This document shows, in pieces, positions 1 through 58,083 of a DNA stretch of 58,083 bases. This DNA is from Methanobacteriota archaeon (lineage in GTDB: Archaea; Thermoplasmatota; Poseidoniia; MGIII; CG-Epi1). The DNA lies in the NCBI GenBank assembly GCA_014240255.1, contig JAAZXG010000004.1:1-58083 (forward strand), in the 5' to 3' direction. Numbering within the stretch: position 1 is the first letter of the stretch; every line of letters starts with the position of its first letter. The position numbers and the translations under genes are program-made. The notes beneath the pieces were generated by a model that searched no databases, was not told the origin of the DNA, and worked only from the letters and a program-made list of their open reading frames with translations.

Positions 1-79
1 TTTTTGCAAGCTTAACATAGATCTCTGAAAAACACGGAAACCCCTAGAGTTACGCAAAATTCCAGAGATTTATAAATAT

Positions 80-203
80 TAGTATTATTGTTAATATAAT
101 GTGTTTTAGTATAATTGATTAAATAATGTAAATTACTAAATAATAGTAAAAACCATTATTTTAGTATTATTGTTAATATTATATGTTTTAGTATATTTGA
201 TTA
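80..203. repeat. Imperfect 42-nt direct repeat, two copies (80-121 and 162-203), in AT-rich non-coding DNA at the window edge
   Basis: Hand alignment: 'tagtattattgttaatataatgtgttttagtataattgatta' vs 'tagtattattgttaatattatatgttttagtatatttgatta'. 39/42 identical with an 82-nt period. No ORF covers it. Confidence 0.7.
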
Positions 204-224
204 TATTAGCCTTCATACTTAATT

Positions 225-692
225 CTATTTTTCATGCAGTCCAGCAACAGTTTCCGTATCTTTCCACCAATCTTTGTTTCCTTCTTTCTTAGAAATATGT
301 TTTACCCAGTTTCCATTCTTAACGCTGTTTTCTTCTTTGACATATTCTTTACTCCCTATATAGATCCAGGCTTTCTCTGATTCTCCATTTTTTAATTCAA
401 TGTCACGCATTTCTCTATTGTAGGCTGAATTACCGTGGTTTTCAGGATTATATCCTTCTAAATTATCTATTATCTTAGTTATTTTCTCGTAGTCTTCATC
501 ATTAACATACATTAGCATGCCATGAACATTATTTCCTTCAGATTGTAAGATCATAGGATAATGCCCCATATCGAATAATTGGTAATTTTTGATTATGCCA
601 TTTTTTGTATCTGCAATACTATCTTTCCAAAGGTAATAATTTGGTTGATCTGGAATTAAAGTTCCGTAAACAAAGAATGGTAATCTTTCCAT
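225..692 (-). CDS. Gamma-glutamylcyclotransferase-like (AIG2/GGCT fold) protein
   Basis: 155-aa ORF with N-terminal 'FFVYGTL' motif and a size typical of the AIG2/GGCT family. Confidence 0.65.
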   Translation of the reverse strand: MERLPFFVYGTLIPDQPNYYLWKDSIADTKNGIIKNYQLFDMGHYPMILQSEGNNVHGMLMYVNDEDYEKITKIIDNLEGYNPENHGNSAYNREMRDIELKNGESEKAWIYIGSKEYVKEENSVKNGNWVKHISKKEGNKDWWKDTETVAGLHEK

Positions 693-722
693 TAGTAGTC
701 TAACTTATCCTTATTTATAAGG

Positions 723-1004
723 TTGACAAATCAAGAAAATATGGATTGGGTAGAAGGAATTGGATTACTTGCTGGAGTTATTGGCGTTTTGGGATGGTAT
801 CCTCAAGTTAAACGAATTTGGGTTGATAAGAAGGCTGATGGAATTAGTGTGCCATCTTTTACTGCTATTGCAATATCTTTATTTTTATGGTTAGCCTATG
901 GAATTATCAAAAAGTCTATTGCTATAATTATTGCAAATATTTTAGCTTTAACTGTAATTATTGCAATTGCCGTTGGAGCCTATCGTATTCAATCAGCAAA
1001 TTAG
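723..1004 (+). CDS. SemiSWEET / PQ-loop small membrane transporter
   Basis: 93 aa with three hydrophobic helices. 'WYPQVKRIW' PQ motif and downstream 'LWLAYGI'. The track start is TTG; ATG at 741 is an alternative. Confidence 0.6.
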   Translation: MTNQENMDWVEGIGLLAGVIGVLGWYPQVKRIWVDKKADGISVPSFTAIAISLFLWLAYGIIKKSIAIIIANILALTVIIAIAVGAYRIQSAN

Positions 1005-1009
1005 TCTTT

Positions 1010-1651
1010 TCATTTAACTTCAGACTTAGAAACAGTAACAACTCCTGAAGTAGGTTGAGTATTAGGTGGAGCGATATTAACATCTGGATTTTTAGACTTA
1101 GTCGTAACATTATTGCCCATTATTTGGACTATTTCTCCTCGATCGAACCAAAATATAAAACAGGAAGCACACCCATCAATTGTAACAGATTTCTCAAGTT
1201 TCCCTTTAGTTAAATCTTCTCCTACTTCTCCTATAAATCTAGTAAATTGAAATAATGCTCCAATTATAGGAATCCAATCAATAGCTATCTCTCCAGCCAT
1301 TCCTTTTGGATTTTTTGCCATATCTTCGTGTCTAGACATGGTTCTTGATTTTTTATATTCTAAATGTATTTCTTTCATTTTTCTAGAACATTTAGGACAA
1401 TCTAAGGGCCCGTCAGTTGCTGCGTTCAGGAAAGCGAGCAATTCATTTTTTTTCATTTTATTATTTACAGGAATTTTCTTCTTTTCCCATTTTTCAATCT
1501 CATTTTTAGATAACATAATGCCCTTACATTTTTTACAATGTGTACTTTTTCGAATAATATCAAGGCTTCGACCATATTTCAATGGTCCGCAGCCCTTTGG
1601 ACAACTAAGTTTAAGCGAAGGTTCTTCCCCAACTCTAGTAATTTTCACCAT
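1010..1651 (-). CDS. Zinc-ribbon protein (zf-TFIIB-like modules) with a central hydrophobic segment
   Basis: 'CPKGCG...HCKKCKG' and 'CPKCSRKM...IDGCASCFIFWFDRGEI' resemble the CPxC...IDxCxxCxGxWFDxGEL zinc-ribbon family. Its start overlaps the upstream gene stop by 1 nt. Confidence 0.5.
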   Translation of the reverse strand: MVKITRVGEEPSLKLSCPKGCGPLKYGRSLDIIRKSTHCKKCKGIMLSKNEIEKWEKKKIPVNNKMKKNELLAFLNAATDGPLDCPKCSRKMKEIHLEYKKSRTMSRHEDMAKNPKGMAGEIAIDWIPIIGALFQFTRFIGEVGEDLTKGKLEKSVTIDGCASCFIFWFDRGEIVQIMGNNVTTKSKNPDVNIAPPNTQPTSGVVTVSKSEVK

Positions 1652-2496
1652 TAGTTTCCAGGAGGTGGAGGCATTTCGTATTCTCCACTTCGACTCTTTT
1701 TAGTTTCTTCCTCTGAATCTTCTTTTTCAGTTGTTTCATCTTCGGATGTGTCTTTTCTGATATAATCTTCTTGTTCATCCCAACCTTTCTTTTCATAGGA
1801 CGTGAATCCATCATCCTTGTTACTTGTCAAAGGATGATTACTAGATGTATCAAAAGTTTGCGCCTGATTATCTTGTAAAACGAAAGCTAAAATTATTCCT
1901 ATTATCAGAACAACAACGCCACAACAGCATGCTCCTGCTGATCTGAAAAGTGTGCCAAGCATTCCAAAAATCCCCTCAATAAGAAGGTCTAAATCATAAG
2001 CCATTACAATTTCACCACCAGTATTCCATGTATAAGTCCCGTCAGGGCAAGATGTGTCTTTTCTCCAGGTTCTATTATCCTCACTAGACTCTTCCTTACA
2101 CAACCAGCCAACTGCGATCCATCCATCACCAGCTGAGCTTCCATCATCGTCAATATAGTAACAATCAGGATAGAAGGCTTCAGTATTATCCTCATTATGT
2201 ATTAATGTAAATGTTCCAACAAGATTACAGTCATCTTCGGTCAAATTCCAAGTATTATTTCCATGTCTTTCATTAAATCCACCAGAACTTCCACCTTCAT
2301 ATGTGCTCTTTATGTGTATTACAATACCGATTTCACTTTGGTATTCTTTGAGATCCATTTCACCATCAGCACCCTCATAGACTATTCCAGCTTCTAGAGT
2401 ATCTTCAAAATCGGTTCCTAAACTCATAATTTGTACTAAACCAACTATGAGGAGAATAATTCCAACGATAATTGTTCCAATAGGGATTTTATTCAT
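1651..2496 (-). CDS. Hypothetical bitopic membrane protein with a Cys-containing ectodomain and acidic C-terminal tail
   Basis: N-terminal TM 'IIVGIILLIVGLVQI', a second TM 'CCCGVVVLIIGIILAFVL', and an acidic Glu/Asp/Thr-rich tail. No family recognised. Confidence 0.45.
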   Translation of the reverse strand: MNKIPIGTIIVGIILLIVGLVQIMSLGTDFEDTLEAGIVYEGADGEMDLKEYQSEIGIVIHIKSTYEGGSSGGFNERHGNNTWNLTEDDCNLVGTFTLIHNEDNTEAFYPDCYYIDDDGSSAGDGWIAVGWLCKEESSEDNRTWRKDTSCPDGTYTWNTGGEIVMAYDLDLLIEGIFGMLGTLFRSAGACCCGVVVLIIGIILAFVLQDNQAQTFDTSSNHPLTSNKDDGFTSYEKKGWDEQEDYIRKDTSEDETTEKEDSEEETKKSRSGEYEMPPPPGN

Positions 2497-2548
2497 ATTC
2501 GTTCATATTATTGGCGTATATAAGCTATTTTCAAAATATTTTTTTGGT

Positions 2549-2860
2549 CTATAGTATGTTATTATCTTTCATTATCTTTTCCAAATAGCCTTTGTTGATG
2601 TAAATTGTAGCCCAAAGAACTAAGATTCCTGAACCAAGAAAGGTTCCTCCAATCTTTCTCTTTTGCAAACATTCATCTCTGTCTATTATAGATCCCAAAT
2701 CCATATACTGTTGGCAGTTATCAATAACATAAGTTTTATTGTTCAAATGCGAAGTGTAGTCATCAGCTGTTGCACTATTCCAAAAAGCTAAACCAAATAC
2801 TAAGAATGATAAACCTAAAGTAATTCCTATGATGGTTTTCCAATATTCGGTAATATTCAC
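2549..2860 (-). CDS. Hypothetical small membrane protein
   Basis: 103 aa with TM helices at both ends. First gene of the minus-strand cluster 2860->1010. Confidence 0.4.
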   Translation of the reverse strand: MNITEYWKTIIGITLGLSFLVFGLAFWNSATADDYTSHLNNKTYVIDNCQQYMDLGSIIDRDECLQKRKIGGTFLGSGILVLWATIYINKGYLEKIMKDNNIL

Positions 2861-3226
2861 AATTACTAGAAAAGGAGGCCCTTAATTATTTTTTCTATTA
2901 TACTTATCGATAATTTTAAAATGTTATAAAAAATGAACATAGATTTCCTCGTTTATTTATTTTTTGATTAGAATATATATGCTAAAATTGGCAAGACAAT
3001 AAGTTCCCAAGGCAAAAAGACAACGGCAAATTTTAGGTATCCTAACATAGTACAAACTATAAAACATAATATATAAAGTTAACGGTAAAAGGATTATATT
3101 ATTTTTTTAGTTAATAGAGGATATATTATCAAATGTTCTACTATAGCTAAAAAACCTAAAAAGGTGGGACACAAAATTAACTTGTTTTGAGCATAAATTC
3201 ATAACATAGTAGGTTCAAGGGGTATT

Positions 3227-4168
3227 GTGAGTAGTGGTCATTGCCTTGTTGTTGGAGCAGGTGTCAGTGGTTTATCTTCAGCTATTCGTCTTTTGGAAAA
3301 TGGTTGGCAGGTGACAATATGGTCCTCTGATTTTTCACCAAATACTACTTCTGATATTGCTGCAGCATTATGGTATCCTTTTTTATCAGCTCCAGTTGAA
3401 AAAACAAATATCTGGGGTTCTGAAACATATGATGTACTCAAGGTGCTTTCACGTTTTCCACAGACGGGAGTTTCTATGACACAAACTTATGAATATTTTA
3501 GAGAGGAACAATCAGACCCTGTTTGGAAAGAATCTGTAGATGGTTTCAAAAGGTTAAATGAGGGTTTACCTGAAAAGTATGTCGAATGTTTTTCTTTCAT
3601 TACACCCGTTATTGAAATGCCGATTTATCTTCAATGGCTTATGCGGCGTTATGAAGAACTTGGTGGAAATAAGAGGATAAAGAAGGTTGATAGTTTTTCA
3701 AATATAAGTGATGAGTATAGTTTGATTGTTAATTGTACTGGTCTTGAATCTAGAGCTTTGGTGAATGATGATGAGGTGTATCCAGTGAGGGGGCAAATAA
3801 TACGCGTTAAAACAAATATTAAAGAAATGCATTTAGATCAACAAATTTCGACTTTAGCTTACATAGTACCTAGGAGCAGTGACATGATTCTTGGGGGTGT
3901 AGCTCAAAGTAATGATTGGAGTTTAGATAGCAGAATAGAAGATAGAGATTATATTCTTGAAAAATGTACTAAGCTAATACCAGAGTTAAAGAATGCTGAG
4001 ATAATAGAAGACATGGTAGGATTACGTCCTGGAAGGAGCGAAGTTAGGCTTGAAAAAGAAATATTACTTGGAAGACCTATGATACATAATTATGGTCATG
4101 GAGGTTCAGGAGTTACACTTTCTTGGGGCTGTGCAGATGATGTAGTGGAGTTAGCAAATGAATCATAG
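3227..4168 (+). CDS. D-amino-acid oxidase (FAD-dependent, eukaryote-type DAAO family)
   Basis: Rossmann motif 'VVGAGVSGLSSA'. 'IAAALWYPF', 'IVNCTGL', 'VRGQIIRVK', 'GLRPGR' and the signature 'HNYGHGGSGVTLSWGCA' align along the whole length with human DAAO as I remember it. GTG start. Confidence 0.85.
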   Translation: MSSGHCLVVGAGVSGLSSAIRLLENGWQVTIWSSDFSPNTTSDIAAALWYPFLSAPVEKTNIWGSETYDVLKVLSRFPQTGVSMTQTYEYFREEQSDPVWKESVDGFKRLNEGLPEKYVECFSFITPVIEMPIYLQWLMRRYEELGGNKRIKKVDSFSNISDEYSLIVNCTGLESRALVNDDEVYPVRGQIIRVKTNIKEMHLDQQISTLAYIVPRSSDMILGGVAQSNDWSLDSRIEDRDYILEKCTKLIPELKNAEIIEDMVGLRPGRSEVRLEKEILLGRPMIHNYGHGGSGVTLSWGCADDVVELANES

Positions 4169-5075
4169 TTTTGGAACTCATGATTATTTAGAAGATCCAC
4201 GAAATTCCGAAATTTCAATATATATTAATGGTAAATATTATCCAAGACAGGATGCTTCAATATCTGTTTTTGATAGTGGTTTTTTACTTGGAGATGGTGT
4301 TTGGGAAGGCATTAGATTGCACAATGGTAAATTTGCCTTTTTAGATAAACATCTTGAAAGATTATTCTGGGGAGCTTCACAGATTGATATGGATATTGAG
4401 AAAAATTTGGATGAAATTAAAGATATACTGTATGATACTGTAAAATATAATAAAATGAAAGATGGAGTTCATGTTAGATTAATAATTTCTAGAGGGATAA
4501 AATCAACTCCTTATCAGGATCCTAAATTCACAATATCAGGACCTACAATTGTAGTAATTCCGGAATACAAACAACCAAATCCTGAAACTATAGAACATGG
4601 AATTAAGCTTGTTTCAGTAGATGTTATTCGGGGTTCTCCAGATATGCAAGACCATAGAGTTAACAGTTTGAGTAAATTTAACTGTATCCAAGCTTGTATT
4701 GATGCTAAAAGGAAAGGTGGTGATGAGGGTATAATGTTAGATCCACATGGATACGTTTCAACATGTAATTCTACTCATTTTTTTATCGTTAAAGATGGAG
4801 CTGTCTGGACTTCTACTGGTGAATATTGTTTGGGAGGAGTTACGAGGAAAAATATTATTGGTATTTGTAATGATAATTCCATTCCACTTTACGAGAAAAA
4901 TTTCACATTATCTGAAGTTTATGATGCCGATGAGGCTTTTGTAACTGGAACATTTGCAGGTGTTTTGCCTGTTTATGAGATTGATGATCATGAATTAAAT
5001 GTGTTAGGTTCGAATTCAGTAGTTAAGCTAATCCAATCATACTATAATGATTTGGTATCAAAGGTATGTCTCTAA
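4158..5075 (+). CDS. Class IV (fold type IV) aminotransferase, D-amino-acid / branched-chain type
   Basis: 'SVFDSGFLLGDGVWEGIRLHNGKFAFLDKHLERL' and 'DEAFVTGT' are typical of Aminotran_4. The start overlaps the DAAO stop by 11 nt. Confidence 0.8.
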   Translation: MNHSFGTHDYLEDPRNSEISIYINGKYYPRQDASISVFDSGFLLGDGVWEGIRLHNGKFAFLDKHLERLFWGASQIDMDIEKNLDEIKDILYDTVKYNKMKDGVHVRLIISRGIKSTPYQDPKFTISGPTIVVIPEYKQPNPETIEHGIKLVSVDVIRGSPDMQDHRVNSLSKFNCIQACIDAKRKGGDEGIMLDPHGYVSTCNSTHFFIVKDGAVWTSTGEYCLGGVTRKNIIGICNDNSIPLYEKNFTLSEVYDADEAFVTGTFAGVLPVYEIDDHELNVLGSNSVVKLIQSYYNDLVSKVCL

Positions 5076-5797
5076 TGATTCGTGTTGCGATGTGGTCTGG
5101 ACCTCGCAATATCTCGACTGCAATGATGAGATCATGGGAAAATAGGTCCGATACTTTTGTAATTGATGAACCCTTTTATGCTCACTATTTGAGCCGAAAT
5201 AATATAGAACATCCTGGTCGCGATGAAGTTCTATCAAATGGTGAAATTGATTCCGCTAAAGTTTCACATGGATTAGTTAACGATATTAGTGATTCACATA
5301 AAATATATTATCAAAAACATATGACGCATCATCTTTTAGACAGTGTGAATCGTGATTGGATTGAAAAAGTAATTAATTGTTTTTTGATAAGAAATCCTAA
5401 AGATATGATTATCTCATATAGTAAAATTCATTCAGAGATAACAAGTGATCTTTTAGGATTAGAACAGCAAAAAGAAATATTTGATTATGTTAGACAATTG
5501 ACGGGAAAGACACCACCTATAATTGATTCAAAAGATGTTCTAATAAATCCGGAGTATATTCTCAGTAAGTTTTGTGAGATTATTGGAGTAAATTTTTCTA
5601 ATGAAATGTTGAATTGGCCTAAAGGTACACGAGATACAGATGGTGTTTGGGGGAAATATTGGTATGATGGCGTAATAAATTCCACAGGTTTTAATCAATA
5701 TGTTTCTAAGAATCAAGAAGTTCCAGATAAATACAAAGCTATCTATGAGGATTCTTTGAAACTTTATGAAGACCTCCATTATTTAAGAATAAGATAA
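5066..5797 (+). CDS. Sulfotransferase-like P-loop-fold protein (family assignment tentative)
   Basis: 'MWSGPRNISTAMMRSW...DEPFYAHYL' resembles a marine-microbe family that I recall being annotated as sulfotransferase family protein. It overlaps the upstream stop by 10 nt. Confidence 0.45.
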   Translation: MSLMIRVAMWSGPRNISTAMMRSWENRSDTFVIDEPFYAHYLSRNNIEHPGRDEVLSNGEIDSAKVSHGLVNDISDSHKIYYQKHMTHHLLDSVNRDWIEKVINCFLIRNPKDMIISYSKIHSEITSDLLGLEQQKEIFDYVRQLTGKTPPIIDSKDVLINPEYILSKFCEIIGVNFSNEMLNWPKGTRDTDGVWGKYWYDGVINSTGFNQYVSKNQEVPDKYKAIYEDSLKLYEDLHYLRIR

Positions 5798-5799
5798 TT

Positions 5800-6789
5800 A
5801 TGAGTAAAATAACTTTTAAACCTCTTTATTTTTTAAGTTTGGTTATTCCTTTTTCAGCAATATTTGGGAATTATATGGGTGATTTCTATGTAGGGACCTC
5901 GCTCTTCTTTGGTTTGGTTATTTTCCCACTTCTTGATTTATTATGGGGTAAGGGATTAGATGAGAATTCAGAGGGTGCAAGCCCAATTTTCTTTGATTTT
6001 ATTTTGTATTGCCATGTATTCTTACAATTCATCTCTTTAGGTACTTTTTTTTATTTTGTCATATCAGATCCAGGAATATATTTATTGATTTTAGCAACAT
6101 TGTCTACTGGTTTGAGTACTGGCATTTCTGGAATAGTAGTGGCTCATGAGTTAATTCATCGTAAAGGTATTCCAAAATATAGTGGATATTTGCTTCTTTG
6201 GACTGCAACATATATGCATTTTGAAAGTGAACATGTACAGGGTCATCACAAATATGTAGGTACCGATTTAGATCCAGCTTCAGCTAGAGCCAATGAAGGG
6301 TTGCAATACTTCTTTTTACGGACAGTACCACAGCAATTTATTTCTTCATGGAAGATTGCATCAAAGCGTAGTAATTCTTTATTTTTTAATCAGGCTTCAC
6401 TATTTCTTTTAATTGAGATTTCTACCCTAATAGGATTATATCTATTTCTTGGTGATCGGCTTCTATATGCTTTTCTTGGTCAATGTACGGTAGCAATATA
6501 TTTATTGGAATATGTAAATTATATTAGACATTGGGGACTACGAAGAGAGGCTAAAGATAGAATAACTCCGCAGACAAGTTGGCAGTCAAATGCACGTCTT
6601 AGTCGTTACGTGTTGGTAGAATTAACTAGACATGCAGATCATCATCTGTTCGCAAATAGGCCATATCAATCACTTAGATCCTATGATGATGCACCAAATT
6701 TACCTACTGGTTATTTTGGTTGTTTTTATTTAGCCTTATTTCCACCTATTTGGAAGAGAGTAATGTCTAATTATTTACCTGCTAAATAG
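5800..6789 (+). CDS. alkB: AlkB-like integral-membrane di-iron hydroxylase (alkane 1-monooxygenase / fatty-acid desaturase superfamily)
   Basis: All four AlkB motifs are present in order: 'HELIHR', 'EHVQGHH', 'NYIRHWGL', 'RHADHH...RPYQSLR'. There are multiple N-terminal TM helices. Confidence 0.7.
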   Translation: MSKITFKPLYFLSLVIPFSAIFGNYMGDFYVGTSLFFGLVIFPLLDLLWGKGLDENSEGASPIFFDFILYCHVFLQFISLGTFFYFVISDPGIYLLILATLSTGLSTGISGIVVAHELIHRKGIPKYSGYLLLWTATYMHFESEHVQGHHKYVGTDLDPASARANEGLQYFFLRTVPQQFISSWKIASKRSNSLFFNQASLFLLIEISTLIGLYLFLGDRLLYAFLGQCTVAIYLLEYVNYIRHWGLRREAKDRITPQTSWQSNARLSRYVLVELTRHADHHLFANRPYQSLRSYDDAPNLPTGYFGCFYLALFPPIWKRVMSNYLPAK

Positions 6790-6818
6790 TTAATTATATC
6801 GGCCACTAATGATATGAT

Positions 6819-8156
6819 ATGGGAAAGTCAGTAACTGATGTAAATATTAGAAAATACCGTAAGGATTTCAATTCTAGTTTAACAGCTAAAGTATCAATGA
6901 ATGCTGCAACTCGCACAGATGTTAGGAAGGTAGCAATGAACTGGGAAGCTTTTAGGGATATAGATCATACTTTCTCGGATAAAGTTTCAGGTGAAATGAA
7001 GGCCACGAGTCAAATGCGTAGTGGGCGATGCTGGGGTTTTGCAGGACTAAATTTATTGAGGATTTATTTAGGTCGTAAATATAAGTTAAAGAATTTTGAA
7101 TTTTCACAAAACTATTTTATGTTTTTTGATAAACTTGAAAAATCTAATTATTTTTTAGAAAATATTATTGAGACTGCAGATAAAGAAGCTGGTGAAAGAT
7201 TGGTAATGCATCTTCTTGATAGCCCTATACAGGACGGAGGACAGTGGGATATGTTCGTTAATCTTTTGATGAAGTATGGGACAGTTCCAAAGAAAGCTAT
7301 GGCTGAGAGTTATCACAGTAGCCATTCAGCTCAAATGAATAAATTGATAACAAGAAAATTAAGAGAATTTGCAATGGAATTACGTAAAGCCCATGGAAAA
7401 GGAACTACAGCGGCAGCCTTACGGAAAATGAAGGATAAGCAGATGTCTACAATTTATCAAATGTTATGCATAACTTTGGGTACACCTCCTGAAAAATTTG
7501 ATTGGTCTATCCGTAATAAGAAGGATAAATTTCAACGATTTACAGATTTAACACCTAATACATTTTACAAGGAACATGTCGGCATTAATTTAGATGATTT
7601 TGTCTGCTTGATTAATGACCCACGTAGTTTTGCAGAATATAATAAAACATATACTGTAGAATATTTGGGAAATGTATCTGGCGGTAATATTATTAGATAT
7701 TTAAATTTACAAACAGAAGAGTTAAAGAAATATACAATTAAATCAATTAAAGCTGATGATCCCGTATGGTTTGGTTGTGATGTTGGTAAGTTCTTTACTA
7801 GAGAATATGGGGTAATGGATACAAATTTATTCGAATTTGATAAATTCTTTGATACGAGTTTTAATATGAATAAGGCTGAGAGATTAGATTATGGTGATAG
7901 TGTGATGACTCATGCTATGCTTTTCACAGGCGTAGATCTTAAAAATAAAATGCCTGTAAAATGGCGTGTTGAGAATAGTTGGGGTGCAGACCATGGTGAA
8001 AAAGGATTTGATATAATGACTGATCCATGGTTTGATCAATTTATGTATGAAGTTGTTGTGCATAAAAAACATTTACCAAAGAAAATAATATCTCAATATA
8101 ATGCTGAGCCTATAGGACTTCCTCCGTGGGATCCAATGGGTTCTTTGGCAAGATAG
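6819..8156 (+). CDS. pepC: Aminopeptidase C / bleomycin hydrolase (peptidase family C1B)
   Basis: Active-site 'QMRSGRCWGFAGLN', later 'MTHAMLFTGV' (His) and 'WRVENSWG'. Length 445 aa. Confidence 0.85.
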   Translation: MGKSVTDVNIRKYRKDFNSSLTAKVSMNAATRTDVRKVAMNWEAFRDIDHTFSDKVSGEMKATSQMRSGRCWGFAGLNLLRIYLGRKYKLKNFEFSQNYFMFFDKLEKSNYFLENIIETADKEAGERLVMHLLDSPIQDGGQWDMFVNLLMKYGTVPKKAMAESYHSSHSAQMNKLITRKLREFAMELRKAHGKGTTAAALRKMKDKQMSTIYQMLCITLGTPPEKFDWSIRNKKDKFQRFTDLTPNTFYKEHVGINLDDFVCLINDPRSFAEYNKTYTVEYLGNVSGGNIIRYLNLQTEELKKYTIKSIKADDPVWFGCDVGKFFTREYGVMDTNLFEFDKFFDTSFNMNKAERLDYGDSVMTHAMLFTGVDLKNKMPVKWRVENSWGADHGEKGFDIMTDPWFDQFMYEVVVHKKHLPKKIISQYNAEPIGLPPWDPMGSLAR

Positions 8157-8192
8157 CTTTAGTTTTTAAAATCCTTGTAAAACTACAGATAT

Positions 8193-8200
8193 CTTTATAG
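8193..8200 (+). promoter_or_regulatory. Candidate TATA box for gdhA
   Basis: 'ctttatag' is centred ~31 nt upstream of the ATG at 8227, with no obvious SD between them. Confidence 0.35.
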
Positions 8201-8220
8201 ACTAAGTTCTATCAAACTAG

Positions 8221-10462
<2,242 letters not shown>

Positions 10463-10481
<19 letters not shown>

Positions 10482-11086
10482 CGTTTTGAAACTTCAGCCC
10501 AATTGACAACATTAAAGAATGCAGTGATGTAGTCAGCTCTTAGATTCTGATAATTTAGATAATAGGCATGTTCCCAAACATCTATACCTAGAATTGGTAT
10601 TTCTCCGTCAGTACCACCATATTTATTTCCCATTAGAGGATTGTCCTGATTTGCTGTAGAACATATTTCTAGTTTACCATTATTAGAACATAACCATGCC
10701 CAACCAGAACCAAATCGTGTCATTCCTGCATTTTGAAATTTAGCTTTAAAATCATCTAATGATCCAAAAGCTTCTAACAATGCAGTATTCAATTCTGAGC
10801 TCATTTCACCATTAACAGGACTCATGATTTCCCAGAACATAGAGTGGTTGAAGTGTCCACCACCATGGTTTCGCACTGCTCCACGTTGAGCTTCAGGAAT
10901 TAAGTCTAGATCAATAATTAATTCTTTTACAGATTTCCCATCAATTCCTGCAGCTTCTATTGCACCATTTAGCATGTTCACGTATGCAGCATGATGTTTG
11001 TCATGATGTATTCGCATAGTTTCTTCATCTATGTAAGGTTCAAGAGCGCTGTAGTCGTAAGGTAAATCAGGTACTTCAAATGCCAT
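10463..11086 (-). CDS. sod: Fe/Mn superoxide dismutase
   Basis: '[13 protein letters not shown]...HHDKHH', 'DVWEHAYYL'. 207 aa. Confidence 0.95.
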
Positions 11087-11121
11087 ATTTCATCCCAGAA
11101 GATGGATAATAATAAAGTTCT

Positions 11122-11994
11122 CTATTCGATATCTTCTTTCATAATTAGCCTTGTTGGATAGGCTAATCTTACACCCTGTTCTTCGAATTGTTTCAAAATT
11201 TCTTTGACAAAATATGATTTAGTACTTCTCATTTGAGGTGCATCAGGAACATAGTATCGAATCTCCATGATAACTTCTTGGTCTCCAAAATCTCTCAACA
11301 CAATTTGAGGTGGTTTTGGTTCTTCTTGACAAATATCATCATGACCTTTAGCAATATTTTCTACGATTTCTTCTCCCTTAGATACATTTTTCCAGGTGGG
11401 TACTAATCCTAATCGGATTCTTACTCGAAGCCTTCGGTCGTCTTTATGATTAAAATTAGCAATGGTGTCTTTTGTTAGTAATTTATTTGGTATAGTTAGA
11501 AGAACTCCATCAGTAGAACGTACTCTGGTTGTTCTGAGCCCAATCTCACTTACATCTCCCCAGCCTGAATACAAACTTCCTATTTTCTTTGGTAACAATA
11601 TCCGATCCCCTTCCCTAAATGGTCTATCTACCATAAGAAATATACCTGCAATAATATTCTCAATAGTATCTTGAGCTGCAAAAGCCATTGCTAGTCCTAC
11701 GATACCTAGGGCTGCTACAATTCCGGTGACGTTGATTCCCACTTCATTGGCAGCTGTTAGGATAATTACTAACCAAAGACCTACACTAACTACCTTAAAG
11801 AGAAAATTCTCGATACCTTCATCAATATAATCATATTTTTCAAAGAACTGTCTAACATATTTTAAGACCAGTTTTACCAAGGGAAATCCGATAAGGATTG
11901 TCAATAAAGCTGCGACAGGCCCAAAGTTAGCTATGTCTGTAACACATTCAAGATTCGGTTCTAAACTATTTGGTAGATTTGTTAAGCAGCTCAT
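11122..11994 (-). CDS. MscS-family mechanosensitive channel
   Basis: 'GIVGLAMAFAAQDTIENIIAGIFLMVDRPFREGDRI' pore-helix/beta-domain signature. Confidence 0.8.
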   Translation of the reverse strand: MSCLTNLPNSLEPNLECVTDIANFGPVAALLTILIGFPLVKLVLKYVRQFFEKYDYIDEGIENFLFKVVSVGLWLVIILTAANEVGINVTGIVAALGIVGLAMAFAAQDTIENIIAGIFLMVDRPFREGDRILLPKKIGSLYSGWGDVSEIGLRTTRVRSTDGVLLTIPNKLLTKDTIANFNHKDDRRLRVRIRLGLVPTWKNVSKGEEIVENIAKGHDDICQEEPKPPQIVLRDFGDQEVIMEIRYYVPDAPQMRSTKSYFVKEILKQFEEQGVRLAYPTRLIMKEDIE

Positions 11995-12076
11995 AGTTTA
12001 TTGTATTTAATCTACTATAAAACAGCTTCCTTTTAAGATGGTCTTTAAATTATACGGTTGTTAAAGGTTAACAGCT

Positions 12077-13282
12077 ATGGATATTTCGAAGTATAGAAAA
12101 GATTTTCCAATTCTGAATTCAGATGATTCACCAGTCTATTTGGATAGTGCCTGCATGACATTAAGACCTCAGATTGTTATAGATGCTATAACTGATTATT
12201 ATACTAATTATCCGGCATGTGGGGGTCGTTCGGTTCATAAGTTAAGTTGGCAAGTAACAGAAAATTTTGAAATGGCTCGTGATAGTCTTCGTAGATTTAT
12301 GGGTGCTGAAAGCCCTTCTGAGATTGTATTTACTAAGAATGCAACCGAGAGTATGAACATTGTAGCCAACGGTTTAAATTTGACTAAAGGTGATGAAGTT
12401 CTAACCTCTGACAAAGAACATAACGCGAATGTTGTGCCTTGGCATCACTTAGCTAAGTACAAAGGAATAAAGTATGATGTATTACCAGCCAAGGATAATT
12501 ATTTTTTTGATATCGAAGCATTGAAAGAGAGTCTAAGCAGTAAAACAAAATTATTCAGTTTTGTTCACACTTCAAACTTAGATGGTCATTCAAATCCAGC
12601 TAAAGAGATAGTCGAAATTTGTCATGATAAAGGAGTTAAGGTAATGATGGATACTGCTCAATCAGCCCCTCATAAGGAAATTAATGTTGTAGATTTAGAT
12701 GTAGATTTTGCGGCAGTTAGTGCACATAAATTTTGTGGACCTAGTGGAATGGGAGCATTGTATGGCAAGTTTGATGAATTGAAAGACTTAATTCCAACAT
12801 ATGTTGGAGGTTCTACTGTTGTTAATTCAACCTATAAAGATTATAAATTATTACCACCTCCATCTTGTTTTGAAGCTGGATTACAGAATTATGCCGGAGC
12901 TATTGGTTCTGGTGCGGCAGCAGAATATATTATGAATATAGGAAGAGATAATATTCAAGAGCATGAGAATAAATTAAATAAATTAATGACTAAAGAATTG
13001 TGTGATGTAGAATCGTTAAATTTAGTAGGCCCATCTGATGCTAACCAGAGAGGAGGTATATTTTCATTTAATCTAGATGGATGGGACCCTACAGAAGTAG
13101 CCATGCATTTAGATGAAGAATATAACATCGCAATACGTAGTGGTATGCATTGTGTTCATTCTTGGTTTAATTCAAGAGGTATTGATGGAACTGCTAGAGC
13201 TAGTGTTTATCTTTACAATAATGAAGAAGATGTTCTGTCTTTTACCAATGCAATTAAAGAAAGTATAGATAATAGAAAATGA
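12077..13282 (+). CDS. sufS: Cysteine desulfurase, class V aminotransferase (group II, SufS/CsdA-like)
   Basis: PLP-lysine region 'SAHKFCGPSGMGALYG'. Active-site Cys loop 'RSGMHCV' resembles the group II 'RxGHHCA'. Confidence 0.8.
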   Translation: MDISKYRKDFPILNSDDSPVYLDSACMTLRPQIVIDAITDYYTNYPACGGRSVHKLSWQVTENFEMARDSLRRFMGAESPSEIVFTKNATESMNIVANGLNLTKGDEVLTSDKEHNANVVPWHHLAKYKGIKYDVLPAKDNYFFDIEALKESLSSKTKLFSFVHTSNLDGHSNPAKEIVEICHDKGVKVMMDTAQSAPHKEINVVDLDVDFAAVSAHKFCGPSGMGALYGKFDELKDLIPTYVGGSTVVNSTYKDYKLLPPPSCFEAGLQNYAGAIGSGAAAEYIMNIGRDNIQEHENKLNKLMTKELCDVESLNLVGPSDANQRGGIFSFNLDGWDPTEVAMHLDEEYNIAIRSGMHCVHSWFNSRGIDGTARASVYLYNNEEDVLSFTNAIKESIDNRK

Positions 13283-13851
13283 ATGATTATCCCTTAGCTT
13301 CTTCTGAACAAGATCTAAATATAGGAAAAAAACGGTATTCTAAGCCTGAGTTTCCTCCCTATAGGTTTGTACCTGGACTTCATCCACATCCAACTAACAG
13401 CCCTGAAGGGCACAGTTTTGGTGCGGAAGAAGATGAGGTAACGAAGTGGAATTCGGATTTATGGATTGATAATCAAGATTATTTATATGGAATTGATCTT
13501 TACAATTATCATTTCTACTGGGAAGCTCATGAAGCTTGGGAAGGATTATGGATTGTTTCTGTAAGAAATAGTAGTGAGCATATGTTTCTACAAGGCTTGA
13601 TAAAATTAGGAGCTGCTTTATTGAAAATTAGAATGGCTAGTTTAGAAATTCAAGATTTGATAGGTGCTCGTAATTTGGCTAAGTCAGGTATGTCTCTTCT
13701 ATCTAAGGTTCGGCCTACAAAATTCATGGGATTGAATATTCCTAAGTATTTGGAATCCTATGGGGATTTTATTAAACCAATACATGATAATGATATACCT
13801 CTTATTGATAATAATACTCCTAGATTATTACTAGACGTTAATCAGCATTAA
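13279..13851 (+). CDS. DUF309-domain protein
   Basis: 'LYNYHFYWEAHEAWEGLW' matches the DUF309 core. The start overlaps the sufS-like stop (ATGA). Confidence 0.55.
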   Translation: MNDYPLASSEQDLNIGKKRYSKPEFPPYRFVPGLHPHPTNSPEGHSFGAEEDEVTKWNSDLWIDNQDYLYGIDLYNYHFYWEAHEAWEGLWIVSVRNSSEHMFLQGLIKLGAALLKIRMASLEIQDLIGARNLAKSGMSLLSKVRPTKFMGLNIPKYLESYGDFIKPIHDNDIPLIDNNTPRLLLDVNQH

Positions 13852-14956
13852 CCATTGGCCGGCTAGATCCACATTCAGGGCACATTTGCATCTTATCTTT
13901 CTTGTAATCATGGTTACATGCAGGGCAAATCGGAGATAAGATAAGTGTAGTATTTTCATCAATCTCAACTCTTTCGTCTTCTACTCTTGAAAAGCTGATT
14001 TCATTTTGTTCTGCAGTTGGTATTTCAAATCTACCTGAGCCACCGATTTCTGCTAAAAGGTCAGGAGGTAAAGTTACAGTTCCAGTATCGTCTATTATAA
14101 TTTCCCGACTGACATTTAGATCTGTAATATCAACAGTATTCCCGTGTTGAGCCACAAATCTACCATCTCTTAATTCTAAGGATCTATCTGCAAATGCAGC
14201 TACTTCTCTACTGTGTGTAACTATTAGGAATGAAACATCTCTTTCTTCATGTAATTCTTTGAATAAACCAAGAACTTCTCTACTAGTTATTGGATCTAAG
14301 GCCCCCGTGGGTTCGTCAGCTAGAATAAGTTTTGGATTAGTGATTAGTGCTCTTGCAATCGCGACTCGTTGTTGTTCTCCCCCAGACAATTCTTCAGGCA
14401 TTCCATATGCTCTTTCTTTCATTTTTAAGAAATCTAATAAATCCATAGCTTTTTTCTGAGCACTCTTTATCATTTCACCCTGATGAATTAGTGGTTGTGC
14501 AACATTATCTAATGCATTAAGATCAGGTAATAGGTTCGATTCCTGGAAAATAAAAGAAACAGTTTTTTGACGCATTTCAACAAGTTCAGAGCCTTGCATA
14601 CGCGTAATTGCTTCACCACCCATTATGACGCCTCCAGCAGAAGGTTTCATTAGTCCTCCTAGACATTTTAGGAGGGTAGATTTCCCAGAGCCTGAAGGCC
14701 CTACAACGGCAACAGCTTCGCCTTTGTTGACACTAACATGTAACCCTCTTAGTGCTACTACATTTCCTTCTAAAGCTTTGGATTCGTATACGTGATATAG
14801 TCCACTGGCATTCAGAATTTCATTTTTATCGGGAGATATACTTTTCTTTATTTGTGTGTTTTTAAAGTTCATATCTGCATTTAGCATTTCTTCCTCAGTA
14901 TCTCCACTTTGTTTACCTTGGCCTACTGTATGTTCAAAAGGTTTTTCTTTACTCAC
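13838..14956 (-). CDS. ABC transporter ATP-binding protein (MacB/LolD-type) with ~45-aa N-terminal and ~110-aa C-terminal extensions
   Basis: Walker A 'GPSGSGKST', signature 'LSGGEQQRVAIARAL', Walker B 'LILADEPTGALD', and a C-terminal zinc ribbon 'CPACNHDYKKDKMQMCPECG'. Confidence 0.9.
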   Translation of the reverse strand: MSKEKPFEHTVGQGKQSGDTEEEMLNADMNFKNTQIKKSISPDKNEILNASGLYHVYESKALEGNVVALRGLHVSVNKGEAVAVVGPSGSGKSTLLKCLGGLMKPSAGGVIMGGEAITRMQGSELVEMRQKTVSFIFQESNLLPDLNALDNVAQPLIHQGEMIKSAQKKAMDLLDFLKMKERAYGMPEELSGGEQQRVAIARALITNPKLILADEPTGALDPITSREVLGLFKELHEERDVSFLIVTHSREVAAFADRSLELRDGRFVAQHGNTVDITDLNVSREIIIDDTGTVTLPPDLLAEIGGSGRFEIPTAEQNEISFSRVEDERVEIDENTTLILSPICPACNHDYKKDKMQMCPECGSSRPMVNAD

Positions 14957-17900
14957 TATTCCCCCTTTAAGATCATTGCTAAATTTGCATTAAGTACTTT
15001 TCTGGTTGTCAATACTAGAGCTATTATTACGGCGATAAGAACAGAAATATTTACAATTATTATTTCAGCCCATGGCCAAACCAATTCTCTATCTATCGGT
15101 GTTGCATTACCTAGGAATATTTGGAAAATATATCCAAATACAAAGAAAAATCCGTTGAATGTTTGAGCAACTCCAACTCCTAATAATACTCCAAGAGTCA
15201 TACTAACAATAATTATAGATAAGATTTCAAAGAGGACTAATTTTCTAATTTGATTTGGGCTTGCTCCTATAGCTTGGAGAATTGCTAATTCTTTGCTTCT
15301 TTGGTCTAAGACAAGAGATAAGAATACAAAAGCTGAAGCTACAACTGCAACAGATGAAATCATAAATTGTAGACTTAGTAATCCTTGTGTACCAAATATT
15401 AGGCCTCCATTTGTTTCAACTTCTTCGTGGGATGATGCCCAATCTTCTGAACTAAATACTATTTCATTATTAGTCATTTCACTAGCAATTCTCGATAGTG
15501 CTTTTTTACAATCTTCTTTTCCTTGATCACACAATTCGAAAAACCAAATATTAGAGACATAAGAGTCAGCTATATCTTCTCCTACTAATTTCCTGTATGA
15601 ATTTTCCCCCAAAATTATAGCATTATTTGTATCTGTTGCAGAAATTCCTGGAATCCATTCATGTTTCCCAAGATACGTAATTTGAGTTTCTCTAAATGTG
15701 CTATTTGCATAATCAATTTCAAGAGAGGGATTACTACTTTTTACTCCAAATCCAAATTTATTTTGTGTTATATTATCATTGTCAATTATTATATTAAAAT
15801 TTAATGTATTATCAACAAATGGTGGAATTTCAAGGAATAAAGTGAAATTACTTCCACTAGTAATTGGTAATGTATTATTTCCAATAATGCTTTCAATTGT
15901 TAAGTTATATGTTGTGTTATCCAAGTTATTTATAACAATCCAAGAGCCAGCAGTCAAATTATTAGTCCAATTTTGTTTCAATGAACCATTAGTAATATTT
16001 AATTCGTATGTTTCATATTTATAATTTTGATTCATCCTAAATACATATTCGGGGTATTCTAAGGTAATTTTATATTCAAATCCGGAATTTTCAGATTCTG
16101 ATTCAGGGCCTATCCCTCCATCATCCTCTTCAGGTAAATCGAGTAAACTGATGGCACCTTCACCAGCAGTGAAACCATCATTCGCTAATTTTTTCATTGT
16201 TTTATCAATATTTCTATCCGGTACTGCTTGTTGATCCCAAATAAGTGTATTTTCAGAATTATCAAATATGACATATGTCGTAATAATTCCAGAATTACCT
16301 TTTGTGGTAGGATATATTGTTCCGACTGAAACACTAGATTTTATCTCTTTTATTTCATTGTCATTTAATTTGTCTATTGCTTTTTCTACTGCGCTCTGAG
16401 CTTCTTCTTTAGAGATTGGATCTACAAATTGTATTTGCAGATCAGCTCCAACATCTGCTGATGCTGTTCTTTCATCTACATCAGTCCCAGTATATCCTTG
16501 TATAGCTGCTAAAGTTACAATAGATAATGTCAACAACATGATAACAGCTAATCTGTTTACAGTGTCTGAAGAGGTAGAATTGGTCAATCCCCTTTTAATA
16601 TCAGATAGAAGGGCCGTTCTTCCGAATATTTTAACTAGAATTTCCGGTCCTTTTGCTCCGATTCTGCCCAATATTATGGCACCCCCAATCCACAGTAGGA
16701 ATGGAGCGAATATTTTGAGAAGACCATCCGTTATGAAATTAGTAATCAAGCCGTCTTCTCCAATACCTCCTAGGCCTCCATTATCTTCTATCCAAATTTC
16801 GATTCCGGTTAAAAGGCCTATAATGAAGGCGATAAGAGGAAGCCAGAACCTAGGTTCAGCCTTCTTTACACTATTTTTGACACCTTCTTCGATTTCTTGT
16901 TCAAGGAATTCTTTAGCCTTAGTTCTTCCATAGTACCAAGCAATTCCTATTGTGACTGCTATTGTGAAGGTTAATGCAAGTGTGCCCAAGTTATTCCATC
17001 TATATTCATCCAAATCACTATTTCGTTCGAAATCCATAAATCCAACAGCAGATAGTAAATCTGGAACTATACCTATTGAAAGGATATAGCCACCAATAAA
17101 TGCTAATGTACTAACTATTATCACTTCCGAAGTAAGCATTTTCCTCAAACCTTTTTGGGTACCTCCAATAACACGATGGATTGCTATTTCTCTTCTTCTT
17201 TGTTCGAGTGACAATTGTAATCCATATATCAATACAGAGAAAGATAAGACTACAATTGGTATTGCTAGAATATAATTAAAAATTCCAACAAGGCCTAAGA
17301 ATATATTCAGAAATATGATGGTTCCCCGGATTAAGTCAGTATAAATTAGTTCGACTTCTCCGTCAGCATATCCTCCCCAAGAATCTACGAGAGTTCCATT
17401 TATTTCTGCACGTGACCCCAAGTATTGAGACTCCATGATGAAATAGTCTATAGATTCATTCTTAGAGTTCACGAAATTTTTCAGATTGGTAACGTTACTA
17501 ACAAAACATTGGGCTTTTATTGTTTTATCCTTACAATCTTTTTCACTTTGTGAACCGCTTAAAACACCTATTTTACTTTCCGTATTCAGGTTTTCTCTTG
17601 TTACTGATGAAGTTCCATTGGCTGCATACAGTACAGTTATTCTTTTTTCGGTAACTTCTTCATATAAATCATCTAAGTAATCAGCAGCAGCATCTGCAGT
17701 CTGAGATGGTAATTTGTCCCTATCTAGGGCAAAACCAAGATATCCATGATCATAATCCATTAAAGTTGTTTTTTGAGCTTCACTTAGTAATTCAGCAGAG
17801 ATAATTACAGGGTCAAATAAGATGGTAGGATTTCCAGCACCTTTTTCTTGGTAAATTGCAGCAATTGTAAGATTTGTAACAGTCATATTAAGTCTACAAT

Positions 17901-18714
17901 ATTTATGGCCATTATCCACAGGTCCATATTCAATATTTTTAGCGTCACACCCTGGCATTTCTTCAGAGAATAGTTTTACATCTGTAACATATGAAAATGT
18001 TAGTGAACTTATTGTATCATTTATCTCAACACCGGCTTGACTGGCCAATTTGGAGGGTAAAATTACAGCTCTCATTTCTGTAGCTTTTTTTCCAGATATA
18101 GGCCACTCACCATACATTATGTCTTTAGAATGTCTTTCTCCTAGTTCACCATCCCATATTCCGTCACCATAAAACCTAATTATTCGTTCATCATTGATTG
18201 GAGGTCCTGATTCTAATGCTTCAGGATAGTCTAGACTTACATTATTCCAATTTCCAGTACCTTCTATATTTTCAACGTTAAGTGGTTGTGGTGTAAAAAA
18301 CCCTTCATCAAAGAAACCATCTACACGTATTCCCTGTCTTCCAAAAACAATTCCACAATCATCGAATTCTTCTTTTTGAGTTAATTCATCACATACCGAT
18401 TCCCAAACTACAGAATCATTTGTTCTCCCTAAAACATCGTTTCCTGGATCTTGACGAAAATCTACTTTCCCATCGAATAATAAATCATCAACGCCATCTT
18501 TTAGTGCAGCTTTTGAAAGTCCACTTCCGTAGGCGAAAACGGTAGTTATTACCAAGGTAGCCAAGAAAACACCAGCGATTATTGCAATAGCTCTTTCTCT
18601 TCCTCTCCATGTTCTTTTAAGAACTATAGGAATAGAGGAAGGCAAATTCAGGAACCATTTCTTTATACTTAAAAATGAAGTTAAAAGTGTTGAAAGAAAT
18701 AATAATCTTATCAT
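14956..18714 (-). CDS. Fused double FtsX/MacB-type ABC permease with two large extracytoplasmic domains
   Basis: Two FtsX hallmark segments, 'RRREIAIHRVIGGTQKGLRKML' and 'RSKELAILQAIGASPNQIRKLV', each followed by TM bundles. Each module is preceded by a ~400-aa hydrophilic region. Overlaps both flanking ATPase genes. Confidence 0.8.
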   Translation of the reverse strand: MIRLLFLSTLLTSFLSIKKWFLNLPSSIPIVLKRTWRGRERAIAIIAGVFLATLVITTVFAYGSGLSKAALKDGVDDLLFDGKVDFRQDPGNDVLGRTNDSVVWESVCDELTQKEEFDDCGIVFGRQGIRVDGFFDEGFFTPQPLNVENIEGTGNWNNVSLDYPEALESGPPINDERIIRFYGDGIWDGELGERHSKDIMYGEWPISGKKATEMRAVILPSKLASQAGVEINDTISSLTFSYVTDVKLFSEEMPGCDAKNIEYGPVDNGHKYCRLNMTVTNLTIAAIYQEKGAGNPTILFDPVIISAELLSEAQKTTLMDYDHGYLGFALDRDKLPSQTADAAADYLDDLYEEVTEKRITVLYAANGTSSVTRENLNTESKIGVLSGSQSEKDCKDKTIKAQCFVSNVTNLKNFVNSKNESIDYFIMESQYLGSRAEINGTLVDSWGGYADGEVELIYTDLIRGTIIFLNIFLGLVGIFNYILAIPIVVLSFSVLIYGLQLSLEQRRREIAIHRVIGGTQKGLRKMLTSEVIIVSTLAFIGGYILSIGIVPDLLSAVGFMDFERNSDLDEYRWNNLGTLALTFTIAVTIGIAWYYGRTKAKEFLEQEIEEGVKNSVKKAEPRFWLPLIAFIIGLLTGIEIWIEDNGGLGGIGEDGLITNFITDGLLKIFAPFLLWIGGAIILGRIGAKGPEILVKIFGRTALLSDIKRGLTNSTSSDTVNRLAVIMLLTLSIVTLAAIQGYTGTDVDERTASADVGADLQIQFVDPISKEEAQSAVEKAIDKLNDNEIKEIKSSVSVGTIYPTTKGNSGIITTYVIFDNSENTLIWDQQAVPDRNIDKTMKKLANDGFTAGEGAISLLDLPEEDDGGIGPESESENSGFEYKITLEYPEYVFRMNQNYKYETYELNITNGSLKQNWTNNLTAGSWIVINNLDNTTYNLTIESIIGNNTLPITSGSNFTLFLEIPPFVDNTLNFNIIIDNDNITQNKFGFGVKSSNPSLEIDYANSTFRETQITYLGKHEWIPGISATDTNNAIILGENSYRKLVGEDIADSYVSNIWFFELCDQGKEDCKKALSRIASEMTNNEIVFSSEDWASSHEEVETNGGLIFGTQGLLSLQFMISSVAVVASAFVFLSLVLDQRSKELAILQAIGASPNQIRKLVLFEILSIIIVSMTLGVLLGVGVAQTFNGFFFVFGYIFQIFLGNATPIDRELVWPWAEIIIVNISVLIAVIIALVLTTRKVLNANLAMILKGE

Positions 18715-19535
18715 TCAGTGACCCCCCATGCATCTTTGATGTTTGATGCTGCAGTAATTCCATCTTTCATTAATAACATTCTATCGGCTTTAGTAGCTAG
18801 CATTGGATCATGTGTCACCATTAGTATAGAAATGGGGTTTACTGGATCGCTGCAAAGTTCTTTGAAAAGATTTAAAACATCCTCCCCACTTTTCACGTCT
18901 AGATTGCCCGTTGGTTCATCTGCAAGCAAAAGTGGTCTCGAACCTGAAATTGCTCGTGCTACAGCAACTCTTTGCTGTTGTCCTCCAGATAATTGTCCTG
19001 CAGGAAAATCTATGCGGTCTTCCAATCCTACTTTGATTAATGCTTCTATAGCTTTTTCATCAGCTTCTTCTTTTTTCATTCCCTTTATTTCAAGTGCTAA
19101 TGCAACATTGTCTTGAGCCGTTAATTGTTCTAGTAAGTGAAAATCTTGAAATATCCAGCCAATACCATTTCTCCTGACGTTAACAACTTTGTTTGGGTTC
19201 TTAGTGCCATAAATAAATTTATTCGCATTTCCAATTTCCCCATCTCCATCAAAATCTCGGTTTAATTTTTCTTCCAGTTTATCCTTTACATTAGATACTT
19301 TTCTAATAGTACCTATTGAACTAGTATCCTCCAGCTCTATTTCTCCAGAATCACCACGTAGTAATCCTCCTATAATATTTAATAAGGTTGATTTACCACA
19401 GCCTGAAGGCCCCATAAGTGCAACTAATTCACCTTTCTTAATAGATAAATTCACACCTTTTAGAACTTCTATTCTTGTGTTAAAAGTTTTAGATCCAAAA
19501 CCTCTCTTCAAATTTTTAACTTCAAGCAATGTCAT
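18711..19535 (-). CDS. ABC transporter ATP-binding protein with a ~45-aa insertion between Walker A and the Q-loop
   Basis: Walker A 'GPSGCGKST', 'WIFQDFHLL', signature 'LSGGQQQRVAVARA', Walker B 'LLLADEPTGNLD'. The insert contains 'DFDGDGEIG'. Confidence 0.9.
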   Translation of the reverse strand: MTLLEVKNLKRGFGSKTFNTRIEVLKGVNLSIKKGELVALMGPSGCGKSTLLNIIGGLLRGDSGEIELEDTSSIGTIRKVSNVKDKLEEKLNRDFDGDGEIGNANKFIYGTKNPNKVVNVRRNGIGWIFQDFHLLEQLTAQDNVALALEIKGMKKEEADEKAIEALIKVGLEDRIDFPAGQLSGGQQQRVAVARAISGSRPLLLADEPTGNLDVKSGEDVLNLFKELCSDPVNPISILMVTHDPMLATKADRMLLMKDGITAASNIKDAWGVTE

Positions 19536-19600
19536 GATAATTCCGTGGTTTGTATTATATTATATAAGCTTTCTTAGCCAAGTGCCTAATTTTTAAATTA

Positions 19601-20344
19601 TCAAGGTTTTATCCATTCAAGGCTAATCCATCTTTTTTTGTAGGCTAAAACTATAGTTTTATTGACGCCATGTCCGACTCTAACCATTCTTGTAATATCT
19701 AACCACGTTATTCCATCTTTTACAATGTGTATGAGCCATGGTGCGTGTTTTGATTCATAGTTGTAAACTCTATAATGAGTCCCAAATTTAAGTCCGGAAT
19801 TAATTTGATATCCTTTATCTATTAATTCTTTTACATCGGGATCATTTATTATTATATTTCCTTCTTCTTTTAGTTTGGTTATTGGCCATTCGACAATCCT
19901 TGATACATAATAGACAACATCTTCTTCGATATCAATAATTGCAATTTGTATTCTTCTTTCTAATCCCCTATCTAGTTCATCAAAGATGTCATTAAAATCA
20001 ATTTTATTTTTAAAATATTTAGCCAAAATTACAGCTGAAGACTGACCTTTTGTTGATGTGTTCCGATCATATAATCTGAGGCCATATTCATCTACTTTGA
20101 CCATTAATCCTCTTTCTTTCAGATCTTTGTAAACAATGTGGGTAAGATTGTTTGTTTTGAAATTGTCAATTTCTTTTTTGGTTAAATCAATGTCATTTCG
20201 ATAATCACAATAAAGTGCCTCTTCTTTTCTCAAAAGCAGTTGTCCTTTTTCTATAGGAGTTCCTGTTTTTCCTTTGTTGTATATTTGAGCAGCTAATCTT
20301 TCATCTGTGATTATGATTCCATTTTCACTACATTCATAAGTCAA
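19601..20344 (-). CDS. endA: tRNA-splicing (intron) endonuclease EndA
   Basis: C-terminal catalytic unit 'SGLKFGTHYRVYNYESKHAPWLIHIV...GVNKTIVLAY' carries the Tyr/His/Lys pattern of archaeal EndA. The N-terminal half looks like a degenerate repeat. Confidence 0.7.
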   Translation of the reverse strand: MTYECSENGIIITDERLAAQIYNKGKTGTPIEKGQLLLRKEEALYCDYRNDIDLTKKEIDNFKTNNLTHIVYKDLKERGLMVKVDEYGLRLYDRNTSTKGQSSAVILAKYFKNKIDFNDIFDELDRGLERRIQIAIIDIEEDVVYYVSRIVEWPITKLKEEGNIIINDPDVKELIDKGYQINSGLKFGTHYRVYNYESKHAPWLIHIVKDGITWLDITRMVRVGHGVNKTIVLAYKKRWISLEWIKP

Positions 20345-21087
20345 GTTTCCACCCCCTTGACAATTTTAACCTTTCCAGCATCACTTAGCATTCTTGCATT
20401 ATAGATTGGTATGTCTGTAATTTCGTTCTTCTTAAGAGTATAATTTTTTGCATCCATTCCAGTAAATGTGGGTAAATCTTCTAAAACTTCGACTTTTACA
20501 TATTCTTCTTTATCTTTAACCTCTTTAGATTCTGTGATTTTAGGTTTCTCTATTATTGATTTTTCATTTTCCGACGTTTTAGTGACTGGTTGTTGAATTT
20601 TATTTTTATCTATATTTAGTTCTTCACTTTCTGATTCTATAATTTTTGTTTCTTCTTCGATATAATTTATATCTTTACTAAGTAAGGTTTTCTTTCTATG
20701 TTCTTCAATTACACTACATAAGGCGACAAGATATTCAATTTCACTATTGTGTGCATTTTCGGTGTTTGGGTTTTGGCCATTCACTTTTTCACGTGCTAAA
20801 TCAGTAAGTTTTCTTTCTCTGTGTTTATGCAACTCTAGTTTCATATCCATAAATTTCCGGATATCTGCATTTGCTTTTTCAAATCGAGTAGGGTCTTTTT
20901 TTGTATTTTCTATTACTTGTCTTATTTGACTTTCTAACTGGTTCATTCTATTATAAAATGATGAGGGCAATTTGGTTAATCTACCTTCTCTTCTTTCCTT
21001 AAAAGTTTGAACTCTTAAGTCTCTCAGAGTCATTAAATTGTCAGTCATTATATTCGCATTAAAATGGTTGTTAAGAATGTTTCCCAC
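20341..21087 (-). CDS. GINS-like DNA replication complex subunit (Gins51/Gins15-type), tentative
   Basis: A-domain-like 'LRVQTFKERREGRLTKLPSSFY'. C-terminal B-domain-like 'VEVLEDLPTFTGMDAKNYTLKKNEITDIPIYNARMLSDAGKVKIV'. The likely real start is ATG at 21048 or 21033. The stop overlaps the endA start. Confidence 0.5.
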   Translation of the reverse strand: MGNILNNHFNANIMTDNLMTLRDLRVQTFKERREGRLTKLPSSFYNRMNQLESQIRQVIENTKKDPTRFEKANADIRKFMDMKLELHKHRERKLTDLAREKVNGQNPNTENAHNSEIEYLVALCSVIEEHRKKTLLSKDINYIEEETKIIESESEELNIDKNKIQQPVTKTSENEKSIIEKPKITESKEVKDKEEYVKVEVLEDLPTFTGMDAKNYTLKKNEITDIPIYNARMLSDAGKVKIVKGVET

Positions 21088-23973
21088 AATAAAAAGCTTT
21101 TAACCGATGTCTTAACTGGATGCATTATGAAAAAGTGTCCAGTCTGTGCAGTAGAAGTTGAGGATAATGCACCTTTTTGTAATATTTGTGGCGTTAATCT
21201 ATCTGGTGCAAAGGATGTAGGGCCTTCTTCAGTCGAAACTCCAGTATCTAAAGAATCTGGTACTCCTAAGTCTACTTCAGCACCTCCAATAATTAAGAGT
21301 GGCAAAACGAGTTTCTATTTACCTGCTTTACAGTTTTTAGCAGCAGTAGCTCTTCTCGGTCTTGTACTTTACTATACTACAGCAGACATTCCTGGGCCTG
21401 ATGCTGAATCGAAGGCAGCGGGTATGAACGGCACTTCTGAAAATCTTAATGCTTATGTAAGTGATGGAAATCCTCTCAGATGTCCCGATTGGATTAATCG
21501 TAATGCAGCTAATGATCCTGATGGATGTCCTTTAGTATTAACTTCTAGTTGGGAGACCGATAATTTTAATATTAAAGCAAATCAATATCAGAGTGTTTTA
21601 GGTTTAATTATCTTCTTAGGTCTTTGCATATTTATTCAGGCTAGGCGGATAAATGATAGCAATATCATGGCTCCATTGATATTTTGTATTTTGATTATGG
21701 TTCTAATTTATGCCTATATTGGAGGAGGTTATTCACCAGTTAATGATGATAAAATATGTACTACAGGTAATACAGATTGTATTTCAGACTTATATCCTGC
21801 TGAGGCTTTAAGTTCAGTTTATAGTACATTAGGGGCTACAACTGCTTTAATAGTTATAATTGTTTCTTATATTGTCTTTCTTTATTCCGTTACTGGAAAG
21901 GATATTAGTGAAGCTCCATTAAGTACAATATATTCTTTTGTGGGTGCAGGTTCATTAGTATTCGCAGCTTTGCATCATAATTGGGTCCGAGGTCCTTGGT
22001 TTAATTGTAGTACCTTATTTGATGGAAGTAGTGATTTAGATATTTTTAATGCATGTTATGCTGTCGATGGAACCCCAACCAGATCGTTGGTAAATTTACA
22101 ACCTGTTGAAATGATAATTTTACTTGCGGGTCTTCTTGCACTCTTATTTGGTATTGCAGCATATATTTTACAAACAATAAGATTGAAGGACATGGAGGAA
22201 GCTAAGTATTTCCTTATGATTCTTTTGGGTCTTGGTTTCCAATTTTTCGTTTTGGTTTGGAATTTAATAAGAAATCGAGCTAATCTTTATTTTGAACAAG
22301 GCGATATAATTCTAACAGTTTTATTTGTATCTATTGCCTTCCTCGGAATATACTTGTTTTATCGTAAAAGAAAGTCAGAACAGAGTATGGAAGGCTTGGC
22401 ATATTTTGGTTTATTCGCAGTAGGTATTGGTACTTTGTTTGCCACAATGATTGCACCTGCTTTACTTTCACAAAAAGATATTTCAGCACCAGATGATTCA
22501 ATTGGTTGGGTTATGTTAGTTATTCCACTTTTGGTAGCAGGTGGTGCTGTTTGGTATGGTATAAAGTTCGGAACAGAGAAGTTTAGAGATAGAATGATGG
22601 AAATGCAGTTATCAAGTCCACCAACTTCAGATCCATTTGATTCTTCATTTGAACCTGAAGAAGAGTCTAAATCTGATGAGCCTTCAGCACCAGTATCTTC
22701 TGGTGACATTAGTTTAGAAGATGCAATGGACCGACTTTTATCTGAGTTTCCAGAGGCGACGATTGATATCAAGCCAACCGAAGACGAAAATTACGGAACT
22801 GATCTTTCTCACTTAGATGATTTAGAAAAAGATTTAAAAGAAGAATTAGCTGCAACTCCAAAAATACGTAAAGCTATGAAAGTAGATTATAACGTAGATT
22901 ACGAAGAATTATCAAAATATTATTCTACAACTGAAGATACTATTAATCAAACGGTAACACATTTGAAATCAGGTCGAAATATAATGCTTTATGGTGATCC
23001 AGGTACTGGTAAGACTGCTCTAGCAAATTTATTATTGAGCCAGATTTGTGGTGTCAATGAAGCTAAAGATGGCAGTATGGTTCCAAATTATTCAATTGTT
23101 ACAGCCAATGCAGAATGGTCTAATTTTGAAGTAATAGGTGGTATTTCTCCTGATGACTCTGGCGGTTATTATTTCAAAGAGGGATATGTTGCTGATGCAG
23201 CTCAAAGTTGTGAAAAAACTATGCAAGATGTTGGTAAACCACATTACCTTGTGATTGATGAGTTTAATCGTGCAAATATTGATGAGGCTTTTGGTAAGCT
23301 TTTTACTGTTTTTGAGTACCGAGATAAACAAGCTTTATTGACGGCTAAAGAAACTGGAGGGGCACCTTTCATGATGCCTCCTGAGTTTAGAATAATTGGA
23401 ACTATGAATACCCAAGATAAGAATACATTATTCAATGTTGGTCATGCATTGATGCGTCGGTTTGCCTTTGTAGAAATAGGATTGCCTGACAGAGACGATG
23501 AATACAAACGTATGCCTATTTTTGTATTCAATAAATTGAATAAATTAGGTATTGCACCAGAGCGTCCTGAAACTGAGGAAGACTGGTATGCAAAGGAAAT
23601 GTTTGATTTTTACGATGAAGAGGGTATAATGTTCAAAGCCTTCAATAAATTCATGAATTTCTTGGAGGAAGAAGAACTTCCACAATCACGAGACGATGAA
23701 TTGGCACGAGGAGTTAGAACATATAGAAAGATTGGCCCTGCTGTAATTATTGATTCAATGCTTACTGTCTTTAATTCTATAGGACAATATGACTTGGATA
23801 GAGCACTTGGAGATGTAATCAAGTCTAATGTAATGCCCGCATTAGAAGGTTTAGAACGAAATGAATTAAAGTGTTTAATGCTAAAATCTCAAGAAGTATT
23901 GGGTCCTACTCACAGTATTACAGTTACTTTAGAGAAAATGGTAGATTCACCAGGTCTAAGCGTATTCGGTTGA
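21064..23973 (+). CDS. Membrane-anchored McrB-family AAA+ GTPase: N-terminal zinc ribbon, ~10 TM helices, C-terminal McrB-like motor
   Basis: Zinc ribbon 'CPVCAVEVEDNAPFCNICG' (21136-21192). Hydrophobic helices across 21313-22563. Walker A 'GDPGTGKT' (22994-23017). Walker B 'LVIDEFNRANIDEAFGKLFTVFE' (from 23248). 'IIGTMNTQDKN' (compare E. coli McrB MNTAD) and 'ALMRRFAFVEI'. The probable true start is ATG 21127. Confidence 0.8.
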   Translation: MVVKNVSHNKKLLTDVLTGCIMKKCPVCAVEVEDNAPFCNICGVNLSGAKDVGPSSVETPVSKESGTPKSTSAPPIIKSGKTSFYLPALQFLAAVALLGLVLYYTTADIPGPDAESKAAGMNGTSENLNAYVSDGNPLRCPDWINRNAANDPDGCPLVLTSSWETDNFNIKANQYQSVLGLIIFLGLCIFIQARRINDSNIMAPLIFCILIMVLIYAYIGGGYSPVNDDKICTTGNTDCISDLYPAEALSSVYSTLGATTALIVIIVSYIVFLYSVTGKDISEAPLSTIYSFVGAGSLVFAALHHNWVRGPWFNCSTLFDGSSDLDIFNACYAVDGTPTRSLVNLQPVEMIILLAGLLALLFGIAAYILQTIRLKDMEEAKYFLMILLGLGFQFFVLVWNLIRNRANLYFEQGDIILTVLFVSIAFLGIYLFYRKRKSEQSMEGLAYFGLFAVGIGTLFATMIAPALLSQKDISAPDDSIGWVMLVIPLLVAGGAVWYGIKFGTEKFRDRMMEMQLSSPPTSDPFDSSFEPEEESKSDEPSAPVSSGDISLEDAMDRLLSEFPEATIDIKPTEDENYGTDLSHLDDLEKDLKEELAATPKIRKAMKVDYNVDYEELSKYYSTTEDTINQTVTHLKSGRNIMLYGDPGTGKTALANLLLSQICGVNEAKDGSMVPNYSIVTANAEWSNFEVIGGISPDDSGGYYFKEGYVADAAQSCEKTMQDVGKPHYLVIDEFNRANIDEAFGKLFTVFEYRDKQALLTAKETGGAPFMMPPEFRIIGTMNTQDKNTLFNVGHALMRRFAFVEIGLPDRDDEYKRMPIFVFNKLNKLGIAPERPETEEDWYAKEMFDFYDEEGIMFKAFNKFMNFLEEEELPQSRDDELARGVRTYRKIGPAVIIDSMLTVFNSIGQYDLDRALGDVIKSNVMPALEGLERNELKCLMLKSQEVLGPTHSITVTLEKMVDSPGLSVFG

Positions 23974-23974
23974 T

Positions 23975-26095
23975 ATGAGCTTACCAGATGCAACAATAGA
24001 GCTCAAGTTACCTGAAGGACATTCAGTTAATTTAATTGAGGGCGAATCGGTGATGCTCAATATTAATGCTTTTAGGGCTTTAGAGGAGATTCATATTCGA
24101 ATGGGGACTGCTAAAGTCGATTCATTGCCACCAGTCAGATCCAATACAACACATTCAATGCAATTTATTGTTCCAGATTATATTGGAACTAATACTATTT
24201 CTTTACATAATAAATCAGGTAGCTCAATTTCAAATAAGTTGGAAGTAGTTGTTTCCCCTCGGATGTTAGATTATGAAAAATTTAAAGAACTAAGAGATGA
24301 GCACATACCCGATTTAGTTAAAAATTCCGGTGCTGATGACCCTCCAGAGGGTATGTATCCAGGCGCAACTTCTTCGATTGAAGAAGAAAAGATACTATTG
24401 AATATTGAGAAGTTACTCGAATTCTCAAGTAATTTATTGCAAATAACAAACGACATCAAAAAAGGAGCTTACACTTACAAAGTTGAAGTTCAGCGTAAAA
24501 CAATGAAGTCTCAGATACGAGGGGCTGTAAGATGGCAAAAAACAGCACTAGCACGTGCTCAGAAAGGAACTGAATATGCGACAGCTCATGTTACCGATAT
24601 ACGTAAAAGAAAATGGAGTACACCTACAAATATTTTATTAGTAAAATTTCATATGGAAGTATTTATTGAGGCTATATTCTTTCGAGATGAGATGGACCGC
24701 CGTGAGCGTGAAAAGAAAGCTTGGGCAATCATTTATGGTAAAGAATACCAACCTCTTGATGACTCTACTAAAGAGCAATTAGATAAATTAGATTTAGCAT
24801 GTAAATTTCACAAGGGTGTTTTGGGTGATGGAAAGTTAGCTGAGTTGATCCCAAAAGCTAAAGATACAAGAAAAGAAGAAAGATTAATAAATCGTGAGGC
24901 TATAATTGAAGCTAAAACTTGGAGTAGGAACCGAGCATATAGGGAGTTACCAACGCTTTGGAGAGAGTTTTTAGATGAATATCAATCATACTACGAAGAG
25001 ACCGTATTGGTACAAACTCAAAAAATGACAGATATTTATGCTTTATGGATTCTTTGTGAAATGGCTTCTGGTTTGAAATTAAGTGCACATGCTAAATCCT
25101 TAAGAGAATTCCGCTCAAAAAATAAAGATATAGTGCTTAAATATGATGCACCCGAACAAGTAAGACAGGGGTGGAGCGATTCAATTATGGGTTCTTTATT
25201 TGCAGATTCAGAGGTAAAATCTAATCCTATTCAGGGTTCTGGACAACCTGAAATCTTTATGAATTATAGAGGTGTAAATTTTTATTTTGAGGCTAAATAT
25301 AATTTGAGAGAAGTTCCTCGACAAGAGGATGTCTACAAAGTTTTGGCTTACATGAATAATTATGATGTTTCATGTGGTGGTATTGTATATCCTGGACCTC
25401 AATTAAAAATAACAGTGGATAGGAAAAATAAACAAGTAATGGCATGGATTCCATTTACTTGGACTGAAAAGGCATTTGAAGTTGCACCTAATTATTTTGC
25501 TTTTGTTTCAGATAGAATGGCAGCCATTCATTCTAAAATAGACGGCGATGAGGAAGAGCTCTCTAATTTTGTTGGGGAAGTCGAAAGGACAGCTTTTGAT
25601 TTTTATGAGGCTATAGCCACACCTGGTGCAGTGGCACCTGAAATGCCCGAATTTTTGTATAATGAAGAGGTTGAATTAGACTTGGATGAATTAATAGAAA
25701 CTGAAGAAGAGGAGATCGAAGAGGATGGTGAAATGTCAACTGAAGAAGTTTTAGAGGCTCTTGGAGAAGAAGGTAGTTCAGATAAGCGGGAACAACTGAT
25801 TTCAGATATCGAAGAAGGTGAAGTTCCAGCTGGTCAAGGCGGTGATGGAGATTATGCAATTTCTAAACCAGTTTCTGAAAATGAAGCTTTGAATAGTGAG
25901 GATGTTGAAGACCTCTCTCCAGTTGTAGAAGAAGTTGAAGATTTTACTCCAGTTGTAGAAGAAGTTGAAGATTTTAGTTCTAGCGTGGAAGAAGTGGAAG
26001 AATTTTCTCAAGTGACAGATTCAATTCCAGATAAGAAAGTCTCAGTTTCGATAGAACAACTCAGGAAGAAAATGAGTGAAGAAGGTGAGGACTAA
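23975..26095 (+). CDS. McrC/DUF2357-like PD-(D/E)xK nuclease partner with a long acidic C-terminal tail
   Basis: Starts 1 nt after the upstream stop. 'QIRGAVRWQKT'. Nuclease core 'QPEIFMNYRGVNFYFEAKY' (25244-25300) followed by 'DVYKVLAYMNNY'. The last ~170 aa are Glu/Asp-rich. Confidence 0.65.
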   Translation: MSLPDATIELKLPEGHSVNLIEGESVMLNINAFRALEEIHIRMGTAKVDSLPPVRSNTTHSMQFIVPDYIGTNTISLHNKSGSSISNKLEVVVSPRMLDYEKFKELRDEHIPDLVKNSGADDPPEGMYPGATSSIEEEKILLNIEKLLEFSSNLLQITNDIKKGAYTYKVEVQRKTMKSQIRGAVRWQKTALARAQKGTEYATAHVTDIRKRKWSTPTNILLVKFHMEVFIEAIFFRDEMDRREREKKAWAIIYGKEYQPLDDSTKEQLDKLDLACKFHKGVLGDGKLAELIPKAKDTRKEERLINREAIIEAKTWSRNRAYRELPTLWREFLDEYQSYYEETVLVQTQKMTDIYALWILCEMASGLKLSAHAKSLREFRSKNKDIVLKYDAPEQVRQGWSDSIMGSLFADSEVKSNPIQGSGQPEIFMNYRGVNFYFEAKYNLREVPRQEDVYKVLAYMNNYDVSCGGIVYPGPQLKITVDRKNKQVMAWIPFTWTEKAFEVAPNYFAFVSDRMAAIHSKIDGDEEELSNFVGEVERTAFDFYEAIATPGAVAPEMPEFLYNEEVELDLDELIETEEEEIEEDGEMSTEEVLEALGEEGSSDKREQLISDIEEGEVPAGQGGDGDYAISKPVSENEALNSEDVEDLSPVVEEVEDFTPVVEEVEDFSSSVEEVEEFSQVTDSIPDKKVSVSIEQLRKKMSEEGED
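25919..26008 (+). repeat. In-frame 30-nt tandem repeat x3 (PVVEEVEDFT-like units) in the acidic tail of the McrC-like gene
   Basis: 'ccagttgtagaagaagttgaagattttact' (25919-25948), a near-identical copy at 25949-25978, and a degenerate copy at 25979-26008. Confidence 0.85.
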
Positions 26096-26113
26096 TAAAT
26101 TCTGATGATAATT

Positions 26114-26123
26114 AGTTAAATAG
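26114..26123 (+). promoter_or_regulatory. Candidate TATA box for gap
   Basis: 'agttaaatag' is centred ~24 nt upstream of ATG 26143. Confidence 0.35.
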
Positions 26124-26142
26124 CACTATCAAATGAAGATAT

Positions 26143-27177
26143 ATGATTAAGGTAGGCATCAATGGTTATGGAACTATTGGGAAGCGGGTGGCCGAGGCAG
26201 TACAACTCCAAGATGACATGGAGATTGTTGGCGTTGTAAAGACAAAACCAACTTATGAAATTAAAGGGGCGCTTGATGCCGGTTTTCCAGTTTTTGCTTC
26301 TACAAAGTCGAAAATAGCTTTTTTTGAAGAAAAAGGGGTTACAATCTCAGGAATTACCGAAGATTTAGTGAACCTTGCAGATATTATTATTGATTGTACT
26401 CCGGGTAAATTAGGAGTGAATAACATGGAGATGTATAAACAGAGTGGAACCAAGGCTATATGGCAGGGTGGTGAAAAACATGCACCTATAGGAGTTAGTT
26501 TTAATGCTCTAACAAACTATTCATCTTCCATAAATCAAGACTATGTAAGAGTAGTCTCTTGTAATACAACAGGTCTTTCTAGGACTCTATATCCTATTTT
26601 GAGCAAATATAATATTGATAATGTACAAGCTGTAATGGTTAGACGTAGTGGTGATCCCAAAGACAGTGATAGAGGGCCAATAAATTCCATAGAGCCCGTT
26701 CTAACAGTTCCTAGCCATCATGGTCCTGATGTTCAAACAGTTATAGCTGATTTGAATATACAAACTATGGCAGTTAAAGTTCCAACAACAATCATGCACG
26801 TTCATTGTATTATAGCCGAATTAGATAGAGAACCAGATGTTGAAGAAATTATTTCACTTTGGGAAGCTACACCTAGAGTTAATTTATTGGAAGGTTTTTT
26901 GAGGAATAAGGATTTAAAAATCCGTAATCTCCCTGGTACTGCAGAGATAATGGAGTTGGCCAGAGATTCCTCTTATACAAGAGGAGATTTGAACCAAATA
27001 GCTGTTTGGAAAGATGGAATCCACGGGTTAGATAATAAATTGTATTACTACCAAGCAATACATCAGGAATCAGATGTTATTCCTGAAAATATTGATGCAA
27101 TAAGGGCTATGTTTAATTTAGAAAGCGATAATCTAAAATCTATTGATAAGACTAACAAGGCTTTGGGTATCAATTAG
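26143..27177 (+). CDS. gap: Glyceraldehyde-3-phosphate dehydrogenase, archaeal type II
   Basis: 'VGINGYGTIGKRVA', active-site 'SCNTTGL'. 344 aa. Confidence 0.9.
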   Translation: MIKVGINGYGTIGKRVAEAVQLQDDMEIVGVVKTKPTYEIKGALDAGFPVFASTKSKIAFFEEKGVTISGITEDLVNLADIIIDCTPGKLGVNNMEMYKQSGTKAIWQGGEKHAPIGVSFNALTNYSSSINQDYVRVVSCNTTGLSRTLYPILSKYNIDNVQAVMVRRSGDPKDSDRGPINSIEPVLTVPSHHGPDVQTVIADLNIQTMAVKVPTTIMHVHCIIAELDREPDVEEIISLWEATPRVNLLEGFLRNKDLKIRNLPGTAEIMELARDSSYTRGDLNQIAVWKDGIHGLDNKLYYYQAIHQESDVIPENIDAIRAMFNLESDNLKSIDKTNKALGIN

Positions 27178-28051
27178 TTATTTGTTTAACTTTACTGACA
27201 GCTAGGGAGTTATGTGTTGCATCTAGATTGTTATCTGAGGCAATTCTAACAAATTCTCCGTTTATTGCTTCAATTTCTGTTTCTTGTTTATTTTCCACAT
27301 CTTGTAACATACTACATTTATTACTAGCAGTTTTATCTAAGATAGTAACAATTTCTTTCCAAGGGTCTAATGGTAGATTTATACCTACATGGTGAGCAAT
27401 AGCCGTACTTTCGGCACAAATTTCCTCTACTGCACGAATTAATTTTTTCTTTCTGAGATCTCCATTTGTTACCTTGTTAATGGTGGCTATTGGATTTATG
27501 GCACTGTTGATAACAGCTTTTAACCAAATATAGTCTTGAATGTTTTCTACTGAACCGCACTTAATTCCATTAGCATTCAAGGAGTCTGATATATTCTTAA
27601 TATTCAATCCATTATGTCCCTCTATTTGCCCGATGAAGGTAAAACCCTCTCCATTGCGATGCGAAATCCCAGCTTCAATCTTCGAACTTCCAGCACCCGT
27701 TACCAAGTATGAAATATTGTTTGGATTGATTTCCTTTTTTAATCTATTAAGCGTTTGTAGTCCATTTTGGCAACATAAGATTGGAGTATCTATTCTTATT
27801 AGTTCATTGACCAAGTTTTTGATGTTGTAGCTTTTTACAGCTAAAATTACTAAATCTGTTTTACTCAGTTCAGTAATTATTGTTATTTCTTTATCAATGA
27901 TTTTACCAGATAGTTCTTTAATACTAATTTTACCTTTTTCTATTAGATTATAATGTTCTTGTTTTACCAGTAATGATACAGTATTATTATTAGCTAATGA
28001 ATAGGCCAATGAAACACCAATGGCACCAGGACCGATTATAGTTATGTTCAT
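27170..28051 (-). CDS. panE: 2-dehydropantoate 2-reductase (ApbA/PanE family)
   Basis: 'ITIIGPGAIGVSLAYSL' N-terminal Rossmann fold. Length and C-terminal helical domain are typical of ketopantoate reductase. Confidence 0.75.
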   Translation of the reverse strand: MNITIIGPGAIGVSLAYSLANNNTVSLLVKQEHYNLIEKGKISIKELSGKIIDKEITIITELSKTDLVILAVKSYNIKNLVNELIRIDTPILCCQNGLQTLNRLKKEINPNNISYLVTGAGSSKIEAGISHRNGEGFTFIGQIEGHNGLNIKNISDSLNANGIKCGSVENIQDYIWLKAVINSAINPIATINKVTNGDLRKKKLIRAVEEICAESTAIAHHVGINLPLDPWKEIVTILDKTASNKCSMLQDVENKQETEIEAINGEFVRIASDNNLDATHNSLAVSKVKQITN

Positions 28052-28482
28052 TAGTTTCGAATGTATATGAGACTCCGATTATTAATAATTTGAATTACTA
28101 CTTCTAGTTGGGGTTTTTTCAAATCAACTTTAATGTTTGGCCAATTGTCAAACACAGCTCCAGCAACGTTTCTTGCAAGGCCCGTAGAAGTATATTTGTG
28201 ATCGCCTTTTCTTGTAACTTTAATCGCAAAACTGTTGGTTTCTTTTATTCTTTTAATTAGCATCTTAATCTTTGAGTAGATATCTTTTTCTTCGGAAGTA
28301 GACATAATCGCTGGAGGGTAGTTTCTATCTTTGGGAAGTGGGTTCTTGGTTTCGAGGAAGATTTTTTTACCGAATGTATTGTATTTCGCAATTATTTCTT
28401 CTTCATACAAAGAAATGATTATTTTGTCACCGATTTTTCTTAGACTTTGATTTGAATCAGTTTCTATAATAAAACCATACAT
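28051..28482 (-). CDS. THUMP-domain RNA-binding protein
   Basis: 'FAIKVTRKGDHKYTSTGLARNVAGAV...VDLKKPQLEVVIQI' follows the THUMP pattern. 1-nt overlaps with both neighbours. Confidence 0.5.
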   Translation of the reverse strand: MYGFIIETDSNQSLRKIGDKIIISLYEEEIIAKYNTFGKKIFLETKNPLPKDRNYPPAIMSTSEEKDIYSKIKMLIKRIKETNSFAIKVTRKGDHKYTSTGLARNVAGAVFDNWPNIKVDLKKPQLEVVIQIINNRSLIYIRN

Positions 28483-29813
28483 TAGAGTGCGTCCAAAACT
28501 TTGTCAATGATTTCCTCAGAATGGCCAATATAATTCTCAGGTTGTAAGGTTTTTTGTATTACTTCATTGCTCAAATATTCTTTTACAGTAGAATTATTAC
28601 TTATCGCTTCATTGAAAGTCAATTTATTACTTTCAGCATCCATCGAAATTTGACGTACAAGTTCGTGAGCTTCTTGCCTTCCTAAATCAGTTTTACCAAG
28701 TGCAATTACAAAAGCTTCAGCCATTGGAAGTCCTCCTGCACGAGACATGTTTTCAGACATTTTTTCTTTATTAACATAAAGATTTGAGAATACATTATCA
28801 GATTTAATAAGAATGTATTCTAATAAAATATAAAATTGAGGTAAAATTATTCTTTCACTGCTGGAGTTAGCTAAATCTCTTTCATGCCATTGCAGGTTAT
28901 TTTCGTATGAAGTATAAAGCATAGATCTAACTATTCTCGAAAGTCCGCCTATATTTTCAGAGGTAATAGGATTTTTCTTTTGAGCCATTGTTGAAGAACC
29001 TACCTGTTTCTTTTTGTTAAATGCTTCAGCTACTTCCCCGATATCACTTCTTTGTAGATTACGTACTTCCAAAGTAAATTTTTCTAAACTTGTTGCTAGG
29101 TTTGATCCCCATGCAATTACTTCAGCTATTCGGTCTCTCCCCAGTATTTGGGTGGTAGCTAATGGTTCATTTAGGCCTAATTTTTTGCATATTTCGGTTT
29201 GAACTTCCAATGTATTAGGCGCCATAGCTGCACCGGAACCAACTGCTCCCAAAAATTTACCAGTCAAGATGCGGGGTTTAATTTCTTTTAGTCTTTCACG
29301 ATGTCTAATCAATTCAGCCAAGAATACTGAAATCTTAAGGCCAAATGTAATAGGTGTGGCCCACTGTCCATGTGTACGACCTAGCATAACTGTTTTTTTA
29401 TGAGATTTAGCAAGTATAGCCATTGAATTAATCAAATTATTTATTGCTTTTTCAAGCAAAACTATTGCAGCTTTATGTTGTAAACCCCTAGCAGTATCAA
29501 CGATATCATAACTTGTAGCTCCGAAATGAATCCATTTACCAGAGTCCCCAGATTGTTCTTCAAGAGCCTTAACAACAGCCATCACGTCATGATTAATCTC
29601 AGATTCTATTTCTTCTACTCTTTCTCTATTGACTAATTTAACGCCTTTCCTAATATTTTTAGAAATACCTTTAGGGATAATTTGCTTAGCTTCCTGAACC
29701 TCTGCTAATGTAGCTTCAACTTCAAGTAAATATTGTAAATAAGAATTGGCTCTGAATACGGTTCTCATTGGCTCAGTACCGTATCTGTAGTCAAGCACAC
29801 TGACCGGGTCCAT
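28482..29813 (-). CDS. purB: Adenylosuccinate lyase
   Basis: Fumarate-lyase signature 'GSSTMAQKKNP'. N-terminal 'DYRYGTEPMRTVF'. Confidence 0.95.
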   Translation of the reverse strand: MDPVSVLDYRYGTEPMRTVFRANSYLQYLLEVEATLAEVQEAKQIIPKGISKNIRKGVKLVNRERVEEIESEINHDVMAVVKALEEQSGDSGKWIHFGATSYDIVDTARGLQHKAAIVLLEKAINNLINSMAILAKSHKKTVMLGRTHGQWATPITFGLKISVFLAELIRHRERLKEIKPRILTGKFLGAVGSGAAMAPNTLEVQTEICKKLGLNEPLATTQILGRDRIAEVIAWGSNLATSLEKFTLEVRNLQRSDIGEVAEAFNKKKQVGSSTMAQKKNPITSENIGGLSRIVRSMLYTSYENNLQWHERDLANSSSERIILPQFYILLEYILIKSDNVFSNLYVNKEKMSENMSRAGGLPMAEAFVIALGKTDLGRQEAHELVRQISMDAESNKLTFNEAISNNSTVKEYLSNEVIQKTLQPENYIGHSEEIIDKVLDAL

Positions 29814-29832
29814 ACTTTTGCTAAAAAGTACC

Positions 29833-29842
29833 CATTATAAAC
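29833..29842 (-). promoter_or_regulatory. Candidate TATA box for purB
   Basis: The minus strand reads 'gtttataatg', centred ~25 nt upstream of the start codon at 29813. Confidence 0.35.
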
Positions 29843-29876
29843 TCTGCGTTTCTTTTATCCAAATTTTTTTGGCATC

Positions 29877-29887
29877 CTTTTATATAA
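29877..29887 (+). promoter_or_regulatory. Candidate TATA box for the CARDB surface protein gene
   Basis: 'cttttatataa' is centred ~28 nt upstream of ATG 29910. Confidence 0.35.
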
Positions 29888-29909
29888 CAAAACTATAACG
29901 GTAATAACA

Positions 29910-32465
29910 ATGAAAAGATTAGCGACTGGCATTGCAGCCATTATTGGTGTTGTTTTAGCATTGTTCTTATTTGCAAGTGAAGCTGAAGCAATTGATGCAG
30001 ATTTAGTACCAGTAAATTTCACTTTTTCTCCAGAATATCCTGTGCGGGGTGAGGCTATTGACATTTATTTTGAAGTAATTAATTCGGGTCTTGAACCTGC
30101 AAGCAATGTAGATATTGTTGTTTGGAATAGTACTTCTGAATGTGATGCAGATGATGAATGTCTACCTATCTTCGATTCTACTGAGTCAACTATTTCTCAA
30201 GATAAAAGTGCTATTATTGATTTTAGTTGTGGTGTAGACATGTGTGGTGGAACTGGTGATAGAGTTCTTACAATTGCCATAGATTATAATAGTGAAATTG
30301 AGGAGACAAATGAATCTAATAATAGAATTGTTTATGAATTTACAATTTATGAACAGCCATTATCAAATCTTAGAGGGTTGCCAGTTGAAGTTAATATAAT
30401 GATAACTCCAGAGACTCCTGCTGAAGAGGATTCAGTGGATATATTACTACTTTTTGAAAATGATGGGCGACAAGCTTGTAGTAACTATTATATTGATTTT
30501 AGGCAAACATTTGATGGAGTCACAACTTCCATTGAGGAAACTCAAATACGATCGATTTTATCTCCTGGTGAATCGGCCCAATTCAACATAACATGGAATC
30601 CTTCTGAGGTTGGTGACTATATTATTACTATAGTTTTGGATTCTAATGATGAGGTTGAAGAATTCAAAGAGGATGATAATGTAATAACTACAACTATTTC
30701 AGTAAGGGCTCATAATCCTGAATTAACATTAGATGTTTCCCGTAATATTACAATTATACCAAATGATGATTGGTTAGAATCAATTTTTGATTATCATTCA
30801 GTAGATTTAGAAGTTCACATATTTAATGAAGATTATTTGAAAAGTGCTGAAGATGTAAGAGTTGAATTTTGGGACCTTCCAGAAGGTGGTAATGAATTAT
30901 TTATTGGATATTATATTATTCCCTCAATTACAAATGCCACTAGAGTTGGTGAAGAAATAATTGCAGCAACTAATCCTGCACTGGTGACTTGGGACTCATC
31001 AACTGGTACAGATGTATTGGGCAATCATTCAATTATTATTAGAATAGACCCGTTAGATGAAATTAGTGAATGGAATGAATGGGATAATAATTTTACATTT
31101 GAAGTTAAAGTTTTAGAATCCAAACCCGATTTAACAATCACTGATATATTAGTTGTTGGTCAAGCAGTAAGAGGGATGCCTTCAGATGTAATTTTGACAA
31201 TACACAATAAGGGTTCTAAAGATGTTTCAGATACAAAAATTGATTTCAGAATAGATGGAGATCTTATGGACACTTGGCAAATCTCACTTTTTGAAGGCCA
31301 ATTCTATAACATTACCGCGACATATGTATGGGATCAACAGCAGCCTAGTGTATCAGGACATGCTGACCCTTCAAAGATTATTAGTGAATTAGATGAAAGT
31401 AATAATGTAAATTCAATTCTTATTAATGTAGCAGCTCCAGAATATGATTTAACATTAGTTACCGTGGATTCTAAAGATGTTATATTCAAGGGTGATCAAG
31501 TTTCAATGGTTATTCAAGTTAGGAATAATCTTGCAGTGATTCCTTATTTTAAATTAGCAGTATATTTAGATAACTCATCTTCACCTGAAGTTCAAACTTA
31601 TGATTTCGAAGGAAATAAGATATATTACATAACTCAAGAAAATTTGGGTTATGAGGAAACACGTTTTATTACAGTATATTGGAAATCAACTAATTTTGTT
31701 GGCCATCATAATCTTACTATTGAGGCTGAAATCACCAATAGTGATTTTGAGGATCAGAATTTGACTGACAACAAACTTAATACTAGTATTTTTGTTAAGG
31801 CAAAAAACTTCCAACTGTCTGTTGAAATGCTTAATATTCCCGATAAAATTTTCCTAAATCAAACATTAGAAATAACAGTAAGTGCTTTGAATTTCGGACC
31901 AGAAATATGTTGTGAGTGTCCTATTGGTATTGATTTTGAGAATTCTTCTGATGAATGTATAGGTGCTGAGATATCTTTATTTATTAATGAGGAAATGTTT
32001 AAGATCTACCAGACAAGCCCTCTTGGCCGTGTTAATGGTGAAGAAGTTCATAAATTTACTTGGACGCCAACAGAACCCGGTGACTACTATATTGAGGCAA
32101 GAATAGATCCTGATAATATTATAGATGAGTATAATGAATTAGATAATACAGCTTATGCTGAGATTAATGTTGTTATTGAAGAATTTGTTGTCGTAGAACC
32201 AGAAATAGTAGAAGATGATGATTCATTGATAAACGAACCATTAGTTTGGATTCCTTTAGTTCTTTTGTCTGTTGTTGGTGTTGGTGTTTTTGCTTATAGT
32301 CGGTTAGGTGATGGTGGTGATTACTTGGATTATTATGAAAATGATGATTTAGTATCTGATATTCCAACTAAGCAATCTGGTTTTAGGTATGATCCGGTCA
32401 CTGGTAATACTTACGATTCACAAACTGGTGAGATAATTCAACAAGGTGGAAAGAAAGAAGATTAG
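29910..32465 (+). CDS. Type I surface protein with multiple CARDB-like repeats, C-proximal TM helix and ~60-aa tail
   Basis: Signal/anchor 'IAAIIGVVLALFLFASEAEA'. Repeated domain ends 'ESNNRIVYEFTI', 'EDDNVITTTISV', 'ESNNVNSILINV', 'ELDNTAYAEINV'. TM 'VWIPLVLLSVVGVGVFAY'. Confidence 0.7.
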   Translation: MKRLATGIAAIIGVVLALFLFASEAEAIDADLVPVNFTFSPEYPVRGEAIDIYFEVINSGLEPASNVDIVVWNSTSECDADDECLPIFDSTESTISQDKSAIIDFSCGVDMCGGTGDRVLTIAIDYNSEIEETNESNNRIVYEFTIYEQPLSNLRGLPVEVNIMITPETPAEEDSVDILLLFENDGRQACSNYYIDFRQTFDGVTTSIEETQIRSILSPGESAQFNITWNPSEVGDYIITIVLDSNDEVEEFKEDDNVITTTISVRAHNPELTLDVSRNITIIPNDDWLESIFDYHSVDLEVHIFNEDYLKSAEDVRVEFWDLPEGGNELFIGYYIIPSITNATRVGEEIIAATNPALVTWDSSTGTDVLGNHSIIIRIDPLDEISEWNEWDNNFTFEVKVLESKPDLTITDILVVGQAVRGMPSDVILTIHNKGSKDVSDTKIDFRIDGDLMDTWQISLFEGQFYNITATYVWDQQQPSVSGHADPSKIISELDESNNVNSILINVAAPEYDLTLVTVDSKDVIFKGDQVSMVIQVRNNLAVIPYFKLAVYLDNSSSPEVQTYDFEGNKIYYITQENLGYEETRFITVYWKSTNFVGHHNLTIEAEITNSDFEDQNLTDNKLNTSIFVKAKNFQLSVEMLNIPDKIFLNQTLEITVSALNFGPEICCECPIGIDFENSSDECIGAEISLFINEEMFKIYQTSPLGRVNGEEVHKFTWTPTEPGDYYIEARIDPDNIIDEYNELDNTAYAEINVVIEEFVVVEPEIVEDDDSLINEPLVWIPLVLLSVVGVGVFAYSRLGDGGDYLDYYENDDLVSDIPTKQSGFRYDPVTGNTYDSQTGEIIQQGGKKED

Positions 32466-32501
32466 TTGTAGTTCTAATAACAGTAGATAAGCAAAAACAC
32501 C

Positions 32502-32528
32502 ATCTCCAACGACCATTATTATGGAGAT
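32502..32528. terminator. Hairpin between convergent genes, followed by a T-rich tract
   Basis: 'atctcca' (32502-08) and 'tggagat' (32522-28) form a 7-bp inverted repeat with a 13-nt loop, followed by 'tattttcc'. Confidence 0.2.
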
Positions 32529-32607
32529 TATTTTCCCTCCTTTATTGGTTTGTTCCAAACTGGATGAATATTTTTTGGATGATTAAATGGGACGATGAAA
32601 ATAAAAA

Positions 32608-33717
32608 TCAGTAAACGTCTCTGAGATATCTATGTTCATCTTTCATTAATGTTTGGTTAATGTAGTTCTCAGCGTCTTTCTTTTTCATTTTACCATGCTC
32701 TTTCGCTATTTCAATTAACGCAGAATGAACATCCTTTGCCATGTACTGTTTATCACCACAAACATAGAAGTACGCGCCATTGCTTAGCCACTTCCATATT
32801 TCTTTTCCATTACTGAGTAATCTGTGTTGAACATATATTTTATTTTCTTGATCTCTTGAAAAAGCTGTGGTTAATTTATCTAAATGGCCATTTTTCATAT
32901 AATCAGTCCATTCTTCTTTGTAAAAGAATGTAGATTCTTCATGTACTTCCCCAAAGAAAAGCCAATTTCTTCCAGAAGAAGCAGTTGACTTTCGGTGTTC
33001 AATAAATGCTCTAAATGGTGCAATTCCAGTACCAGGTCCCACCATAATAATATCTTTTGAAGTGTCTTTTGGTATAATAAATTCCTTGGTTGGTTGTATA
33101 TAGATTGGTATTTTAGTTTTGTTTACTTTGACCATATTTGCCAGGTGACCTGTAGCTAATCCAAACCGATCTCTGTCAAAATTATTATATTTAACTATAG
33201 CAATTGTAAGGTGGACTTCACCTGGGTGGGCTTTTGGTGATGAGCTAATAGAATAAAGACGAGGAGTTATAGGCGATAATATATCTATGAATTCTTGTGG
33301 TTTAAAGTGAACTGGATTTTCATTTAGAATATCAATACAATCTCTAGTGAATAAATACTTATCCACTTTTTCACGATCATCCAATATTTCGGTTAAATTT
33401 TTCTTTTCTTTACCGTTTCCCATTTTAGCTACAACCGCTGCAAGGAATTTTTTTCCAGATCTATGTATTGTAAAGCGATGAAGTAATGCTTCTTCCAGTG
33501 TAGTTTCAGCTACATCCTTAGTTTTTATTATCGTTTTTTTATTAAAACCAAGTTTTCTTATGGTCTCTTTTACAAGTTCAGGATTATTTGTTGGATAAAA
33601 TCCGAGTGAATCTCCCGGTTTATATCTTAGACCACTCCCTCTAATGGATACTATGTAGTGATTTGTTTCCTTATTAGATCCTTCAGATATACAATAGGCG
33701 TCTACTACAGTAGCCAT
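32608..33717 (-). CDS. FAD/NADPH-binding oxidoreductase of the CysJ / cytochrome P450 reductase (FNR-like) family, lacking the flavodoxin domain
   Basis: 'RLYSISSSP', 'MVGPGTGIAPFRAF', 'YFYVCGD', C-terminal 'RYLRDVY'. Confidence 0.8.
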   Translation of the reverse strand: MATVVDAYCISEGSNKETNHYIVSIRGSGLRYKPGDSLGFYPTNNPELVKETIRKLGFNKKTIIKTKDVAETTLEEALLHRFTIHRSGKKFLAAVVAKMGNGKEKKNLTEILDDREKVDKYLFTRDCIDILNENPVHFKPQEFIDILSPITPRLYSISSSPKAHPGEVHLTIAIVKYNNFDRDRFGLATGHLANMVKVNKTKIPIYIQPTKEFIIPKDTSKDIIMVGPGTGIAPFRAFIEHRKSTASSGRNWLFFGEVHEESTFFYKEEWTDYMKNGHLDKLTTAFSRDQENKIYVQHRLLSNGKEIWKWLSNGAYFYVCGDKQYMAKDVHSALIEIAKEHGKMKKKDAENYINQTLMKDEHRYLRDVY

Positions 33718-33756
33718 AAATGGATTTTTTCTGTCGTAGTTTATACTATCAACTCA

Positions 33757-34377
33757 CTATGTTTTTCTTGGTGGATGTGGAGTTCTGCTCTGCTTATTAC
33801 GTGACATGTGTTTACGACGGCTTGGTCTTAACTTTTCAGCTCCTTTACCTTTGTTGTATAAACCGCGTGATTTTTTACCAGCAGATGTCAATCCTCTGTG
33901 TGCTCTACCTTTGTGTGCTCTATTACAAATCCAATTAATTTTAGGATCTGCAATAATTGATGGATGGTTAGGATCAACCATGATAACTTCATACCATTTA
34001 TATCTTCCATCATCAGCTACCCAGTATGAGTTTAAAATTTCTAAATTTGGATATTTTTTACAAGTTCTTTCTTCAGCAATCATTTGTAAGTTTTTACCCA
34101 TTGTTATTTTTGCAATACCTGTACGTTTTGCTCGTCTACCAGAAGTAATAGCATGCTTGCGCATACCTCCTCTTCTGATCCGAGTTCTAGCCATAACGTA
34201 TCCTTGTTTTGCTCTAAAGCCTAATGCTCTTGCTCTATCAATTCTCGTAGGTCTTACAATTTTAACTGTAGCATCTTCTCTTCTATATTGAACTAAACGT
34301 TCTTTTTGAAGAAGTTTCATATCTCCAGATGGACTTTTCCACTGGTCTCTTACGTAGTTGTATAATGATTTACTCAT
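33757..34377 (-). CDS. rpl15e: 50S ribosomal protein L15e
   Basis: 'YNYVRDQWKSP...LVQYRRE...RPTRIDRARALGFRAKQGY' is the archaeal/eukaryotic L15e family. A 'gtgagga' SD-like element lies 5 nt upstream of the ATG. Confidence 0.95.
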   Translation of the reverse strand: MSKSLYNYVRDQWKSPSGDMKLLQKERLVQYRREDATVKIVRPTRIDRARALGFRAKQGYVMARTRIRRGGMRKHAITSGRRAKRTGIAKITMGKNLQMIAEERTCKKYPNLEILNSYWVADDGRYKWYEVIMVDPNHPSIIADPKINWICNRAHKGRAHRGLTSAGKKSRGLYNKGKGAEKLRPSRRKHMSRNKQSRTPHPPRKT

Positions 34378-34440
34378 CGCGATTCCTCACTTCTAGGGTT
34401 CAGCTTTCGCCACATTCCCGTTACCCTGTCGACAGGCCCT

Positions 34441-34451
34441 ACCTTATAAAG
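34441..34451. promoter_or_regulatory. TATA element with a palindromic TTATAA core between divergent rpl15e and the lipid kinase gene
   Basis: 'accttataaag' reads TTATAAA on the plus strand and TTTATAA on the minus strand. It is the only TATA-like element in the 75-nt spacer. Confidence 0.35.
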
Positions 34452-34452
34452 C

Positions 34453-35511
34453 TTGATACAATCTAGTATCCACTTGAGTGGACCTGAAAAGATAATATTT
34501 GATGAACCTATAATTGGAAAAGGATTTTTGGGGCGCAAACGTACATTACCTCCAACAAAAAAGCCTCATTTTTCAATTTCTCAAATTAAGCAGAATTATA
34601 AAGTAGCAAAAGTTCATTTGATAATCAACCCTTTTTCGGGTAGAAAAAGAGGATTACTGGTAGCAAAAGAAGTTGAAGCAGGTTTGTTAGAATCTAAAAT
34701 AAAAGTAGAGTCTCATGTGACAAATGAACCTAATCATGCTATAAAAGTAGTAAAAAATTTACGTTTAGTTAAGGGTGATGCAATAGTTTCTATAGGTGGT
34801 GACGGTACTTTTTGTGAAGTTATAACTGGTTTCATGTTACGTAATGATAAAGCCTACGAAAATTTCCCATTGGGTCTCATTCCAGCAGGAACGGGAAATA
34901 GTCAAGCAAACGATATGGGTATTGATGATTACCAAATAGGAATTGATAAAATACTTAATGGGAATTTAAGGAGAATGGATATTGCTGAAACAAGCTTTGC
35001 TTTGGATGGTGAAAAGGAAATTAGATATTCACATAATTTGGTGGGGTGGGGCTTAGGTGTTGATTCTAATATTTTAGCTGAGAAAATGAGATTTTTGGGG
35101 CCGTTAAGATATGATATAGGAGCCTTATTGAGTATAATAAGAGGTAAGGTCCGTAAGGCTAAGTGCTATATTGATGGTCATTTGATTGATACTTCATTTA
35201 TATTATTATTAATACAAAATACATGTACGGGAGGGGACAGACTATCGTTAGCACCCTATGCACAAGTGGATGATGGTAAAATGGATATAGGAGTAATATA
35301 TCAAATTACTAGAAGAAAAGTTTTGACCTTATTCAATCAATTAAAAGCAGGAGGTTCACACATTTGGAACCCAAATGTTGAATTTTATCGATTTTCTAAG
35401 TTAAAGATTGAAACTGAAGAACCAACAGCGATCAATATAGATGGTGAAAATATTGGCACAACTCCCTTAGAAATGACAGTTCTCCCTTCCGTTTTGAAGA
35501 TTTTTAATTAA
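34453..35511 (+). CDS. Diacylglycerol/lipid kinase catalytic-domain protein (DAGK_cat, YegS/BmrU-like)
   Basis: 'LIINPFSGRKRG', 'GGDGTFCEVITG', 'IPAGTGNS'. The track start is TTG. In-frame TTG at 34474 lies ~28 nt downstream of a TATA element and may be the real start. Confidence 0.75.
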   Translation: MIQSSIHLSGPEKIIFDEPIIGKGFLGRKRTLPPTKKPHFSISQIKQNYKVAKVHLIINPFSGRKRGLLVAKEVEAGLLESKIKVESHVTNEPNHAIKVVKNLRLVKGDAIVSIGGDGTFCEVITGFMLRNDKAYENFPLGLIPAGTGNSQANDMGIDDYQIGIDKILNGNLRRMDIAETSFALDGEKEIRYSHNLVGWGLGVDSNILAEKMRFLGPLRYDIGALLSIIRGKVRKAKCYIDGHLIDTSFILLLIQNTCTGGDRLSLAPYAQVDDGKMDIGVIYQITRRKVLTLFNQLKAGGSHIWNPNVEFYRFSKLKIETEEPTAINIDGENIGTTPLEMTVLPSVLKIFN

Positions 35512-35547
35512 GGGATACTGATTTTTTAAGGCCTCCCATGACACATT

Positions 35548-36075
35548 ATGGAGGACTCGAAATCGTTGGAAAGGCTTAAGCAAGAATTGATAGATTGCGA
35601 AGCTGTTAAATTTGGAAAGTTTACATTGACTTCAGGAAAAGAATCTAGTTTTTATGTTGATATGAAACTTGCTTCAACTAATCCTAAAATATTAAAATTA
35701 ATAGCTGAAGAGTTTTCAAAAAATTTACCAGATGATATTGATTTTATAGCTGGTATGGAATTGGGTGCCGTTCCTTTAGCTGTAGCTTTGTCACTAGAGA
35801 CAGGTATACCCTATTCTATGATTAGAAAGTCTGAAAGAAAGCATGGAACGGGTTCCAGGATAGAAGGAATTAGTGAAGGTAGAGCTGTTTTAATCGATGA
35901 TGTGGCCACTACAGGTGGTTCAAATATTGAATCAGTTAAGGCCCTAGTTGATGAAGGTGTAGAAGTATCTATGGTAATGGTTGTTGTAGATCGTGAAGAA
36001 GGTGCTCAAGAAAAAATAGATCCGTTTAATGTACATTACAAAGCCTTAATTCGAATATCTGATTTGGTGAATTAA
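35548..36075 (+). CDS. pyrE: Orotate phosphoribosyltransferase
   Basis: 'GKFTLTSGKESSFYVD' and PRPP motif 'VLIDDVATTGGS'. Confidence 0.85.
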   Translation: MEDSKSLERLKQELIDCEAVKFGKFTLTSGKESSFYVDMKLASTNPKILKLIAEEFSKNLPDDIDFIAGMELGAVPLAVALSLETGIPYSMIRKSERKHGTGSRIEGISEGRAVLIDDVATTGGSNIESVKALVDEGVEVSMVMVVVDREEGAQEKIDPFNVHYKALIRISDLVN

Positions 36076-37391
36076 TGAATTTTTTGGTTATAGGTAGTGG
36101 AGCACGAGAGCATATTATGGCTGAGAAGCTTGCAGATGTTGGTGCAAATGTTTTTTCGGTACTAACTAATTCGAATCCTGGCTTAATTCACTTATCCAAA
36201 AATTACATTTTAGTCAAGAGTTATAATTCAGTAAAAACTATTAATAAAATTATTGATTTTGCATTATCTGAATCGGTAGAATGTGTAGTTATAGGCCCAG
36301 AAGACCCTCTAGCAAATGGTTTAGCTGACAAATTTTGGAAAAAAGGAATTTCAGTAGTTGGACCAGTCAAAGAGCTAGCTCAAATAGAAACTAGTAAGGG
36401 CTTTACCCGGGATCTTTTAGATAAATATGAGATTGATGCCTCTCCTCGTTTTAAGAGATTTAATAATATCGAAGGATCCAGTGATTTTATTGATAAATTA
36501 GATGGAGAGTATGTGATTAAATTTGATGGATTAATGGGAGGTAAAGGTGTAAGAGTATCTGGTGAGCATTTGAAGACTAAGGCTGAAGGTCTAGAATATT
36601 GTAAAAATTTATTAGCTAATTCTGGGAATTATGTTATTGAAGAAAAATTATACGGAGAAGAATTTTCTTTAATGAGTTTTTGTGATGGTTCTAAATTGTC
36701 TCATATGCCAACTATCCAAGATCATAAGAGAGCATATGAAAACGATATTGGTCCTAATACTGGCGGTATGGGAAGTTATTCAGATTCCAATCATTCATTA
36801 CCTTTTTTGAATGATAATGAAATTGCTGCAGCTCGTGAAATTAATGAACAAGTGGCTTCAGCTTTATTGAGACATACAGGAATAGAGTACAAAGGAATTC
36901 TTTATGGAGGATTTATGGCTACAAAGAATGGAATTAAACTAATAGAATATAATGCGAGATTTGGAGATCCTGAGGCTATGAATTTGTTATCTTTACTAGA
37001 TACCGATTTTGCATCAGTGTGTTGTGGTATTGTTGAAGGAAATTTAGAGTCAGTTAAATTCCGTAATGAAGCTTCAGTTTGTAAGTATATTGTTCCTGAA
37101 GGTTATGGAAGTAATCCAAACCCCGATGCAACATTAATTGTGGATGAGAGGTATAAAAAATTTTCAAATTTGTATTATGCTGCAGTAAATTTAGAGAATA
37201 GTGGAAATATTACGACGACTAGCTCAAGAGCGGCAGCTATAGTGGCAACTTCTTCAACAATAGAAAAAGCCGAGGAAAAATGTGAAAAGGGCCTTGAATA
37301 TATCTCAGGTGATAATCTTTTTGTGAGGCATGATATTGCAAAGTCACATTTGATTGAAAAAAGGTTGAAGAATATGGAGAAGATAAGATGA
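36075..37391 (+). CDS. purD: Phosphoribosylamine-glycine ligase
   Basis: 'VIGSGAREHIMAEKL' and ATP-grasp 'YNARFGDPE'. The start overlaps the pyrE stop (TAATG). Confidence 0.9.
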   Translation: MNFLVIGSGAREHIMAEKLADVGANVFSVLTNSNPGLIHLSKNYILVKSYNSVKTINKIIDFALSESVECVVIGPEDPLANGLADKFWKKGISVVGPVKELAQIETSKGFTRDLLDKYEIDASPRFKRFNNIEGSSDFIDKLDGEYVIKFDGLMGGKGVRVSGEHLKTKAEGLEYCKNLLANSGNYVIEEKLYGEEFSLMSFCDGSKLSHMPTIQDHKRAYENDIGPNTGGMGSYSDSNHSLPFLNDNEIAAAREINEQVASALLRHTGIEYKGILYGGFMATKNGIKLIEYNARFGDPEAMNLLSLLDTDFASVCCGIVEGNLESVKFRNEASVCKYIVPEGYGSNPNPDATLIVDERYKKFSNLYYAAVNLENSGNITTTSSRAAAIVATSSTIEKAEEKCEKGLEYISGDNLFVRHDIAKSHLIEKRLKNMEKIR

Positions 37392-38314
37392 TTTTGCTAA
37401 TTTCACTAATCCTTCTTCTCATTGGTTTTGTTCTTTTGACAAAAGGTGCAGATTATTTTATAGATAATGCAGCAGTTCTTGCTGAAGAGAAAGGAATACC
37501 TCCACATATTGTAGGAGTTACTATTGTTGCCTTTGGGACTAGCCTTCCTGAATTATTAGTTTCTATAATTTCTTCTTTACAAGGTTATAATGATTTAGCA
37601 ATTGGCAATATCGTTGGATCTAATATTTCTAATATAGGTTTAGTTTTAGGAACGTCTTGTTTTATATTCTTTTATCTATTTAATACTAATATTAATCCAG
37701 AGAGTGATGCTAATAGTGATAGTTATGTTATGTTTTTAGCAGTTATTTTGCTTTATTATTTTTCAACAGATAAAGTAATATCTTTGACAGAAGGCGCTGT
37801 ATTTTTCGGCATGTATGTAATTTACATGTATTGGTTATATGTTCGTTCAGTTAATTCAGATAGAGATCCTATTGAGCAAGATAATGTTTCATATATTTTC
37901 CTATTGGGTGGTTTAATAGCATTATTACTTGGCGCCCAATTAACAGTAGATTCAGCAGTGGAAATTGCAACATATTTTGGAATTTCTGAAGTAGTTATTG
38001 GTCTTAGTATAGTTGCAATAGGTACCAGTTTACCTGAACTGGCAGGAACTGTATCTGCAGCTAAAAAAGGTCATAAAGAGATTGCTGTAGGAAATATTAT
38101 TGGATCTAATATAGCTAATATTTTTATGGTAATGGGTATTTTAGCAATTATTAAACCAATTGATATTGATGATATGATTTTAACAACGACTATGCCTCTT
38201 TTGATGCTTATTACTATAGCTACTTTTGGTATGATTAGAGTCCCAATGAATCGCCTATCTGGATTAATATTCTTTAGTTTCTTTGCATTATTTCTTTATC
38301 AACTTACATTATGA
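37388..38314 (+). CDS. Ca2+/cation antiporter (CaCA, YrbG-like Na+/Ca2+ exchanger)
   Basis: Two alpha-repeats, 'GTSLPELLVSI' and 'GTSLPELAGTV', plus 'GNIVGSNISNIG' and 'GNIIGSNIANIF'. Confidence 0.85.
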   Translation: MILLISLILLLIGFVLLTKGADYFIDNAAVLAEEKGIPPHIVGVTIVAFGTSLPELLVSIISSLQGYNDLAIGNIVGSNISNIGLVLGTSCFIFFYLFNTNINPESDANSDSYVMFLAVILLYYFSTDKVISLTEGAVFFGMYVIYMYWLYVRSVNSDRDPIEQDNVSYIFLLGGLIALLLGAQLTVDSAVEIATYFGISEVVIGLSIVAIGTSLPELAGTVSAAKKGHKEIAVGNIIGSNIANIFMVMGILAIIKPIDIDDMILTTTMPLLMLITIATFGMIRVPMNRLSGLIFFSFFALFLYQLTL

Positions 38315-39681
38315 GAAAATTAATAGAGTTCCAGATATTAGATAAGAATGCTGAAGAATATGATGTAGATTTAGCTTTATTGATGAATGAGGCTGGTTTT
38401 TCTGTTGCAAAGCATATAATTAATAATTATGATGTTGACAAAATAATCACTATAGTTTGTGGTAGTGGAAATAATGGAGGTGATGGTTTTGTTGCTGCAA
38501 ATATTTTGATTGAGAGAGGATTCAAAGTAAATTTATTGATTTCTGCAAGTCCAAAATCCAAAATATCCAAAAAAGCTTATTCTAGTTTGCAGTGTGAGGT
38601 TTGTCATTTAGATAATTTATCTGATTTTAAAGAGGATACAGACATTCTTCTTGATTGTCTCTTAGGTTCAGGACTCAAAGGTGAAGTTAGACCTCCCTTA
38701 GACCAATATATCGTTTCAATGAATGAATTTTCAAAAATAATTTCAGTTGATGTCCCTTCTGGAATAGGTACTTCTTGTAGTATTGTTCCAGATAGTACCG
38801 TAACTTTTCATGATCATAAAAGTATTCTGAATGAGTCTAATAGTGGAGAAATAATACTAGTAGACATCGGCTTTCCTAAAATAGTAGATAACCTGACTGG
38901 CCCTGGTGAACTACTATTATTTCCTAATTTGGATGGTAGAAAACATAAAGGGCAAAATGGTAAAGTAGCTATAGTTGGAGGAGGTGCGTTTTCAGGAGCG
39001 CCTGCATTGGCTGCAATGGGCTCCTATAGGTCAGGTTCAGATTTAGTTCATGTATTTGTTCCTGAAAGTTCATATGAATCGGTTTCTACTTTTATACCTG
39101 AATTAATTGTTTATAAGTTAGAGGGAGATATTGTTGATTCTAATAATATTAAGACATTATTTGATAATGAATTCGATAGCATTGTCATAGGGCCAGGAAT
39201 GGGCAAGAATCCAGAATCTCTAGAGGCAGTTCAATTAATAATAGATAATTGTGATAATCTTGTTATTGATGCAGATGCAATTAAATTGTATGATTTTAAT
39301 TCTAAAAATATAATTATGACACCACACAAAGGAGAGATAGAAAGATTAGGTATTAGTTCTAAAGATCAAGAGATAATTAATTTTGCAGCTAAAAATAATA
39401 TCACAATTGTTCTTAAAGGTGAAACTGATTATATTACAGATGGTATATATTTTAAGCAAAATAAAACAGGTCACCCTCGTATGGCAGTAGGAGGTACTGG
39501 GGATATTTTAGCAGGTTTTTTGGGAACTCTATTAGCAAAGGGGTTGACTGCGTATGAATCAGGTAGATTAGCTTCTTACAGTCTAGGTTTAGCAGGTGAA
39601 ATGGCATATAATGAAATTGGGCCAGGTTTTCTACCCACTGATTTGGGTCTTTTTTTATCTAAAGTATTAAAAATAAATTAG
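38311..39681 (+). CDS. nnr: Bifunctional NAD(P)H-hydrate repair enzyme (epimerase YjeF_N + ADP-dependent dehydratase)
   Basis: 'CGSGNNGGDGFVAA' in the N-domain and 'GGTGDILAG' in the C-domain. Confidence 0.9.
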   Translation: MRKLIEFQILDKNAEEYDVDLALLMNEAGFSVAKHIINNYDVDKIITIVCGSGNNGGDGFVAANILIERGFKVNLLISASPKSKISKKAYSSLQCEVCHLDNLSDFKEDTDILLDCLLGSGLKGEVRPPLDQYIVSMNEFSKIISVDVPSGIGTSCSIVPDSTVTFHDHKSILNESNSGEIILVDIGFPKIVDNLTGPGELLLFPNLDGRKHKGQNGKVAIVGGGAFSGAPALAAMGSYRSGSDLVHVFVPESSYESVSTFIPELIVYKLEGDIVDSNNIKTLFDNEFDSIVIGPGMGKNPESLEAVQLIIDNCDNLVIDADAIKLYDFNSKNIIMTPHKGEIERLGISSKDQEIINFAAKNNITIVLKGETDYITDGIYFKQNKTGHPRMAVGGTGDILAGFLGTLLAKGLTAYESGRLASYSLGLAGEMAYNEIGPGFLPTDLGLFLSKVLKIN

Positions 39682-41987
39682 CGTCTTTTTCTTACTGCAA
39701 TTAAAGATAGAATTAGCAATACTGAGACTAAGTTTGGATAAGGTAGGTTTTCTAATATACCTGAATCTTCAGTTTCCTGTACAATTTCCTGTTGGGCTAA
39801 AACAACAATATCTTGTTCATATGATGTAAGTTTTCCATGTCCAGTATCAACTTCTATACTGTAAACATAATCACCTTCATTCTCAAAATATAAATCACCG
39901 TAGTAGTAATTTCCTTCTTCATACATAGGGATTTTTTGTCCTTCAGCTAGCACACCTTCACTATTTTCAGCAATAATTATAGATACTGATTTTGGTGATG
40001 CATAATCAATAATGGCACTAACCGTAATTTGTTCATTAGAATTTATAATTGTTGGCGCTATAGAATGTATAAGGTCTTTATTTTTAACATCTATATTTCG
40101 ATAAAGAGTACTCATCCCACCCCATTGATCAATACACTCTATCTGCATTAAACATTCGCCATCTTCATATTTTGTTGAATCCCACATAAATTGAACACTA
40201 TCTTGGTTATTTTCAAGTTCAATCCAAGGGCCATTATCAATTCTATATCTCAATGTATTAAGTGAGCTATAATCCTCTACGCTTAAATCAAATTCAGCAT
40301 TAGCAGTAACGTCTGCTGTATTTGAATTCAAAAGTATGAATGGCGGAGTACTATCTGTTTCAAATTTCAACCCAGTTGTGGTCACATACTCCTGATTATC
40401 TTCAGCTCTAATATCAATCCAGTGCCATCCGTCAATCATAGGCATCCAAGTACCCTCATAGATGTAGTTGTCAACAGATGATAGTTCTTTCCATGTACCA
40501 TTATCTATTCGGTATTCGACAGTCAATATTCCTTCAGGATCAGAGGCCACTGCTTCAATATTTATTCTTGCACTGTAAAACTCTTCTTTAGGTTCCTTTA
40601 TTTCTAAATAGGGGTAGGTAACATCCTCTTCATTAAAAACAGTAATATTTATTTCCTTTTTTATTACATTATTACTCTTATCACTAGACCGGAATGTAAT
40701 GCTGTGTTCTCCATTTCCTGCATTTGCTTCTTGAGTATTCCAACTAGCAATATATCCGTCATTATCTCGTGAATACATTTTACGCCAGCTTCCTTCATTG
40801 ATTTTAAAATCAACATCATCTATACTGTTATCATCTATGGTTTCAATATCTAATATTACAATCCCTTCTAAAGTATCGCCTTCACTCGGAGATATTATTT
40901 CAATTATTGGAGGATTATCATCATTTAATATCTCTAAATTAATAGTTTTAACTATACTTGATCCGTCGTTAATTACTTTTATGGATAATTCATGTTCTCC
41001 ATTGGCAAGTTCTTCAGTATTTATTTCCAAATTAAAATTTCCATTAAAAGGCTCTAATTGAGAATCTATCCATTCTACTTTGTTCCAACTATAGAATACA
41101 TTTTGAATTTCCGATTTTTCGCTGACTGCAGTACCCTGTAATTCTATACTTCCACTCAATATCCCTGTATCTGTTGATATTTCAAGTTCAGGTGGTATTG
41201 CAAAAGCCGTCTGTAAAACGTATTTGTCTGATGATGCTGATTCATCATTGAAAAAAGCTACGAATATATTGATATTATCGTATTCAATATCTGAAAAGTC
41301 ATTTCCATTTTTATCTTCATGTTCTCCACCAGTCCAAATAGTTGATAATTCTAATTCTTCGTGAGGATTTAGTTCTACACTTTCTTCAAAGGCATAATCA
41401 AGGAAACCAAAGTGATATGGATCTCCATCATAATTATTGTATCTTGAAACTTTTTCAACAATATATGCTCTGACATATCCGTTGAATGTAGGATCTCCAA
41501 AGGCTGCATCCTCATTCCAAGTCATAGAAAGGCTAACATCTAGTTGGTCAGCACCTAAATGATTCATTTCTATATCTAAAGAAATATCAGTATCTTCTCT
41601 TTGTGCACAATTGTCAATTGCATTTTCATAATTGGCAGTATCAGATTGCCCACCGGAAACCTTTTCATCATTTCCATCAAATATTACTGTTGGATATCCA
41701 GTGACATCAGGGTAGTCACCCATTCTATCATCTGCCTTATCATTAACATCTGTAATTAGTGCCACAAAGAAGAATTGGTCATCATAATATGGTTCATCAG
41801 GGATATCATCATAAATTTTCATCAAATTCTCAGCAGCACTGGGACAATAGACACACCATGTAGCGGTGAATTCTTCTCCAAATACAGCATGAGTAAAATT
41901 TTCTGAGGGAACTTCAGCAGTAGGTGTAAAAGGAATTGCAGTAATACACAAAAGTGATGCCAAAACGGCGTAATATATTTTGTTCAC
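39678..41987 (-). CDS. Secreted surface protein: thioredoxin-like N-domain plus ~5 Ig-like repeats, with an extreme C-terminal TM helix and basic cluster
   Basis: Signal peptide 'AVLASLLCITAIPFTPTA' and 'FTATWCVYCP'. Repeating 'W...NGEH.I...' units ('NGEHELSIKV', 'NGEHSITFRS', 'DGWHWIDIRA', 'DGECLMQIEC'). C-terminus 'LPYPNLVSVLLILSLIAVRKRR'. Confidence 0.65.
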   Translation of the reverse strand: MNKIYYAVLASLLCITAIPFTPTAEVPSENFTHAVFGEEFTATWCVYCPSAAENLMKIYDDIPDEPYYDDQFFFVALITDVNDKADDRMGDYPDVTGYPTVIFDGNDEKVSGGQSDTANYENAIDNCAQREDTDISLDIEMNHLGADQLDVSLSMTWNEDAAFGDPTFNGYVRAYIVEKVSRYNNYDGDPYHFGFLDYAFEESVELNPHEELELSTIWTGGEHEDKNGNDFSDIEYDNINIFVAFFNDESASSDKYVLQTAFAIPPELEISTDTGILSGSIELQGTAVSEKSEIQNVFYSWNKVEWIDSQLEPFNGNFNLEINTEELANGEHELSIKVINDGSSIVKTINLEILNDDNPPIIEIISPSEGDTLEGIVILDIETIDDNSIDDVDFKINEGSWRKMYSRDNDGYIASWNTQEANAGNGEHSITFRSSDKSNNVIKKEINITVFNEEDVTYPYLEIKEPKEEFYSARINIEAVASDPEGILTVEYRIDNGTWKELSSVDNYIYEGTWMPMIDGWHWIDIRAEDNQEYVTTTGLKFETDSTPPFILLNSNTADVTANAEFDLSVEDYSSLNTLRYRIDNGPWIELENNQDSVQFMWDSTKYEDGECLMQIECIDQWGGMSTLYRNIDVKNKDLIHSIAPTIINSNEQITVSAIIDYASPKSVSIIIAENSEGVLAEGQKIPMYEEGNYYYGDLYFENEGDYVYSIEVDTGHGKLTSYEQDIVVLAQQEIVQETEDSGILENLPYPNLVSVLLILSLIAVRKRR

Positions 41988-42017
41988 AAAGTTCGACGAC
42001 GTTTCTAATTAATAAGT

Positions 42018-42641
42018 CTATCCCTTTTTCATGTCCAAGATGACTTCTATTGGATCTGGTGAACCAAATATTGCACTACCTGCAACCAAAAGATTGGCTC
42101 CAGCTTCAGCTAAAATAGCTGCATTTCCAGGACCTACACCACCATCTACCTCAATAATTTTTTCAGGATATTTCTTTCGGTATTTTTTTACTCTTTGGAT
42201 TGTATTTTCGTTAAATGACTGACCACAATATCCCGGTTCAACAGACATTACTAGTATCATATCTATAGAATCTACAAAAGGTTCAATTGCTGAAGCTGGT
42301 GTTGAAGGATTTAGTGCAATACCTGCCTTAATATTCTGTTTCTTAATTAATTCTATTGCTTTTTGAGGATTATTTGCTTCTACATGTACTGAAATTATAT
42401 CTGCACCAGCATCACTAAAATCATTGATAAAATTTGACGGGTCAGTAACCATTAGGTGTACATCCAGCTTGCCTATGCCTCTAAGCGATTTTACTAAATC
42501 AGGACCCATTGTAATGTTGGGTACAAAATGGCCATCCATTACATCCATATGTAAATATGCTGAATGAGGTGCTACAAGTTCAGCATCTCTTTTCATTTCT
42601 CCGAAATTTGCGCCTAACATTGAGGGTGCTATTTCAACCAC
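42018..42641 (-). CDS. rpe: Ribulose-phosphate 3-epimerase
   Basis: 'IAPSMLGANF', 'HMDVMDGHFVPN', 'VDGGV'. Confidence 0.95.
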   Translation of the reverse strand: MVEIAPSMLGANFGEMKRDAELVAPHSAYLHMDVMDGHFVPNITMGPDLVKSLRGIGKLDVHLMVTDPSNFINDFSDAGADIISVHVEANNPQKAIELIKKQNIKAGIALNPSTPASAIEPFVDSIDMILVMSVEPGYCGQSFNENTIQRVKKYRKKYPEKIIEVDGGVGPGNAAILAEAGANLLVAGSAIFGSPDPIEVILDMKKG

Positions 42642-43089
42642 TTAATGTCCTCGTTACTGAGTCGATTATAAACTTTTGGGACAAGTCATGTCTCCTTTTT
42701 TGAACAACTCTAATAAAAACTTCTAATTGTGATGATTCTGTTCTCCACCATTTATCATAGAATCCATCTACTTTATCTAAATCATTTAGAATAAGTTTAA
42801 TTTGTGCTTCGGGAAATTTTGGAGCACCACTTTTCCGGCCCAATCTAGTTTCCAGCATATATTTCATTTTATTTAGTACTAAAATATAGAAACCTTTTGG
42901 TTTTGCTTCTTCTCCGCTCAAATTTTTTATAATTCCAGTATCTAAACACCAGTCGTGTTTAGCTAATTTTTTATCTTCATCTTGGTAAACGTCCATCCAG
43001 ATTCTTTCAGAAGGTGGTGCCGGATTATGTTCATACAGAACTTTTTCTTCGTCCTTCTCTTCGTCATCAGTTTCTTCGTCTGTAGCCAT
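42634..43089 (-). CDS. Hypothetical protein with acidic N-terminus, co-transcribed with rpe
   Basis: 151-aa ORF overlapping the rpe start by 8 nt. No family recognised. Confidence 0.4.
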   Translation of the reverse strand: MATDEETDDEEKDEEKVLYEHNPAPPSERIWMDVYQDEDKKLAKHDWCLDTGIIKNLSGEEAKPKGFYILVLNKMKYMLETRLGRKSGAPKFPEAQIKLILNDLDKVDGFYDKWWRTESSQLEVFIRVVQKRRHDLSQKFIIDSVTRTLSG

Positions 43090-43136
43090 TTACATGTTCT
43101 GATTGAGCAGTTCTTATTAACTTTATTCATCACAGA

Positions 43137-43147
43137 CTTTTTATTAC
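43137..43147 (+). promoter_or_regulatory. Candidate TATA box for tRNA-Trp
   Basis: 'ctttttattac' is centred ~30 nt upstream of tRNA position 1 (43172). Confidence 0.3.
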
Positions 43148-43171
43148 AGTCTTCACATACATATAATATTG

Positions 43172-43344
43172 GGGAGCATGGTGTAACCTGGCAGCATTGC
43201 GGGCTCCAATTATACAGGAATGATTGCTACAGGGTCTGCTGATATCGTGATGAATGATTGGAGCTATGACCTGTGCAAACTAATGGGCTCCGGCTCAATA
43301 GGTGAGACCCGCCGATCTGGGTTCAAATCCCAGTGCTCCCACCA
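43172..43344 (+). tRNA. tRNA-Trp (anticodon CCA) with a 97-nt intron at the canonical 37/38 position and an encoded 3' CCA
   Basis: Hand-folded. Acceptor GGGAGCA (43172-78) pairs with TGCTCCC (43334-40), followed by A73 and CCA. Anticodon stem GCGGG (43199-203) pairs with CCCGC (43308-12). Anticodon loop CTCCAA with CCA at 43206-08. T arm CTGGG/TTCAAAT/CCCAG. Intron at 43210-43306. Confidence 0.9.
43214..43274 (+). ncRNA. Intron-encoded C/D-box guide sRNA predicted to direct 2'-O-methylation of C34 and C39 of tRNA-Trp
   Basis: Terminal stem ACAGG (43214-18) / CCTGT (43270-74). C-like AUGAUUG (43220-26). 12-nt guide. D' CUGA (43239-42). Linker UAUC. C' GUGAUGA (43247-53). 12-nt guide (43254-65). 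D-like AUGA (43266-69). The second guide pairs 12/12 (2 G-U) with 43202-43213 and places C34 at the N+5 position. Confidence 0.7.
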
Positions 43345-43347
43345 CCA

Positions 43348-43354
43348 TATTTTT
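43348..43354 (+). terminator. Oligo-T tract directly after tRNA-Trp (candidate archaeal terminator)
   Basis: 'tattttt' begins 4 nt after the CCA end. Confidence 0.3.
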
Positions 43355-43377
43355 AAACAGCTAATGATTGTATTCAT

Positions 43378-43659
43378 ATGAAGACACAAATAACCAAGAT
43401 CTCAATATTTCAAAATGCTAAATTTTTATCTATAATGATACTTCCTTTTAGCTTAATATATACGATAATAGGACTATCTATGTTCTTTTGGGGTATGGGG
43501 GGATTTATTGCAATATTCTTTATTTTTGCCCCTCTTTGGTTTTCATTAATGTATTTTGTGATGTTTAGTATTTTTGCACTAATCTATAATTTCGTAGCAT
43601 CTAAAATAGGCGGTATTGAATTTGAATTGACTGAAATAGCTGATAATGAAGATATTTGA
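43378..43659 (+). CDS. Hypothetical small membrane protein
   Basis: 93 aa with three hydrophobic helices and an acidic C-terminus. Confidence 0.4.
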   Translation: MKTQITKISIFQNAKFLSIMILPFSLIYTIIGLSMFFWGMGGFIAIFFIFAPLWFSLMYFVMFSIFALIYNFVASKIGGIEFELTEIADNEDI

Positions 43660-43675
43660 AAAGATAATGATAATA

Positions 43676-44278
43676 TTATTCTAATTCAGCCCAAATTCTT
43701 GTAAATCTATAAGTTGCAGATAATGTACATATTATTGCAAAACTATAACACATTAAAGTCATATAATTCCAATCTTGGTAATCTTCCAAAAAATATTGAA
43801 TAATAGGTACCATAACTAAAACCACAAGTCTATCTGCTCTACCTAGTAAGCCAGCATATTCTCTACCAGCACCAACTGCCTGTGCTTGTGTTCCCATATA
43901 AGATAACATAAGAACTCCAATAATTGCAGCAAAGCCAATAGTTGTGTCAACTAAAGGGCCTAAGGCTATTCCACCTAAAATTAAGATATCAGCAACCCTG
44001 TCTAATGTGTGGTCTAAAAGATCACCTCTTCGACTTGATAAATCTCTCATTCTAGCTACTATACCATCTAATGCATCTAGCACTGCAGTCAAAAAGACCA
44101 TTAAAGAACCAATCAGTAACCATACTGTATTTTCATAATCTGCGACATAAAATGAATATCCAGCTATCATTGCAGTCGCTAAAGATAGAAGACTAATCCC
44201 CATTGGATTAAGGGGGAAATGTTTAGCAATGGGTGTCAATATTTTTGTTCCAAATTCTCTATAATCGTCAGCTACCAT
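43676..44278 (-). CDS. CDP-alcohol phosphatidyltransferase (archaeal polar-lipid head-group synthase)
   Basis: Complete motif D-x2-DG-x2-AR-x8-G-x3-D-x3-D in 'DALDGIVARMRDLSSRRGDLLDHTLDRVAD'. Confidence 0.85.
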   Translation of the reverse strand: MVADDYREFGTKILTPIAKHFPLNPMGISLLSLATAMIAGYSFYVADYENTVWLLIGSLMVFLTAVLDALDGIVARMRDLSSRRGDLLDHTLDRVADILILGGIALGPLVDTTIGFAAIIGVLMLSYMGTQAQAVGAGREYAGLLGRADRLVVLVMVPIIQYFLEDYQDWNYMTLMCYSFAIICTLSATYRFTRIWAELE

Positions 44279-44790
44279 TAATACCAGTCCATTATTCTTT
44301 CTGAATAGTCGAAAGTTTCATCTAATTTAATACTGCCGTTCATAAATTCAGTAAGTTTTTTGGCGCTTTCGTCTGGACTTAAATTAGTAGTATCCAATTG
44401 AAATATTTTATCAGATGAAATATGATCCAGAGCTTCATCCAGTATGATATTTAGTGCTTCAGCCTCTAAATTTTCTCTAATTTTATCTTCAGAATAGTTA
44501 CGTTCGCTTAACCTTTTTCCTAGGATTGATGGATCACATCTTAGTAATATAACTGTATTAATATTATCCAGTGTATGTGAAGTATGTCCTTCATAAAAAG
44601 CATCATCAAGTTCTAGCTTTTCTATAATTTTATTCAGTTTATTTAAATTAATCAGCCATTCTCCAGAATCTGTTGTTCCTTCTGATGAGTCTTCATAGTA
44701 ATCCGAAAGATGTACTACTTTTTTATTTAATAATTTAGAAATAGATGTTTTCCCAGTTCCTGGCGTACCTGTTAAGGCACACCTTACCAT
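44278..44790 (-). CDS. Fap7/AK6-type adenylate kinase-like NTPase
   Basis: P-loop 'LTGTPGTGKTSISKLL'. 170 aa. Archaeal Fap7-like size and layout. Confidence 0.7.
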   Translation of the reverse strand: MVRCALTGTPGTGKTSISKLLNKKVVHLSDYYEDSSEGTTDSGEWLINLNKLNKIIEKLELDDAFYEGHTSHTLDNINTVILLRCDPSILGKRLSERNYSEDKIRENLEAEALNIILDEALDHISSDKIFQLDTTNLSPDESAKKLTEFMNGSIKLDETFDYSERIMDWY

Positions 44791-45140
44791 TAAGATTTCA
44801 TTTCCTTTTCAGCTGCGGCTTTAGCTTCTCTCTTTGCTTTGGCTTTAGCTCTGTCTATTCTCTGTTTAGCATTAAATGATGTGACGCTTTGCATGAATCT
44901 ATTGTATGCTTGATGTGCTTCCAATGAATCTTCAGGAGCTGCATCATTGTCTGTTTCCGTTTCAACTTTTATTTCAGTTATAGAAACAAATTCAACTTTT
45001 ATGGACTTTAGTGCCTTAAATGACCCCGAGAAAAGGTTACCATCTTCTACAATCTCTCCAAATTCCTCTTTCATCATAGTTTTTAGCCCACCATTTTCTA
45101 GTGTCTTACCGTGTCCACGCTTTACTTCGAAACTCTGCAT
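44790..45140 (-). CDS. Conserved-looking hypothetical protein with a Lys/Ala-rich C-terminal helix
   Basis: 116-aa ORF between srp54 and the Fap7-like gene, with a 1-nt overlap downstream. Family not recognised with confidence. Confidence 0.45.
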   Translation of the reverse strand: MQSFEVKRGHGKTLENGGLKTMMKEEFGEIVEDGNLFSGSFKALKSIKVEFVSITEIKVETETDNDAAPEDSLEAHQAYNRFMQSVTSFNAKQRIDRAKAKAKREAKAAAEKEMKS

Positions 45141-45178
45141 ATGACAATACTCTAAGTCACTGTATTTGTATTTTGGGG

Positions 45179-46537
45179 CTAAATTTTCATGTCCCCTTTA
45201 CCAAACTGCCTCATCATTTTTTGCTGCATTCTACGATTTCCACCAATATTAGACATCATCTTTCTACTTTGATTATATTGTTTTAAAAGGTCTCGGATTT
45301 CTTGTGGGTCAGATCCTGAACCCATTGCTATTCTATTAATTCGTGATCTCTTTATCAATTTGGGATTTTCTAATTCTTCTTTAGTCATAGAACTCATTAA
45401 GACCTTAAACTTTTCTAACTTATTTTGTGTTTCTTCTACTTGTCCTTTCTTCATCATAGCAGACATTCCAGGCACCATCTCCATTACTTTACCTAATGGG
45501 CCCATTTTTGTTAATGCTTCCATTTGTTCTTTCATATCAATTAATGTAAATTTACCTGAAAGCATTTTCTTTGCACTATCTTCAGCAGTGCTAGCGTCCA
45601 TAACTTCTTCAGCTCTTTCAAGTAATGTTTGAAGATCCCCCATTCCAAGGAGACGTGAAATGAATCTATCTGGATCAAGTGTTTCTAAACTATCTAAACT
45701 TTCACCAGTACCTACAAAAATAATGGGAGCTTTTGTTACGGCTATTGCAGATAAAGCCCCTCCTCCTTTTGCTGAACCATCTAATTTGGTTAAAATTACA
45801 CCAGTAATTCCCACAGCTTCATGGAAAGCTTCAGCTTGGGGACCAGCTTGTTGTCCAACTGTGGCATCCATAACAAGAAAAATATCATCAGGTTTAACAA
45901 TAGAAGCTATATTTTCCATTTCGCTAATTAAATCGCCATCAAGTGCGTGTCTTCCAGCAGTATCAACAATGACAATGTCTAAATCTTTGAATTCTTGTAG
46001 ACCTTCTGAAACTACTTTTTCAGCATTGGTATTTGCAGAATCTCCAAATACGGGGACTTGTATTTGTTCACCAATTTGAGATAATTGGTCATATGCAGCA
46101 GGTCTGTGAACATCAGCAGCTATAAGTCCCAAGCTAAGTCCTTTCTTCTTTAGATACTTGGCTAACTTACCAGTAGTAGTTGTTTTACCTTGGCCATATA
46201 AACCAACTAACATTAACTTTTGGGGCCCTAATTTCAAGGTCCGAGGTTCACCGAGTGCTTTAACTAATTCTTGATGAACAATACGAACAACATGTTCTCT
46301 ACCAGTCATGCCAGGAGGTGCATTTTCATCCAATGCACGAGTTTCAATCCTCTTACTCAGGTCTAAAGCCAATCTAACATTAACATCAGATTGCAGTAAT
46401 GCCCTCTGAATATCACGTACTAATTCTTTAATTAATTCTGGAGAAATATGACTAGCACCAGCTATTTTTTTTAGAGTTTCTCTAAGTGCATCTCCTAATT
46501 TTTCAAGAACCATGAAGTCTATTGATTCATCCATCAA
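45179..46537 (-). CDS. srp54: Signal recognition particle protein SRP54
   Basis: 'GLYGQGKTTTTGKLA', 'DTAGR', 'TKLDG', and a Met-rich M domain 'MEMVPGMSAMMKKG'. Confidence 0.95.
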   Translation of the reverse strand: MMDESIDFMVLEKLGDALRETLKKIAGASHISPELIKELVRDIQRALLQSDVNVRLALDLSKRIETRALDENAPPGMTGREHVVRIVHQELVKALGEPRTLKLGPQKLMLVGLYGQGKTTTTGKLAKYLKKKGLSLGLIAADVHRPAAYDQLSQIGEQIQVPVFGDSANTNAEKVVSEGLQEFKDLDIVIVDTAGRHALDGDLISEMENIASIVKPDDIFLVMDATVGQQAGPQAEAFHEAVGITGVILTKLDGSAKGGGALSAIAVTKAPIIFVGTGESLDSLETLDPDRFISRLLGMGDLQTLLERAEEVMDASTAEDSAKKMLSGKFTLIDMKEQMEALTKMGPLGKVMEMVPGMSAMMKKGQVEETQNKLEKFKVLMSSMTKEELENPKLIKRSRINRIAMGSGSDPQEIRDLLKQYNQSRKMMSNIGGNRRMQQKMMRQFGKGDMKI

Positions 46538-46581
46538 TTTAAAATTATTGATTGTTTTGTATAATCAGATTATTTTATTAA

Positions 46582-49500
46582 GTGATAATTATATGCAGTG
46601 GAGTGAAGAAGTTAGTATTATTGTTATTATGCATATCAGCAATCATATTTGTTAGTGATGATGCTAACGCTGGTTCTATTGGAACACCTATACCAGAAGA
46701 GGGGGAAGATTGGGTGATTGATGAATACACTTATGTTTGGGATGAAACTATTGTTATTCATGACTGGCTTGTTACTGCGGAAAGTACTGGAAATTTAAAA
46801 CTAGATAATGTAGTATTGTATGCTGATGGTAACGTAGAGTTTGAGAAGAAGGTCGAAATTTTCAATTCGAATATTACTATAAATAAGCAAACTCTTCAGG
46901 ATGGTGTTTCTATTTCTGATACTTTAGACATTAGGAATAGTGCTTTATCTTTGAATTCCTCATTAGATCATTTCTATAATATGTCAAATGAAGGAATTGG
47001 GTTAATCGGTGATTCAGCATATCTTTCTATTACTGAGAATTCCTTGCTTTATTCCTCTAATTTCAATCTTTCTAGAGCATATTATACAGCTATAGAGATT
47101 TGGTCAAATTCAGGTAACTCCAAGGTCCGTTTTGAAAATTCTACTATTAAACATCTTGGTTTTGCTCGATCAATGGGTGATAATACTATTGTTCGAGGAA
47201 ATCATTTTGATTATTGCCGTAGTAGTGTTCAAAGTTCAGGAGTAGGTTTTAGGTTTACAGATAATTTTGTTGATAGAGGTTGGTGGGAAGCTGGAGCATA
47301 TCAAGTATATCTCTCGAATGCAGACGAGGCTGTAATCTCTAACAATACATTCAATTTAACTTATGATACTATTGGATTGTCTAAAAGTGCAAATATAATC
47401 ATAAAAAACAATATTTTTAAAAACACTAGGGAAACTTACGCTTGGTCTATTTATGCAGTAGATTCATACAATCTTACACTTCGAGAAAATCATTTCCAGA
47501 ATCACTCAGGATCACCAATCGTCTTACAGCGAGTTAATGAATCTCTAATTGAACAAAATACTTTTTTTGAAGTATATGGGCCAGATAATGTTTGGGTTTC
47601 TGGTATAAATAATAAGATAATAAACAATACTTTCGAATATTGTGGAACTTTGGTTTCAATTCCATCCGGCTATGGTATTTCCGGATGTATAGAAGTTACA
47701 AAACAGGGTTATAATGATGAAAATGTTAACTTATATGGGAGTAATATAATAAAGGGGAATATTATCAAAAACTTTTCTGGATCAGCCATAGTTGTAGCCT
47801 TGTCTAATACGTTTGTTGAAGAAAATACAATTATTAATGGAACTCCATATTTTATGCAAGATGCAGCAGCAATAGATACCTTTACTCAAACTAGTCAATC
47901 TCCATCAGATGTGTTCATAAGGGATAATTACATAGAAGATGTCGATATTGGAGTCTTTTTAGATGGAACAACACAAACCAACGGCGGAAGTAATACTATA
48001 GTTGAAAGAAATACTATAACTATGTCTGGTAAAGGCGTTTACATAATTACAAAAACAGGACTTTTCCAGGACGCTAAGATACTTAATAATACGATAAGTG
48101 AAACTCTAACTGCAATCGAAATAGATAAAGGAGTAGGGGTTTTAGTTGAAAATAATGTTCTTTCTGGCTTCAATGGCGTCAATATTCTTTTGAGTGAAGA
48201 TTTAGTTATAAGATATAATATTGTTAAGTCTTATAATTCTGGAATTTCCTTAAATAATTCTTTGGCAGATATATATTCAAATCAAATAACAGCTTCATGT
48301 GTTATAGAGGATTGTCAGAAAATAGGATTTATTAAGGTAGGTAAGATAGGTTTGGATATAAGCTCAAGTAATGACATTAATATCTACGATAACAGCATCG
48401 AGAAGTATGGAATTCTGGTAAATACAGATGATTCTAAAATATACTTCGACAATAATACTTTAGATTTTACAAATATAGGTTATAATTTAAGATTAGATGA
48501 AATTGATATTTTTAATGGATCCATTTCGAATGTAACTACTGCTATCAGACTAACCGAAACAAATCTTTTACTCGTTGGTAATGAATTTAGGGATTTTGAT
48601 GTTGGTATTTCAAGTTTTAACTCATCATCATCGAATTCTGAAAATATCTTTATCAATGGTGTAACGTGTTTTGAATTAACAGACAGCTCTTATACTATAG
48701 ATTCATTTGATAATTGGGATTGCTCTGCAAACTATCTTAATGAATATTTTAATGTGAGAATATTTATTTCCAATATGGAATCATTACCTTCCCCATTCCA
48801 TGTGTATTGGTTTCAAAGTGAAGATGGTGAAGGACATACATATGGTGAAACAAGACATAATGGGTATTCCAAATATAACCGGATATTATACAAGAATATA
48901 GATTCCAATAGCTATCAGACTTTTTATAATCCTTACACCTTCTATTATGATCATAATGGAATTACTACTGAGGTTGTAAAAGAGATATTATTTAATCAAA
49001 CTATTAGTCTTTACTTTGACACATCGCCTCCTGAAACTGAAGTTTACTGTAATTCAACACTTGTTAATAATGAAATATTTTATCTAAATATCAATATTTC
49101 TACTGAGGATATTTCTGAGTTTGATATACAATATATAGAGAATGATGGATTAAATTTTGCAGAATGGCAACTGTATGGTACTTTTAATCAAAGTATAATT
49201 AAGTTTATAGGGGAAGATTCTACAAAGTATAGATTTAGATCTATTGGTCGAGATATATATGGGAATAATGAAGTAAAAACAGGCTATGATTTTGAAGTTA
49301 CAGTGGATACTACTATTCCTATTACAACATTTATAAATCTTCAACAAAATTATATTTTTACAGATTCCAAACTGGTTTTATTAGAATGGGAGTCAAATTC
49401 TGAAGATATTCAAAGTTACCATTTAGTGGTAAAATACACTAATTTTACGGATGAATATTTAGATCCAGGTACAGTCGTCTGGAATGAAATAGGAAGTATG

Positions 49501-51450
49501 ATTGTGCCAAATAATGAACCCTATTTGTATGAATTAGATAATATTGGCCACTATAGTTTCATAATTACTTCATTAGATTTAGCCGGAAATTTAGAAGAAA
49601 AAAGTAATCCCGATTTTATTATTAATTATGATTCTCAGAGTGATTTTATTACTTTTGCTAACGTACCTGACCGTTGGGGCCATAATACAATAACTATAGA
49701 TTATGTTAAAGCTAACGAATATTTAGACTTTGATTTGTATTTATCAATTGAGACAATAGATGGTACTTCGGAAACCTTAATGTGGTTTATTTATGAATAT
49801 GATTCAATATCAGATGGAATTATATTATCAAGTCTCCAGGACTCAACACGCTACTATTTGGTTGCAAAAAGTACTGATTTGGCAGGTAATTTGGAAGATC
49901 CTCTAAATACTACTGAGACTTTCAATTCCAATGGAGAATATGATCAAATATATAGTTTGAAGTATATTCCCTTAGAAAAAATAGATAATCTCATAGTTGT
50001 TGAGGTTGATGAAGATGGGGATGGAATTTATGATATTGTATTGTCAAGAGGTGAAAATCTCACTAAACTACAAAATAATCAATATTTTCTAGATTATAAA
50101 AGCAAGTTACTTTATTTTGGAGGTCCAGTCAATGGAGGATATGTTCCAGAACCAGGGGCTAACATTAGCATATCATATGCCGGTGTGAATTCAATCTTTG
50201 AAGTATACACTAAAAATCCTGAGGCTGCAGATAATTTACAAATTATACCTACTAATATTTCTCATATTACCTTTTATTTTGAAATTAGTGATCCTGTGGC
50301 TAAATGCAAAATCCAACGGACAACTTCACCCACAGAGGGATGGTATAACGAAAGATTAATTGAACCTTGCGATGTTGGAACTTATAATTATGTAGAAAAG
50401 AATCCTGACCTTAAAAAAAATTACTACTATAGAGTCTATTCAGAAGATGAATTCCAGCATTTTGTAATATCTGATGAAATCTCTCTAAATATGGATGAAA
50501 TGATTATTTTGTATGGTACTGCAGGTTCAAACAGTGCTAATAATCAAATAGGAATGGAAGTTATAATACCAGTTTCGATATTGGCTGGAATTATGTTGAT
50601 ATTTGGAGGAGTTATGTTATTCACTACTAGAAAAGAAGAGATGGTGGATGAGAATGTGAATATAATTGAGTCTAAGCCTGTTGCTAAGTATAAATTAGAA
50701 GAATTATATCTAATTTATAGTGATGGAAGATTAGTTTCTCACGTGAGTGATGTTGAGAATGCTATTGATTCTGATATAATGAGCGGAATGCTCACTGCAA
50801 TTAATGACTTTGTTCAAGATTCCTTTTCGAGTGAAGAAGATCTAGGTTCAATAGATTACGGACAAAATAAGATTGTTTTGCAAAGAGGTGCTAATTATTA
50901 TTTGGCTGCAGTTGTTTACGGTGAAACTGATAATTTTTTCAAAGGAAAATTAGCAAATATCATTCGAACAATATCAATTCAATTCCCACACTTAAAAAAC
51001 TGGGATGGAGATACTTCAAACAATGAACCTATAGATGCTATTTTAAGTCCATTAATGGGGGAAACAGGTACCACTAATAGAGAAATGGTTGATAATTATA
51101 TTGCAGATATACAAGTTAGTATTACTTCCCAAGAGACTCTAACTGCAAGTGCTTTATCCTTAAATCTTAATTTCAGTAATTACTCTACCAATGATTTAAA
51201 TCTGGGAACTGTAAAACCTATTTTTAATGATCAATATTTGATTTTGACAGGAATGAAACCAGATATTCTCTACTCATTTACAGAAAATAAGTTCCATGTT
51301 GGTGAAATAAAATCATACACTGAGGTTCAAATTGAGTTAAATTTTAAGAAAAAAATCCCAGGCCAAATAAATATTGATTTAGAATTTAGTTATTATGTCA
51401 AGGATAAATTGAATACAACAACCAAAAGAGTATTTGACGGAAAGATATAA
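46582..51450 (+). CDS. Giant type I surface protein: signal peptide, right-handed parallel beta-helix (NosD/CASH-like) repeats, Ig/FN3-like region, TM helix, and a ~275-aa domain on the far side of the TM helix
   Basis: Repetitive ~22-aa 'N-x-I/F-x-N' beta-helix rungs ('ISNNTFNLT', 'IKNNIFKNT', 'LRENHFQNH', 'IEQNTFFEV', 'IINNTFEYC', 'VEENTIING', 'VERNTITMS', 'ILNNTISET', 'VENNVLSGF'). TM 'ILAGIMLIFGGVMLFTT'. GTG 46603 (VKKLVLLLL...) is a plausible alternative start. Confidence 0.75.
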   Translation: MIIICSGVKKLVLLLLCISAIIFVSDDANAGSIGTPIPEEGEDWVIDEYTYVWDETIVIHDWLVTAESTGNLKLDNVVLYADGNVEFEKKVEIFNSNITINKQTLQDGVSISDTLDIRNSALSLNSSLDHFYNMSNEGIGLIGDSAYLSITENSLLYSSNFNLSRAYYTAIEIWSNSGNSKVRFENSTIKHLGFARSMGDNTIVRGNHFDYCRSSVQSSGVGFRFTDNFVDRGWWEAGAYQVYLSNADEAVISNNTFNLTYDTIGLSKSANIIIKNNIFKNTRETYAWSIYAVDSYNLTLRENHFQNHSGSPIVLQRVNESLIEQNTFFEVYGPDNVWVSGINNKIINNTFEYCGTLVSIPSGYGISGCIEVTKQGYNDENVNLYGSNIIKGNIIKNFSGSAIVVALSNTFVEENTIINGTPYFMQDAAAIDTFTQTSQSPSDVFIRDNYIEDVDIGVFLDGTTQTNGGSNTIVERNTITMSGKGVYIITKTGLFQDAKILNNTISETLTAIEIDKGVGVLVENNVLSGFNGVNILLSEDLVIRYNIVKSYNSGISLNNSLADIYSNQITASCVIEDCQKIGFIKVGKIGLDISSSNDINIYDNSIEKYGILVNTDDSKIYFDNNTLDFTNIGYNLRLDEIDIFNGSISNVTTAIRLTETNLLLVGNEFRDFDVGISSFNSSSSNSENIFINGVTCFELTDSSYTIDSFDNWDCSANYLNEYFNVRIFISNMESLPSPFHVYWFQSEDGEGHTYGETRHNGYSKYNRILYKNIDSNSYQTFYNPYTFYYDHNGITTEVVKEILFNQTISLYFDTSPPETEVYCNSTLVNNEIFYLNINISTEDISEFDIQYIENDGLNFAEWQLYGTFNQSIIKFIGEDSTKYRFRSIGRDIYGNNEVKTGYDFEVTVDTTIPITTFINLQQNYIFTDSKLVLLEWESNSEDIQSYHLVVKYTNFTDEYLDPGTVVWNEIGSMIVPNNEPYLYELDNIGHYSFIITSLDLAGNLEEKSNPDFIINYDSQSDFITFANVPDRWGHNTITIDYVKANEYLDFDLYLSIETIDGTSETLMWFIYEYDSISDGIILSSLQDSTRYYLVAKSTDLAGNLEDPLNTTETFNSNGEYDQIYSLKYIPLEKIDNLIVVEVDEDGDGIYDIVLSRGENLTKLQNNQYFLDYKSKLLYFGGPVNGGYVPEPGANISISYAGVNSIFEVYTKNPEAADNLQIIPTNISHITFYFEISDPVAKCKIQRTTSPTEGWYNERLIEPCDVGTYNYVEKNPDLKKNYYYRVYSEDEFQHFVISDEISLNMDEMIILYGTAGSNSANNQIGMEVIIPVSILAGIMLIFGGVMLFTTRKEEMVDENVNIIESKPVAKYKLEELYLIYSDGRLVSHVSDVENAIDSDIMSGMLTAINDFVQDSFSSEEDLGSIDYGQNKIVLQRGANYYLAAVVYGETDNFFKGKLANIIRTISIQFPHLKNWDGDTSNNEPIDAILSPLMGETGTTNREMVDNYIADIQVSITSQETLTASALSLNLNFSNYSTNDLNLGTVKPIFNDQYLILTGMKPDILYSFTENKFHVGEIKSYTEVQIELNFKKKIPGQINIDLEFSYYVKDKLNTTTKRVFDGKI

Positions 51451-51451
51451 T

Positions 51452-52180
51452 TCAATCATTTAGTTTATAGGTTAATCTAATCTTTTCAGAACCTTTATTA
51501 TCTTTTTTTAAGAATGCTATATCACCTATTTCTGAAAGACTTCTAACATGTGTCCCTGCACATGGACAAACATCTATATTTCCAATTTTAACGACTCTCA
51601 ACTTTGTAATACTAGAAGGTAGCATCTTCCATAAGCCACTCGACATACTAGATCTTATTTCAGGATTATTTTCTAGATCCGATCTCTCAGATTCACTAAT
51701 ACTTATTTTCAAATCTTTTGATATAACTTGATTAACTTCATCTTGAAGCATATTTAATTCAGTATTTCCTAACTTTAGTGGTTTAAAATCTATTCTTGAT
51801 CTATCAAAACCAATCTGATTTCCTACAGTGTCAGAACCATAACGTTCACTAACAACTGCGGAAACAAGATGCTGCGAGGTATGCATGCGCATGTGTGAAT
51901 ATCTACGATCCCAATCAAGACTTCCTTTGACTGTATCTCCTATGTCTGGCAAATCCCCTTTAATCATATGCCGTATTCTATTCTTCTTCCGAACATCGAA
52001 TACTTTGCCACTGCCCTCATTCCAAACCAATTTACCTGTATCTGCAGGTTGACCGCCACCCAAATGGTAAAATGCAGTCTGATTCAATTCAACTATTCCT
52101 GGAAATACAGCTGTAACTTCAGCTTCAAATTCCTTAATATAAGTCCCATCAAGAGAATCCATGTGAAATTGTAACGTCAT
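51452..52180 (-). CDS. alaX: Alanyl-tRNA editing protein AlaX (AlaRS editing-domain homologue)
   Basis: 'TAFYHLGGGQPADTG', zinc motifs 'HTSQHLVSA' and 'CPCAGTHV'. Confidence 0.85.
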   Translation of the reverse strand: MTLQFHMDSLDGTYIKEFEAEVTAVFPGIVELNQTAFYHLGGGQPADTGKLVWNEGSGKVFDVRKKNRIRHMIKGDLPDIGDTVKGSLDWDRRYSHMRMHTSQHLVSAVVSERYGSDTVGNQIGFDRSRIDFKPLKLGNTELNMLQDEVNQVISKDLKISISESERSDLENNPEIRSSMSSGLWKMLPSSITKLRVVKIGNIDVCPCAGTHVRSLSEIGDIAFLKKDNKGSEKIRLTYKLND

Positions 52181-52260
52181 TGTTTATTATAATGAATTAA
52201 CCTATTTATTACTAGTGAAACTATTAAATGGATAATTGGATATGTATAGAAAGGTAAATT

Positions 52261-55200
52261 ATGAAAATGCGGATATCTTCGATAACGTTAGCCCTCCTAT
52301 TGGTTCTCAATAGCGTAGTTTTAGCAGAAACAACAACACAATATACTGTTGATGGGAATAAAAGTGATAGTGTAGTGTTATATTTAGAAAAAGATGTAGT
52401 TAATGACGATACTGAAATCGAATTCCCAAATGCTGAAGTATTAAGTGCATCCTATGTTGTCTCAGGCGGCGCTGATCAAGATGGAAGTTATCCTGATGAT
52501 GTGTCTATCACAGTCAGTGGAAATACATGGAAATATAGTGGTGAAGGATATGGTTCATTCGGATTACAAAATACTTTTTCTAATGGAACTTCTTCCAGTG
52601 CTGCTATATTCGAAGATGAAAGCGGTGGTGAGACTACAGTAGAAATGTATATACCAGTTAACGCTACTATAACTGACGCTGAAGTTACACTTGAGGGTAT
52701 GACAAAGGGGACTGGAGATTTAGGTGATTATAAATTAGTCTCTGAAAATACTAATGAAGGTTCACATAGTCTTTCACCAAGTGTACTAAAAGATGGTAAT
52801 GATAGGTATGTAGTATGGGCTGATAATGGCGATTTAGAAGACAAAGACACATATTATAGTATTCTTTTTAATTCTGGTGGCAGTAGTAGTTGGGATAGTG
52901 ATCCTGTTCGATTAACGCCTCAAGATTCACTTTACAGTTATGATGATTCTTTGATAGTAGGAAATAGTGATTTTCTATTAGCGGGATGGTTATATTCTGG
53001 AACACTGCAATCTACTTATTCGACTGATGGAGGTAACACATGGAGTACTATTGACGATTTTGATTATGATTATTATATCTATTATTATGATTTTGTGGCA
53101 AGTGATAATGGAGATTTCCATTTAGTTTGGAGTTCATATACCTCTGATGGTGAAGAATCGGATTATCGTGTATTTTATTCAGAATCTCAAGATAATGGAG
53201 AAACTTGGTCTTCAGAGACTGAGGTGTCTGATTCTAGTATCACTAATACTAATATGTATCCTAAGTTAGATGTTGATGGTGAAGATATTTTTGTTACTTG
53301 GATTGGAGCTACAGGTTCAAGTGCAGTTCCTCTTTTCGCATCATCTGATGATGGCGGAAGTACATTTGGAACTCCAAATCAAATGAGTAGTTCAGGTAAT
53401 GCAGGTTATGTTGATGTTTCTTCAGATGCAAGTGATAATGTAGTTGTGTCATGGACTGAGAGAGGAGATGAGTCTGGAAGTTATTCTGTAAAGGCAAGAA
53501 GCTCTTCCAATTCTGGTTCGGCATTTAATACTGAGATTACAGTAACAGGGACTGACGATATAACTGTAGATCTTAATCTACATTCTGAAAACGATGGGTC
53601 AGGTAATTATTATATTACTTGGACAAGACAGGATAGTTCTGATTATTATGATGTAATGGTAGCTAGATCAGCCAATTCTGGAACTACATGGACTAGCGGT
53701 GTTGAAGTCGATGGTTTTGATGATGAAAGCCAAAGAGTCTATTCCACTATTAGCGTAGATAGTGACGGTTTGTTAGTAACATGGATAGATTTGTATGATG
53801 GCGATGGTACGTCATCGGATCCAGATATATATTCTTCAAAAAGTACTAATGATGGAAGTAGTTGGTCTAATCCCAAAGAAGTGGGTTCTGATCAGTATTA
53901 TGAAGGTGATTCTTCAGCTGTTGCACTGTCATATTCTGGAGATAATATTTATGCAATATATGTAGATTCAGGAGATGCAGATCCTGATGGAGACACTAAT
54001 GGGAATGATGCAATGAATGATGATGGAGATATTTTTTTCCGAAGATCTTCAGATGATGGAGATAGTTGGAGTGACGCAGTAGTAATCTCTAATGGAGTGA
54101 ATGATGGAAGAAGTTATGAAACTTTTGATTATTCTTCTTATTATTACTCATATTACGCTCCAGCAATTGCTTCATATGGGAACTATGTCTATGTGTTATG
54201 GTCAGATTATAGTTTTGATGAAGGCAAATACGAGATAAAATTTTCTAGTTCATCAAACTCAGGTACAACATGGACCGATCCAGTAGTAATTAGCTCTTCA
54301 GACGAAAATACAAATTCATATGCTCCAGCTATAGTTGCTGATGGAAATGATGTATATGTAGCGTGGCAAAGTGTTTCTAGTTCAGGAATTTTTACCTATA
54401 ATATAATGAGTAGAATCTCTGAAGATAATGGAGACACATGGGGCGATTTTTCTACAGTAACTAATGATGATGGGACAAATTATATTCCTGAAGTAGCATA
54501 TGATAATGATAGGTTCCATGTCACTTGGCACGCTTATGCTAAAGATGGGAGTTCAGATTCGGACTATACTGTGGAGTATGCTTATACTGAAGATTTAGGA
54601 GTTTCATGGGAAAGAGTGACCTTGAGAGATGGAGAGGGAAGCGGTGATTTTTGTTGGTTCCCAGATATCGCTATTTATGAAAATAATATTTATATTGTGT
54701 GGCAGGATGATGGAGATTATGATGGTGATGCTACTTATGATTTTGATGTAGTTGCTATTTATTCTGAAGATGCTGGTGACACTTGGAATGATCCAGTCCT
54801 TATTGTCGATAGTGATTCACAATTTAGTAATGGGTATACTTTACCTGCAGTCGTAAGTAAAGACAATTTGGTTTATGTTTCATATCAAGAATATGATGGA
54901 AGTCAATATGAACACCGTTTTCTCCTAAGCCAAGACTATGGTGAGACTTGGTCGGATACATTTCCAATCAATGAAGGGCATACTGTGAATTATGCTAAAA
55001 TGGATATGGCTATTGATGAAAAAACTTATTTTGCATATTATGATGATGCTGATTTATTCTCTGAAGATAACATTGATTATGACATCATATTACGAACAAC
55101 AGCTGATGAAGGCTATCCAACGAATCCAACTATAAATTTAGATGGTGGAGGAAAGGATTGGGAATGGGGTGGAGAGTTCAATTCAGATAACTCACCGATT

Positions 55201-57414
55201 ATATGGGGACCTAATGGTGAAAATGGGGCGCTAAAATCGTTCAAGACGGCTTTAGAAGATGGACTCTCATATGCTATAGATAATGAAGAAACATATGTGG
55301 ATGAATATGGCGTTGAAATGGCTACTTTAATATTTACCGTGACTAGTGATAGCGACGGAAGAGTAGGTCTAAGTAACTTAAAAATAGAATATAATTTAGA
55401 ACACACAGTTCAGTCAAATAATCTGAATGAAAGACTAAATGCATTAGTCAATCCAGGATCAAATGAAGAGACAGTAACAACTAAATTTTCAGTATCAAGT
55501 AGTACGAATGGTAAGATTATTTTAAGTAATTTAGAGATTATTACTGCCGAGGCTGATTTAGAGATTACCCAAATGGAATTCAGTGATAGTAGCCCCAAAG
55601 AGGGTTCTAGTATAGTAATTACAGCATATGTTAAGAACTCAGGTCAGGGAGAAGCCTCTGCAGATTTAACTTTCTGGTATGATTCTGATCAGGAAATTGG
55701 AAGCAGTTCTGTCAATGGAATTGATAGTGGTGAAACAAAGAGCGTTAGCATTACTTGGTATGATCTTCCGGCAGGAAATCAGGAAGTAACAGTATCGATA
55801 GTTAATTCAGTTCCAGCAGATAGTTCACAAGGAAGTGAAGATACGCTTTCGCAAACAATTAATATTCAAGATGCAAGCCCATTAATTATTTCTTCTTTTG
55901 AATTTGACCAAATACCAGTTGAAAATACAGATGTTGACTGGACATTAGAAATTGTAAATGAAGGAGATAAGTATGGAACTCTTATTATTTATCTTTATGA
56001 GAGCGAAGAAGATGAAGACAATTTAATTTATCAATCACCAAGTACACGGATAGATCCTGGAGTTACAAGAGAATTCACTCAAACATGGACTGCAAATAAA
56101 AATGTGGACCTATTCTTTCTAAAAGTAGTTGACACAGACACTGATGAAATTGTAAACGGTGATGGAGATGGTGAAGAAATAAATATAAATATACAAAAGT
56201 TACCTTTTTTCACTGTTGAAAAGGTAGAATGGTTGGACAGTCCTGATGGAAATATAATTAACTCTTTTAGTGATGGATCAGTAGCTTATGCTAAAATATA
56301 CCTTAAAAATGAAGGGACTTTTGATGTAACTGCATCTGTGGATATCAGTTTGACTAAATCTGGGAAAAGATTAGTACCTACTCCAAATTATGGTGCAAAT
56401 ATAGGATTTACTGGAGAATCTGAAACTATATTATTGATTAATGGTGAATATCCAAAAGTAGAATTCAATTTAGATGATAATGAGGTTTTGGCAGGTGTTT
56501 GGGCATTAGAACTTGAAATAAAGGATATTTTTGCCGTAAATAATGATGAGCAAATTTGGGATTCAGAAGAATTAATATTTACCAATACTGATACTAAAGT
56601 TATAGTTTCACAGCCTCCAAGGCTAGCTTTATCTCAATTCACTACAAATGATGAAAATATTAAAGAAGGACAAGCTGTAGTTTTAACAATAGAAATATCA
56701 AATGATGGTGAAGCTGAAGCTTTAGGTAAAATACAGATTAAACAAGGAAATACAGTTTTAGGTGAGGTTGATTTTATGGTATCTGGTTATGAGTCAATTA
56801 AGGTTACATATGAATATTCAGTTCCAGCACAATACGATGGTGATTTAAATCTCAAAGCTCAAATTGACTCAAACTCAATTTATCCACCAGGTGGCACCGT
56901 AAATATTGAACCTAAGATTTTAACAATAAGTGTTGAGGGAACAGCCAATGTTAAACCAGTTGAGACTTCATCAGAAAATGGAAATATTATTATTTTTGGT
57001 GGAGTTTTAGTAGTACTTGTGGCTGGATTTGGAGGAGTTTATTTTATGTATAGAAGATCACAGAGTGGTGGTGAAGAATTGGATGCATTTGGAATGCCTG
57101 AACAATCTCTGCCGCCTGAAATTCCACCAGCTGCCGCACCACCTCAGCCAGTAGCTCCACCACCAGCTGCTGCACCTCCACAACCTGTAGCTCCACCACC
57201 AGCTGCTGCACCTCCACAACCTGTAGCTCCACCTCCGGAAGCACCTCCTCAACCTCCAGCTGCTGCACCAGCCCCATCGGTTCTTACTGTAACAGTTCCA
57301 GCAGGCGCTCAACCAGGTCAGCAAATTCAAATTAAAGCACCAGATGGAAGAGTAATAGCAGTCAATATTCCTGCAGGAATGCAACCAGGCTCACAATTCC
57401 AAGTAAAGGTATAG
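52261..57414 (+). CDS. Giant type I surface protein: about 12 BNR/Asp-box repeats (sialidase/sortilin-like propellers), CARDB-like domains, TM helix, and a proline-rich tail on the far side of the TM helix
   Basis: Signal peptide 'ITLALLLVLNSVVLA'. Asp-boxes 'STDGGNTWS', 'SQDNGETWS', 'SSDDGGSTF', 'SSNSGSAFN', 'SANSGTTWT', 'STNDGSSWS', 'SSDDGDSWS', 'SSNSGTTWT', 'SEDNGDTWG', 'TEDLGVSWE', 'SEDAGDTWN', 'SQDYGETWS'. TM 'IIIFGGVLVVLVAGFGGVYFMY'. Confidence 0.8.
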   Translation: MKMRISSITLALLLVLNSVVLAETTTQYTVDGNKSDSVVLYLEKDVVNDDTEIEFPNAEVLSASYVVSGGADQDGSYPDDVSITVSGNTWKYSGEGYGSFGLQNTFSNGTSSSAAIFEDESGGETTVEMYIPVNATITDAEVTLEGMTKGTGDLGDYKLVSENTNEGSHSLSPSVLKDGNDRYVVWADNGDLEDKDTYYSILFNSGGSSSWDSDPVRLTPQDSLYSYDDSLIVGNSDFLLAGWLYSGTLQSTYSTDGGNTWSTIDDFDYDYYIYYYDFVASDNGDFHLVWSSYTSDGEESDYRVFYSESQDNGETWSSETEVSDSSITNTNMYPKLDVDGEDIFVTWIGATGSSAVPLFASSDDGGSTFGTPNQMSSSGNAGYVDVSSDASDNVVVSWTERGDESGSYSVKARSSSNSGSAFNTEITVTGTDDITVDLNLHSENDGSGNYYITWTRQDSSDYYDVMVARSANSGTTWTSGVEVDGFDDESQRVYSTISVDSDGLLVTWIDLYDGDGTSSDPDIYSSKSTNDGSSWSNPKEVGSDQYYEGDSSAVALSYSGDNIYAIYVDSGDADPDGDTNGNDAMNDDGDIFFRRSSDDGDSWSDAVVISNGVNDGRSYETFDYSSYYYSYYAPAIASYGNYVYVLWSDYSFDEGKYEIKFSSSSNSGTTWTDPVVISSSDENTNSYAPAIVADGNDVYVAWQSVSSSGIFTYNIMSRISEDNGDTWGDFSTVTNDDGTNYIPEVAYDNDRFHVTWHAYAKDGSSDSDYTVEYAYTEDLGVSWERVTLRDGEGSGDFCWFPDIAIYENNIYIVWQDDGDYDGDATYDFDVVAIYSEDAGDTWNDPVLIVDSDSQFSNGYTLPAVVSKDNLVYVSYQEYDGSQYEHRFLLSQDYGETWSDTFPINEGHTVNYAKMDMAIDEKTYFAYYDDADLFSEDNIDYDIILRTTADEGYPTNPTINLDGGGKDWEWGGEFNSDNSPIIWGPNGENGALKSFKTALEDGLSYAIDNEETYVDEYGVEMATLIFTVTSDSDGRVGLSNLKIEYNLEHTVQSNNLNERLNALVNPGSNEETVTTKFSVSSSTNGKIILSNLEIITAEADLEITQMEFSDSSPKEGSSIVITAYVKNSGQGEASADLTFWYDSDQEIGSSSVNGIDSGETKSVSITWYDLPAGNQEVTVSIVNSVPADSSQGSEDTLSQTINIQDASPLIISSFEFDQIPVENTDVDWTLEIVNEGDKYGTLIIYLYESEEDEDNLIYQSPSTRIDPGVTREFTQTWTANKNVDLFFLKVVDTDTDEIVNGDGDGEEININIQKLPFFTVEKVEWLDSPDGNIINSFSDGSVAYAKIYLKNEGTFDVTASVDISLTKSGKRLVPTPNYGANIGFTGESETILLINGEYPKVEFNLDDNEVLAGVWALELEIKDIFAVNNDEQIWDSEELIFTNTDTKVIVSQPPRLALSQFTTNDENIKEGQAVVLTIEISNDGEAEALGKIQIKQGNTVLGEVDFMVSGYESIKVTYEYSVPAQYDGDLNLKAQIDSNSIYPPGGTVNIEPKILTISVEGTANVKPVETSSENGNIIIFGGVLVVLVAGFGGVYFMYRRSQSGGEELDAFGMPEQSLPPEIPPAAAPPQPVAPPPAAAPPQPVAPPPAAAPPQPVAPPPEAPPQPPAAAPAPSVLTVTVPAGAQPGQQIQIKAPDGRVIAVNIPAGMQPGSQFQVKV
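57127..57234 (+). repeat. In-frame 36-nt tandem repeat x3 encoding PAAAPPQPVAPP
   Basis: Units at 57127-57162, 57163-57198 and 57199-57234. Units 2 and 3 differ at one nt. Unit 1 differs only at synonymous positions. Confidence 0.9.
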
Positions 57415-57433
57415 GTATTATCGAAGAAAGGCC

Positions 57434-57442
57434 GTTTTTCTT
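57434..57442 (+). terminator. Oligo-T tract after the giant BNR protein gene (candidate terminator)
   Basis: 'gtttttctt' lies 20 nt after the stop codon. Confidence 0.3.
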
Positions 57443-57698
57443 AAATAGACCATTTTAAGTGATGCACTTCCTGAACAGTACTTACTGTCACCAGGTATCC
57501 GTGTAAACGGATGCAATAACTTCGGCGAATTCCTGATTTATGATGGACTCATTCCGTTATTGCGTACATGTTATGGAGATGATAACAACCCAGTTTGGGC
57601 TATCATCCGACATTCGAAATCTAAGCGAAACTAGTGCAGTCAATCCGACAATTTCTAGTAATTTTATAAACTCATAGTGTGTATTCGAAAGGAAAAAA

Positions 57699-58083
<385 letters not shown>

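Follow-up and report, generated by a model that had tools for sequence, protein, structure and literature searches.

A conserved gene pair encoding a lysine-less fold-type IV protein and a Sulfotransfer_5 protein within a four-gene array of an MGIII archaeal genus

Four closely packed genes in the genome of an uncultured archaeon of Marine Group III (MGIII) raise the question of whether they encode one pathway or bring together units that function independently. All four lie on the plus strand of the window, by which we mean the whole stretch of 58,083 nucleotides that was analyzed. They encode a D-amino-acid oxidase of the eukaryote type (DAO; 3227-4168, 313 amino acids, GTG start; PF01266, E 1.4e-36), a fold-type IV protein of an "Asn type" without the catalytic lysine (AT4; 4158-5075, 305 amino acids; PF01063, E 2e-39), a Sulfotransfer_5 sulfotransferase (ST5; 5066-5797, 243 amino acids; PF19798, E 4.8e-50), and an AlkB-type membrane di-iron hydroxylase (5800-6789, 329 amino acids; PF00487, E 2.8e-25). 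The layout given in the original prediction proved exact when read from the sequence: DAO and AT4 overlap by 11 nucleotides (DAO stop TAG at 4166-4168, AT4 ATG at 4158), AT4 and ST5 by 10 (AT4 stop TAA at 5073-5075, ST5 ATG at 5066), and ST5 is separated from AlkB by 2 (ST5 stop TAA at 5795-5797, AlkB ATG at 5800). These junctions make the predicted cotranslation probable. A profile search also upheld the four family names at the Pfam level (DAO, class IV fold, Sulfotransfer_5, and AlkB-type hydroxylase), and the third and fourth genes, which the prediction had singled out for such a check, keep PF19798 and PF00487. In most relatives and in the Atlas record, ST5 starts at residue 4, the ATG at 5075, which gives 240 amino acids and a 1-nucleotide TAATG overlap with AT4 in place of the 10 nucleotides; AT4 and ST5 are translationally coupled whichever start is used.

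The window as a whole is compact, with a coding density of 96% and tight junctions (overlap or ≤5 nucleotides) in 18 of its 28 codirectional neighbor pairs. The chance expectation for a run of three tight junctions is about 1 in 4 in this window, so that such junctions, being the norm here, are by themselves a weak pointer to a shared pathway. The array also continues downstream on the plus strand with pepC (29-nucleotide gap), gdhA (70-nucleotide gap), and EamA (4-nucleotide overlap). Upstream, a conserved intergenic spacer of 366 bp (2861-3226) separates DAO from a divergent gene for a 103-amino-acid membrane protein. Comparison of the spacer across 14 genomes of the genus gave 64 to 91% identity to the window and long blocks without any change; one of these, at ∼3069-3084, reads ATATATAAAGTTAACG, or TTTATATAT on the minus strand, which is compatible with an archaeal TATA box. 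On the plus strand, RNAalifold predicted a hairpin with an 8-bp stem (3134-3141 with 3164-3171) and one covarying pair (U-G in 7, A-U in 4, and C-G in 1), and it returned no convincing structure for the minus strand. Scans of the spacer yielded no Rfam match, no tRNA, and no open reading frame of ≥40 amino acids. The spacer probably holds one or more promoters and an operon leader. A single promoter located there would probably drive all four genes, which are probably cotranscribed as one lineage-specific operon.

Gene order across relatives bears more directly on the question. The order DAO-AT4-ST5-AlkB is found only in one MGIII genus, that of the window (g1), whose genomes are in any case collinear over about 12 kb of this neighborhood. 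Once the flanking genes differ, AT4-ST5-AlkB persists in a second MGIII genus (g14), and Marine Group II (MGII) and bacteria retain AT4-ST5 alone. We collected 79 loci outside the genus of the window, from Verrucomicrobiota, Planctomycetota, Gemmatimonadota, Chloroflexota, Pseudomonadota, Marinimicrobia, and MGII. AT4 adjoins ST5 on the same strand in ∼68 of these, and a homologue of DAO or AlkB within 8 kb of the pair was found in none of the 79. The two genes are also neighbors at every MGII locus fetched. Clustering of all open reading frames from 81 loci returned no recurrent neighbor of the pair beyond lineage synteny. The predicted conservation of gene order is therefore seen within a single MGIII genus, and elsewhere it reduces to AT4-ST5. 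With the full order confined to one collinear genus and neither outer gene near the pair at the outside loci, the claim of one four-enzyme pathway is not borne out. The conserved unit of the array is AT4 plus ST5 alone, and we consider it likely that the four genes are a lineage-specific operon joining three independent functional units rather than one pathway; we infer the substrates of all these units.

The first unit is the oxidase. DAO matches the structures of human and pig D-amino-acid oxidase and of D-aspartate oxidase over its full length (E ∼1e-54; for 6kbp, E 1.2e-54 over residues 7 to 309). The FAD-binding GxGxxG motif is aligned as VVGAGVSGL, GLRPGR aligns to GFRPVR, aYIVP aligns to pYIIP, and the C-terminal HNYGHGGSG aligns to HNYGHGGYG. 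By analogy with the human enzyme, we take the second of these motifs to carry the arginine that binds the substrate α-carboxylate and the third to carry the equivalent of active-site Tyr228. The mammalian enzymes (for example, 2du8 and 6rkf) are collinear with DAO and share its FAD and carboxylate motifs; DAO differs in its archaeal host, in being shorter, and in having a Ser where human D-amino-acid oxidase has Tyr224. Judged from these alignments, DAO is a genuine eukaryote-type D-amino-acid oxidase, which would convert free D-amino acids into 2-oxo acids, NH4+, and H2O2 in an FAD-dependent reaction. Such a catabolic role fits the peptide and amino acid catabolic genes pepC and gdhA located downstream. 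DAO is carried by 50 of 75 MGIIb genomes and 15 of 22 genomes of the MGIII family, compared with 0 of 100 MGIIa genomes, a distribution that suggests D-amino acids as a substrate by which these groups separate their niches; we found no paper tying D-amino-acid oxidase to MGII or MGIII in the literature searched. It adjoins AT4-ST5 only in the genus of the window; elsewhere in MGIII, as in MGII, DAO and the pair are unlinked and lie, for instance, 121 kb apart in G069.

The best PDB match of AT4 is the bacterial protein 7z79/9j32 (E 4e-89, residues 8 to 285), deposited as "Aminotransferase, class 4", which shares with the archaeal AT4 an Asn at the position of the Schiff-base lysine and an STCNST-type motif; 9j32 differs from 7z79 in having a Lys at exactly that Asn. 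The archaeal branched-chain aminotransferase (BCAT) motif IKSLNYLN aligns to VNSLSKFN in AT4, so that the lysine is replaced by Asn, and vsEGsgdNiF aligns to vsTCnsTHfF, so that the glutamate contacting PLP N1 is replaced by Thr. In the fold-type IV proteins linked to ST5, the lysine position holds Asn when AT4 comes first and His when ST5 comes first, without exception, and an invariant Lys near the catalytic position was not found among 70 ST5-linked homologues. AT4 also scores below the cutoff of every NCBIfam equivalog model. Given the absence of the Schiff-base lysine and, in the Asn type, of the PLP-N1 glutamate as well, the sequence suggests that AT4 does not transaminate canonically, and the database labels of its family as branched-chain or D-amino-acid aminotransferases are probably wrong as to mechanism. 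An independent source describes a lysine-less fold-type IV "cluster 8" with Asn (80.8%) or His (13.1%) at the catalytic position, whose long members carry PF19798 and which has none of the functional signatures of the characterized class IV groups (bioRxiv 10.64898/2026.09.05.748609); its Asn and His residues and PF19798 extensions match both of the ST5-linked types found here. That preprint, a software paper, reports neither a function nor the archaeal members, nor the conservation of the pair as two separate genes. Our literature search returned no paper on 7z79/9j32 and nothing usable on BCAL proteins.

Sequence comparisons of ST5 homologues showed how closely AT4 is tied to its partner. 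PF01063 and PF19798 lie on one chain in 26 of 29 longer ST5 homologues, one eukaryotic protein among them, and the fusion order ST5 then AT4 is robust. Fusions with AT4 first were set aside: each is a singleton, many are shorter than both parts summed, and they may be merged gene calls. The plant fusions (such as tomato BCAT7 and the Zygophyllum D-AAT_like+Sulfotransfer_5 protein) contain the same two domains, ST5 then AT4, with a fold-type IV domain that lacks the catalytic lysine, has His in its place, and keeps the PLP-N1 Glu. In the window, by contrast, AT4 and ST5 are separate genes that overlap, AT4 is the first of the two, and Asn and Thr stand in place of His and Glu. BCAT activity has been reported for the tomato protein with the fused architecture (Kochevenko 2012, cited by 10.64898/2026.09.05.748609), which speaks against taking the loss of transamination in AT4 as certain. 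An AlphaFold2 (AF2) model of a natural ST5-AT4 fusion had both domains folded with a pTM of 0.55, and thus no confident domain interface is predicted. The archaeal MGIII branch of the pair clusters with Marinimicrobia. AT4-ST5 is a two-protein module whose members stay together in lineages ranging from bacteria to plants, and we propose that the archaea probably acquired it from bacteria.

These features also bear on the D-amino-acid scavenging module that the original prediction put forward, in which DAO and AT4, acting as a true aminotransferase, would supply GdhA with L-amino acids or 2-oxo acids made from D-amino acids. The oxidase is genuine, pepC and gdhA lie downstream in the same orientation, an MGIIb gdhA lies about 5 kb from the pair beside genes for a polar-amino-acid ABC transporter, and the cited BCAT activity of the fused plant homologue would suit such a role. 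Against this stand the replacement of both catalytic residues in AT4, the missing lysine in its ST5-linked relatives, and the lack of class IV functional signatures in "cluster 8". Moreover, the genome's other class IV gene, on contig C48, encodes a canonical BCAT that retains both Lys and Glu, the linkage of DAO to the pair is limited to one genus, and scavenging gives no role to the invariant sulfotransferase partner. We therefore give this hypothesis only a slim chance and favor independent units.

In ST5, the motifs WSGPRNIST, QKHMTHH, and IRNPKDMIIS are invariant among 51 homologues, MGIII copies included, and the invariant residues comprise W10, S11, G12, P13, R14, N15, S17, and T18 as well as R109, P111, and S117 of RNPKDxxxS. 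We take the first motif to be the 5′-phosphosulfate loop (5′-PSB) and the last to be the 3′-phosphate motif (3′-PB). The AF2 model of ST5 (pLDDT 94.1, pTM 0.91) has as its top Foldseek matches TPST1/2, CurM ST, and OLS ST (probability 1.0), and the matches to TPST, CurM ST, OLS ST, Stf0, and SULTs all reach a probability of ≥0.97. The best structural matches, TPST1/2, CurM ST (4gbm), and OLS ST (4gox), have TM scores of 0.5 to 0.59 and share the PAPS-binding fold and motifs with ST5, although they are weak sequence matches, with an identity of only 10 to 14%. They further differ from ST5 in lacking a fold-type IV partner and the distinctive Trp/Tyr-rich C-terminal region of ST5, and their acceptors are peptide tyrosine or β-hydroxyacyl-ACP. 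From the motifs and the predicted structure, ST5 keeps the sulfotransferase fold and the PAPS-binding motifs.

The supply of the sulfate donor is less clear. Neither APS kinase nor Sat was detected in genome G000 (70% complete), and the same holds for most of the 85 to 92% complete genomes of the genus; full-length APS kinase occurs in only 2 of ∼30 genus genomes (G023 and G009), and a Sat-type ATP sulfurylase was not found in the genus genomes searched. With both enzymes mostly undetected, the PAPS donor is not secured in this genus. The MGIII ST5 might accordingly be independent of PAPS and use another 3′-phosphoadenosine ligand, run the reverse reaction from a sulfated marine metabolite, or serve as a noncatalytic binding partner. 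We regard this as unlikely, given that the PAPS-contact motifs are all invariant in the MGIII copies too and that ST5 and APS kinase strongly co-occur at the genus level in MGII, where APS kinase is present in 26 of 30 ST5-positive but 23 of 145 ST5-negative genomes, related genomes not being independent. The two genus genomes with a full-length APS kinase also count against it, and the G009 copy sits within a variable glycan island, of a kind that metagenome-assembled genomes may often miss. A tblastn search of 111 loci with an MGIII APS kinase found no such gene at a distance of 8 kb or less from the pair. A PAPS-type ST5 remains our preferred reading.

The fourth gene encodes an AlkB-type protein with the histidine boxes HELIH, EHVQGHH, and HADHH and with NYIRHWGL as its NYxEHYGL-type motif. 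It matches alkane 1-monooxygenase 8sbb over its full length (E 1.5e-41), shares all histidine boxes and NYxxHxGL with 8sbb and 8f6t, and is shorter than these (399 to 471 amino acids). Its relatives carry the JGI name alkane 1-monooxygenase. A carotenoid ketolase or a fatty acid desaturase was ruled out by the AlkB-specific motifs and the structure match. Rubredoxin (PF00301) was detected only in the other MGIII family and in none of 24 genus genomes or 14 MGII genomes searched; the Poseidoniia enzyme would oxidize an alkyl chain with a different electron donor. AlkB is widespread in Poseidoniia and unlinked to the pair in MGII. A set of 365 alkB genes from MGII and MGIII metagenome-assembled genomes has been published, with cyanobacterial alkanes as the proposed substrate (PMC13488336), and for AlkB the suggestion of a function new to this archaeal group therefore fails.

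The position of AlkB nonetheless speaks for an MGIII-specific pathway, in which the pair would have been recruited with AlkB, and in the genus of the window also with the oxidase, onto one substrate; AlkB might, for example, hydroxylate an alkyl or lipid chain and ST5 sulfate the new hydroxyl, an order of steps that would be chemically logical. The gene downstream of ST5 is always an AlkB, although two deeply divergent AlkB lineages fill the slot, a hint of selection for colocation. AT4-ST5-AlkB is translationally coupled in both the window's genus and the second genus, which share no other flanks (in G042, ST5 and AlkB overlap by 4 nucleotides). On the other hand, genomes that carry the second AlkB lineage have lost the coupling, their ST5 and AlkB being 85 to 420 nucleotides apart, and in g13, a third MGIII genus, G045 has the window-type AlkB but no ST5, while G046 has the two on different contigs. 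Together with the absence of AlkB near the pair at all 79 outside loci, those of MGII included, and the prevalence of tight junctions in the window, this makes such a pathway improbable. The original prediction's proposal of one lipid substrate, which this pathway takes up, is favored only by ST5 and AlkB being neighbors in two MGIII genera, an arrangement that the third genus does not share.

On our preferred reading of independent units, AT4 may bind or present a small amino-acid-like or oxo-acid-like acceptor, or process a sulfated product, and PAPS-type ST5 would transfer sulfate onto the acceptor held by its partner; both a physical AT4-ST5 complex and the sulfation chemistry are inferred. 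A bolder variant, by analogy to CurM ST, holds that the two proteins form one two-component enzyme, in which sulfation would activate a leaving group on an amino-acid-like substrate in the PLP-fold pocket, wired in MGIII to upstream D-amino-acid oxidation and downstream AlkB. We attach a low probability to it; if true, the wiring in MGIII would offer a natural route to the substrate on which this module, conserved from bacteria to plants, acts. Present in at least 592 prokaryotic species and, in fused form, in land plants, AT4-ST5 is among the more widespread conserved gene pairs without an assigned function. The MGIII copy adds to it an archaeal branch and a lineage whose sulfate-donor pathway is mostly undetected, and its context, with the oxidase upstream and AlkB downstream, suggests which acceptors to consider first.

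The four genes originally predicted to form a tightly coupled operon encode a D-amino-acid oxidase (DAO; 3227-4168), a class IV aminotransferase-fold protein (AT4; 4158-5075), a Sulfotransfer_5 protein (ST5; 5066-5797), and an AlkB-like protein (5800-6789). All four open reading frames lie on the plus strand at exactly the predicted coordinates, and the 11-nt overlap, the 10-nt overlap, and the 2-nt gap between them can be read in the junction sequences. An alternative ST5 start, the ATG at 5075 (fourth codon), is used by most relatives and by the Atlas record; if this is the true start, ST5 would share only a 1-nt TAATG overlap with AT4. Given that the coding density of the window is 96% and that 18 of its 28 co-directional neighbor pairs overlap or are at most 5 nt apart, the tight packing of the four genes is real but ordinary for the source genome, a Marine Group III (MGIII) genome of 1.2 Mb that is 70% complete. 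The plus-strand array continues downstream of AlkB with pepC, gdhA, and an EamA transporter, and the same array is found in the uncultured marine group III euryarchaeote AH-321-L02, with proteins 63 to 87% identical. The short stretches that precede gdhA and pepC (8157-8226 and 6790-6818) contain the TATA-like runs CTTTATAG and TTAATTATAT at the spacing expected for leaderless archaeal transcripts, suggesting that pepC and gdhA may have their own promoters and that AlkB may be the last gene of the coupled unit.

Conservation of the operon as a four-gene unit held within the genus of the source genome but not outside it, where the order is reduced to AT4-ST5-AlkB in a second MGIII genus (genome G042) and to AT4-ST5 in Marine Group II (MGII) and bacteria. 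The genus-wide collinear block comprises membrane and zinc-ribbon genes, DAO, AT4, ST5, AlkB, pepC, gdhA, EamA, and two more genes, and is plain genus-level synteny. The three genes of G042 are translationally coupled and stand without DAO, pepC, and gdhA; a third MGIII genus has the window-type AlkB either without ST5 (G045) or on another contig than ST5 (G046). At every MGII locus examined, only AT4 and ST5 are adjacent. In MGIIb (family f3 in our reading, with f4 being MGIIa, on the basis that one sister family contains Ca. Thalassarchaeum), this pair comes after purC, and a polar-amino-acid ABC transporter and gdhA lie ∼5 kb off. When one genome per species was scanned, ST5 turned up in at least 592 species, and we inspected the neighborhoods of the best 80 of these loci, 79 of them from outside the source genus. 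A fold-IV gene adjoins ST5 on the same strand in ∼68 of these 79 loci, from at least seven phyla; no homologue of DAO or AlkB lies within 8 kb of the pair in any of the 79, and no other neighbor of the pair recurs across their lineages. Culturable bacteria that carry the pair include Rhodanobacter lindaniclasticus DSM 17932 (L082) and Tautonia sp. JC769 (L066). Among 29 ST5 homologues of greater length, 26 contain both Pfam domains. The ST5-first fusions, a eukaryotic protein among them, appear reliable; those in the AT4-first order were discounted, since each is a singleton, they are often too small to hold both parts, and they may result from merged gene calls. At a mosaic locus (L132; genome G044, contig C16, 125-2692), DAO is 87% identical to the window protein, and the identity of 98% for AT4 versus 66% for the adjoining ST5 suggests that recombination had a breakpoint where the two genes meet. 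Of the first three genes, it is ST5 that consistently evolves fastest.

We consider it probable that the window locus is a composite, in which three separable functions are combined in a single transcription unit specific to this lineage. The four genes would be co-transcribed, with DAO oxidizing D-amino acids, the AT4-ST5 pair carrying out a putative sulfation of a small acceptor, and AlkB hydroxylating alkyl chains.

The product of gene 2 has a class IV aminotransferase fold, and, judging by its sequence, it is not a canonical class IV aminotransferase. In HMMER alignments with archaeal BCAT structures, the Schiff-base lysine position is occupied by Asn, and the Glu that pairs with the PLP nitrogen is replaced by Thr. 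Its best solved relative, PDB 7z79 (E value of 4e-89), has the same Asn; a second entry, PDB 9j32, differs from 7z79 by a Lys at exactly that position. A second class IV gene of the source genome, on contig C48, keeps both Lys and Glu and is presumably the housekeeping BCAT. The two arrangements of the pair track the sequence type of the fold-IV partner: at AT4-first loci, the partner is 52 to 58% identical to the window AT4, with Asn at the lysine position and the Glu lost, and at ST5-first loci it is 34 to 41% identical, with His at the lysine position and the Glu kept. Neither type of ST5-linked homologue has an invariant lysine near the catalytic position. A 2026 preprint (10.64898/2026.09.05.748609) independently describes a lysine-less fold-IV cluster with Asn in 80.8% and His in 13.1%, whose long members carry PF19798; BCAT activity is reported, as cited in that preprint, for tomato “BCAT7,” which has the PF19798-fused architecture, and a plant BCAT survey has one D-AAT_like plus Sulfotransfer_5 protein among its entries. 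A true D-amino-acid transamination module would sit well with this reported activity and with the neighboring oxidase, but less well with the loss of both catalytic residues from the window protein, and we regard it as quite improbable. In the composite reading, the lysine-less protein would be a partner for acceptor binding or product processing, possibly in a physical complex with ST5. In a quick-search tree of Asn-type sequences, all Poseidoniia and two Marinimicrobia fall into one supported clade, sister to a largely proteobacterial clade, which is compatible with acquisition from, or exchange with, marine bacteria.

Gene 3 encodes a Sulfotransfer_5 protein (E value of 5e-50) in which WSGPRNIST, the 5'-phosphosulfate loop, and RNPKDxxxS, the 3'-phosphate motif, are invariant across 51 homologues. 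Its AlphaFold model (pLDDT of 94) matches tyrosylprotein sulfotransferases and the sulfotransferase domains of CurM and OLS with a probability of 1.0. Across 201 genomes of the class, each at least 80% complete, ST5 is patchy, occurring in 15 of 22 MGIII-family, 25 of 75 MGIIb, and 5 of 100 MGIIa genomes. Within MGII, ST5 is confined to genera where APS kinase is common, the kinase being present in 26 of 30 ST5-positive versus 23 of 145 ST5-negative genomes (these genomes are kin, so the contrast does not amount to a statistical test). In the MGIII genus, by contrast, G023 and G009 were the only genomes found to have a full-length APS kinase, and no Sat-type ATP sulfurylase was found in the genomes of this genus. 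The G009 kinase, the only one in the genus that is well resolved, sits in a glycosylation island (L134; contig C24, 3419-10113) with GT2, AsnB, sulfatase-like, pyruvate-kinase-barrel, cytidylyltransferase-like, and FkbM methyltransferase genes. It is flanked by the pyruvate-kinase-barrel protein and the small cytidylyltransferase-like protein, and together these might constitute an unusual sulfate-activation set. Glycosylation islands are often missing from MAGs, and thus the nondetection of APS kinase in the genus is not an established absence. Several MGIII genomes, with or without ST5, also encode a truncated APS-kinase-like P-loop protein of 141 to 151 amino acids that covers profile positions 4 to 109 only (L135; G013, contig C3, 5559-5984, and relatives). 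A non-PAPS role of ST5 in MGIII would agree with the rarity of these enzymes in the genus but not readily with the invariant phosphosulfate and phosphate motifs, and we give it little credence. In the composite reading, ST5 would be the catalyst of the pair and would use PAPS in MGIII as well.

Gene 1, as its alignments indicate, encodes a genuine D-amino-acid oxidase of the eukaryotic type. Its full-length alignments with solved structures of human and pig DAAO and of D-aspartate oxidase have an E value of about 1e-54, and the FAD motif, the arginine motif that binds the carboxylate, and HNYGHGG at the C terminus all align. DAO is carried by 50 of 75 MGIIb, 15 of 22 MGIII-family, and 0 of 100 MGIIa genomes, and it lies away from the pair in every MGII locus examined, at a distance of 121 kb in the closed genome G069. 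Our literature search found no paper linking DAAO with MGII or MGIII archaea. The 366-bp spacer before DAO (2861-3226) is 64 to 91% identical, with long invariant runs, in 14 genus genomes whose DAO proteins are just 66 to 87% identical. Searches of this spacer for Rfam families, tRNAs, and ORFs of at least 40 amino acids were negative. Its invariant blocks include ATATATAAAGTTAACG at ∼3069-3084, whose minus-strand reading is a consensus-like TATA box, and AAAAGGTGG at 3159-3167. A plus-strand hairpin pairs 3134-3141 with 3164-3171 in an 8-bp stem that needs G-U pairs and includes one covarying pair (U-G, A-U, or C-G). We infer a shared control region of divergent genes with a structured leader; the spacer may act as a regulatory leader or a small RNA.

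Gene 4 encodes every histidine box of AlkB and aligns with structures of alkane 1-monooxygenase at an E value of 1.5e-41. The roles proposed for the operon had been regarded as new for this archaeal group, which fails for AlkB: AlkB-like genes are common across the class, and 365 archaeal alkB genes, a few of them transcribed, have been published from 361 MGII/MGIII MAGs (PMC13488336). Rubredoxin was not found in the genomes searched from the genus and from MGII. The AlkB tree contains two deeply separated lineages. Six other genus genomes also have the window type, which forms one supported clade with its nearest relative, the G042 copy, and database proteins; the second type, from 11 genus genomes, is nested inside the MGII clade. 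Across the loci L021-L039, L122, and L133, identity to the window protein is 67 to 86% for the window type versus 38 to 41% for the second type. Both lineages occupy the same slot, the ST5-pepC interval, in different species of one genus, which implies either that one replaced the other in place or that different members of a tandem pair were lost reciprocally. MGIII genera g1 (that of the source genome) and g13 also contain AlkB and ST5 gene fragments, some interrupted by stop codons (G041, contig C55, 35950-36126; G046, contig C18, 18411-18674; G215, contig C7, 11258-11392), suggesting that both genes are still being lost in parts of the MGIII family. An MGIII-specific pathway of hydroxylation followed by sulfation would account for the coupling of AT4-ST5-AlkB in G042 but less easily for AlkB without an adjoining ST5 in the third genus, and we consider it unlikely.

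AlkB was already known in these archaea, and the lysine-less cluster and its PF19798 fusion were known from the preprint (10.64898/2026.09.05.748609) and PDB entries. What sets the window locus apart is its archaeal branch of the pair, its setting next to DAAO and AlkB, the conserved leader, and a PAPS pathway that appears to be lacking.
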